From NCBI GenBank assembly GCA_951406725.2, contig OX597837.1:35960001-36024000 (forward strand): 64,000 bases of DNA, read 5' to 3'. Positions 1-64,000 of this stretch are shown here, one piece after another. The notes beneath the pieces were generated by a model that was given only the letters and a program-made list of their open reading frames with translations, was not told the origin of the DNA and did not search any database. How positions within the stretch are numbered: the first letter of the stretch is position 1; the number at the start of each line of letters is the position of its first letter. This DNA is from Octopus vulgaris (taxonomy: Eukaryota). The position numbers and the translations under genes were made by a program.

Positions 1-57
1 ACACCAAGTGGTTTAGCACATAAAAACTGGGATTCAGTAAATATTAATACACAAATT

Positions 58-469
58 TAAGAGAGAATCCACTATGTGGACGCTCTTGCACTAAAAATAG
101 ATCTGCAATGGTCTCAACCACCAAGAATTGTTCTCAAGAAAAATTAGCACAACTATGAACGTAAGCGAGCAGGACAAATGAAAAATAACAAAAATGTAGA
201 TTAACCCTAGACAATTGCTTCACTGTTAATAAATTATGCAATTTTACAGGATTCGTCATGAATATAATTTGTTGTGTAAGTAAAACTGCATAATTTATTA
301 ACAGTGAAACAATTGTCTAGGGTTAATCTACATTTTTGTAATTTTTCATTTGTCCTGCTCGCTTACGTTCATAGTTGTGCTAATTTTTCTTGAGAACAAT
401 TCTTGGTGGTTGAGACCATTGCGGATCTATTTTTAGCGCAAGAGTATCCACATAGTGGATTCTCTCTTA
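58..469. repeat. Large inverted repeat (190-bp arms, 32-nt spacer), probably Penelope-type foldback
   Basis: Positions 58-247 are the reverse complement of 280-469, with about 7 mismatches by eye. The Penelope assignment is inference. Confidence 0.85.
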
Positions 470-471
470 TA

Positions 472-503
<32 letters not shown>

Positions 504-954
504 CATCATCATCATCATCATTTAGCGTCCGCTTTCCATGCTAGCACGGGTTGGACGGGTCAACTGGGGTCTGTGAAGCTGGAAGGCTTCGTCAGGCCCA
601 GTCAGATCTGGCAGTGTTTCTACGGCTGGATGCCCTTCCTAACGCCAACCACTCCCCGAGTGTAGTGGGTGTTTTTTTACGTGATATATATATATATATA
701 TAATAATTATTTGAGGGAATATTAATCCTAACTTACAGGAAAAAATCCAATTTAGAAATACTAAATCAAATTTCACACAATATAATATATATATATATAT
801 ATATAAAATTAGAAAAAAACACCTTTTATCAATTCAAAATGAACAATTAAATTACACCATCTAGAAAATTACACATAATAGAAATATTAAAATAACAATA
901 AAATACCAATGATTAAGTAAATTGCAAAAAAAATAATAAAAATGTATATAATTG

Positions 955-1006
<52 letters not shown>

Positions 1007-2339
1007 CTTGATTTTGATTTTTCCAGTTTCAGCTAATGAGCTGTGGCCATGCTGGGGCACCTGTAATTTTTGGGACAAATGGGTATATGCCAGTTAGTGT
1101 GTTCACAGCTTGGGCTACCTGGTGACATCCATGGTTGGGGTATGTTTCCTCCGGATCTAGGTCTGTTGAGATAATAATTTATGAAGGAAATGGTAGATTG
1201 ATTTAGCACTACTGGACAGACTTCAAGCTCTAACTTATCTGCTTTATATATATATATATATATTGTTCCTATTATGTTAAACTGTCGTATGTCCAAATAT
1301 ATAATTTTCAATATTTATTTTTGCTTGCAATAGCCAGTTCTTTTGGTCAAACTATCGTATCTCCAGCTACTTCAGATGCCAAGATATCAAAAATTGTCAA
1401 AATGTAGTACAATGGTTTTGCTATGGAATGGTGAAACTGTTTTTTCGCTTTCTGAAAAAAGCAATGTTTTGGACTTACGACACTTTTTCAAAACAGCAAC
1501 AATATATATATTTGTGTGTGTATATGTGTACATATGTATTTGTGTGTATGTATATGTATGTGTGTATATGTATATACATGTGTGTATGCATATATATATA
1601 TATATATATGTATGTATGTGTTTATATGTGTGTGTATATGTTTATGCATAAATGTGTGTCTATATATATATTTATGTATATATATATATGTATGTATATA
1701 TGTATGTGTATATATATGTATGTGTATATATGTATATATATTTGTATGTATAAGGATGTGTGTATGTGTATATATATATATATATATGTATTGGTGTGTG
1801 TGTGTATGTGTATATATATATATATATATGTATTGGTGTGTATGTGTATGCATGTATATATATATATATATTGTGCTTCGACAGAAAGGAACACAAAAAA
1901 TAAACAGGAAGAGAAAATAGGAAAAGGTTTAGTGGCCAGCAATCTATCATATATATATATATATTGCACCATTCAAGTGTGAGTGACGCTAGTGCTGTCT
2001 GACTGGCACCCATACTGGTGGCATGTAAAAAGCACCATTTGAGCATGATGAATGCCAGTGCCGCTTGACTGACACCCATGCCAGTGGCATGTAAAAAGCA
2101 CCATTTGAACATGGCCAGTGCCTGTACCGTTTCACTGGCTTCTGTGCTTGTGGTATGTAAAAGAAAGCCACTACATTCTTGGAGTTGTTGGCATTAGGAA
2201 GGGCATCGAGCTGTAGAAACCTTGCCAAATCAGATTGGAGCCTGGTACAGCTAATTGTCTTGCCAGTCAAACTGTCCAACCCATGCCAACATGGAAAGTG
2301 GATGTTAAACAACGATGATGATGATGATGATGATGACAG

Positions 2340-2403
<64 letters not shown>

Positions 2404-2639
2404 TATGTAATTAGATATTAACTATAACTGAGATTAGATTATTTGTGGGCTTCTTACCTTAAAAATTAATACTTAAAAATTAATATTTAACATTATAATC
2501 GATTGTATGACATAATCATAATCGTTAAAGTTTCTAGTTTGATAATAGAGTTTTTTATAAGAAAAATTATTATTTTATTTATTTCTGAAAAAATATTGTT
2601 TAAATATTTTTGATTATTTATTTAAATATTATCATTAAC

Positions 2640-2728
2640 CTGAAGATTGACTATAACCATAATTCGAATTATTAATTGAATTTAAATTATTGTTATTCAA
2701 ATTAGGTTATGTGCATGAAACGATCGTA
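2640..2728 (+). ncRNA. Hammerhead-ribozyme-like motif in an AT-rich Penelope-like remnant
   Basis: CTGAAGA, then stem II (tataacc/ggttatg) around a long AT-rich insert, then GAAAC-GATC-GTA with a palindromic stem III loop. Stem I is poor. Confidence 0.4.
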
Positions 2729-3679
2729 GTGGTTTTACTCTATCTTATTTTAAACTTTTTAATACTTTTTGATAGTTATATTTATTAAAAAAAAAAATTT
2801 AAATAATAAAAAAAAAAACCAATGAAGAGTAAAAAACAGTTAATTAGGTCTATGTTCAGAAAAAATGTGAATTGTCTCTAGCGTTTCAAACCTATCCTCT
2901 TCTAAAGAAAGGATAGATGAGGAGAGAAAATAGATGGAGAGGGAAAAAAACATGTGTGAGTTAAACAGTCAGGGCAAATTTATATATATATAGATGTGTG
3001 TGTGTATGGTATATGCATACATTATATATGTATATATATATATATATATATATACACAGGTTTATACACCATATAAATGTATTTGTATATGTGAGTTTAT
3101 GAATACACATATATACATATATATCTCAGCATCATCATTTAATGTTCACTTTCCATGTTGGCATGGGTTGGATGGTAAACCAGGGAGCTGCACCAGGTTC
3201 CAACCTGATTTGGCAGGGTTTCTACCGCTGGAAGCCATTCCTAATGCCAAACACTCCAAGCCTAATTGTATTTGTCTGCATCACTCTCTATGTGTTTGTA
3301 TGTATATATATATATATATATATATACACATACATATATATACATACATATACATACATACAAATATATATATACATATACATACATATACATATACATA
3401 TACACATATACATATACATACATATACACATATACATATATATATACATACATACATATATGTATACATACATACAAATATATATATACATATACATACA
3501 TATACATATATATATACATACATATATGTATACATACATACATATATACACACATACATATATGTATACATACATACATATATACACACATACATATATG
3601 TATACATACATACATACACACATACATATATACACACATACATATATACACACATACATATATACATACATACATATAT

Positions 3680-3726
<47 letters not shown>

Positions 3727-3935
3727 TATATACACACACACATATATATATATATATACAGATACACACACAAATACATTTATGAAGAGAGAGGGTGAGT
3801 TTAACAGATACTTTTCTCAGTTGTAATAAAAATTGGTCTGTGTTGAGTTGAGCGTGTGCAAGAGAGAGAAATTTGAGGTGTGTCTGCTTGTGTGTGTATG
3901 TATTTTTGTGTGTGTATTTGTATGTATGTATGTTA

Positions 3936-4352
3936 AGGTGGCGAGCTGGCAGAAACGTAAGCATGCCGGACGAAATGCGTTGTCGTATTTCGTCTCTTGT
4001 TACGTTCCGAGTTCAAATTCCGCCGAGGTCGACTTAGCCTTTCATCCTTTCGGGGTCGATAAATTAAGTACCAGTTACGCACTAGGGTCAATATAATCGA
4101 CTTAATCTGTTTGTCTTTGTCCTTCGTTTGTCCCCTCTGTGTTTATCCCCTTGTGGGTAGTAAAGAAATAGGTATTTCGTCTGCTGTTACGTTCTGAGTT
4201 CAAATTCCGCCGAGGTCGACTTTACCTTTCATCCTTTCGGGGTCGATAAATTAAGTACCAGTTATGCACTGGGGTCAATATAATCGACTTAATCCCTTTG
4301 TCTGTCCTCGTTTGTCCCCTCTGTGTTTAGCCCCTTGTGGGTAGTAAAGAAA
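3936..4352 (+). mobile_element. tRNA-headed SINE with a tandemly duplicated core (Deu/Nin-like central motif)
   Basis: Contains gagttcaaattccgccgaggtcgac...ttcatcctttcggggtcgataaattaagtaccag twice. Dozens of related copies occur in the window, e.g. 8390-9230, 34280-34695 and 51605-51836. Confidence 0.75.
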
Positions 4353-4383
4353 TATATATGGATGTATGTGTGTGTGTGCATAA

Positions 4384-4421
<38 letters not shown>

Positions 4422-5040
4422 GCATATAAAGATATCTACCCCAGTAATTGACTGTTACATTATTATCAGCCCTAGAAAGATGAAAGGGAGCATCATGAAC
4501 CAGAAGAAACACTGCAAGGTATTTTCCCCCCATGTTTTAGCAGTTCTGCCAAATTATTATCTTCAGGAATTATAATAATAGTAACACTTTCAAATTTTGG
4601 CACAAGGCCAGCAATTTCGAGGGAAGGGTGATAATTGATTGCTTTGACCCCAGTACTCAACTGGTACTTATTTCATCAACCTGGAAAGGTTGACAAGGCA
4701 GATACAACCTCTGCAGAATCTGAGCCAAGAACGTAAAAATGGATGAAATGCTGCTTTGCATTTTACCCAGCATGCAAAATGGTTCAGCCAGTTTGGTGCC
4801 TTTGTGTTGTAATAAATGATTTCAAATTTTGACACTAGGCCAGCAAAAAAAATGTTTATCAAAACTTTTCACACACTCACACACACAATCATCATTTAAT
4901 GTCTGTTTTCCATGCTGACATGTGTTGGATGGTTTGACGTGGAACTGGATTGAACCTGAAGCCAAGTGGTTGAGAAGCAAGCTTCTAAACCACACAGCCA
5001 CTTAACCACTTTACATATTCTTTTCTTTTTTTTTTTTTCA

Positions 5041-5270
5041 ATTAACTCCATCTCAAACGACAGAGCGATACCTCTCCAATATTTCTTCCTCACCGTTCCA
5101 TTTGCGTATTCTACCCTATCTAGTTCATTGATTCCCAGCTACTTCCTAGTGTTTTGGCCTGATTCCATTATCTCTCCGTTTTCTTTATCTAACACGATAT
5201 TATTAGTGATCTTAATTAATTTTTTCCCCTCTTCAAGGTGGCCTTGGCACATTTATTTTTTTTTTTCCTA
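5041..5270 (-). mobile_element. Degenerate non-LTR retrotransposon RT fragment (R4/Dong-like)
   Basis: Minus translation KCAKATLKRGKKLIKITNNIVLDKENGEIMESGQNTRK*LGINELDRVEY...RKKYWRGI resembles the KCAKA...RGK...YKYLG region of these elements. Confidence 0.5.
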
Positions 5271-5558
5271 ATATCATAAATTACTGTTATATAACTTCCT
5301 AATTCCGTTGTTCGATTCTGTGCGTTCTGAAGATGCAACGGTTGCATTTTATGTTTTTATTGTTGCTAACACAGAACTTGGATCCTATTCTTTTTTTAGA
5401 ATAAATCAGAGATGATTTCTTTGTCATTGTTGTAATTATTATTATTGAGCTGGCAGAATCGTTAGCATGCCAGGCAAGATGCTTAGCAGCATTTCTTCCA
5501 GCCTGACGTTCTGTGTTCAAATTCCACCAAAGTCGACTTTGCCTTTCATTCTCTCCTT

Positions 5559-6390
5559 CATTTTCTACAAGGCTCTTCCATCTATCTGGTATATTTGCAA
5601 GGCCCCTCTTCCAAAATTCATTTGTCCATGATGAAAAATACTCCTCAGCACAGTTCTGACCTCGTCTACAGAATTCATATTTTTTCCATTGAAATGATTT
5701 TAAAGACTGCAGAATAAATGATAATTAGATGGGGGCAATGTCTGGCAAACAGGATGGGTGGGGCATCGTTTCCCATTCAAACTGCTCTAGCCTTTGGAAT
5801 GCCATCCTTGCTGTATGTGGCTGAGCATTATCCTGATGGAGGAACACCTTTCGTCTTGAAACCAAAGATGGTCGTTTTCCTTCAAGCACAGCAATTGATG
5901 AATGATTGAATGACCAAATCCAAGCTTCTCTGCTAGTTCCTCAACAGTTACAATGACATTTTGTTCTACCAGGGTTTGCAGGACCTCCTCATTGAGCTCT
6001 ACAGATCTTCCAGGATAAGGCTTGTCTTCTAGGCTGTAGTTTCCGACTTGGGAATTTCTGGAACCACTGTTGATACTGGCTTACGCTTATTGCCTGATCC
6101 CCATATACTGCACTAATGTTCCCCACACTTTCCATTGCATTGTTGCCTTTATTGCAATCATAAAGCAAACTATTCCAAATATGCTCCTTTGTCACTTCCA
6201 TTATGGTTTTTGAAATAATAACTGTTAAAATCGAACTGCACTCTTCAAAACTTGCACTAAGAATAAGGACAAGTACAAGGTAAAATTACTGCCTGCTTTT
6301 ATAGCAAGTTGATGCAGGTAGTTTATCCCCTCCAGCTTTAAGTTCGTTCAATTGAAAAAACCACATTATTTATAGAATGACACAAAATAC
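5559..6390 (-). mobile_element. Internally deleted mariner transposon remnant
   Basis: N-terminal HTH MEVTKEHIWNSLLYDCNKGNNAMES...WFQKF, followed by decayed FLHQDNAQPH and PHPSCLPDIAPSNYHLF (YSPDLAPSD-like) catalytic motifs with stops and frameshifts. Confidence 0.85.
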
Positions 6391-7308
6391 ATTATATATA
6401 TTTATATATATATATATATCACACACATACAAACACAGAGGCATATCTCAACATATGTTATTTTTTGACTTTGATTTTGTTTTCAAGAAATTTAAAAAAT
6501 AAACCGAAACTTCTGTCAATTTATTTAACTTTATGTTGGTTTCAGTGAAAATATTTAAAAACAATTTTTTTTTTAATAAAACACTTAAAAACGAATACTG
6601 AAGTGAAAAATGAAATGAAATACTTGTGAGAATATGTTTAAGCCATTTACTAAAACAATTCGGCTAATAAATTTTTTAAACTCGTTTTTTTTTAATTTTT
6701 CCGTTGTTTTTCAAGTTAGGTCACATGTCTTGGAACAAATTACTGGCATAATTTGAGGTATATCTGTGTGTATATATGATTAGTAAGGTAGATAGACAGG
6801 TAGTTATGTGTGTGTGTGTATAGTGGACTATAATTAACTATATTGATAAATAAATATATAGTTAGATAGATGTCTACATGCATAAACTTGCTATACACTT
6901 ACTATATAAATATACATATATATATACACACACATACACAAATGATATACACTTGTGTTTATCATAATTTCTCATACATGTATGTAGAGTGAGAAGAAAA
7001 ATATAATTATTAAATTTAATTAGAGGATATGTAAACCTCATGGAGGGATGGTTTCATTCAAGGAAATACTGGTTCAATACCTAGCTTTCTGCAGGGAATG
7101 AATTTCCTTAAAATAATGGGTATATACAAAAATATATAGTTTATATTCATTTAAAAAAAGAAAAGGAAATGGAGATTAGGGAGTTAATAATTGTTTATTA
7201 TTGCTCATCTTCATTTTCTTTTCTTATACATACATATATATATACACACACACACACACATGCATATATGTGCATGCATACTTTCATAAAGACATACACT
7301 CAAAAGTA

Positions 7309-7690
7309 CTTTACTCTTTTATTTGTTTCAGTCATTTGACTTGCGGCCATGCTGGAGCACCGCCTTTAGTCGAGCAACTCGACCCCGGGACTTATTCTTT
7401 TGTAAGCTCAGTACTTATTCTATCGGTCTCTTTTGCCGAACCGCTAAGTAACGGGGACATAAACACACCAGCATCGGTTGTCAAGCAATACTAAGGGGAC
7501 AAACACAGACACACAAACATATATATACATATATACGACGGGCTTTTTTCAGTTTATATCTACCAAATCCACTCACAAGGCTTTGGTCGGCCCGAGGCTA
7601 TAGTAAAAGACATGTGCCACGCAGTGGGACTGAACCTGGAACCATGTGGTTGGTAGACAAGCTACCTACGACACAGCCACTCCTGTGCCT
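7309..7690 (-). mobile_element. SINE family A copy
   Basis: Reverse complement of ggcgcaggagtggctgtgtggtaag...gttcagtcccactgcgtggc...tgactgaaacaagtaaaag, with A/B-box-like head and internal (TA/TG)n. Confidence 0.8.
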
Positions 7691-7696
7691 ATAACA

Positions 7697-8121
7697 CTAT
7701 ACACATAAAAATACATCCATATACATTATGTAGGTATGTATGCCAACAGATTTCCAAACAGCTGTTATATGGCAAGTTGACTCATATATATATATGTTTG
7801 TACACACATGAAATTCAACAATTATTTTGCCATGCCTAGGGTGGGTGAAACAGATCTTCGCTTGCATGTCACCAGTCATGATAACGATCATAAACAAAGA
7901 GAAAATAAGGAAGGCTGCAGAAAGAAGCAGAGTACCAAGACTTGCAGGAATCTTACCACTTTGAGATTTTAACCAACACCTGAGTTCATCGCTTCCATCG
8001 TTGCAATGTAATATTTTATCACACCGTTCTGTCATCGGAATACAGTGAGTCTCACTATTACATATAAATATACTTTTGTTTTCTTTTTTACACACACTGA
8101 TGTCAAAGTCTGGAGGTACTT
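7697..8121 (-). CDS. Coding exon 4: LDL-receptor class A repeat, hydrophobic TM-like segment and tail (putative terminal exon)
   Basis: Acceptor tttgttttccag (8122-8124), phase-1 entry. QVPPDFDISVCKKENKSIFICNSETHCIPMTERCDKILHCNDGSDELRC has 6 Cys and DGSDE. It is followed by LGTLLLSAAFLIFSLFMIVIM and a stop at 7697-7699. The four exons total 834 nt (278 codons). The 3' end is uncertain because of an internal donor gtaaga at 7951-7956. Confidence 0.8.
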
Positions 8122-9345
8122 CTGGAAAACAAAGCAAAGAAGAAGAAAAGAAGGTAAGTATTTGAATGAGTAGGGTTTTTAGATCTTGGAAAAAGGATGG
8201 TGATGGCAGTGAAAGGTTGTGGTGGTGGTGCAGGATGGTTTAGTGATGGTAATGATTATGAGGATGACAATGATGATGATGGTTATTATGATAATAGCAA
8301 TGATAACGATGATGATGGCTTTGAAGATAACAGTAACGATCATGCTGTTGATAGGATAATTACAGACTAGATAATACTAATTGTTTTTACTAAAGGCACA
8401 AGGCCTCAAATTTTGAGGGAGGGGGCCAGTTGATTACATTAACCCCAGTGCGTAACTGGTACTTAATTTATCGACCCCGAAAAGATGAAAGGCAAAATTG
8501 ACCTCAGCGGAGTTTGAACTCAGAACATAGTGGCAGACGAAATACCACCAGGCATTTCATCAAGCATGCTAACAATTCTGCCAGCTCCCCCCCCACTATT
8601 TTATGTAGTAGTAGTAATAATCCATTCTACTATAGGCACAAGGCCTGAAATTTATGGAGGCGGGTAAGTCGCAGTGTTTCACTGGTGCTTAATTTATCGA
8701 CCCCTGAAAGGATTTAAGGTGAAGTCAACCTTGGTGGAATTTGAACTTCAGAACATAGCGGCAGGCAAAATACTGCTAAGCATTTCGCCAGATGTCATAG
8801 CAACTCTGCCAGCTCGCCATCTTAGTAATAATCACAATAGTAATCCTTTCTACTATAGGCATAAAGCTTGAAAAGGGGATACGTCAATTAGATCAACCTC
8901 AGTGCATAACTGGTACTTAATCTATCAACCTCAAAAAAGGATGAAAGCCAAAGTTGACTTTGGTGGAATTTGAACTCAGAATGTAAAGACAGATGAAATG
9001 CCACTAAGCATTTCACCCAGCTTGCTGCCTTGATGATGATGATGATCTCTTCTTCTATAGACACAAGGCTTGAAATTTGAGGGGAGGGCACTAGTAGATT
9101 ACACTGACCCCAGCACTTAACTGGTACTTATTTAATCGACCTTGAAGGGATGAAAGGCAAAGTTGACCTCGTCAGAATTTGAACTCAGAATGTAAAGACA
9201 GATGGATGAAATGCAGCAAAGCACATTTCCAAGGGCAAGCTAAAAGTTTTCCCAACTTCGTGCTTTGCCCCAGAAGAAATGGCAATGAGAAATAAATAAA
9301 AAAAAGAAAATGCTGAAAATGGTTTAGAATTCTTTGTCAACTTAC

Positions 9346-9519
9346 GGGGACATGGTTCATTTTCACAGGGCTTAGTTTCTGATGAAGGTCCCGTACAATC
9401 TTTACCTTCATAGCTAGGATATGGTGCAGAACAGAGCCTTACTCGTTTCTGGACACCGTCTGGACCACAGTTCTTGGTACACACTGACCATCCGCTCCAT
9501 AAAGTCCAATTGCCATCAA
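9346..9519 (-). CDS. Coding exon 3: thrombospondin type-1 repeat 2
   Basis: Acceptor atttcacag and donor gtaagt (9340-9345). 174 nt, phase 1-1. Translates VDGNWTLWSGWSVCTKNCGPDGVQKRVRLCSAPYPSYEGKDCTGPSSETKPCENEPCP, a canonical 6-Cys TSP1 with WxxWxxW. Confidence 0.93.
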
Positions 9520-10151
9520 CTGTGAAATATATAAAAGAAAAGAAGAAAACATTATTAAAGGAATGGGTTAATTCAATGAATTAATCTTTTTATGATTTTT
9601 GTAATTGTTTCTGTCATAAGACTGTGGCCATGCTGGGGCACTGCCTTGAAGAATTTTAGTCAAACAGGTACTTAATTTTTTTAAGCTTGGTCCTTTTTCT
9701 ATCAGTTTCTAGTGATACGGGGATGTAAACACACTAACACCAATTGTCAAGTGCTAGCGGGGGACAATTGACACTCACACACACATATATATCCAAGAAT
9801 TAGGGAATGGCGTAAATAAAAATCCAGGCTACATGTTTCATTGCTCCAGCATGGCTGTAGTCAAATGACTGAAACATGCAAAAGGAATAAAAGAAAGATA
9901 TGGACCCTGGATTTGAACCACTGCCCTCGACGGCTCAGAAGAAGCTGATGCTTCAATTGACTCTTGATGGAAAAAACACTGGAATTTCACTATTTGTACA
10001 TTTGTTGGATGCCAACACAACAGAAGTCTCAAATGAATTTATGCTCATTGCTAAATATGCAAAGGAAAGTGAATATTTTACAGCATTTTTTGATAATGAG
10101 GTTTGTAAATTTCCATAGTTTATGTAATTATTTAAAGTAAAAATGAGTAAT

Positions 10152-10462
10152 GGAGGCGCAATGGCCCAGTGGTTAGGGCAGCGGACTCGTGGTTGGAAGA
10201 TCTCAGTTTCGATTCCCAGACCGGGTGTTGTTTGTGTTTATTGAGTGAAAACACCTAAAGCTCCACGAGGCTCCAGCAAGGGGTGGTGGTGACCCCTGTT
10301 GTACTCTTTCACCCCAACTTTCTTTCACTCTTTCTTCCTGTTTCTTGAGTAACGCTGCGATGGACTGGCGTCCCGTCCAGCTGGGGGGAACACATACGCC
10401 ATAGAAGCTGGGAAACCGGGCCCATGAGCCTGGGTAGGCTTGAAAAGGGCACATAAATAAAT
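10152..10462 (+). mobile_element. tRNA-derived SINE (second family); reverse copy at 39070-39372
   Basis: A box tggcccagtgg, B box gtttcgattcc, conserved body and A-rich tail. Confidence 0.75.
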
Positions 10463-10639
10463 AAAAGAAATGAGTAATAAAAATTATCCTTCAGAAAAAA
10501 GGTTTTTTTTTGTTTTTTACCCTGTTGGCACATACATTCATACAGCCCTTTCTCACGGGTTAAGGGTTAAACACATCTCGCCACTGGGGTCATCTACCCA
10601 ACAATCTAAACACTCCAGTATATGCACACTGCAACACAA

Positions 10640-11180
10640 ACACCATTAAAACAAATACTAACCAATTAAAACACTAACACCATTAAAACAAGTACCAACC
10701 TATTAATGTGCAAACACCATTAAAACAAGTACTAACCAATTAAAATACTAACACCGTTAAAACAAGTACCAACCTATTAATGTGCAAACACCATTAAAAC
10801 AAGTACTAACCAATTAAAATACTAACACCATTAAAACAAGTACCAACCTATTAATGTGCAAACACCATTAAAACAAGTACTAACCAATTAAAATGCAAGC
10901 ACCATTAAAAACAAGTATCAAGCTATTAAAACACAAACACCATTAGAACAATTACTGACCCATTAAAACACATACACCATTAAAAACAAGTACTAAACTA
11001 TTAAAACACAAACACCATTAAGCGTAAGTGCTAATCCGTTAAACATAAAAAATAAGATCACTAAACAAGTATTAAACCCATCAAGTATGAAACTAAGCAA
11101 CATTGAATAGAAACATCAAACCATTAAATACAAATGTCAACCCATTAAAAGAAAAAAACCAGCCCATTAAATATTAAAAC
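10640..11180. repeat. 37-bp minisatellite with alternating A/B units (74-bp higher order), decaying to the right
   Basis: c[a/g]ttaaaacaagtac recurs at 10681, 10718, 10755 and 10792. Confidence 0.8.
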
Positions 11181-12087
11181 AAAATGAACAAACTTTCTCT
11201 CTCCCCCTCTGACTGGGATTGCCATGTATCTTCTCTATAAGACACTTTTTTCCATCCCTTTTATCCTATATTCTTCATTACCTGGCACAAAACAACCCCA
11301 CTCAATACTACTCCCCCTCTCAGTTGAGGGGATCCTTGTCTCACTGGTTACTTGGTGACCTCACCGGTGTTGGTGCCCCATAAAAAGCACCCAGCACACA
11401 CTGGGTTGGTGTTAGGAAGGGCATCCAACCATAGAAACCATACCAAAGCAGACAGCAGAACTTTGTGCAGTTGCTTGATTTGCCAGTTCCTGCCAAACCA
11501 TCTTCTCCATGCCAGCACAGAAGACAGACATTTAACGATGATGATGATGATGATGATGATGGCATCAATTAATTTTCTCTTCTTTACAATCTTAAGCCAT
11601 CACTTCCTTGCCTTTAACTGTCAAATCGAGTGCAGAGATAATAAACAGTACGCAAATCTGAGATTCTGGATTTTGAGAAGCTTTTAAAGATGTAAAAATT
11701 CTCAAATTTACCAAAATACCAAAAAAAATAAAAAATAAATCAAAAATCAAAAAATCAAAAAAAAAAATCTAAGAATACACGTATAAAAACAACTGAAACT
11801 TACTCCGTTAGTGCCATTGCAATTAATAGCAAGATTTTGCTGCCATGCACCTGAGCTACCGAAATAATTTCTTTTATCAATTACAGGAATTTCTTCTCAG
11901 GTTTCAAGAAATACCATAAGTAGAATCATTATCCTTTCGCACCTGAACACAAATCTCTGAGAAATTCTCAGGTAATTAACCAATTTATTTATTTTATTTG
12001 CCGTTTTGGCATCGTCTGTAATCTCATTCACTGGATATTAACAAATGTCACAAACATATTTTGGAATATGAAAACAGTCATAAAGAG

Positions 12088-12262
12088 ATTTATTATTACT
12101 ATTATTATTATTATTACTACTATTATTACTATTATTATTACTACTATTATTACTATTATTATTACTACTATTATTACTACTATTATTACTACTATTATTA
12201 TTATTATTATTACTATTATTATTATTATTACTATTATTATTATTATTACTATTACTATTATT
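12088..12262. repeat. (TAT/TAC)n trinucleotide tract
   Basis: Seen directly; source of the poly-Y, poly-N and poly-I ORFs. Confidence 0.95.
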
Positions 12263-12289
12263 AGTATTGAAATATATGTAGCTATAGTT

Positions 12290-12628
12290 GCTATGCAATG
12301 GGAGATGCGGAGTTGTCCCATTCATTAACCTAGGTTAACAATAGAAAGGTTATAACATGTCTGTTTTTTAATGTTAACCTAGGCTAAGTTTAGGAATAAA
12401 ATATTTCACGTGAAAATCTATAGTTAAATTAGGGTTAACAATATAAAGGCTATGCAATGGGAGATGCGGAGTTGTCCCATTCATTAACCTAGGTTAACAA
12501 TAGAAAGGTTATAACATGTCTGTTGTTTAATGTTAACCTAGGGTAACACAAGAAATGTCACTTGTTTAGGAATGAAATATTTCACATGAAAATCTATAGT
12601 TAAATTAGGGTTAACAAGGTATAAAGGC
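12290..12628. repeat. About 159-bp tandem duplication containing the palindrome TTAACCTAGGTTAA
   Basis: gctatgcaatgggagatgcggagttgtcccattc occurs at 12290 and 12449. Confidence 0.85.
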
Positions 12629-14011
12629 ATACAAGTGCAAAGCCATGAGTTCAATTCCTGTCAGTGCTGAGTCCTTGAACGAGACCCTTTATTTCTTGTT
12701 ACTCCAGTCCACTCATCTGACAAAAGTGATTTGTACCTGTAATTCAAAGGGACAGCTTTGTCAGGCAATGCTGTGCAAACATGCTGACACACAAACACAC
12801 ACACACATATATACATATAAGGGCTATGCATTTCTGTGGAGTCTACCAAATCCACTTGCACAAACCCTCAATGTCATAACCAAAGGAGTGCCAGTTTATA
12901 GAAGAGGTAGGTATATTAGTTAACCTAGGGTAACATAGAACATGTTATTGTTCATCTGACATATCGGTGTCATTATCATCATCATCATTGTTTAATGTCC
13001 GTTTTCCATGCTAGCATGGGTTGGACGGTTCATCTGGGGTCTGAGAAGCCAGAAGGCTGCACCAGGCCCAGTCTGATCTGGCAATGTTTCTACAGCTGGA
13101 TGCCCTTCCTAACGCCAACCACTCCGTGAGTGCAGTGGGTGCTTTTTACGTGCCACCTGCACAGGTGCCAGACGAGGCTGGCAGACGGCCACGATTGGAT
13201 GGTGCTTTTTACGTGCCACCGGCACGGAAGCCAGTCGGGGCGGCGCTGGCAACAGCCACGTTCGGATGGTTCTCTTATGTGCCACCAGTACTGGTATCAC
13301 AGCTACAATTTCCATTGATGTTGATCGATTTCGATTTTCACTTGCCTCAACAGGTCTTCACAAGTAGAGTTTTGTGTCCCAAGAAGGAAAAGTATGCATA
13401 GGAAAGGTATGTCATGTCCCATTATGTTACCCTATATGACAGCTACATGTTTTCCCAAATGCCCTTCTCACTATACTACATGGTCCCCCACTAGAGAACA
13501 TGTCCTCTCCATTGCACAACATGATGCCCATTAGGGTTAATGGTAGTTATCTAGTCGTGTGGTTGCAGAGATAGTGATATAAGGCTAAGAGGGTATTGGC
13601 TCAAAAGGGACAGAGATGGTGATATAAGGCTATGAGGGTATTGGCTCAAAAGGGACAGAGATGGTGATATAAGGCTAAGAGGGTATTGGCTCAAAAGGGA
13701 CAGAGATGGTGATATAAGGCTATGAGGGTATTGGCTCAAAAGGGACAGAGATGGTGATATAAGGCTAAGAAGGTATTGACTCATGTGGTTGACAGAGATG
13801 GTGATATAAGGCTAAGAGGGTATTGGCTCAAAAGGGACAGAGATGGTGATATAAGGCTAAGAGGGTATTGGCTCAAAAGGGACAGAGATGGTGATATAAG
13901 GCTAAGAGGGTATTGGCTCAAAAGGGACAGAGATGGTGATATAAGGCTAAGTGGGTATTGGCTCAAAAGGGACAAAGATGGTGATATAATTCAGAGAGGG
14001 GGATTGGTTAA

Positions 14012-14232
14012 CCCTTTAGTGTTTAAACTAGCCATATCCAGCTCAAAATATTCTCCCTGTTTTATGTTCAGACTGGCCAGATCTGGCCTCTCACACCTAC
14101 CTTGCAATGTCATTCTTAAAATAGACAACCACACCATTGATATCTCAAAGCTACAAGATAATGCGAGATTAATTCAAAACAATGTGGATAAATAAACATT
14201 ACCCTTGGCGGCGTGATCTGAATGCTAAAGGG
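14012..14232. mobile_element. piggyBac-type MITE; partial copies at 14654-14824 and about 22965-23140
   Basis: TTAA|CCCTTTAG...CTAAAGGG|TTAA, inserted in a TTAA site of the minisatellite unit. Confidence 0.8.
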
Positions 14233-14595
14233 TTAAAAAGGGACACAGGTGGTGATATAAAGCAAAGGGGGACATTGGTTAAAAGGGACACAGGTGGTGA
14301 TATAAAGCAAAGAGGGACATTGGTTAAAAGGGACAGAGATGGTGATATAAGGCAAAGAGGGTATTGGCTCAAAAGGGACAGAGATGGTGATATAAGGCCA
14401 AGAGGGTATTGGCTCAAAAGGGACAGAGATGGTGATATAAGGCTAAGAGGGACATTGGCAAAAAGGACAGAGATGGTGATATAAAGCAAAGGGGGACATT
14501 GGTTAAAAGGGACAGAGATGGTGATATAAGGTACAGAGGGGTGGTGATGCATGGTAGAGAGATGTTGGTAGTGTAACAAAAGACGAGTTACTAAC

Positions 14596-14650
14596 CTGGA
14601 CAGTGTGTAAGGTAACATTGAGATATTTGAGTTTCTGTTTTTCTCCTCGT
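14596..14650 (-). pseudogene. Truncated duplicate of the 3' part of exon 2, including its donor site
   Basis: Near-identical to 15253-15306 with the gttagt donor, but it has a 1-nt insertion and no acceptor. Confidence 0.8.
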
Positions 14651-15252
14651 TACCAGACTGGCCAGATCTAGCGGCCTTTCTCAGTGCCAAACCTTGCAAT
14701 GTCATTCTTAAAATAGACAACCACACCATTGATATCTCAAAGCTACAAGATAATGCAGGATTAATTCAAAACAATGTGGATAAATAAACATTACACTTGG
14801 CAGCATGATCTGAATGCTAAAGGGTTAAAAAGGGACAAAGGTGGTGACATAATTTAGAGAGGGACATTGGTTAAAAGGGGACACAGGTGGTGATTTAAAG
14901 CAACTTAGCACTTGGTTAAAAGGGGACAGGTGGTGATATAAAGTACATTAGGGGGACATTGGTTAAAAGGGACACAGGTGGTGATATAAATTTGTTCAAC
15001 TAGAGGGACATTGGTTAAAAGGGGACAGAGATGGTGATATAAAGCTGAAAGAGGGACATTGGTTAAAAGGGACAGAGATGGTGATATAAAGCAAAGAGGG
15101 ACATTGGTTAAAAGGGACACAGGTGGTGATATAAAGCAAAGGGGGACATTGGTTACCAAAGGGACAGAGATGGTGACATAACTGGTGGTGGTGATGTTTA
15201 CATCCCCCGTAGATTTAACATGTTGGTAGTGTAACAAAAGAGAGTTACTAAC

Positions 15253-15420
15253 CTGGACAGTGTGTAAGATAACATTGAGATATTTGAGTTTCTTTTTTCT
15301 CCTCGTCCTCCCTACCATCGACGACAACATAGCGTGTCCTTTCTTCAGTGCCAAATCCACAAGTCTTCGAGCAGCCAGAAAGAGATCCCCAGGGACCCCA
15401 TGTCATCACAACCGACAGCA
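15253..15420 (-). CDS. Coding exon 2: thrombospondin type-1 repeat 1
   Basis: Acceptor ttttttcag (15421-15423) and donor gttagt (15247-15252). 168 nt, phase 1-1. Translates VLSVVMTWGPWGSLSGCSKTCGFGTEERTRYVVVDGREDEEKKETQISQCYLTHCP, with WxxW, CSxTCG and RxR motifs. Confidence 0.9.
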
Positions 15421-15794
15421 CTGAAAAAAGAAAAAAAAATCCATAAAAAGAAACAATATGTATGTATGTATATATCTTTGTGTGTGTGTGTTTTTGTGTG
15501 TGATTGTCCTCATCACTGCTTGACAACGAGTGTTGGTGTGTTTACATACCTGTAACTTAGCACTTCAGCAAAAGGGAATGATAGAATAAGTACTAGGCTT
15601 AAAAAAGTAAGTCTAGGTATTAATTTGTTCAACTAAAATCCTTCAAGGTGGTACTCCAGCATGGCCACAGTAAAATGACAAACAAGAATGAGTGTGTATA
15701 TATATATATGTGTGTAAGTACCTGCAATGAGGGTTCATTTGCCTCTGGTATGGCATCAGCGTTTGGAACAACTTATGTCTGTAACTCTCTCTCT

Positions 15795-15999
15795 TTTACT
15801 TTTTTCAGTCATTTGACTGCGGCCATGCTGGAGCACCGCCTTTTAGTCGAGCAAATCGACCCCAGGACTTATTCTTTGTAAACCTAGTACTTATTCTATT
15901 GGTCTTTTTGCCGGACCACTAAGTTACAGGGACGTAAACACAGCATCGGTTGTCAAGCGATGTTGGGAGGACAAACACAGACACACAAACACACATATG

Positions 16000-16048
<49 letters not shown>

Positions 16049-16210
16049 GATGGGCTTCTTTAGTCAATCTCATTGATCCCTGTACTAAGGCTTTGGTCAG
16101 CCCGAGGCTATAGTAGAAGACACCTGCTCAAGGTGCCACGCAGTGGGACTGAACCCGAAACCGTGTGGTTGGTAAACAAGCTATTTACCACACAGCCACT
16201 CCTGCGCCTA
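15795..16210 (-). mobile_element. SINE family A copy
   Basis: Full head-to-tail match to the other family A copies. Confidence 0.8.
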
Positions 16211-16449
16211 TGTAAGCAAACATTTTCTATAATGAAATATGTGAAGTCAGCCCATTGAACGAGGTTGACTGATGAACATTTGAAAGCAATTCTCTTGGTT
16301 GGATGCAGCAATTCCAAAGCAAATATTGATGATATCTGAAAAGCTAAACTCCAGTTTCACAAATCTCGCGAACCCTTTTTGCTGTTTAGTTTGTGAGATT
16401 CGGATGCTGTGTACTCTTTACTCTTTTACTTGTTTGGAGCACCGCCTTT

Positions 16450-16830
16450 GCTTAGCCAACCACATGGTTCGGGTTCAGTACCATTGCTATTGGCATCTTT
16501 TGCCGGTGTCTTCTGCTATAGCCCGGGCCGTAAACACAAGCCTTGTGAGTGGATTTGGTAGACGGAAACTGAAAGAAGCCACATCGTATATATGTAAATA
16601 TATGTATATGTGTGTATGTGTGTGTATGTTTGTCTGTGTTTGTCCCCCAACATCACTTGACAACCGATGCTGGTGTGTTTACGTCCCCGTTACTTAGCAG
16701 TTCAGCAAAAGAGACCGATAGAATAAGTACTAGGACTTACAAAGAATAAGTCCATGTGGTTCAATTTGCTAACTAAAGGCGGTGCTTACCAGCATGGCCA
16801 GTCAAATGACTGAAACAAGCAAAAGATAAA
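16450..16830 (+). mobile_element. SINE family A copy, inverted relative to 15795-16210
   Basis: gcttagccaaccacatggttcgggttcag...tgactgaaacaag. Confidence 0.8.
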
Positions 16831-17269
16831 TAAATATGCTGGTTGTCTTTATTTTTTGTGTATTCACTGTATTGTATTAAACAAAATGCTTATGCAGCCT
16901 GCTCTCATCATTCTCTGTTATGGTCTACTGTGAAAAATGTTTGGTGACCCCTGCTCTAGACAACTATCCAAGATGCCACATGGTGGAATTGAACCTAGAG
17001 CCATGTGGTTAGGAAGTGGATTCATTGACCACACAGTTGTGTCCGACTCCTGTGCCCTTTTGCAATCTTGCCTCCTCATCCTCAACGCAATCAAAACTGC
17101 TGGAGTTTGTATTGATGGGGGAGGGGATGTAGGTGAGTAGGGAAGCGGAGTTCTGGAGGGATAATGGTGTGGGGAAGAAGGATTGGGTGTGGTGGTTAGA
17201 GAAGTTTCTGGAGAGAGGGAGAGAGAGAAATGAGTAGGTCTGAGGGGAGCAAAAGAAGCCAGTGGAATA

Positions 17270-18125
17270 GGAAGAGAGGAGGGGAGAGAAAGACAAAGGA
17301 ATAGGGAGACAGAGAGAGACACGAAGGGAGAGAAAGTGAGAGATGAAGAGACGAAGAGAAAGGGAGAGAGAGAGAGACGAAGGGAAGAGAAAGAGAAACA
17401 AAAGGATAGAAAGAGAGATGAAGGAAGAGAGTGAGAGACGAAGGGAAAGAAAGAGAGACGAAGGGAGAGAAAGAGAGACGAAGGGAGCAAAAGAGTGATG
17501 AAGAGAGAGATGAAGGGAAAGAAAGAGACAAAGGGAGGGAGAGCGAGACGAAGGGAGAGAGAGAGAGACGATGGGAAAGAGAGAGAGAGACGAAGGGAGA
17601 GAGAGAAACGAAAAGATAGAAAGAGAGAGACAAAGGGAGGAGAGAGAGAGCGAGACAAGAGAGGACGAAAGGATAGAGAGAGATGAAGGAGAGATGAAGG
17701 GGAGAGAGTGATGAGAGATGAAGGAAAGAAAGAGACGGGAGAGAGAGAGAAACGAAAGGATAGAAAGAGAGAGATGAAGGGAGAGAGTTAGAGACGAAGG
17801 GAGAGAGGGAGAGTGAGGGAGACAAAGGAAGAGAAAGAGAAACGAAGGGAGCAATAGAGTGATGAAGGGAGAGAAAGAGAGAGATGAAGGGAAAGAAAGC
17901 GACAAAGGCAGAGAGAGCGAGACGACGGGAGAGAAAGAGAGACGAAGGGAGCAAAAGAGTGATGAAAGGAGAGAAAGAGAGAGATGAAGGGAGAGAGAGC
18001 GAGACGACCAGAGAGAGAGACGATGGGAAAGAGAGAGAGAGAGAGAGAGAGCGACAAAGGGAGAGAAAGAGAGAGAGACGAAGGGAAAGAGAGAGAGAGA
18101 GACAAAGAGAGAGAGAGAGAGAGGA
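17270..18125. repeat. Polypurine (GA)n tract with recurring gacgaaggg units
   Basis: Seen directly; source of the S/L/P/F-rich ORFs. Confidence 0.9.
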
Positions 18126-19060
18126 ATTGTTTGATGGTTGAACTTGGTCGGAGCAGAACAAGTTGTAAAGAGGAGAGAGAGAAAGAAAGAGAGATTGGCT
18201 GGGGAGGGCGCGAACGGGACAAAACAGCGAAGTGCATTGGTGAATGGGCAATGGGCCAACCATTAGTGTATTTACTAACAACACCATCAGGAGTCCCAGT
18301 AGAGGGGTGGGTAACAAGTTTGGGTTGGGCCACACCCCAACCGACTGCAAGAAGTAAAGACATGGACGTGTACAGGTGTGTGTGTGTGTATGTATACGTA
18401 TGTGTGTATGTATACATGTGTACGTTTGTGTGTGTAGGCATGCATACACATACCTCTATGCATGCATATGCACATGTGTGCATCTTTGTAAACATACACC
18501 TATATTTCGTATAGATATATAATTGCACACTAGCTCAAATACACTACGTTTGTGTGTATGTATACATGTGTACTTTTGTGTGTGTAAGTATGCATACACA
18601 CACATATGCATGCATATACACATGTGTATATCTTACATATAAACATACATACATACATATATACACACATACATACATACATACATATATACACACATAC
18701 ATACATACATACATATATACACACATACATATATATATATATATACACACATACACACATACATACATATATACACACATACATATATATATATATATAC
18801 ACACATACACACATACATATATATACACACACATACATACATATATATATATACACACACATGCATACATACATACATATATATATATATACACATACAT
18901 ACATATACACACATACATACATACATATACACACATACATATACACACATACATACATATACACACGTACTTACATACACACATGCATGTACGTACACAC
19001 ACACATACACACACACACATATACATACACACACATACATATACACACATACATACATAT

Positions 19061-19111
<51 letters not shown>

Positions 19112-19263
19112 TAAACACACACACATTATATATATATATATACACATATATATACACATGCACAAACATAGCATCAGTCAAAAATCTTAACAAGCTACAT
19201 TCAACGGTTCTGTATTCGTCTCTGACTTATTTTCCTCTTCTCTTCATCTCTTGATCTCGATAC

Positions 19264-19302
<39 letters not shown>

Positions 19303-19795
19303 CACATAGACACACACACACCACATAGAGACTCACACACACTCATCCTCTCTCTCATTCTCTCTCTCCCTCCCTCCCTCCCTCGCCAGAAGTCTACACC
19401 AATGTTAATTAGAAAAGAGATTCTATAACATGGAAGCAATAATGCCCGTCTGTGGTAGACTGTGACGAGCTCACGATTAGCAAAAGTTGTCTACGAACAT
19501 TGTAGACCAGAGGGATGTATATATATATAATATATATGCGTGTATATATATATAGTGCGTGATTGTATGATGTGTAGGGGTGCAAGGTGGTGTGTATATT
19601 GACATATATAGAAGACAAGACAGAGAGCACTTATTACACATAGTCATGTAATAGTATTTAGTGTAGGGGAACGTGTCAGCTAGTTTAGACGATCAGTTGT
19701 AGCGTGGGTGAGTGTATATAGACATGCAGACAGATGTAGAGGTTCTTATACTGGGCATTGAAGATCTGTGACAGAGTATCGTAGTGTGTATTTGC

Positions 19796-19843
<48 letters not shown>

Positions 19844-20458
19844 GTTCGGAGTTCGAATTCCGCGGAGGTCCACTTTGCCTTTTATACTTTCGGGGTCGAT
19901 AAATTAAGTACCAGTTACGCACTGGAGTTGATATAATCGACTTAATCCCTTTGTCTGTCCTTGTTTGTCCCCTCTGTGTTTAGCCCCTTGTGTGCAAACT
20001 AAAGAAATAATATATATATGTATGTATGTATGATAGCAGATAGTGAGTTTACGATGTAGATGTGTACATATGTTGTGCATTGAAGGCGTGTGTGGCGGGT
20101 GTATAGTAACGTATAGACGTGTATATAAGGGACCTACGGGAAGATTTAGAGGCCTCTATGCTGCGTATTGAAATTGCGTAAGGATGTGTATATAGCAGTG
20201 TAGGGCCGTGTATATATATAGACAGGATTACAGGCAGTGAGTATCGGATGTGGGATGCAGAGGCGTATATATATATATATATATATATGTATATTATTTC
20301 TTTACTGTACACAAGGGGCTAAACACAGGGGGGACAAACAAGGACAGACAAACGGATTAAGTCGATTATATCAACTCCAGTGCGTAACAGGTACTTAATT
20401 TATCAACCCCGAAAGGATGAAAGGCAAAGTCGACCTCCGCGGAATTTGAACTCCGAAC

Positions 20459-20524
<66 letters not shown>

Positions 20525-21741
20525 TCACCATCATATTGGTATTGCCTGAACAGGTGGAGGGTGTACCACATGTCAGATGTTGGGGTGATCGCAGGGCTAC
20601 GTGAAATGAAGTGCTTTGCTCAATAATTAGTGACTATGTATATATATAAATATATATTTGTGCTGTATATTGAAGTGGTGTGTGGGTGTATAGAAACGTA
20701 TAGGTATAGATAATAAGGTGTAGAGGCCTGTATGTTGCATACTGAAATTGTGTGAGGATGTATAGACCGGTGTATATAGATAACTACAAGGGAGACACGT
20801 AGAGGCTTATTACGGTGTGTTGAAAGTGTTTGGTGGTGTATGTTGGTGTATATAGAAGACAACAAGCAGTGGGTGTATAACGGGGAATGCTGTGTGGACG
20901 GACAGTCAATGTTGAGGACTACATGAAGTGTGTATAATATTTGTAGTGCAGAGCACTTTGTGGCGTATAAAATGTGTGATATACAGAAGTGTGTGTGTGT
21001 GTATATTAGCTAACATTCCTTTATATCCTTGATTTAATCGTATATATACACAAGACTACAGGCAATTGGTGTATATTATGTAATGATATATAAATGTACA
21101 TAGGTGTATATATGGTGTGTCGATGTGATATGTATGGCAGCGTGTATACAGGACTATATGTAGAGTGTATAAAACGTGTGATAGTGTATAACAGTATATA
21201 TAAAGGTGTGTATATATGTGGCGTGTAGAAGATGCGATGCTTATACGGACAGTGAAATGAGAAGCAGTGGATGTAGAGGCCTTCATGCTGCTTGTTGAAG
21301 ATGTGCGATGGTATGTGATAGTGAAACTGAGAGTGTGTATAAAGATGTGTAGAATGTGCTGTGTGTGTATGTTTGTGAAACGTACAAAGAATGTGGAAGA
21401 TTATATGAAATGTGTGTGTGTGTGTGTGTGTGTATTTACATATGTATGTGTGTGTATTTCTATATGTACGTATGTGTGTTTATATATTTGTATGCGTATG
21501 TATGTATTCCCATATTGTGTGCATATATGTTTATATACACATGTGAGCATCCATATATATATATTAGTGTTTATACGTATGTTTGTATTTACATATGTAT
21601 GTATGTTTATTTATGTTTGTATATGTGTGTGTATGCATTTCTATATTGTGTATTTGTGTGTTTATATGTGTGTGTATATATGCATATGTTTGTATGCACG
21701 TGTATTTGTATATTATGTATGTTTGTATTCATATATATATA

Positions 21742-22148
21742 CTCTTTTACTTGTTTCAGTCATTTGACTGCGGCCATGCTGGAGCACCGCCTTTAGTCGA
21801 GCAAATCGACCCCGGGACTTATTCTTTTGTAAGCCCAGTACTTATTCTATCGGTCTCTTTTTTGCCGAACCGCTAAGTGACGGGGACGTAAACACACCAG
21901 CATCGGTTGTCAAGCAATGCTAGGGGGACAAACACAGACACACAAACACACACACACACACACACATATATACATATATATATACGATGGGCTTCTTTCA
22001 GTTTCCGTCTACCAAATCCACTCACAAGGCATTGGTCGGCCCGGGGCTATAGCAGAAGACACTTGCCCAAGATGCCACGCAGTGGGACTGAACCCGGAAC
22101 CATGTGGTTGGTTAGCAAGCTACTTACCAAACAGCCACTCCTGCCCCT
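21742..22148 (-). mobile_element. SINE family A copy (close to family consensus)
   Basis: Highly similar to the reverse complement of 28110-28520 and 38497-38895. Confidence 0.85.
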
Positions 22149-22262
22149 ATTTATGTGTTTATATGTGTGTATTTATGCATATGTTTGTATGCACGTGTAT
22201 TTGTATATTATGTATGTTTGTATTCATATATATATGTTTGTATTCATATATATATGTTTGTA

Positions 22263-22294
<32 letters not shown>

Positions 22295-22716
22295 CGTGGG
22301 TGTGTCTGTATGTATGTATGTGTGTGTTTCTGTTTTATGTATACGTGTGTTTATGTTTGTGTGCGTGAGTGTATTTATATATTCGTGTGTGTGTGTGTGT
22401 ATGGTTATGCGTAAAGGAATGTTTGTATATTTATATGTACACATGCTAGTGATATGGGAGATGTTTTCTTTGCATAAAAGTTTGTTATGTAACGCCAGAA
22501 GTTCAGCAAAAATAACACAAGCGAAAACGATGACATAAGATTTAAACAAAATAGGCAAAGTAAACAAACAAAATATGCAACAAACAGCAAAGAACACAAA
22601 CAAAACAACACAGGATCAAAAGCGAAAAAAACTAACAGGAAGGCATGTGACTTTTGTTAGTGAATGTTGGAATACGTTTGGGATTAATTATGATAAAAAA
22701 AGGTTTAATTACTTAC

Positions 22717-22783
22717 CAGGGTGGATTAAAAGAAGTAGGAAGAGTAATAATTTAGTATCCATTTGGTAGGAGGAGGTGGTCAT
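22717..22783 (-). CDS. First coding exon (signal peptide) of a TSP1-TSP1-LDLa-TM protein gene
   Basis: Minus strand reads ttattttccag|tatcaccactcccaccATG, then MTTSSYQMDTKLLLFLLLLIHP+G, then a gtaagt donor (22711-22716). The exon spans 22717-22799. Hydrophobic leader; the phase-1 end matches the next exon. An alternative ATG lies at 22762. Confidence 0.75.
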
Positions 22784-24117
22784 GGTGGGAGTGGTGATAC
22801 TGGAAAATAACAGAGAAATATAAGAAGAAATTAAGATACATCATCATTATCATCATCATCATTGTTATCATCAGTATACTGTATTTGAAAGCATAGAATA
22901 TGAACCCCTGGGGCCTATAAGCGAAACTGGGTCCCCTTTTAGCTTTTCAGATTATTCTGTGGAATGATAATGCTTATATTTGCTTTGATCTGAATTCCTG
23001 TGCATTATCTTGTAGCTCTGGGATTTCAGTGATGGGATTGCTTGTTTTTAGACTGACATTGTAGGGTAAGTGTGAGAGGTCTGATCTGGCTAGATGGAAC
23101 ATAAAACGGGTAAAAACTTTTGGGTTGGATATGACCCAACAGGAAGGGCATCCAACAATAAAACAATGATTCACTGATATACACAACTAACCCATGCTAG
23201 TAAGGAAAAACAGATGTAAAACAAAAATGCACATCAGATAATCTCCACAGAAGCATTTTATCACAACACAACCTACACCGACCCCTTTACTATGGATCCT
23301 ATATTTTATGCAATAAAAACATTGTTCTACAAATGAACTTGCCTCATCACAACTCTTGTGGTTTTTACTCAGATTTCATAATCAATATCATTCAACATGT
23401 GTTTTTTTTATGTCATCATGGGTCGGATGGTTTGACAGAAGCTAACCATCTGAAGGGCTGTTTAGGCTCCCTGTCTGTTTTGGCATGGTTTCTATAACTG
23501 GGTGCCCTTCCTAATGCAGGCAACTTTACAGTGTGTACTGGGTGCTTTTTACATGGCACCAGCGCAGGTGCTTTTTAATTTTTTCTGTGCCTTGTTTTGC
23601 ATTTATGTTCTTATTCGTGTATATAAAAGGGTAAAACCCCCTTCCATCATGACTGACCATGAGATTGCACCTAGAAAGTTCCCCTCCGTGGCACAAGTCC
23701 AGGCAAGATTGTTTTATGGAAGACCAACAGTCATCCATGCATACTATCCACCCTTCTCCATGCAATGGATGTTATCCAGAGGGAAAGGCAAAGGCCGATA
23801 CAGCTTGGCACCAGTGATGTTGCAACTCATTTCTACAGTTGAGGGAACTGGAGCAACATAAAATAAATTGTCTTACTGAAGAATACAACACAGCCCGGTC
23901 TGGGAATCGATCTCACTTCCTCATGATTGTGAGCATGATGCTCTAACCACTGAGCCATGTGCCTTCACTCACATGTGTGTGTGTATGTATGTATGTATGT
24001 ATGCATGCATGTATGTATGCATGTATGTATGTATGCATATTTGCATGTTATACATGCAAATATGGTTTATATGCATACATGCGCACACACACACACACAC
24101 AACACAAATATATATCA

Positions 24118-24723
24118 TTTACTTGTTTCAGTCATTAGACTGTGGCCTTACTGGAGCACCACCTTGAAGCATTTTGATAGAGCAACTTGACCCCAGTACA
24201 TAGACTTTTTTTTTTTTAAAGCCTGGTACTCGTTCTATTGGTCTCTTTTGCAGAACTGCTAAGTCACGGGATGTAAACACACCAACACAGGTTGTCAAGC
24301 AATGTAGGGTGGGGGACAAACACACCCACTTGATTGGTTTTGTTCAGTTTCCGTCTACCAAATCCACTCACAAGACTTTGATCAACCCAGGGCTATAAAA
24401 GAAGACACTTGCCCAAGGTGCCATGCAGTGGGACTGAACCCAGAATTATGTGGTTGGTAAGCAAGCTTCTTATCACACAGCCACACCTACACCTATTCTT
24501 TTATTCATTTATTTGTTTCAGTCATTTGACTGCGGCCATGCTGGGGCAACACCTTTTAGTCAAGCAAATCAACCCTAGGACTTATTCTTTTTAAGCCCAG
24601 TACTTATTCTATCAGTCTCTTTTGCTGAAGTGCTAAGTTACGGGGACATAAATACACCAACATTGGTTGTCATGCGATGGCGGGGAAATGCACTTAGATA
24701 AACACACACACACACACAAATAT

Positions 24724-24771
<48 letters not shown>

Positions 24772-24907
24772 GATGGGCTTCTATTAATTTCCGTCTGCCA
24801 AATCCACTCACAAGGCTTTGGTCGGCACGAGGCTACAGTGGAACACATTTGCCTGAGGTGCCATGCAGTGGGATTGAACCCAGAACCATGTAGCTGGGAA
24901 GCCACAG
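24118..24907 (-). mobile_element. Two tandem SINE family A copies
   Basis: About 24118-24490 and 24505-24907, same motif order. Confidence 0.75.
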
Positions 24908-24924
24908 ACCTATATATATATACA

Positions 24925-24956
<32 letters not shown>

Positions 24957-24957
24957 C

Positions 24958-24998
<41 letters not shown>

Positions 24999-25924
24999 TT
25001 TCCATTGTCAGTATTACTTATTGTGGTTCTGCATTTAGAAAAGCAGCTTTTGTTAATTGTGATGTATCACATGTCTCAAAAAGTCATTTATGTACGTGTA
25101 GCCCCACCGGTGCCACCACCACCACCACATATGGGTTTTTGTTTTTATGCTGAAAAGGAGGTCACCTTCTGCTGCAAGTAGGCTCGAAAATGCCTTTGTG
25201 GTGCATGCAAATGGGTGCAGTGTGTTTTGCTGATGGCCATGACCAAATTTTATGCCTCACTGCTTGTAAAGAAACCGCTTCCCCCTACCAAAGAAAAAAG
25301 GAAAGAAAAGAAAGCAAGTCAGGTGTTATGTGTGTAGTCATATAAGGGCCCCAGAGCAGAGAAGCTCATCTACACACCTGGGATAGGGGTTGGACTGCAG
25401 GTAATAAGGGAGCTATTTTGGAGAGGAGATATTTGTGGATGTGTTTGTATGAACATTGTTATCTATATTAGTGGGGTCTGAACTCACTGTATATGTGTGT
25501 GTGTGTGTATACACACACTTGTAAATATGTGTACACACACACCAATGCATATATAAATACAAGCACATATTTATGTACATATGTACACACACATATGTAT
25601 ACACACACATACATACACACGTGCGCACACACATATACACACGTGTGCACACACACACATGCACACACACACGTGCACACACACACATACACACATGTGC
25701 ACACACACACACGTGCACACACAAACACACATATACACACGTGTGCACACACACCACACACGTCGCACACACATACACACACACACGAGTTCAGGCATGC
25801 CTGTGTAATTAAGAAGTTTACTTCCCAACCATGTGGATTTGGGTTCAGTCCCACAGTGCGGCACCTTGGGCAACTGTTTTCTACCATTGCCCCAGACTGG
25901 CCAAAACCTTGTAAGTGTATTTTA

Positions 25925-26170
25925 CTAATGCTCCTTGCTTGCTTGTTACATGCTGGATGGGACTGGGGTCATCCCGGATTAGTGGTCCTAGAGATGTCAT
26001 CATGTGTAAAGCCAACCAGGTCCACCAGTGCTCTCCATTGCTGGCTGTCCCTTGTCTGCCCCTCTGTATCCTCCAAGGTGACATTGAGCCTCTGGAGGTC
26101 TTCCCCAATCACATCCAGCCATAGGGTGCGGGGCCTGCCGCGAGGCCTTGTTCAGCCCCTGCTACTGTGT
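25925..26170 (-). mobile_element. RTE-clade LINE 3' fragment
   Basis: Minus translation TRPRGRPRTLWLDVIGEDLQRLNVTLEDTEGQTRDSQQWRALV, the typical RTE C-terminal GRP...W...W pattern. Confidence 0.65.
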
Positions 26171-26703
26171 CGAATGAGAGTAAAGCCCTGGTAGAATGAG
26201 AGTAAAGCCCTGGTAATCAACTTAATCCCCTTGTTTGTCCCCTCTATGTTTAGCCCCTTGTGGGCAATAAAGAAATAAGAAAGAGGGAAAGAGAAAAGAG
26301 GAGAGAGAGAAGTATCCATGATGTGATTTAGGGGGAACGTAATAATCTTAGCAGAGGGATGTTCTGATGGTGAGGTTAAAGGAAGAGAGAGAGAGAGAAA
26401 GAGAGAGGAGGAAGAGAGAGATGGTGGTGGTGGTGGTAGTGATGACTGGATAGTAAAAAGTGTATTTGTTTGTAATTGAACTAAGTTTTTTTATATCACT
26501 TGTCGTATACACATAAGTGCAATATTCCGTGAAATATTCGCATTTATTTACATGACAAACTAAAGGTTGTATCCTATGTACGGGATATTTTTTTTTGTTT
26601 GTTTATGGGAAAATAAGAGTGAATATTTATTGTATGAGTGCTGTGTATTAAGTCTATAAAATTGAGCATAAAATATATAAAGTGTATATATAAAGTACAT
26701 TAA

Positions 26704-26925
26704 CCCTTTCAACACCAACCCGGCTGAAACCAGTTCTGGCTCTGTAGTACAAATGTCTTGTTTTCATAAGTTCTGACTTAAAATCTTCCACCGAACCTTA
26801 GTCACAATTTATGTTCCTAACACTAGCTGAATGATAACTAAGTTATTTTACTAAATTCTTTTTTATATTTAAAATTAATTGAAAGAAACACAGAGCATCT
26901 CAACAGAAATATGGTAACAAAAGGG
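26704..26925. mobile_element. piggyBac-type MITE (second family); near-tandem second copy at about 27050-27269
   Basis: TTAA|CCCTTT...AAAGGG|TTAA; the body is repeated about 345 bp downstream. Confidence 0.8.
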
Positions 26926-27445
26926 TTAATCTTTTTCACCCTGTAGAATTTCCACAGGTCCCATTAGTATTGATGTTGAAGATATGAAAGGTGAAGATGA
27001 CCTCAACAGCAATAAAATCATTTTCTTTCTTAAACAGCTTCTCTTAAGTATTTCATTACCAACCTGGTTGAAACCAGTTCTGGCTCTGTAGTACAAATGT
27101 CTTGTTTACAAAAGTTTTGAATTAAAATCTTCCACCAAACCTTAGTCACAATTTATGTTCCTAACACTAGCTGAATGATAACTAAGTTATTTTACTAAAT
27201 TCTTTGTTATATCTAAAATTAATTGAAAGAAACACAGAGCATCTGAAAATGAATACAGTAACGAAAGGGTTAAATAAACATCCTATTCCAATTTCTTTCC
27301 CTCTTCAATGAATAGCAGATGAGCAACTATCTTCCCACACAGACACAACACAGGCCATGCTTTCAGGTTTTTTGGATAAAGTTTTCAGAAATAAACCAAT
27401 AAGTTTACCATTAATTCCATGAAATTTTCTTCGGTCCCACTAGTG

Positions 27446-27476
<31 letters not shown>

Positions 27477-27632
27477 GTTTCAAATTTTGCCACAAGGGTA
27501 GCCATTTTGGGGGAAGGGGTGTGTTGGAAGGGATGAAAGACAGAGTAGACCTCAGCGAATTTGAACTCAGAACATTAAGACACAAAATGCTGGAAAGCTT
27601 TTAACCTGGATCACTAACAGTTTACAACCTTC

Positions 27633-27681
<49 letters not shown>

Positions 27682-28109
27682 GTTTCAAATTTTGATGCAA
27701 GACCTGCAATTTCAGGGGAGAGGATAAGTCAGTTACATCGAACCCAGTACTCAACTGGTATTTATTTTATCGACCTTGAGAGGATGAAAGGCCAAGTCAA
27801 CCTTGGCAGGATTTGAACTCAGAACGCAAAGACAGACAAAATGCTGCTAAGTGTTTTGTCTGGCATGCAAACAGTTTTGCCATCTCCCCACCTTTGTCAG
27901 TGTTAATAATAATAATAATAATAATAACAATAACAAGAGCACTCATTGAGCGCAAATCTCCACCAAGGCAACACCAACATCCTCTCAATGATTAGCCAGA
28001 GATGATTTTTAAAATGAAAATATCTAAAATAAACTCAACTGCTTTCATAAACAAGAATGCTAAAAATGAACACGACCGCTCTCAAAAATTAAGTAAAAAA
28101 CAGTAAAGA

Positions 28110-28282
28110 TAGGCGCAGGAGTGGCCGTGTGGTAAGTAGCTTGCTTACCAACCACATGGTTCTGGGATCAGTCCCACTGCGTGGCATCTTGGGCAAGTGT
28201 CTTCTGCTATAGCCCCGGGCCGACCAATGCCTTGTGAATGGATTTGGTAGACAGAAACTGAAAGAAGCCTGTCGTATATATG

Positions 28283-28313
<31 letters not shown>

Positions 28314-28520
28314 ATATGTTTGTGTGTCTGTGTTTGTCGCCTCAACATTGCTTGACAACCGATGCTGGTGTGTTTACGTCCCCGTCACTTAGTGGTTCGG
28401 CAAAAAAGACCGATAGAATAAGTACTGGGCTTACAAAGAATAAATCCCGGGGTCGATTTGCTCGACTAAAGGTGGTGCTCCAGCATGGCTGCAGTCAAAT
28501 GACTGAAACAAGTAAAAGTG
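28110..28520 (+). mobile_element. Full-length SINE family A copy nested in an older repeat (about 27930-28738)
   Basis: ggcgcaggagtggccgtgtggtaag head through to the gaaacaagtaaaag tail. The host's left part also occurs inverted at about 44880-44997. Confidence 0.85.
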
Positions 28521-28739
28521 TAGAGTTAAAGAGTAGAGTATAATAAGACAATCCAGAATCCTTGTCCAGTACCGGATCGATCCCAAAATCTAAACAGTTC
28601 ATTGCTAGTCCCAACGCTAAACATCCCTGAAAGTTTCATCAGAATCCTTCAAGCGGTTCTTGAGATATCTTGTCCATGGACAAACAAACAAACAAACACA
28701 ACTGAAAACAATACCTCTGCCTAGCGAAGGCAGTGGTAA

Positions 28740-29116
28740 TCTATATATATAAAAGTGAAGTTGTGTGAGTGTCTGTCCCCTTCGATTTAGATTCCTAACT
28801 ACTCCCACATTTTAACCAAAACCGGGTATCTTATAGTCATGATTCATATCGAGCCCTTCTGGGTATTAGCGCGCGTCTACGATTTAAAAAAAAATTTACC
28901 ATCATTTTTTCCATTTTAATGCATTTTTTCGCTATTATATAAGGGAAGTAACTCTCTAAAAATGTCTACGATGAGTCAACGATTTAAAAAAAAAATTACC
29001 ATCATTTTTTTCCATTTTTAATGCATTTGTTTGCTATTTTTTGGCTATAACTCTCTAAAAATGCTTATATAGTTATTTTCCTTACAAACCCGAGCAACGC
29101 CGGGCGATACTGCTAG
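28740..29116 (+). mobile_element. Non-autonomous Helitron
   Basis: A|TC 5' end, GC hairpin cccgagcaacgccggg (29089-29104) and CTAG|T 3' end. No TSD; internal tandem duplication. Confidence 0.8.
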
Positions 29117-29399
29117 TAAGTTATAATCCATTCTACTATAGGCACAAGGCCTGAACCTTTGCTGGAGAGCAATAGTTGATTATATTGACCCCAGTATTGA
29201 TCTGGGACTTATTTTATCGACCGTGAAAGGAAGAAAGGTAAAGTTGACCTCGCTGGAATTTGAACTCAGAACATGAAGACTTAAAATGCCGCTAAACGTT
29301 TTGCTCAGCATGCTAACGGTTCTGCCAGCTTGCCGCCTCAGGTGATTGGTGAGTCAGTTCACACTTCACTAGAGTTGTTTTAAAAGGTAAACTATCTTG

Positions 29400-30115
29400 A
29401 ATGTGTGCGTGTGAGCATGTGTGTATGGGTGTGCGAGAATGTGTGTATGGGTGTGTGAGAATGTGTATATGGGTGTGTGAGAATGTGTATATGGGTGTGT
29501 GTGAGAATGTGTGTATGAGTGTGTGAGAATGTGTGTGTGTGTGAGAATGTGTGTGTATATGTGTATGCGTGTGTGAGAATGTGTGTATGAGTGTGTGAGA
29601 ACGTGTGTGTATATGTGTATGTGTGTGAGAATGTGTGTATGAGTGTGTGAGAATGTGTATGTGTGTGTGAGAATGTGTGTATGCATGTGTGAGAATGTGT
29701 GTGTGTATATGTGTATGTGTGTGTGAGAATGTGTGTGTATATGTGTATGTGTGTGTGAGAATGTGTGTGTATATGTGTATGTGTGTGTGTGAATGTATGT
29801 ATGTGTGTGTGAGAAAGTGTGAATGTGTGTGTGTGAGAAAGTGTGTATGTGTGTGTGAGAAAGTGTGAATGTGTGTGTATGGGTGTGTGAGAATGTGTGT
29901 GTATATGTGTATGTGTGTGTGAGAATGTATGTATGTGTGTGTGAGAAAGTGTGAATGTGTGTGTGTGAGAAAGTGTGTATGTGTGTGTGAGAAAGTGTGA
30001 ATGTGTGTGTATGGGTGTGTGAGAATGTGTAAATGTGTGTGTGTGAGAGAATGTGTGTATGTGAGTGTGTATGAATGTGTGAGTGTGTCTGTATATCTGT
30101 TTGTGAATGTGTGTG
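29400..30115. repeat. Complex (GT)n / gagaatgtgt microsatellite
   Basis: Seen directly. Confidence 0.9.
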
Positions 30116-30326
30116 TTTACTAGAGACAGAGTGTGTGGGGGTGGGGTGGGGTGGACCGTAGGGGGAATGGCCTGTTTGTGTTAAAAAAAAGTTCAACAGA
30201 GACTGAATGCAGTGACGTGTCATCATTGTTTATAGATGTCTGTAGTAACAGACATCCAAGTTCAGTTGACATTGTTACATATGAATAGAAATGAGGGGTG
30301 GGAGGGGGTGAGAATATGTATATACA

Positions 30327-30372
<46 letters not shown>

Positions 30373-30499
30373 CACCAGTGAAGTCACCAAGTACCTTGCA
30401 AGATCATTCAGTTAGGGAAGTTTTGACTTGCAAGGCACTTGGTGACCTTGTTGACACTAGTGCTATGCAAAAAACACCACCCAGTACACTTGGTAAAGT

Positions 30500-31140
30500 G
30501 GTTGGCATTAGGAAGGGCCATTCAATTGTAAGAACCAGGCCAAAGCAATGATATTAGGAAGGGCCATCCGGCTGTAGAAGCCAGGCCAAAGCATTGGTGT
30601 TAGGAAGGGCCATCCGGCTGTAGAAATCAGGCCCAAATGTTGGTGTTAGGAAGCGCCATCCAATTGTAGGAACCAGGCCAAAGCAATGATATTAGGAAGG
30701 GCCATCCGGCTGTAGAAGCCAGGCCAAAGCATTGGTGTTAGGAAGGGCCATCCGGCTGTAGAAATCAGGCCCAAATGTTGGTGTTAGGAAGCGCCATTCA
30801 ATTGTAAGAACCAGGCCAAAGCAATGATATTAGGAAGGGCCATCCGGCTGTAGAAGCCAGGCCAAAGCATTGGTGTTAGGAAGGGCCATCCGGCTGTAGA
30901 AATCAGGCCCAAATGTTGGTGTTAGGAAGGGCCATTCAATTGTAAGAACCAGGCCAAAGCAATGATATTAGGAAGGGCCATCCGGCTGTAGAAGCCAGGC
31001 CAAAGCATTGGTGTTAGGAAGGGCCATCCGGCTGTAGAAATCAGGCCAAAGTGCTGGTGTTAGGAAGGGCCATCCAATTGTAGGAACCAGGCCAAAGTGC
31101 TGGTGTTAGCAAGGGCCATCCAGCTGAAGAAACCAGGTCA
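30500..31140 (+). repeat. 46-bp SINE-derived minisatellite with a 138-bp (3-unit) higher-order period
   Basis: atattaggaaggg occurs at 30551, 30689, 30827 and 30965. The unit derives from the ggcattaggaagggcatccagctgtagaa SINE motif. Confidence 0.85.
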
Positions 31141-31548
31141 AAGCAGGTAGTATAGCCCAATGCAAACTTCTGGCTGACCAGCTCCTCTTAAACAATCCAA
31201 TCCATGCCAGCATAGAAAACAGGCATTAGACACCCTAAAAATAACTGGGGGCTGGGAACTGAGGCAGAACAGAGAAAACAAGGATTCAATAACAGAGAAA
31301 CAGAAAAGACAGCCCTGGTAGAAGTAGTTTATTTTGGTGAACCACAAGTTGATAGAGATGTAGATGCATCTGAGGGCAACAGGGTATAGAAGCCAGCAGA
31401 GTTAGAGAGGGACTGATTGTTTAGAAGGAGAGATATAATAGAGTGCCTTAGGGGTTTCCATAGAATGGGAAAGGAGGAGAGATGAAGTGGAGGGAGAGGG
31501 GGAGAGTGAGTGAGAGAAAGCAGGAGAGAGTCTACAAGTTTAGAGCTA

Positions 31549-32290
31549 TAATAATAATAATAATGAAATTATTGTATACAGTGCTCAGGTGCACCACAAC
31601 TTGTCAGAAAGTGCATATAAAGTACATGCAGTAATGTAGAAATGTCTGGAAAGTGAACATGCTTGTGTGTGTATGGAGGGGAGAAAATCAAGTGTAGTGT
31701 TGGCGAATCTCAGGAAGCATGGAAGTTTTGAAGGATGCAGTGCTCCGACAACTAACAACCGATGCCGGCAGTTTGTTCCACGCTTCAGCAACTCTCAGCG
31801 TGAAAAAATGTTTCCTGAAGTCATGGGAGCTGTGCTGTTTTCTTACTTTGTAAATATGTCCACGGGTGTTAGATGGGTGGAGTTTGAAGAGGTGCTCAGA
31901 GTTATTGTTTGTGCGATGGTTGATAATTTTATGGGTGTCTGCCAAGTCAGCTGCCAGATGTCGGAGTTTCAATGTGTCCATGCCCAGGGAAGTAAGGCGT
32001 TCAGGATATGGCAAATGCCTGATGGAGGGTATTCTTTTGGTTGCACGTCGCTGAACAGCTTCCAGACAATTGATATCCTGGGCAAGATAGGGGTTCCAGA
32101 CCGGTGATGCAAATTCCAGGTGAGGTCTTACCATAGCTATATAAAGCCGCAGATAGATAGCCGGAGAGCGGCTCACAAAGGATTCGGTGAGTGATGCCAA
32201 GACACCCTCAGCCTTCTTGACAATTTTGGCGATGTGTTGTGCCCAACGCAAATCACTGTCGACAATAACACCCAGGTCACGTTCACTTGA
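31549..32290 (-). mobile_element. 5'-truncated CR1/L2-group LINE with intact ORF2 C-terminus (31688-32251), 3' UTR and (TTA)n tail
   Basis: ERDLGVIVDSDLRW...VRPHLEFASPVWNPY...LEAVQRRATK...TRGH...FFTLRVAEAWNKLP. Confidence 0.9.
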
Positions 32291-32804
32291 AGACTTTTTG
32301 AGACTAGTGTTGTGGAGGGAGTAGGTGGACGCTGGAAAGTGTGTGGGGATGAGAGAAGAGACACAGTGAAGACCAGGTGTGTGTGTGTGTGTATGGCAGG
32401 TGAAACATGCATGTGTCTATGGTAGTGTGTGTGTGTGCGTGTCTGTGCATGTGTGTGTATGGTAGTGTGTGCATGCATGTGTATGGGTATAGCAATGAGA
32501 ACATCCATTTGTATGGCAGTGTGTATGCATACCTATGTGTGTATGGCAGTGTGCTCTTACATAAATGTGCTTGGATGGCAATATGTATGTGTGAAGGTGT
32601 TGGGGGGGGTGCATGTCGGGCAGTGTATGTGTTGAGAATTGCAGTGTAGCAGTAGTGTAGTAGTAGTAGTAGTAGTAAACATTAGCAGTGTATAGTAGTC
32701 CGGTGCATAGCAGAAAAAGCAGTATGGTGCATAGCAGAGTGGTGTGTAGAAATGAAATGTGTAAAAGTGTAGAGAGTCAAGGCGGTGTCGTTGGTGCAGG
32801 GTAG

Positions 32805-33385
32805 TATCATCACCACCACCATTACCATCACCATCGTCACCGTCATCATCATTACCATCATCATCACCATCGTTATCACCACCACAACCATTACCATCAT
32901 CATCATCACCACCACCATCATTACCATCATCATCACCATCACCTTCGTCATCACCACCACCACCACCATCATTACCATCATCATCACCACCACCACCACC
33001 ATCATTACCATCATCACCACCATCATCATCATCACCACTACCATTATTACCATCATCATCACCATCGTCATCACCACCACCATCATCATCACCATCGTTA
33101 TCACCACCACAACCATTACCATCATCATCATCATCACCACCACCATCATTACCATCATCATCACCATCACCTTCGTCATCACCACCACCACCACCATCAT
33201 TACCATCATCACCACCATCATCATCATCACCACTACCATTATTACCATCATCATCACCATCGTCATCACCACCACCATCATCATCACCATCGTTATCACC
33301 ACCACAACCATTACCATTATCATCACCACCACCACCATCGTCATCACCACCACCACCACCATCATCACCATCATCATCACCGTCA
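32805..33385. repeat. (CAT/CAC)n trinucleotide array with internal block duplications
   Basis: Seen directly; a similar (CAC)n tract lies at 34716-35210. Confidence 0.9.
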
Positions 33386-33831
33386 TGATCCTTTAACATC
33401 CATTTTCCATGCTGGCATGGATGGGTTGGACAGTTTGACCAGAGCTAGCAAGCTGGAGGAGCTGCACCAAGTTCCAGTCCGTTGTGGTATGGTCTTCTAC
33501 AGCCAGATGCCCTTCCTAATACCAACCACTTTACGGTGTGCCGTGTGCTTCTAATGTGCCACTGGCACATTTTATGTGGCACCAGCACGAGTGCTTCATA
33601 TGTGGCATTGGCACAAATGCCTCTCACATGGCACCGACACAGAACTCTTGCGGACTAATTCTCTTCACCGGGAGATGCGGCCTTAACACTTCTGCTGTGA
33701 AGGACAAGGTCTTCTTGAGTACAGCAAGGCCCCAGGTATCTCAGACCTTTGTCATCTTGTCCAAAAGGTTCATCTTTCTGAGGTTGTCCTTAGAGTGTGG
33801 TAGCCTGTGTGCTAGTGTAGTTTGTAGATAG

Positions 33832-34152
33832 GCATTCCGTCGGTTATGATGACGAGGGTTCCAGTTGATCCGATCAACTGGAACAGCCTGCTCTTGAAAT
33901 TAACGTGCAAGTGGCTGAGTACTCCACAGACATGAGTGTACCCTTAATGTAGTTCTCAGGGAGATTTCGCATGATACAGAATGTGACAACGAGTGGCCCT
34001 TTGAAACACAGGTAGAAATCATTTTTGCTAGCTGAGTGGTCTGGAGCAATGTGAAATGAAGTGTCTTGCTGAAGGACATAATGCACCACCCACCGGGAAT
34101 TGAACTCATGATCCTGTGATCGTGAGCTGAATACCTGAACCACCAAGCCACA
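33832..34152 (-). mobile_element. SINE of a further family; partial copy at 53025-53185
   Basis: Shared gacgagggttccagtt...gcaagtggctgagtactccacaga, with a tRNA-like head on the minus strand. Confidence 0.7.
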
Positions 34153-36288
34153 GTGTAATGTGAAACAGTGTACTTGCGCAGCAGTGTAGAGTTAAAGCTG
34201 TTTGGGATGTAGCAGTGTGGTCGGTGTGTGTGGCAGTGTAGGTTATAACAGTGTAGTGTGCAGTAACACTGTCACAATGTATTTCTTTACTGCTCAGAAG
34301 GGGCTAAACACAGAGGGGACAAACAAGGACAGACGAAGGGATTGAGTCGATTATATCGCTCCCCAGTGCGAAACTGGTACTTTATTTATCGACCCCGAAA
34401 GGATGAAAGGCAAAGTCGACCTCGGCGGAATTTGAACTCAGAATGTAACGACAGACGAAATACCTATTTCTTTACTACCCAGAAGGGGCTAAACATAGAG
34501 GGGACAAACAAGGACAGACGAAGGGATTGAGTCGATTATATCGCCCCCAGTGCGAAATTTGTACTTTATTTATCGACCCCGAAAGGATGAAAGGCAAAGT
34601 TGACCTCAGCGGAATTTGAACTCAGAACGTAACGACAGACGAAATACCCACTAAGCATTTCGGCCCAGCGCGCTAAAGTGTCTGCTAGCTCGTCACAATA
34701 ATCACCAAAATTCTCCTACCACCACCACCACCACCACCACGACTATCTCCACCACCACTACCACCATCACTACTACCTCACCACCACCACCACTACCACC
34801 ACCACCACGACTATCTCACACCACCACCACCACCACCACCACGACTATCTCCACCACCACTACCACCACCACTACTACCTCACCACCACCACCACCACGA
34901 CTACTACCTCACCACCACCACCACCACGACTACCTCACCACCACCACCACTACTACCTCACCACCACCACCACCACGACTACTACCTCACCACCACCACC
35001 ACCACGACTATCTCCACCACCACTACCACCATTACTACTACCTCACCACCACCACTACCACCACCGCCACCACCACTACCACCACCACTACTACCACCAC
35101 CACCACCACCACCACTACCACGACTATCTCCACCACCACTACCACCATCACTACTACCTCACCACCACCACCACCACTACCACCACCACCACCACCACCA
35201 CCACCACCCATCATTATTATATTTAGCACACTGCAATATTTGGTGAATATAGTTTAAATTTCTGATTGTATTGAGCTTATTTCCCAAAACTAAAAGAAAT
35301 TCATTCTTGTTCTTCTTCTTCTTCTTCTTGTTCTATTTTCTTTATTACTTCTGTTGTTGTTGTTGTTGTTATTGATACAATTGTTGATGTTTATCATCTT
35401 GTTGTTGTTGTTGTCAATTACAGATTAACCATAATTCCTTGCATTTGTTCCTGTTATTTTCATGTATATTTTTTTCTGTTTTTTTTTTTGTTGTATGTTG
35501 TATGTTTGTTTGTGTTGTTATTGTAATTGTGTTTTTCTGATATGTTTGTGCAGTTGTTTTTCTCTCTTGTTTTTCTTCTTGTTCTTGTTTTTTTCTCTCG
35601 CTGTGTTTCTATTACAAATTGCTCAGCTACATATGATGTTCCCTGAAGCATGAGAAACAGCTTTGAAGGGTTCCAAAATATAAAATTAAATAAAGAAAGA
35701 AAGAAAGGAAGAAAAAAGGAAAGAAAGAAAGAAAGAAGAAAAAAAAATGAAAAGAAGAAAAAAAAGAGAGAAAAATCCATCCAAAGAACTCGGCTAGATA
35801 TTGGCAGCGATCTCTTGTGAGTTGTGGTATGTGTGTGTGTGTGTGTGCATATATGTGTGTATATGTATGTGTGTATATATGTTTGTGTGTGTGTATATAT
35901 GTGTGTGTGTGTACATGTGTATGTGTGTGTATGCACATATATGTGTGAGCATGTGTGTGTGTGTGTATGTGTATATGTGCATATATGTATTTGTGTATGT
36001 GTGTGAGACAATGTGTGTGTGGGTGTATGTATCAGTTTACACACACACACACACACATCCACATATGTATATACACATAAACACATATATACATACACAC
36101 GTGTACACTGACACATACACATACATAATATACACATACATAATATACACATGCATAATATACACATGCATAATATACACATGCATATACATTCATACAC
36201 ATACACACACACATGTACATATGTGTGTGTATTTAACTATAAGTATGTATTTAAATATGTATTTAAAATATCTGATTGTATATATGTG

Positions 36289-36324
<36 letters not shown>

Positions 36325-38496
36325 GATGCAGAGTTCTGTGTGTGTGTGTGTTTGGATATACAAGCGTTTGGCTTTGTGGATGTTATTGCTCTGTACTACA
36401 GAAAAAGTATCTTCGTTGCTTTAACATCAGTTGCTCTCCTTATCGGTGTCTCTTCAGAGCTAATGGATAGATTAACAATAGCACTAGAAGGAACTAGAGA
36501 CAGTAATATGTCGGCAACAACAGCAAGAATAATAATAATAATGATAATGATAATAATAATGATAATAGTAATTTGAACATGCAACAGACAAATGGAGAAG
36601 AACTGGAAAATATTTGAAGAAATTTAATGAATAATGAAATATGTGGAGGAACGTCTTTAAAAGAAGAAATCTTTAAAAGAAGAAAGATAATTTGTTTTCT
36701 TAAATGAAAAGAAAAAAAGGAAAATTTTGTAATGTGGAAGAAGGGTAAAACATAAATATCGTATTGGAAGAAAAAAGTTGTAAAAAAAATATTCAAATGA
36801 AAATAATTGGAAGGAATGAAAAAGAAAAGATAAGATAAGATTAATATAATAAACGAAGATTATTGTCGATGTAGAATATTTTGGAAAGTGCAAGGATTTG
36901 GGGGTGGGGTGGGGTGGTTCAGGTTTGCGATGTGTATGGGACGAGGATGGTTCTTAGAGTGTGTCTTTCATCTACTTTCAAAGAGAAAACAGTTTCAAAG
37001 AATTTCATCTCATGAGTAGATTTATAACGAAATATTTTGAAGGAAAACTTTTTTAAATAATGTTTTCGAAACAAAGTTAGTTCCAGGTGTCACTTGTGGG
37101 TAACACTATTAGGATAACATTTCTTTTTTAGTTCCTACTTGTTTCAGTCGTAAGACTGCGGCCATGCTGGAGCACTGCCTTATTGGATTTTAGTTGAACA
37201 AATCAACCGCAGGAGTTTATTTTTTTTCTTGAAGCTAGGTACTTATCCTATTGGTCTCTTTTGTTGAACTGCTAAGTTATAGGGGTCATAAACACACGAA
37301 TACTGGTTGTGAAGCAGTGATGTGGGACAGACGGACACACACACACACACATATATATACCACAGGTTTCTTTGCATTTTATATCTACCAAATCCACTCA
37401 CAAGGATTTGGTTGTCTCAAGGCTATGGCAGAAGACACTTGCCCAAGAAGCTACACAGTGAGGTTGAACCCAGAATCATGTGGTTGGGAAGCACAGCCAC
37501 AACACTTTTGATTAATACTATAGCACTAAGCCCTTTTGGGTAACACTAAGCCTTTTTGGGTAACACTGAGCCCTTTTGGGTAACACTTAAGGAAAACATA
37601 TTTGAGGAACATTGTAACATTTAACATACTTGGCAATGCCTTTAGTTGACACTTTCAGTAAATACTTGTGGATAACACTGGGATAAAATAATCATTCTAA
37701 TACTCTTGGATAACATTTTGGATAAGAATTTTGGATGAGACTTTTGTATAACACTTGCAAGAAAAATTTTCAAAGAAAACTTTTAAGCAACAGATTCAAA
37801 GAAGCCATTTTCTAGACTAGAACACATTCAGAGAATGAGAAATATGTCATGCTGTCTGTCTCATTGTTACAATGTCTTTCTCATATTCAGGAAAAATTCA
37901 GTTATCATGTAACAAAAATATTGATCCAAGTTAATCACAGAAGAAGACAGGAAGAAAATTAATAACAAAAAAAAAAAATATCAAGACAAATCTTCAAGCA
38001 TTGAACTGTATCCTTGATCAAGTTTCACAACTCTGCTATCAGTTACTCCATCTATTTTAAAAGCTATTAACCCTATTATGTCTAGATTATCAAATATACT
38101 GAACAAAAATAAATATAAAATTATTGTTCTTTTTTCTTCCCTAGTTTATTTAAGGATACATATTGAAGCAAAAAAATAAAGAAAAAGAAAAAGATCAAGT
38201 TTCTTACATTCATGAAATTTTAGATAAACGTTTATGATTTTAAAAGAACTGTCAAATATTTATAATTATTTGTACGTTATGATGTCATTCAGGCGTAAAG
38301 AATTGTTTGGGCTTGTCTAAATTTTCAGTTTTGTCAAATTCGACTTCTATAGTCACAGGTTTGGATGTGTGGTGAGAAATCTGCTTTCCAGCCACATGAT
38401 TCTGGGTTCAGTCCCACTGCATGGTACCTTGGATGAGTGTCTTTCACTATAGCCTTGTAAGTGGATTTGGTAGATGGAAACTGAAAGAAGCCCAAT

Positions 38497-38658
38497 GTGC
38501 AGGAGTGGCTGTGTGGTAAGTAGCTTGCTAACCAACCACATGGTTCCGAGTTCAGTCCCACTGCGTGGCATCTTGGGCAAGTGTCTTCTGCTATAGCCCC
38601 GGGCCGACCAATGCCTTGTGAGTGGATTTCGTAGATAGAAACTGAAAGAAGCCTGTCG

Positions 38659-38695
<37 letters not shown>

Positions 38696-38895
38696 TTGTG
38701 TGTCTGTGTTTGTCCCCCTAGCATTGCTTGACAACCGATGCTGGTGTGTTTACGTCCCCGTCACTTAGTGGTTCGGCAAAAGAGACCGATAGAATAAGTA
38801 CTGGGCTTACAAAGAATAAGTTCCGGGGTCGATTTGCTCGACTAAAGACGGTGCTCCAGCATGGCCGCAGTCAAATGACTGAAACAAGTAAAAGA
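38497..38895 (+). mobile_element. SINE family A copy; inverted older copy at 37135-37500
   Basis: Full match to the family. Confidence 0.85.
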
Positions 38896-39717
38896 GAGAG
38901 TGTGTGTGTGTGTATAAATATATAGTTATGGTATATGCTGTTAAGAATGTAGTAGAGAACAGTATAAAGCCTCACCCTGTACTATTTAGTAGTAGTATTG
39001 TACCTACTTCCAGGTGTGTGTTTGGGCTTCTTTTGAGTGGGAATAGATGATTTTATTTTTTTTATGCACCCTTTTCAAGCCTAGCCAGGATCGTGAGCCC
39101 AGTCTCCCGGTTTCTGTGGCGTATGTCTTCCCCCCAGCTGGACGGGACACCAGCCCATTGCAGCGTTACTTAAAAAACAGGAAGAAAGAGTGAGAAAAAG
39201 TTGGAGCGAAAGAATACCACAGGGGTCGCCCCCCCCCCACCCTACCGGAGCCTCGTGGAGCTTTAGGTGTTTTCGCTCAATAGACACACACAGCATCTGT
39301 TCTGGTAATCGAAACCACTATCCTCCGACCGCAAGTCCACTGCCCTAACCACTGGGCCATTGCACCTCCACGAATAGATAATTACCCAATTAGATATATA
39401 TATATATATCTGTCTGTGTGTCTTTGTCTATGTGTTTGTCCCCCACCACTGCTTGACCACCATTTGAGTGTGGTCAATGCCAGTTCTGCCTGACTGGCCC
39501 TTTTGCTGGTGGTACTTAAAAAGCACCCCCTACACTCTCAGAGTGGTTGGCGTTAAGAAGGGCATCCAGCTGTAGAAACTCTGCCAGACAAGATTGGAGA
39601 CTGGTGCAGCCTTCTGGCTTTCCCAGCCCTCAGTCAAACCATCCAACCCATGCCAGCATGGAAAGCAGATGTTAAACGATGATGATGATGATAACTTAGT
39701 AGTTTAGCAAAAGAGAC

Positions 39718-40070
39718 TGGATGCAGGGGGCATGTAAAGGCTAGAGAGAGATGAAGCTGGAATGCTCTGCCGGATGTGTGATGTCAGTGTACATGTGTGA
39801 CAGTGTGGTAGTGTGTTGAGAGAAAAGTTGGTCAGAAGAGGAATTAGATGTAGCATGCAAGAGAGGAGACTGTGCTGGTTTGGTCATGTGATGTGGATTG
39901 GATGCTGACAGTTGCATACAGAAGTGCCAATCGCTTAAACTGGAAGGAACTTGTGGAAGAAGGAGATGGCAGAAGAAGACATGAAGCGCAGTATTTAAGG
40001 CTGATCTTAAGACACTGAACCTTATGAAGATGACAAAGGACCAAGATATCTGGTGCCTTGGGAAGACCCA
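39718..40070 (+). mobile_element. Degenerate RTE LINE 3' fragment
   Basis: RLERDEAGMLCRMCDVSV...LREKL...IRCSMQERRLCWFGHVM...LEGTCGR. Confidence 0.75.
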
Positions 40071-41919
40071 TCTGCCGCAGCAGAATTGATACTAGGGCTG
40101 GTGTCGTCTATAAACTCTAGAGTGGTAGGCATTAAGGGCATCCAGCTGTAGAAAGCATGCCCCATGCCAGAACAGACAGTGGGGCCTAGTGTGGGTCCTG
40201 GCCTTAACAGCTCCAGTTGCACTGTCCAACCCATGCCAGCATGGAAAACAGACGTTGAATGATGATGGTGATGGTGAATATGATGATAATTAATCCTTAC
40301 AGGATTAAAGGATACACGGATTTAGGCTTTTGCTAGATCGTGTTGTATGAAGAAGAGACTGGCTGTATTGCAAATAAATGAAGCCCCGAGAAAATTTAAG
40401 AGCCCTCTGTGTGGTTGCTTGTCCTAACAGAAATAGCAGTCATATTCCTCCCAGATCAAAAACCTAATCTCATTAATATTTAGGAGAGCATATTAAGAAA
40501 GTGTAGCCCTTGCGATTTAGAAAAAAGGGAGGAGAGTGGCCGCCAGGACTTGTTTGACCATGGGCCTGTCTAGTCTGGTTTGATCTGGGGCTCAACAGAT
40601 TACTCAGCCAGCCAAACAACCAATCAGTGAACCAATTGCTTGACCAACCAGTTAACCAACTGAATGACTGACCGATTGCCTGACCAACCAGTTAACCAAC
40701 TGACCAACTAGCCAATTAGCCAATTTAATTATGAATCTCTTTCCTGTTTGCTGCACTTCAAGGCACTAAATTGACTGAGTCGGTGGAGCGTCAGACTAAA
40801 TATAGAGTGCTACAGCCTTCCTGGTCTCACAAAGTGTGATGCCCAACTTTCCTTTTTCACTCCTTCTAGTGGCTACAATACACTGAATACCAGACATATA
40901 CTGGGGTTAATTACAATGATTTATACTATTTACATTGATTTAACACTCAACCCTACAAATATAAAAAACTAAAAAATCAATCGCTTCTTTACATTCAAGA
41001 AGATATTGGAAATCAATATTCGTTTTTCGTTTTTATTTTATTTTTCACTTTTTGTTTTTTGTTTGTTTTTTTTCTTCTTTGTTGCCATTTTTGGGTCATT
41101 ACTGCTTATTTTTGGACGTATAAACACACAAAGAGCAAAACAGTTTCCATACATTACAATAATCAATTCAATTCTGAATATGTGTGTATGTGTGTGTCTG
41201 TGTGTGTGTCTGTGTGTGCATCATAATGTCTCCATGATGATGATGATGATGATGGTTATTAATTTTGGCCCAAGGCCAGTAATTTTTGCAAAAGGGGTGG
41301 TTTTGGTGGGGAAGGGTTTGGTGGGAGAGGGGGCAAGTTGATTATGTTGATCCCCGGTGTCTGATTGGTACTTAATTCGATCAACTCCGGAGAGAGAGAG
41401 GAACGGTAAAGTTGATCATGAAGGAATTTGATCTCAGAACATCGCGGGTTGGAACTAACACCACAAGGTATTTCATCCTATGTTCTAATGACTTGGCCAA
41501 TCCACCCCTTCATCACCATTTAACATCTGTTTTCCATGCTGGCATGGGTTATACGGTCTGACTATATACGGTCTTAACATCATCCTGTTAAGCATCTTGG
41601 TACCAAAGGAATTCAGGTGGCTGTCAATGGTGTCTCAGTCTCACAGGTATAGAGCAGGACAGGGAGAACCATAGACCCGAAGACAGAAACCTTTGTCCTT
41701 CTGCTCAGCCACCAGCAGTGCTGGACACCCTTGTTTGTTGAGTCCACAACTGCATCGAATTGGTAAGCCAGAGACCTGTACCAGATTCCAGACTGTTTTG
41801 GCTTGATCTCTATGTTTGGATGTCCTTCCTAATGCCAACCACTCCAAGGGTGTAGTGGGTGCTTTTTACGTGCCACTGGCATGGGTGCCTATTACATGAC
41901 ACTGGCACAAGTGACAGCT

Positions 41920-42295
41920 CAGGATGCCTTTTACGTGTCGCCAACACAGGGTGCCTTTTACGTGTCGCCAACACAGGGTGCCTTTTACGTGTCGCCAACA
42001 CAGGGTGCCTTTTACGTGTCGCCAACACAGGGTGCCTTTTACGTGTCACCAATACAGGGTGCCTTTTACGTGTCACCAATATAGGGTGCCTTTTACGTGT
42101 CGCCAATACAGGGTGCCTTTTACGTGTCGCCAACACAGGGTGCCTTTTACGTGTCACCAATATAGGGTGCCTTTTATGTGTCACCAATACAGGGTGCCTT
42201 TTACGTGTCGCCAACACAGGGTGCCTTTTACGTGTCACCAATACAGGGTGCCTTTTACGTGTCACCAACACAGGGTGCCTTTTACATGTCACCAG
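41920..42295 (+). repeat. 27-bp SINE-derived minisatellite (about 14 units)
   Basis: Unit agggtgccttttacgtgtcgccaacac; ORFs show 9-aa periodicity. Confidence 0.9.
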
Positions 42296-42810
42296 TGTAA
42301 TTAAGTTACCCCTATCCCTAAATCTGTTGGCCTTGTACCAAAATTTGAAACCTCGTCTGTCTTTGTTCTGAGTTCAAATGCTGCTGAGGTTGACTTTATC
42401 TTTCATCCTTTTGGAGTCGATAATATTTTAAATACCAGTCAAGCACTGGGGTTGATGTAATTGACCTACCCCCAACCCCTGAAAAAATGAAAGGCAAAAT
42501 CAACCTCGGCGGAATTTGAACTCAGAACATAAAGACAGGTGAAATACCGCTAAGCAGTTCTTCTGGCACACTAACAATTCTACCAGTTCACAATAACAAT
42601 AACAACATTAATGGTTTCAAATTTTGGCACAAGGCCAGCAAGTTCAAGGGTGGGCTAAGTCGATTATATTGAACCCCCAGTGTTTTACTGGTACTTAATT
42701 TATCGACCCCGAAAGGATAAAAGGTAAAGTCGACCTCGGCAGAATATGAACTCAGAATGTAAAAGACAGACAAAATAGCACTAATGGTTCTGTCAGCTTG
42801 CTGCCTTAGC

Positions 42811-42843
<33 letters not shown>

Positions 42844-42850
42844 TATTTCT

Positions 42851-42884
<34 letters not shown>

Positions 42885-42889
<5 letters not shown>

Positions 42890-43712
42890 ATAATAATAAT
42901 GCTTTCTAAATATGGGCACAAGGTGTGAAATTTTGGGGGAAGAGGCTAGCTGACCTCAGCACTCAATTCATACTTATTTCATCGACCCCAAAAGGATGAA
43001 AGGCAAAGTCGACCTTGGCAGAATTTGAACTCAGAATGTGAAAAACAAAATACCGCTAACGATTCTTTCAACTTGCTGCCTTAGCAATAATAATAATAAT
43101 AATGCTTTCTAAATACGGGCACAAGGTGTGAAATTTTGGGGGAAGAGGCTAGCTGACCTCAGCACTCAATTCATACTTATTTCATCGACCCCAAAAGGAT
43201 GAAAGGCAAAGTCGACCTTGGCAGAATTTGAACTCAGAATGTGAAAAACAAAATACCGCTAACGATTCTTTCAACTTGCTGCCTTAGCAATAATAATAAT
43301 AATAATGCTTTCTAAATACGGGCACAAGGTGTGAAATTTTGGGGGAAGAGGCTAGCTGACCTCAGCACTCAATTCATACTTATTTCATCGACCCCAAAAG
43401 GATGAAAGGCAAAGTCGACCTCGGCAGAATTTGAACTCAGAATGTGAAAAACAAAATACCACTAACGATTCTTTCAACTTGCTGCCTTAGCAATAATAAT
43501 AATAATAATGCTTTCTAAATATGGGCACAGGGTGTGAAATTTAGTGGGGAAGGGGCTAGTTGACCCCAGCTCTCAATTCGTACTTATTTCATCGACCCTC
43601 CAAAGGATGAAAGGCAAAGTCGACCTCGGCAGAATTTGAACTCATGATATAAAGTGTCAGAAGAAATGCTGCTACACACTTTCTCCGGCACCATTGCCAG
43701 CTCACTGCCTCA
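42885..43712 (-). repeat. Four tandem 203-bp SINE-derived units
   Basis: gctttctaaata occurs at 42901, 43104, 43307 and 43510. Confidence 0.9.
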
Positions 43713-44265
43713 ATAAAAGTGTTTTTGTTTATTGCTACAGGAATAATGGAAAAAGGAAGATTAGAAAGAACAAAGAAAAATGGTGAGGATTATATATTGA
43801 GTTTGGGAAACCGGGTTGGATCTGGAAAAAGCAAGGCCACTAGCAGTAGGGGTGTGTGTGTGGGTAACAGTTAATCCATGTGAATGAAATGTCTGAAATG
43901 GTGGGTTTTTCGTTAATTAATGGTTAATTGATGAGTTTATTGTGATTTGGTTGTTTTTTTTTCATCTACAGACTTTTAGGGTGGGAAATAACATAAGGAG
44001 ATAAGTTAAAAATAGGACGGACACACACACACACATGTATATGTTCAGAAATAAGAAAGACAGATGAGAAAAGAAGAAACTGATTTTAGTCATCTCTCTC
44101 TCTCTTCTAACTGCTCTCTCTCTTTCTCTCTTCTAACTGCTCTATGCCCAGCCAACACATAGCTCTGAAACATACGTGTATTGAGTTCTACACCAGGTTA
44201 TTAGTCTCACTATGCCTAAGTGAAATATTAATACATATTCATATAAATATTTATACACAAACACA

Positions 44266-44311
<46 letters not shown>

Positions 44312-44314
44312 CAC

Positions 44315-44363
<49 letters not shown>

Positions 44364-44619
44364 TACATTTATATATATACACACACACACATATTTATAT
44401 ATATACACACATATACATTTATATACACCCATTTATACACACACACACATTTGCACACAATCATGCACATGTATTTATACCCATAACCATGCACATATAT
44501 ATATTTATACACACACATATATATATATACATGCGTGTGTGTGTGTGTGTTGACCATTTCACTTTGCTGAGTGATAATATAGTGGAATTAGCATCAAGTC
44601 CAAAGTCTTAAGACCACTT

Positions 44620-44870
44620 GGACATGTCGATGCAGTTGTGGACTCAACAAACAAGGGTGTCCAGCACTGCTGGTGGCTGAGCAGAAGGACAAAGGTTTCT
44701 GTCTTCGGGTCTATGGTTCTCCCTGTCCCACTCTACACCTGTGAGACTGAGACACCATTGAGGGCCCTTGAGAGCCACCTGAACTCCTTTGGTACCAAGA
44801 TGCTTAACAGGATGATGGGTCACCCTTGGTTGGATGTCATATCCAACCAGTGACATTGCTCAGAAATTGA
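44620..44870 (+). mobile_element. Degenerate RTE LINE fragment; inverted copy at 41578-41758
   Basis: WLSRRTKVSVFGSMVLPVPLYTCET...LNSFGTKMLNRMMGHPWLDVISN. Confidence 0.7.
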
Positions 44871-45091
44871 GACGCCTCCTTTTTGAGAGTCAAGTTTATT
44901 TCAGATATTCTCATTTTAAAAATCATCTCTTGTTAATCGTTGAGGCGACGTTGGTGTTGCCTTGGTGGAGGTTTGCGCTCCCTAAGTGCTCTTGTTGACA
45001 TTATTTATTATCATCATCACCATCATTATTATTGTTATTAATACTATTATTATGACTTTTACTACTACTACTACTACTATATGACTTTTAC

Positions 45092-45124
<33 letters not shown>

Positions 45125-45313
45125 GGCGGTGAGCTAGCGGAATCATTACCGTTTACAGTGCCAGGCAAAATGTTTAGCAGCATTTCATCTGTTTTTATGT
45201 TCTAAGCTCAATAAAATTAGTACCCGTTATACACTGGGATCAATGTAATCAACTCATCCTCCTCCCCCCAAAATTGCTGCCCTTGCGGCAAAATTTGAAA
45301 CCATTATTATTAC

Positions 45314-45347
<34 letters not shown>

Positions 45348-46353
45348 GCCGTTCATTTGACTCTATTCCTGACATCATGCGCAGCAAACTGCATTATTGG
45401 CAGTGCACACCGTGCTGCATTACTAACATCATGCTATAAACTGCACCATTGAGACAGTGCACCACACTGCACACCTCGACACGCTATTGTGTGTGCACGT
45501 TCTAATGCAATATTGAAATTCTTCAATAATTCTTTGTAAAACTGGAAACATTCACAGAACAACATCTGAAAAATCTGTTTTGGAGTCTTTCTTTGAAATG
45601 GTTTTCAGCTTTGCATTTCTCAAAGAACAGCTGCTGTGAATTTAGAGAACTATGCTCTTTGCCTCACATACATACATAACGAGTTACAGTGCACCTGGGT
45701 ACTATACAATAAGCTCGTTATTATTATTGTTATTAGGAGTGACATCTAGATGTCAGAATAGTTAGAATGTTGAACAAAATGCTTAGCAGTGTTTCGTCTG
45801 TCTTTATGTTCTGAGTTCAAATTCTGCCGAGGTCTACTTTTCCTTTTGTCTCTTTCAGGGTCAACAAAAGAGGTACCAGCTGAGTACTGGGGGTCAGTGT
45901 AATTAACTTACAACTTGGGAAGAATAGGGGCCAAGAGGTGGTTCCACACTCTTCAAAACCGTGAAACTCCTGAACCAGGGACCCAACTACTGGATGCAGC
46001 TGAAAGTCATACCTGGACATACACGTATGTGAGTGTACATACCAATAATAATAAAAGCAATGAAAGTTGGTGAGCCAGTGGAATCCTTAGCATTCTGAGA
46101 TTTGTCTGTCTTCATGTTCTGAGTTCAAATTCCGCTGAGGTCAACTTTGCCTTTCATCCTTTTGGGGTATCACTTGAACACTGGAGTCAATATAATCAAA
46201 TTAGCCCCTTCCCCAAAATTACTGGCCTTGTGCCAAAATTTCAAATCAGTAATTATAATAACAATCTTTTTTATTATAGGTCCAAGGCCTGAAATTTTGG
46301 AGGAAGGTGCCAACTTTACAGCGTCAACTTTACACTTGATGTTATGTTGTGAA

Positions 46354-46690
46354 CCTAACACCGTCGAACTGACACCGTCAATCTGATACCATTGGCCTGA
46401 CACCATCAACCTGACACCGTCGACCTGAGACCTTTGACCTTATACCATCGACCTGACACCTTCGACCCGACACCGTCGACCCGACACCGTCGACCCGACA
46501 CCGTCGACCTGACACCGTCGACCTGACACCGTCAACCTGACATCGTAGACCTGACACCATCGACCTGACACCGTCGGCCTTACACCGTCGACCTGACACC
46601 GTCGACCTTACACCATCGATCTGACACCGTCGACCTGACACTGTCAACCTTGTACCATCAATGCTATACTGTCAACGTTACACTGTCATA
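46354..46690. repeat. 14-bp CpG-rich minisatellite (acctgacaccgtcg)n
   Basis: About 20 or more units with GTCGAC palindromes at the junctions. Confidence 0.85.
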
Positions 46691-47519
46691 AATAAATACA
46701 ATTATGCTGATTCAGATTTTGTTAACTTTTTTCTTTTGTAATGGATACCAGTCTATTCTGTCAACAGATAGAAGGAAATAAGTGGTTATCCTGATGAGGT
46801 TTTAACATAAAGCAAAATCAGTTTTGCATCTCAGTTGTTGAAATCTCTTTGATTAAACAACAGTGTATGTTCGCAGCGACACTGAACCATCCTCCACATC
46901 ATTTTACATCTACATTCCATGCTGGCATGGGTTTGATGGATCATCCAAGTTAATTCTAATATTAAGTTATTGCCTTTCTATATGAATCAGATGACCCCAT
47001 TTTCTTGTATGCTCATGTTTGGGGCAGGTTTTCCACGAATAGATGTCTTTCTTAACACCGACTACATTACAAAGTGAACCACATGCTTTACTATTGTGGC
47101 ACCTACACCAGAGGGGTTGCTCTACCTTTGACAACACTAAAGAGTACTCTCACCCTATATTATTACTTCAGTACAATTACCAACTACTTTACAGAGATTG
47201 GGCACCTTTTATGGTGGCCCTAGTGCTAGTGAAGATGCTGTGTACCTCACAAGATTAGAGTTCTTAGTACTCAAAGACGAAGAGGGCGATGACAGAAGCT
47301 AAACTAGAGTGAGATGGAAAGAGAGAAACGTTCATGAGAGAGGAGGAATAGAGAACCTGATATGTTTATTAAGGATATGGCTGTAACTGTTTACAAATTT
47401 AATCTCAACTGCACAATGTTTGTGTCCTCAGCCTGTGTGTGCATATATATTTATGTACACAGGCACACATATATGTATGTACATACAGTTATACATATGT
47501 ATATACGTGTGTGTGTGTA

Positions 47520-47778
47520 TATATACACATATATATACACATATACACATATATATACATATACACACATATATATATATATATATACACACATATATAT
47601 ATATATACACACACATATACACACATATATACACATATATATATATATATATACACACACATATATATATACACATATATATATATATATACACACATAT
47701 ATATATATATACACACATATATATATATACACACATATATATATATACACACACACACACACATATATATATACACAC

Positions 47779-47809
<31 letters not shown>

Positions 47810-47832
47810 TATATATACACATATACACACAG

Positions 47833-47863
<31 letters not shown>

Positions 47864-47864
47864 C

Positions 47865-47899
<35 letters not shown>

Positions 47900-48118
47900 T
47901 ATATATATATATACACACACACACATATATATACACATATACACACAGATATATATATACACATATACACACACACATATATATATATACACATACATAT
48001 ACATATTTATATACACATATACACACACACATACATATCTATATACACATATACACACACACATATCTATATACACATATACACACACACACATATATAC
48101 ACATATACACACACACAC

Positions 48119-48171
<53 letters not shown>

Positions 48172-48194
48172 CACATATACATACATACACACAC

Positions 48195-48256
<62 letters not shown>

Positions 48257-48268
48257 ATATACACATAT

Positions 48269-48302
<34 letters not shown>
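47520..48302. repeat. Long mixed (TA)/(CA) microsatellite; similar tracts at 1500-1870, 3300-3780, 18560-19160 and 61370-61600
   Basis: Seen directly. Confidence 0.95.
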
Positions 48303-49644
48303 TTGGGTCATGTTGAAAACAGCACTGCGCATTACATTATTAACAGCTGTTAAAATTGATTTTGTTATTAATGTTGCTGTTGTTGTTGTTGCTGTAAGTA
48401 AGAGCAGTAGATTTGTATTTCACCATTCCTAGGTTTGTTAAACTGCATATCATATTTAGGGGTTAGCTTAACCTCCTCAGATATGTAATTTCATGCCCAG
48501 ATTTACAAACTATTATTATCATTATTACCCTTCAAAATACTGCCAAGGTTGACTTAGCCATTCATCCTTTTGGGATGGATAAAATATGTACCAGTTAGAC
48601 ACTGGGGTCAAAATTGCTGGCCTTGTGCCAAAATATGAAATCATCATTGTCATTTCCCGGCCGATGCAAATATATTTCAGTGGTGGTGCCCCAGCATGGC
48701 CGCGGCCTTTGGGCTAAAACATTTTTAAGGATTTAAGGATTATTATTATGGTAGTGAGCTGGCAGAAACATTAAGACATTGGATAAAGCATTTAGCAGCA
48801 TTTTGTCTGTCCCTAATGTTCTGGGTTCAAATCCTACCGAGATCGACTTTGCCCTTCATCTTTTTGGAATCATGATTGTTTAAATGTCTGCTTTCCATGC
48901 TGGAATGGGTTGGACAGTTTGACTGAGGACAGGCAAGCTGAGAGGCTGCACCAGGCTCCAATCTGATTTAGCAAGGTTTCTACAGCTGGATGCCCTTCCT
49001 AATGCCAACCACTCTGAGAGTGTAGTGGGTGCTTTTACATACCACTAGCACAGGAGCCAGTCCAGTGGCACTGACATCAGTCACGCTCAAATGGTGGTTT
49101 TTTTTATGTGCTGCCAGCATGGGTGCCAGTCAGGTGACACTGCCATCAGCCACGCTTCATTGGTGCATTCTATGTGCCACCGGCACAGATGACAGTCAGG
49201 CAGCACTGGCCACACTTGAATGGTGCATTTTATGTGCCACCAGCACAGGTGCCAGTCTGGCAGCACTGGCACTCATAAAATAATTACTGGTTGAGCACTG
49301 GGGTCAATGTAATTGGCTGGCCCCTTCCTTTGAAATTTCAGGCCTTGTGCCTATGGGAGAATATTATTATTATTATTATTATTATTAGTGTGTTCATCAA
49401 AAAGTGGTCGACAGGGGCAAAACTGCTGAGAATAAATGGGGATAAGTAACTTGATAATACAAATCAGGTCCAGTCCATAAATGGTAGGGGTGGGTATTGC
49501 TTGCAAAAAACCACACCAAAAGTGTGTGTGTGTGTGTGTGTTAGATGGTGATGGACAGTGACAAGTGATTAAATGAAGGATTATGGTGGGTCAGAAGATG
49601 AAGGACTTTGACTTGATTATTGCTGTTATATTTAATCTGAAGAT

Positions 49645-50110
49645 ACGGGAGTCTGCTGAGAGCCTACTGAGATTTTGCCAAGTGTCAAGAGTCCATGAGC
49701 CCGTCAAGAGCCCTCAAGCCTGTCGAGAGCCCTTGAGCCCGTCAAGAGTTTGCGAGCCCATCAAGAGTCCACAAGGCCATCAAGAGTCAGCAAGCCTGTC
49801 GAGAGTCTGTGAGTCTGTCGAGAGTCTGCGAGCCTATCGAGAGTCCGCAAGCCTGTCGAGAGTCCATGAGCCCATTGAGAGTCCACAAGCCCGTGAAGAG
49901 CCTGCGAACCCATTGAGAGCCTGCGAGCCCATTGAGAGCCTGTAAGCCCATGAGCCCATTAAGAGTCCACGAGCCTATTGAAAGTCCACAAGCCCATGAA
50001 TAGTCCGTGAGCCTGCCTTGAAAGTTCAAGAGCCTGCAAGTCCGTTGAGAGTCTGTGAGCCCATCAAGAGCCCGTAAGCCTGTCCAGATTCCTCCAGCCC
50101 CATCGAGAAT
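49645..50110. repeat. Degenerate short-unit satellite (gagccc/gagagtc motifs)
   Basis: Recurring gagccc[a/g]tc[a/g]agagtcc. Confidence 0.7.
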
Positions 50111-50304
50111 CTGCACGTCTGTTGAATGCCTACAATTACACAATTCTGGCTGATGACAGAACTTCTTGTCAGACTATCTTCAGAACGAATTCAGTTGTAG
50201 AAACACAGCTTCATGTTGCAGTGGCAAATTGTAATGATTTAAAAAGATTTCATGTTCGTACTGAGGCCCCTTTTCCCTTTCTTTACCCACAAGTATATAC
50301 ATAT

Positions 50305-51485
50305 AACAAAGTCACAATGACAAAAGAAAAAATCATAATTATTGATAAAGTTATGACCTGACAAAGTAACGGTAACACTACAATGTCGTGATGACATAAA
50401 GAACCCCCTAGAAGTTATGAGGAAGATACAGTGGTGTGAAGTTATGATGACACAATGTCACAATGACTAAAGTTATGATGACAAAGTTACAATGATTTGA
50501 TGACACGATGCATCAAGAAGTTGTGATGACATGATAAAAGTCACAATGACATAAAGAGGTCATGATGACATAAAAGGTTGTGATGACACAATGGAACCAT
50601 GACAGCAGTAAAGTCATAATGATACAAGAAAGAAGTTATGATGACACAGTAAAGTCATGATGACACAAGACGTCGTGATGACACGAAGTGATGATGACAG
50701 ATAATTACATTGACACAAAGTTGTGATGACAACAAAATGACAAAAAGTTACAACAAAGCTTTGATGATAACAAGTGACCCATTGACTCAACAAGGTCATA
50801 ATGATACATGAAAGGAGTTGTGATGACATGGCAAAGTCATGATGACACAATGAAGCCATGGTGATGACAAAGTCACAATGATACAAGCTGTCTTGATGAC
50901 ACAAAACTACACTGTCAATGTTGTGCTGACGGAACAGAATTACAACAACAAACTTAAACCTACAATGACAATACAATGATGACACAAAAGACCCGCAAGG
51001 GCACAGCAAAGCTGTCATCACATAATTTAGCCATGATGACAGTAAAGTCACAATGATACAAAAGGTCATAATGACATAATGAAGTTGTGATGACACAAAG
51101 TTACAATGATACTTGAAAGAAGTTGTGATGACACAACGAAGTCGTGATGACAGAAAATTACAACAACAGTTCCAACAGAGCTATGATGACACATAAAACC
51201 CACGACGACACGGCAAAGTTACTATGACACAGTGAAGCCATGCTGACAACAAAGTCATGATGACAGGAAACCACATTGACAAAGTTGTGATGACACAACA
51301 GTTAGATCCACAATGACACAAAAGACCCATGATGACCTAACAAAACTATCATAACTTAACGAAGCCATAGCGACCCAATAAAGCCCTAACAACAGCAGTT
51401 ACAATTATATAACAACAAAAGCATAATAACAACAAAGTCACAACAAAATCATGACAACTCAACAAGGTCTCGATGACAACACTAC
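50305..51485. repeat. Degenerate satellite built on the (aagt)catgatgacac motif
   Basis: atgac/tgatgaca recurs dozens of times at irregular spacing. Confidence 0.75.
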
Positions 51486-52039
51486 AGTTCTCTGACGGTC
51501 TGTTACAGTGAGATCCTATACATATAAAGTGGCCAAATTTTGTGCCCTTTATATCTTGGCTTCATTTTTAGGGTCAGAAAATACTTCAACCCCTTATAAG
51601 TAACTTTCTTTACTACCCACAAGGGGCTAAACACAGAGAGGACAAACAAGGACAGACACACGGATTAAGTCGATTATATCGACCCCATTGCGTAACTGGC
51701 ACTTAATTTATCGACCCCGAAAGGATGAAAGGCAAAGTCGACCTCGGCGGAATTTGAACTCAGAACATAGCAGCAGACGAAATACTGCTAAGCATTTCGC
51801 CCGGTGTGCTAATGATTCTGCCAGCTCGCCGCCTTATAAGTAGTTTACTATGGAGAGGGCTATGCTAAAATCCCACAATTATAGTACTGCTCCCATCTGT
51901 GGAAAAGGGCTGATATGTGTGTCTGAACAATGTATCAGGGCTTCTAGAAGAAGGACCATTTCATTGATGGTAACGATTCACTCGCTAACACAATGTGACT
52001 GCAATTCTTTCACTCCTACTACAGCTTACCTTCTAGAAC

Positions 52040-52745
52040 AGTGAGTAAACACTTTCAGAACACGTGAGCTAAACACTTCTTGTAAACACACGATTGTAGT
52101 TTACTACAAGAAGCTACTCAAAAACGTTTCGGAAGAATTGCAAGCTAAATACTTGCAGAACTCACTGAACACTTTGTGAACATACTTTAAACACTTCCAG
52201 ATCACATGTTAAACACTTTGTACACACACTCTAAACATATTCAGAATACAAGTTAAACACTTCCAGAACACATGCTAGACACTTGTACATACATCCTAGG
52301 CACTTCCAGAACAAATATGAAACTGCCAAAACTTAAGCTAAACACTTCCAGAACACACACACTAAACACCTTTATGCTAGATATGTTCAGAATATAAGTT
52401 AAACACTTCCAGAACACAGTAAACTCTTTATGAACATATATTAAACACTTCAGAACACTTGCTAAACGTTTATTGTACATGCATGCTAGAGACACTTCCA
52501 TAAGTTTAAGATTGCCAGAACTCAAGCTAAACACATCCAGAACATATGCTAAACACTTCTTGTTCCCACATACTAGAGTCTTCTGGAATACATGACCCCA
52601 GCATTTTCAGAGCACGAACTAAACACTTCCAGAACACACACTAAACACTTCTTGTTCCTACATACTAGAGTCTTTTGGAATACATGCCCCCAGCATTTTC
52701 ACAGCACTAACTAAACGCTTCCAGAACACACACACTTAACACCTC
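52040..52745. repeat. Degenerate satellite built on taaacacttccagaacac
   Basis: The motif recurs many times, and a block near 52540-52740 is duplicated. Confidence 0.75.
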
Positions 52746-54010
52746 ATCCAGTCCTTCTTCCCTAGGTTCACCACCCACTGGTATCACCTTTCTGTTCCCA
52801 TTCTTCCCCTGCCATCCCTGACAGACCAACAAATTTTAAAACTAAATTTCAACCACATCAAATGCATCACATATTGTCACAATATATTGAATTACAGGAT
52901 CATTCAGACAGGTAGAGTTCCACCCGTTTGGCCCAATGAAGGACAGTCTTCAAGGGACAAGGATTTGGGGCTCGCGGACTCTCGATGGGCTCACTAAACC
53001 AGGTGTCTTCACAAAAAAACGGGCACTCCAGTGGTTACAATGACGAGGGTTCCAGTTTATCTAATCAACAGAATAGCCTGCTTGTGCAATTAACCTGCAA
53101 GTGGCTGAGTACTCCACAGATACACATAATCTTAATGTAGTTCTCGGGGAGATTCAGCAAGATACAGAATAAGACAAGACTGGCATATTTTTTTTCTTTT
53201 TCACTTGTTTCAGTCATTTGACTGCGGCCATGCTGGAGCACCGCCTTTAGTCGAGCAAATCGACCCCCGGGACTTATTCTTTGTAAGCCCAGTACTTATT
53301 CTATCGGTCACTTTTGCTGAACCGCTAAGTGATGGGGACATAAACATACCAGCATCGGTTGTCCAGCAATGCTAGGGGGACAAACACAGACACACAAACA
53401 TATAATCTTTTACTCTTTTACTTGTTTCAGTCATTTGACTGCGTGCATGCTGGAGCACCGCCTTTAATATCTGAACTTTTTGTTTTCAAAGAGGGTGGCA
53501 GAGTTATGTTGAGTCATACATTTGTATCGAGGAAGAGATAATCTTTATCAATGTGGAATTTGAACCCTCTATCTCAGTCAGCAATCAGGCAATCAATAAA
53601 TTGGACTAATTAGTGGTACCCTTTTATTCGCTGTACAGCCCAAATCTGGTACCATCTGATTTCCACCCATTTTGATCCGATGAAGAACAGTCTTTAGGGT
53701 CAATGATTTGGTGAGACAGATGAGGAGAGAGTGATGGTGAAGATTTGGCTACAACCATGGACATCTGAACATTTTTCAAAGAGGATTTGGGATTGTTTTC
53801 AGTGATGGCACAAATGCATCGCTTGCAATGGAGAGACGACTACGTTGAGTCATACCTTTGTATAGAAGGAAGAGGTAATCTTTACCAATGTGAACTTTTA
53901 ACAATCTATCTCGGTCAGCAATCAAGCAATCGATAAATTGGACTGGTCTGTGGTACCCCTTTGTTCATTGCACAACCCAAATCTGGTACCCTCTGACTTC
54001 CACCCATTTG

Positions 54011-54152
54011 CATTATTTACATTTGACAGATATTTGTCCTCAACTTGTTTGTTATTAACACAACACTTCGGCTGATATACCCTCCAGCCTTCATCAGGTG
54101 TCTTGGGGAAATTTTGAACCTGAGTTCTCATTCCTAAGGTATTTTTTGATGA

Positions 54153-54196
<44 letters not shown>

Positions 54197-54436
54197 TCAA
54201 CTCTTGGAATCAAACTTGGAATCTTGGGGTTAGTAGCCCGCACTCTTAACCATTATGCCATATACATGTGGAATAAGAATCCAGGTTTGAAATTTCCCCA
54301 AGACACCTGATGAAGGCTGGAGGGTATATCAGCCGAAATATTGTGTTAACAACAAACAAGATGAGGACAAAATTTCCTTCAAATGTAAATAATGTAAATA
54401 ATGTACATAATTCCCCATCTCTTAAATTTAGAACTG
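54011..54436. mobile_element. Foldback element: inverted Penelope-type arms around (TTA)n and a tRNA-like head, with a 13-bp TSD
   Basis: Arms at 54011-54134 and 54270-54394. TSD ttccacccatttg (53998-54010) / ttccacctatttg (54437-54449). Minus-strand A box TGGCATAATGG (54250-54260) and B box GTTTGATTCC (54206-54215). Confidence 0.8.
54302..54347 (+). ncRNA. Minimal type-I hammerhead ribozyme motif
   Basis: Stem I gacac/gtgtt; core CTGATGA plus one extra A; stem II GGCTG/CAGCC; GAAA; U-A pair and AUU triplet within the palindrome AATATT. Confidence 0.6.
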
Positions 54437-55250
54437 TTCCACCTATTTGATTTAATGAAGGACTGTCTTCAAGGGAGAATGATTTGGGGACACGGATGAG
54501 GTGAAAGTGACTGTGAAGACCCTCTTACCAACTTGTGGTATTTGAAGGACCCACTTCAGGTAATCCTTTCTATTATAGGCACAAGGCCAGAAATTTTGTG
54601 GGGAAGGAGCCAGTTGATTAGATTGGCCCCTGTACACAACTGGTACTGAATTTATCGACCCCTGAAAGGATGAAAGGCAAAGTTGACCTCCGTAGGATTT
54701 GAACTCATAATGTAGTGACAGATGAAATGTCGCTAAGCATTTCACCCAGTGTGCTAACCATTCTGCCAGCTCCAGTTAATAAAATAGTAATGTCTTTCAT
54801 TGTATTACCTTTAGTACTACCCTTGTGTGTGTATGTGTGTGTGTGTGTGTTTATGTGGTTGTGGTGGTGGTGGTGTTGGCAGTAGTGTTGATTGTGGTGG
54901 TAGTTGAGGTGGTGATGATGTTGGTGGTGACAGTGATATTTTAATAATGGTGGTTGCTATTAAAAGGGGGGAATGGTGATGGTCATGGTTGTGGTGGTGG
55001 TGGCTATGGTGGGAAAGGCTGCGGGGGGGGATGGTGCACTTCCTCCCCACTCCACACCATGTTCCCTTTCTCCACTCGGCTCTCTTCCTGGTATTTAGTC
55101 ACCAAGGGATAAGAGGTGGGAGGGGGGCACTTCACCTCCACCCCCACCCAGCGACAGAGCAGATAGGTCAAGGTAGGTCAGATGAGGTGAGTTCAGGTGA
55201 GAAAACATTTTGAAAGAAAAACTTTGAGATGATTGGAATTAGGTTAAATT

Positions 55251-55311
<61 letters not shown>

Positions 55312-55540
55312 GTGTGATTATGTGTGTAAATGTGTATATGATATATGTGTAAGCAAGCATGTGTGTATGTGAGCATGTGAGGATGTGTGTATTTATGTGA
55401 GAGTGTGTATGTGTCTATATGTATGAATAGATGCAGGGATGTATGTCTGAGAGAGAAGGGACAGAGTGCATGGGTGTGTGTGTGTGTCAGAGAGATGGAG
55501 TGTGTGTGTGTATGTCTACACGTGAGTGTGTGTGTGTATG

Positions 55541-55579
<39 letters not shown>

Positions 55580-55724
55580 GAATGTGTGCAAGAGAGAGGA
55601 GAGAGTGCATGGGTGAGAGAGAATGTGTGTGTGTGTGTGTGTGTGTGAAAGCGAGAAAGAAAGAGAATGTGTGCATGTCTGTATGTGTGAGAGAGAGAGA
55701 GAGAGAGAGAGAGGGCAGGTGCAT

Positions 55725-56060
55725 GGATAACACAATAAGATCCCAGATATGGAGGTCTTCCTCTCTTGAGCTGATCAGCCGAGTATTTCCAGACTGCTGA
55801 GGAGAGCACAGGTCGGGGGGTGGTGGGGAGAAGGTCACCTTGTTCGAATGCCTGACACATGACTCGCCAAGAGACTGTCTTACATTGAACTGGCTGAAAG
55901 GCAAGTGCATGTAAAAGGGTGGACAGAAGAAGCACTTTGAGGAGGATCTACACACATAGCCTCAATGATGAGCTTTTGAGATAAAAACCCCAATACCTGG
56001 GAAATGCAAGCACCAGACCATTCTGCCTGATGCGGCTGCGCCAACAGAGCTTCCTCCTCA
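55725..56060 (+). mobile_element. Degenerate RTE (BovB-like) LINE fragment
   Basis: IPDMEV...PSISRLLRRAQ...GHLVRMPDT*LAKRL...GGQKKHF...WEMQAPDHSA, with frameshifts. Confidence 0.7.
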
Positions 56061-56102
56061 GACAAACAGATCAGGATTGTAGGGACAGAAAGAAAATGCT
56101 AA

Positions 56103-56490
56103 GTGCGCAGGAGTGGCTGTGTGGTAAGTAGCTTGCTTACCAACCACATGGTTCCAGGTTCAGTCCCACTGCATGGCACCTTGGGCAAGTGTCTTCTACT
56201 GTAGCCTCGGGCTAACCAAAGCCTTGTGAGTGGATTTGGTAGATGGAAACTGGAAGAAGCCTGTCGTATGTGTATGTCTGTGTGTCAGTTTGTCCCCCCA
56301 CCATCGCTTTACAACTGATGGTGTGTTTACATCCCCGTAACTTAGCCATTTGGCAAAAGAGACCAACAGAATAAGTACTAGGCTTACAAAGAATAAGTCT
56401 TAGGATCAAATTCTTTGACTAAAACTCCTAAAGGTGCTGCTCCAGCATGGCTTTAGTTAAATGACTAAACAAGGTAAAAGAATAAAAGAA
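56103..56490 (+). mobile_element. SINE family A copy
   Basis: Full match to the family. Confidence 0.8.
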
Positions 56491-56684
56491 TTTATATATA
56501 CATACATACAGATAAGGATAAGGATGAGAGTTCAAATCTCATGGTAGGCTGCCAACAGATTTTTCTGCAAAATATAGATAGTTTATCCTGTTCGTGCTAT
56601 AATATTGGCATTATCCTACGTTTGAGAATAAAATTATTTCTTTATCTGTGTGTGTGTATGTATGTATGTATATATATATATATT

Positions 56685-57027
56685 GCTAGCGCCGCCCCGA
56701 CTGGCCTCCATGCCGGTGGCACGTAAAAAGCACCATCCGATCGTGGCCGTTGCCAGCCTCGCCTGGCCCCCATGCTGGTGGCACATAAAAAGCACCATCC
56801 AACCATGGCCGTTTGCCAGCCCCATCTGGCACATGTGCCGGTGGCACGTAAAAAGCACCCACTACACTCACGGAGTGGTTGGCATTAGGAAGGGCATCCA
56901 GCTGTAGAAACATTGCCAGATCAGACTGGGCCTGGTGCAGCCTTCTGGCTTCCCAGACCCCAGTTGAACCATCCAACCCATGCTAGCATGGAAAGCGGAT
57001 GCTAAATGATGATGATGATGATGATGA

Positions 57028-57030
<3 letters not shown>
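56685..57030 (+). mobile_element. SINE-like repeat with the ggcattaggaagggcatccagctgtagaa core and (GAT)n tail; other copies at 503-683, 1985-2337, 12975-13300, 39465-39690 and 48875-49275
   Basis: Multiple dispersed copies on both strands with the same motif order. Confidence 0.75.
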
Positions 57031-57062
<32 letters not shown>

Positions 57063-57958
57063 CAAGCTTCTCTCAATTTCTCTCAACCAAATCCACTCAC
57101 AAAGGCCTTTGTTGGCCCAAAAGTTATTTTAAGAGACACCTTCCCAAGCTGTCATACAGTGGAACTGAACCGGGAACTGTTTGGTTACAAAGGATGCTTT
57201 TCTGCCACACACCTACGCCTGCATTTATGGGTCTATGGACAAAAGAAACCTAATCAAAAAAATTTAAATACAATAAAAGAAAGTCATGTGCTTACGTCAA
57301 AAGTAATCAACTTTGATAATTACACGGTAATTAAAATATTTGTTAATCGGTCAATCAGATGTTATCCAACAGCTGTTAGTTAATTTGATGTTATTGCTGT
57401 TTAGCCCCAGGTCCATCCTGATCCAACAGACCTATGATCAAAGACCTTCCATGACCATGCTCTCGTGTATTTTCTGCATCCTCCCTTGTTGCTATTGTTC
57501 ATCCCAAGCCCAGTCGTGATCCATTCTTTATTCAGACATAGTGTATCTAGGGCTATATTATCTAATGTGCAGACCACTGTTATTGCTGTTGTTTAGCCCT
57601 AGGTTAGACTTGATCTAATAGATATAACTTAGCAGTTTGGCAAAGGAGAACTGATAGAAGAACTTCCAGACTTGAAGAAAAAATAAGCAAAAAAACATAA
57701 GAACTGGGGGTTGATTTGTACGACTACAGCTCTTCAGGGTGGTGCCCCAGCATGGCCACAGTCCAATGGCTGAAACCAGTAAAAGGTAATTAATGGATGA
57801 ATAAGGAATATATATGAGCATGAGTTTCGTGTGTTGGCACTTACTAAACTAGTATATGCGTGTGTGTATGTTAGTGTGTGTGTGTGTTGTGTGTGTGTGT
57901 GTATGTGTGTGTATATATATATATAGATCATCATCATCATCATAGATAGCGATAGTTT

Positions 57959-58182
<224 letters not shown>

Positions 58183-58413
58183 TTTACACCTATGTATATG
58201 TGCAAGTGTCTTTACACCAGTTTTTGTTCTCACCACCACCACAACTGCTTGATAGCAGTTTGGTGAAAGAGACAGCTGGGGGGAACAAAAAAAAGGTACT
58301 AAAAATTCTTCAAGACAGGGCCCCAGCATAGCTGCAGTTAAAGATAAAAAATTAAATACCAAGAAATAAGCAAATCCCCCCCCAAAAAATACAAAATAAG
58401 GAGTTCCACTCAC

Positions 58414-58542
58414 CAAATATGATTTTTCTTTTCACAACATATAACGGTAAAAAAAACCCTTTTTTTCCAAGTAATTTCCCACAAGTTACGTAAAGTTTTC
58501 CAAGTAATTCCACTGTCCCAGGAACGGTTCAAGAGAGATTTC
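58414..58542 (-). other. Candidate non-coding (5' UTR) exon
   Basis: Unique sequence bounded by a strong acceptor (tctcttatttctgcag) and a donor gtgagt (58408-58413). Same strand as the gene; the link is unproven. Confidence 0.3.
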
Positions 58543-58835
58543 CTGCAGAAATAAGAGAGATTAAATGTAAAAACCTATTTATCTAAAATAGAATAACAAA
58601 AAACACACACAAAAAAAACACAGCGATAATAATTATAATAATCAGTTGACGAGAGGACTACATTCTTGGAACTGACTGATCATACTAAATATGTCATTGA
58701 CGTGTGTGTGAGTGAGTGAGTGTATATATATATACATACATACACACAAACATATATAAGAGAGGGAGAGAGATAAGTGTGTGTGTATATATAAAACTAT
58801 ATGAATATGTATACATGGGTATGTATCTATACATA

Positions 58836-60091
58836 CAGGGGTTGGACAAAAAAATGGAAACACCTTAAAATTTCAAACAAATTTATTTTTATATGGGGTA
58901 GGACCACATTTAGCCGTAATTACAGCTTTAATTCTATGAGGTATGGACTCGTACAAAGTTTGAATTGTTTCCAGAGGAATTTTTGTCCATTCTTCAGCTA
59001 AAACAGTCTCCAGTTCTTGTAGTGATGATGGTGGAAGATATCGACTCCTTACTTGTTTTTCTAAAATGCACCATAAATGTTCAATAATATTGAGATCTGG
59101 GGACTGTGGTGGCCTGATTTTATGTTCAGCTTCACTAGAATGTTCCTCGTGCCATTCAGTAATAATTTTAGCTATGTGAATTGGTGCATTATCCTCTTGA
59201 AAGATTGCATTTCCCTCTGGAAACAGTTCCACAACCACAGGATGAATTTCATCAGATAAAATGCTTAAATAGTCTTGACTATTAATTCTGCCTTAAAGGG
59301 AAACCATTGGGCTGGTGGATTTCCATGATAGTCCCCCAGATCATCACAAATCCTCTTCCATGTTTAACGGTTGGAAGAAGGCAGTCTAGGTCAGATGTTT
59401 CTTTTCCCTGTCTCCACACGTATACTCAGCTGGTGGTTGGAGATAAGGTAAAGGATGACTTGTCCGAGAAAATAACATTCTTCCACTGCTCTAGGGACCA
59501 ATTCTGTAGGTTTTTTACTCCACTCTAAATGCTTTGCAACATTTAGTTTTGAAAGTAGTGGTTTTCTGATTGCAGCCCCCCCCCTGTGAAATCCGGCTTT
59601 GTGCAGCTCCCAGCGAACAGTTTTTGCAGAAACTGGGCTCTCGAGGTGGTCATTAAGCTCTGCAGTAATTTTGGGAGCTGTACTTTTGTGATCCTTTCTA
59701 ACTATTTGCGTAAGAGTCCAATGGTCCCTATCTGAAAGTTTGGTTTCGACGAGGAGGTTTTTCCTGCTTTCTCAAAGTCTGTCATTACTTTCAAGACAGT
59801 ACTTCTTGATACACCAAACATTACGGCTGTTTTCGTTATGCTAGTACCTGCCATATGAGCACCAACAATTCAACCTCTTTGAAAGTCAGATAGATCTGTC
59901 ATTTCAATGAATTTCAATTACCTTTTTCTGATGATATCTGTAAAGAAACAGCAATTTTAGCAAAACATATTAAGCAACACTAATAATAAATCAAAAAGCA
60001 TAAAAATAAACAAGCTTTTGACGGTTTTATAGATACTTCAAAATTATGATGCTATGATGCTAGGTTTTTCCATTATTTTGTCCAACCCCTG
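58836..60091 (-). mobile_element. Full-span Tc1-family transposon with decayed transposase
   Basis: TA|CAGGGGTTGGACAAAA...TTTTGTCCAACCCCTG|TA gives TIRs and a TA TSD. The transposase runs from ATG 59902 (MTDLSDFQRG*IVG...) to 58873, with FQEDNAPIH and PPQSPDLNIIEHLW (DDE) motifs and internal stops/frameshifts. Confidence 0.93.
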
Positions 60092-60189
60092 TATACACAC
60101 ATATTTATACACACACATGAATGTAGATACATGTGTGTCGATATATCTCCTACTCTGTATTATGTATGTGTGTGATAATATATGTGTGA

Positions 60190-60229
<40 letters not shown>

Positions 60230-61522
60230 TAGTGATGAAACAGTAGCAACTTCTGAATAAGGCTTATTGATATTGCACAATTAATATGGCTTGTTCTCAT
60301 TGGCTATTTCAGGTCACATGGTGAAATAGGTTACTAAACATCCACTAACAAATGGGAGGTAACCCATTTGCCACTAATATAAATAAGTTGTTTTACATTC
60401 ATCAGAAATTCAGGTACAATGAGGATTTCAGCCAAACTTTATGGGATGAAGTTGACATCTAATGGCTTAAAGGTAATCAACAGAGTTCTATTGGTGGTAG
60501 TAATATGACAGGTTTCTTCTTGTTAAAGATACAATTAGCTGTTGCACTATGTGTAGTTTCTCAGACAGACATGGATAGCAGCTGCATGCTCCATTAAGTA
60601 CAAAACTGCTTTGTTGAGAATATTTCAGATTATACTGGGTAGGATATGTTCCTTTTGTGTTATTTCCCTTTGTTAAAGCTCTCATATCAATAAAAAAATT
60701 TCAAATATCTCCAGCATTTTGTGTTGTTTCTTGCAAATGTAATTTAATTGGAAAAAAAATTGTGTTTTGTTTTGTAAACTGATGTAGGCGTTATCTATAG
60801 TACAGAGTCACACACAAATACATTTGTGTGGATTTGTGATAAAAAGATAAAATCCAGAACCTACCCCTCCCCTCAAACAAAACAAAAACAGTGCTCTGTT
60901 GTATGTGTGTGCAATTAAAATACTTAAATATACCGGAAACAATATAATCTGTATGTCGAGATATGAAATACCCATTTGTGTATACATACATGTGTATGTG
61001 AACACACATACATGGAAGCAATATATGCATATATATACATACATATATACACACACTCACAAGGTGTGTGTGTTCGCAGTTAAACACCTAAATTTAGCAG
61101 AAACCACATAATTTACTAATACAGATAAAATAATTATGTGTGCGTGTGTGTGTGGGTGTATATGAATGAGTGAAGGTGTTTATAAATATGTTTGTGTGTG
61201 TAGATTTTATATGTATGTACACATTAGTATGTATGAATAGCTGAGTAATGTATGAGCTGAGGCAATACATGGGTATAAGTGGAATCACTTGTGGTAGGCA
61301 AGGGTGGAAACTGCCTTGGTTTCTACAGATAGTGTGGTGTGTGAGTATGTGCATTTATATATAAGTGTGTTATATATATATTTATATATATATATATTAT
61401 GTATATGTATATATATATATATGTATATATATGTATATTATGTATATGTATGTATATGTATATGTATGTATATATATGTATATGTATATATATGTATATA
61501 TATATATATGTATATATATGTG

Positions 61523-61571
<49 letters not shown>

Positions 61572-61878
61572 TTTTTTTTTTTATATATACACACACACAC
61601 ATACACATCTACACAGAGTGGTCCCTGAAAGTTATTAAATGGCTGGAAACAGTCAGTGACTCCCTATCCTGGTGTCCCCTATTATCTTCAGTGACATTTT
61701 AACTGCTGGCGACATTCTCCATCCCAAATAATCAAAGGGTCTAAGTTTAGGAGATGTAATTAGGGCTCTAAAGTATGTGTGTGTGTGTGTGTTGTGAGTT
61801 ATGCCCTTTCTCACATACACTAACACACACACATGCACTCCCACCACAAACACAGATCAGTGCATATATATATGTGTG

Positions 61879-62174
<296 letters not shown>

Positions 62175-62183
62175 TTATTATTT

Positions 62184-62222
<39 letters not shown>

Positions 62223-62620
62223 GACAGTATAGAAGTTTGTTCATTTGACAGTAAAAGTACATTTCTATCTATCTATTTATCTATCTATCTAGATGGATGG
62301 ATGGATAGACAGACAGACAGACAATTAGGAATGTAGTGTGTGTTGGCTGGGTGGGTGCTGGTAGTGCATGTAGCATTGTGTGGATAGGTTGGTATACGCG
62401 TGTGTGTGTGTATGTACATAAACGCACACACACACACACACACACAAACGTGTGTCTCTCAGACATTATCTGTGTGTGTATAATACATATATATACACCC
62501 ACACACTAATACCCACACTTGTCCCTCTTTCTCATATGTATGTGTATGTATATATACATTGTGTGTGTGTTTTTATATATATATATATTGTGTGTGTGTT
62601 TTTATATATATATGTGTGTG

Positions 62621-62666
<46 letters not shown>

Positions 62667-62869
62667 TACATACATACACACCCAGATACCCACACTTATC
62701 TCTCTCGCACACATACAGGCTTATATATACATACATACATACATACATATATATATATAAATAACATACATGCACATGTGTCTCTCTTATTTATATATGT
62801 ATACATACGTTATGTTTGTGTGTATATTTATATATACACACACACACACTTGTCTCTCTCACATACAGG

Positions 62870-62912
<43 letters not shown>

Positions 62913-63026
62913 GTGAAACAAGGTATACTTAAATACCAGTGGTATATATGCTTTATATATATATATCAGACATAGCAAAAACTGTCTGATGCACAGTACA
63001 GATTGTCTCTGCTGTTAAAATAAAGT

Positions 63027-63057
<31 letters not shown>

Positions 63058-64000
63058 ACATACATGTCTCTCATATATATATATATGTATACATACATTA
63101 TGTTTATGTGTATATTTATATATATATATATATATATATATAAACATACATGTGCACGTATCTCTCATATATATCTTACATATGTACTTGTATATATGAA
63201 TTGTAAAGAGAGAGAGAGAGAGAGTAAGGGAGATGTAGATACGTAATGCTATAGGTTGCATTGCTGCTCCACAATAAAAATAAAATAGGTGATGGAGGTG
63301 GGGGAGAGGGGGAGGGCAGAGGGAGAAAGAAGAGAGAAGAGAATTCGAGTGCGGACGGACGTAGAGGGAAGTGCAACCAGACACGGCAGCAGAAACGAAT
63401 CAGAAGTTTGTAGTTCATAAGGCCTTTCAGTTGTGGGACAAGGCGCATGAAGGGACCTGCTTACGAGAATAGTTATAATAATGACCATGGTTTTCACTTT
63501 CTCAGATACGATCTAGGTGAAACACATTCACTGCCAAGTGTAAATATTAAAGTCAATACAAAATTGGCCAGGTTCCAGTGAGTTGGCCAACTTCAAGCAC
63601 CTGTAGTATAATTTTGAGGTGGTGGCCGGGGTCGGCAGGTGGGCTAGAGCAGAATAATATAATTAGCATTGCTGCTGCTGTTGTTGTTGTTGTTATTATT
63701 ATTATTGATGTTGTTTAGCCCAAGGTCAATCCTAATCTAGCACAGATCTATAAATGAAAGCTTTCCATCTGTGGCCATCTTGAGGTTTTAGTACATTAAA
63801 ATATTAAAATCATTCTTCAAAAGGTGTTGGCTGTGTGGTTATAAAGCTTTGCTTTGTGATCTCGTGATTCTGGGTTCAGTCCCACTGCATGCATCTTGGG
63901 CAAGAGTTTTCTACTATCGCCTTGAATCAACCAGTGCCTTGTAAGTGAGAATATAGCTGATGGAAACTGTGTGGAAGCTCATCATATATATATATATATA

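Follow-up and report, generated by a model that had tools for sequence, protein, structure and literature searches.

The closest described relatives of the repeat treated here are the Penelope-like elements (PLEs) of the EN+ Penelope/Poseidon type, for which the excerpts drawn on here (Poseidon_Ac, PMC11167929; Adineta Pen2a, PMC3846280; overview, PMC8557442) give a single ORF with a reverse transcriptase (RT) plus a GIY-YIG domain at the C terminus, the ORF starting within the pLTR. These elements occur as partial tandems with an inverted 5'-truncated copy and a short target site duplication (TSD), and have an optional one-sided tail of 30-40 nt, a hammerhead in the start of the ORF and two RT start sites, all as in the octopus family. 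According to the excerpted text of PMC11167929 the anole Poseidon protein nicks and extends both strands, RT starts at two internal sites which bound the tail, and hammerhead cleavage is dispensable. The variable upstream pattern reported below for octopus copies is described for PLE insertions in the relevant parts of PMC8557442 and PMC3846280. PLE promoters, so far as those excerpts go, are TATA/Inr-like and putative (Adineta, PMC3846280) or internal and LINE-like (D. virilis, PMC2377424). Unlike the Penelope/Poseidon elements described there, the octopus family has a pLTR beginning with an A/B box of tRNA origin and an (AAT)n tract. No title or abstract returned by the literature searches describes a PLE with a tRNA-derived promoter, and supplements, Repbase or Dfam may hold the family under another label.

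Metazoan PLEs carry minimal type I hammerheads, which the part of PMC4209133 used here describes as having a 5-bp stem I, one base left unpaired on the 5' side of stem II and, without any loop III, a stem III that is palindromic and needs a dimer; motif pairs lie on opposite strands 100-700 bp apart. The octopus motif, a putative ribozyme, shares all of this and shows no essential difference from that account. Hammerhead-bearing, PLE-related short repeats are also described in the available text on non-LTR retrozymes (bioRxiv 10.64898/2026.07.22.740005), but those form tandem arrays with at least two sense hammerheads and the octopus insert is a dispersed inverted pair. The retrozyme assignment was accordingly rejected, as copies of the insert are dispersed, inverted or single and not tandem sense repeats each with a hammerhead. 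The excerpted portion of PMC13282606 does not mention hammerheads.

In the sections of PMC10886601 drawn on here, retroelements that code for protein, non-LTR and LTR alike, are taken to be transcribed by Pol II, and Pol III is left to short SINEs and TRIMs without coding sequence. The same sections describe the TRIMp3 elements Cassandra, Helenus and Ajax, which have a small-RNA-derived Pol III promoter in the terminal repeat (tRNA-like in Helenus), as the octopus repeat would; they are short non-coding LTR elements whose autonomous partners are expected to use Pol II, whereas the octopus repeat is part of a coding PLE whose ORF is 2.4 kb long. The tRNA-derived SINEs (SINE2; octopus OK, OR1 and OR2, Ohshima and Okada 1994 as cited in PMC4758252 and PMC4824008) resemble it in an A/B-box head with a decayed cloverleaf, a simple-repeat tract and thousands of copies starting at the head, but the octopus Penelope head has no separate lineage. 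OR1 and OR2 are each cited there as CORE-SINEs, and no central domain is seen in the octopus Penelope repeat.

The insertion at 54011-54436

The window analysed is a stretch of 64,000 nucleotides of Octopus vulgaris DNA (contig OX597837.1). The insert within it is almost certainly a head-to-head pair of 5'-truncated pLTRs from a decayed Poseidon-type Penelope, and the same confidence extends to its route of insertion (Table 1). Its inverted arms, 54033-54142 and 54262-54371, are 89% identical over 110 nt, with 30 nt more at 87%; the two pLTR copies meet at a junction with 2 nt of microhomology, and the right arm has an extra tail of about 33 nt reaching 54436. The initial annotation had read here a 13-bp TSD with one mismatch, inverted arms around (TTA)n with an A/B-box segment on the minus strand, and CUGAUGA cores in both arms with GAAA on the plus and GAAG on the minus strand, and the coordinates and the arm alignment confirm this anatomy. 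Both the A and the B box of the window copy show CpG-type decay.

Table 1. Features of the insert and of its host sequence, in window positions
Feature	Position	Strand	Remarks
Host sequence	53505..54519	+	two tandem decayed pieces, probable mariner transposase; second piece split by the insertion
Left TSD, 13 bp	53998..54010	+	empty-site paralog at 53600-53743
pLTR arm with head, without tail	54011..54154	-	linker, ORF start codon 54131-54129, hammerhead; ends at inner RT start site
Minimal type I hammerhead, minus arm	54057..54102	-	core 54097-54091; GAAG instead of GAAA
(AAT)n tract between head and linker	54155..54192	-	length varies among copies; (TTA)n on plus
tRNA-derived head	54193..54271	-	A box 54260-54250, B box 54215-54206
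5' end of head			about 4 nt upstream of the tRNA-equivalent +1, from the 5'-end pile-up
Second pLTR arm, 5'-truncated, with tail	54270..54436	+	tail about 54404-54436
Minimal type I hammerhead, plus arm	54302..54347	+	core 54307-54313, extra A 54314, GAAA 54335-54338; palindromic stem III, GAAA-UAUU, predicted cut after 54342; layout as in the excerpt of PMC4209133
Right TSD	54437..54449	+	pairs with 53998-54010, 1 mismatch over 13 bp

The sequence around the insert is probably a mariner remnant, a label which follows a motif in the translation; Pfam gave no matches on the host pieces. The target is present once in the upstream paralogous duplicate of the host, which is therefore usable as an empty site. 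Other abundant short repeats, presumably SINEs, flank the host remnant at 53185-53466 and 54560-54780. Separate insertions elsewhere have identical or near-identical TSD sequences in common (L306 and L368; L076, L351 and L353), that of L306 and L368 occurs also in a common repeat of the window near 53273-53285, and this sharing suggests that host repeats contain recurrent target sites.

Stems I and II of the hammerhead fold as drawn, yet not beyond shuffles (z -1.3 and -1.1), and in the window copy the minus-arm hammerhead is predicted to be inactive. The initial annotation had looked to Infernal and the Rfam hammerhead models, and this search of the insert made no hammerhead call; a match to MIR7533 was discarded as reflecting the long hairpin only. 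Nor is the core conserved better than its surroundings, as had been expected of it, the values among copies being 0.937 for the core and 0.946 for other pLTR positions in a sample partly selected by the hammerhead. The one strongly polymorphic core position is N7, which is unconstrained (174 T and 54 A of 236).

The coding element and its tRNA-derived head

In two of the first 30 copies found with the head pattern, the head is immediately preceded by some 500-700 nt that appear to code for an endonuclease. A search with an endonuclease-like peptide gave 3634 candidates, 150 of them scored; the head follows the ORF stop at 16 of 20 endonuclease-selected loci (blastn), and in 50 of 59 long copies it lies about 35 nt past the stop of a Poseidon-type Penelope ORF, so that head, (AAT)n, hammerhead and tail are the coding element's own pLTR and not a separate SINE. 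Read in order, the 2.7-kb unit has its 2.4-kb ORF (RT, GIY-YIG) first; after a spacer of some 35 nt come the head and (AAT)n, then the start of the ORF, which contains the hammerhead, and last the tail. The ORF begins in the pLTR just past (AAT)n and holds the hammerhead in its first 25 codons. A single copy (L150) covers pLTR-ORF-head-pLTR, and a partial-tandem pLTR with the ORF starting inside it is seen in L150, L133 and L160.

RVT_1 is matched in the longer copies (E 2.9e-8), and homologues carry PF00078, PF28514 and PF26215, with PF01541 in two; the GIY-YIG domain is weak in Pfam (E 0.23 for P0005, with no match in the family's own piece). The hammerhead-encoded words at the N terminus recur in a homologue of 54% identity. 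Every copy seen is broken, and the non-CpG difference between the arms of one insertion is 7.5%. The family would be an EN+ PLE of the Penelope/Poseidon type, named from domain order, hammerhead position and sequence motifs. Thirty loci fetched from a GIY-YIG family search, with arm or head in none, belong to other PLE families and were reused as controls, and no relative is present in viral contigs. The Penelope-type arms with minimal hammerheads of the initial annotation are thus borne out, and the autonomous Penelope with the same arm that it sought was found as a decayed coding element (RT and GIY-YIG), which supports mobilisation by a Penelope RT.

The tRNA origin of the head, with its A and B boxes, also held up. 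Aligned to 25 distinct genomic tRNAs it reaches z 6.5 to tRNA-Arg(TCT) and tRNA-Cys, and a genome-tRNA profile finds less-decayed copies at E 3e-4 and 3e-3, the window copy being at E 7. The head retains consensus A and B boxes without the cloverleaf, and neither ARAGORN nor Rfam called a tRNA on the insert. In the genome searched (2.8 Gb, 227 contigs) there are 5235 exact matches to the hammerhead, 1710 to the head (30-nt pattern) and 410 to the spacer, with none for controls; given per-copy exact-match rates of 16/43, 7/50 and 11/57, these counts point, in order of magnitude, to ten thousand arms and to two thousand spacers. A pLTR follows within 700 nt in 61 of 72 head copies and the remaining 11 break off at or before (AAT)n into unrelated sequences, no donor SINE with the head and a different tail being seen among the 72. 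Unrelated sequence often interrupts (AAT)n or the head (L063, L077, L374, L392 and others), these being probably later insertions. The insert is almost certainly an ordinary truncated Penelope insertion from an unusual family, and its unusual part is the tRNA-type promoter sequence that opens the pLTR of a coding element.

Comparable segments were noticed at two related loci. A distant Penelope from a metagenome record (L411:2815-2990 and 5600-5741; tandem unit 2791 bp) has the same layout, its stop codon being followed in turn by an A/B-box-like segment, a short (AAT)n and a hammerhead; it has only two T4 runs per 2.8-kb unit, and its tRNA match is not significant (E 2.2). This lineage may have acquired Pol III-type transcription independently. 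In L424 (2513-2581) a clear tRNA-like sequence (E 2e-11) precedes the match to a related Penelope ORF by about 420 bp.

Pol III or Pol II at the head

The joint reading, a Penelope pLTR pair whose tRNA-derived A/B box serves as a Pol III promoter, seems to us the probable one. A cDNA primed within the 5' pLTR of the element RNA itself would extend to the RNA 5' end, and such runs would yield many head-to-tail short copies, so that a pile-up of 5' ends would mark where transcription starts, 13 nt ahead of the A box. Among 72 head matches (70 loci), 55 reach the second base of the head, and in 35 of them the end falls in the 12 nt that follow; the density of 5' ends is 0.053 per nt in this 12-nt interval, compared with 0.018 within the head and 0.0018 far upstream. 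In a sample of 72 hammerhead-selected arms the A box is reached by 32 and the spacer by 8. The pile-up has a G that places the A box at +14, and of the 8 copies that end one base upstream of this G, 7 are preceded, as judged by eye, by the letters which a folded-back cDNA end would add. A palindrome of 5 bp lies at the pile-up, as palindromes do at pLTR 5' ends in Adineta (excerpt of PMC3846280), and so fold-back alone may concentrate junctions there. Judged by eye, 30 copies that hold the ORF start include 5 which reach the 5' edge of the head, 4 of them running on into the previous ORF and 1 stopping, and 3 which stop inside the head.

Runs of T>=4 in the ORF number 0.54 per kb (233 segments, 147 kb, coverage at least 22), with no site common to more than 5 of 37 copies; six further retroelement ORFs of the same genome have 1.7-5.3 per kb. 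Synonymous shuffling gives zero T4 with P 0.056 under the element's own codon usage and 0.01-0.02 under control usage. Among related Penelopes (31 families from metagenome records, 79 loci), 4 of 31 are without T4 in the matched ORF range and 12 of 31 have fewer than 1 per kb; the mean of the 25 families of similar T content is 2.9 per kb, and the low-T4 relatives are mostly without a tRNA head. As proof of Pol III the T-run depletion was therefore downgraded, being strong against the same-genome controls and weak against same-clade relatives. Overall, Pol III use of the head would seem evenly poised. It is doubtful that the whole 2.7-kb unit of this coding retrotransposon, its mRNA included, would be made by Pol III from a captured tRNA promoter, with a terminator-free ORF and cap-independent translation, and we know of no route to translation here for an uncapped Pol III RNA. 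No RNA record is listed as containing the insert, and the RNA reads on a stretch of the ORF, about 100 per run in two runs, come in both directions and from many copies and are uninformative on the promoter.

The T-run-poor relatives and a TATA-like box, TATAA, 28 nt upstream of the pile-up keep a Pol II alternative credible if less favoured: Pol II would transcribe the same pLTR pair, with the TATA-like box at the ORF stop as its promoter and the head a passenger SINE remnant at the start of the 5' UTR. The box at -28 fits Pol II as well. TATA-like words stand 21-87 nt upstream of the core in 11 of the 15 relatives with a located core (20 examined), and without head and tract the TATA-to-core gap of the octopus element would be about 84 nt. 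T-run poverty is common in the clade, and the internal LINE-like promoter of D. virilis Penelope lies, in the excerpt of PMC2377424, within the pLTR. However, such a passenger would need a chance match of the start site with the 5' edge of the head and a chance absence of common T4 runs across the whole unit, and the donor SINE with another tail that it calls for does not appear among the 72 heads described above.

Copy architecture, integration and significance

The initial annotation had proposed a non-autonomous SINE/Penelope chimera. As an independent SINE with a tRNA head and Penelope tail, own source copies and movement in trans, this is very improbable, even though 56 of 72 head copies (about four in five) lack upstream coding sequence and a pLTR whose boxes are intact could be transcribed by itself. 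At the loci and long copies counted above, and in L150, the head is an original part of the coding element, and no difference between short and long copies survives correction over 216 positions (smallest p 0.0025, with 99-105 short and 76-84 long). A separate tRNA-SINE lineage was rejected, since the coding element itself has head and tail in one continuous stretch. A foldback DNA element of the MITE kind, whose terminal inverted repeats would be fixed, is scarcely conceivable and was rejected: both arms do occur in similar proportions in 25 of the 30 best whole-insert matches, selected for likeness to the query, but head-selected copies have the inverted part absent, short or as a full second copy, the ends are asymmetric, and there are neither fixed terminal inverted repeats nor a constant TSD.

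The whole-insert search returned at least 30 similar loci, chosen for two arms. The constant part in the first 30 head-pattern copies, as on the window minus strand, is head, (AAT/AAC)n, linker, hammerhead and one of two 3' ends, preceded by nothing, by a short inverted piece or by a whole inverted copy, so the foldback is not, as had been claimed, the mobile unit. In 69 head-to-head pairs from pattern-selected loci the tail is on one arm in 63, on neither in 6 and on both in none (p 1e-13), and where one arm has the head the tail is as often on the head-bearing arm (20) as on the headless one (20). Because the inverted arm varies and one arm alone carries the tail, the foldback must be built afresh with every insertion. 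Taken over 243 arms, the 3' ends form two clusters about 25-33 nt apart. The copy-specific TSDs that the initial annotation anticipated are found in 43 of 67 pairs, mostly of 11-14 bp, against 1.0 under shuffled pairing. Rare variants are shared within an insertion at 0.15 versus 0.063 +/- 0.011 at random (87 pairs, including similarity-selected loci).

For integration, the element protein would nick both target strands about 12 bp apart. On RNA from a single source, one cDNA would be primed where the tail ends and its partner at the inner start site, and the two cDNAs would then meet and join via microhomology. In the window copy the minus arm would run from the inner site to the 5' edge of the head, and the plus arm from the tail end to the linker.

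Ribozyme cleavage had been expected to define the RNA end, and it does not: the two sites of 3' ends are both downstream of the cleavage site, at about 50-60 and 84 nt from it, copies read through it, and cleavage therefore does not set their ends. Copy ends do not pile up at the predicted cut, beside which (position 83) 2 of 138 arms start. Short deletions beside the cut (pLTR hammerhead positions 33-37) occur in 16 of 117 arms, more commonly than elsewhere in the motif, and within pairs 3 of 21 are discordant and none concordant; slippage in a GT repeat explains them as well as a footprint of cleavage does. The hammerhead would simply be inherited with the pLTR and be uncut in those RNAs that got copied.

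Independently of the promoter, the thousands of short insertions are a genomic read-out of Penelope integration, in which the two target strands, with hardly an exception, are each primed at a different one of the two RT start sites. Published excerpts describe the one-sided tail qualitatively, and its count and the symmetry between arms found here constrain models of an RT dimer. The family is at risk of annotation as a SINE or a MITE. A coding Penelope with a tRNA promoter would, if true, break the Pol II rule for coding retroelements, and a SINE-like population could then descend from one element with no separate SINE involved.
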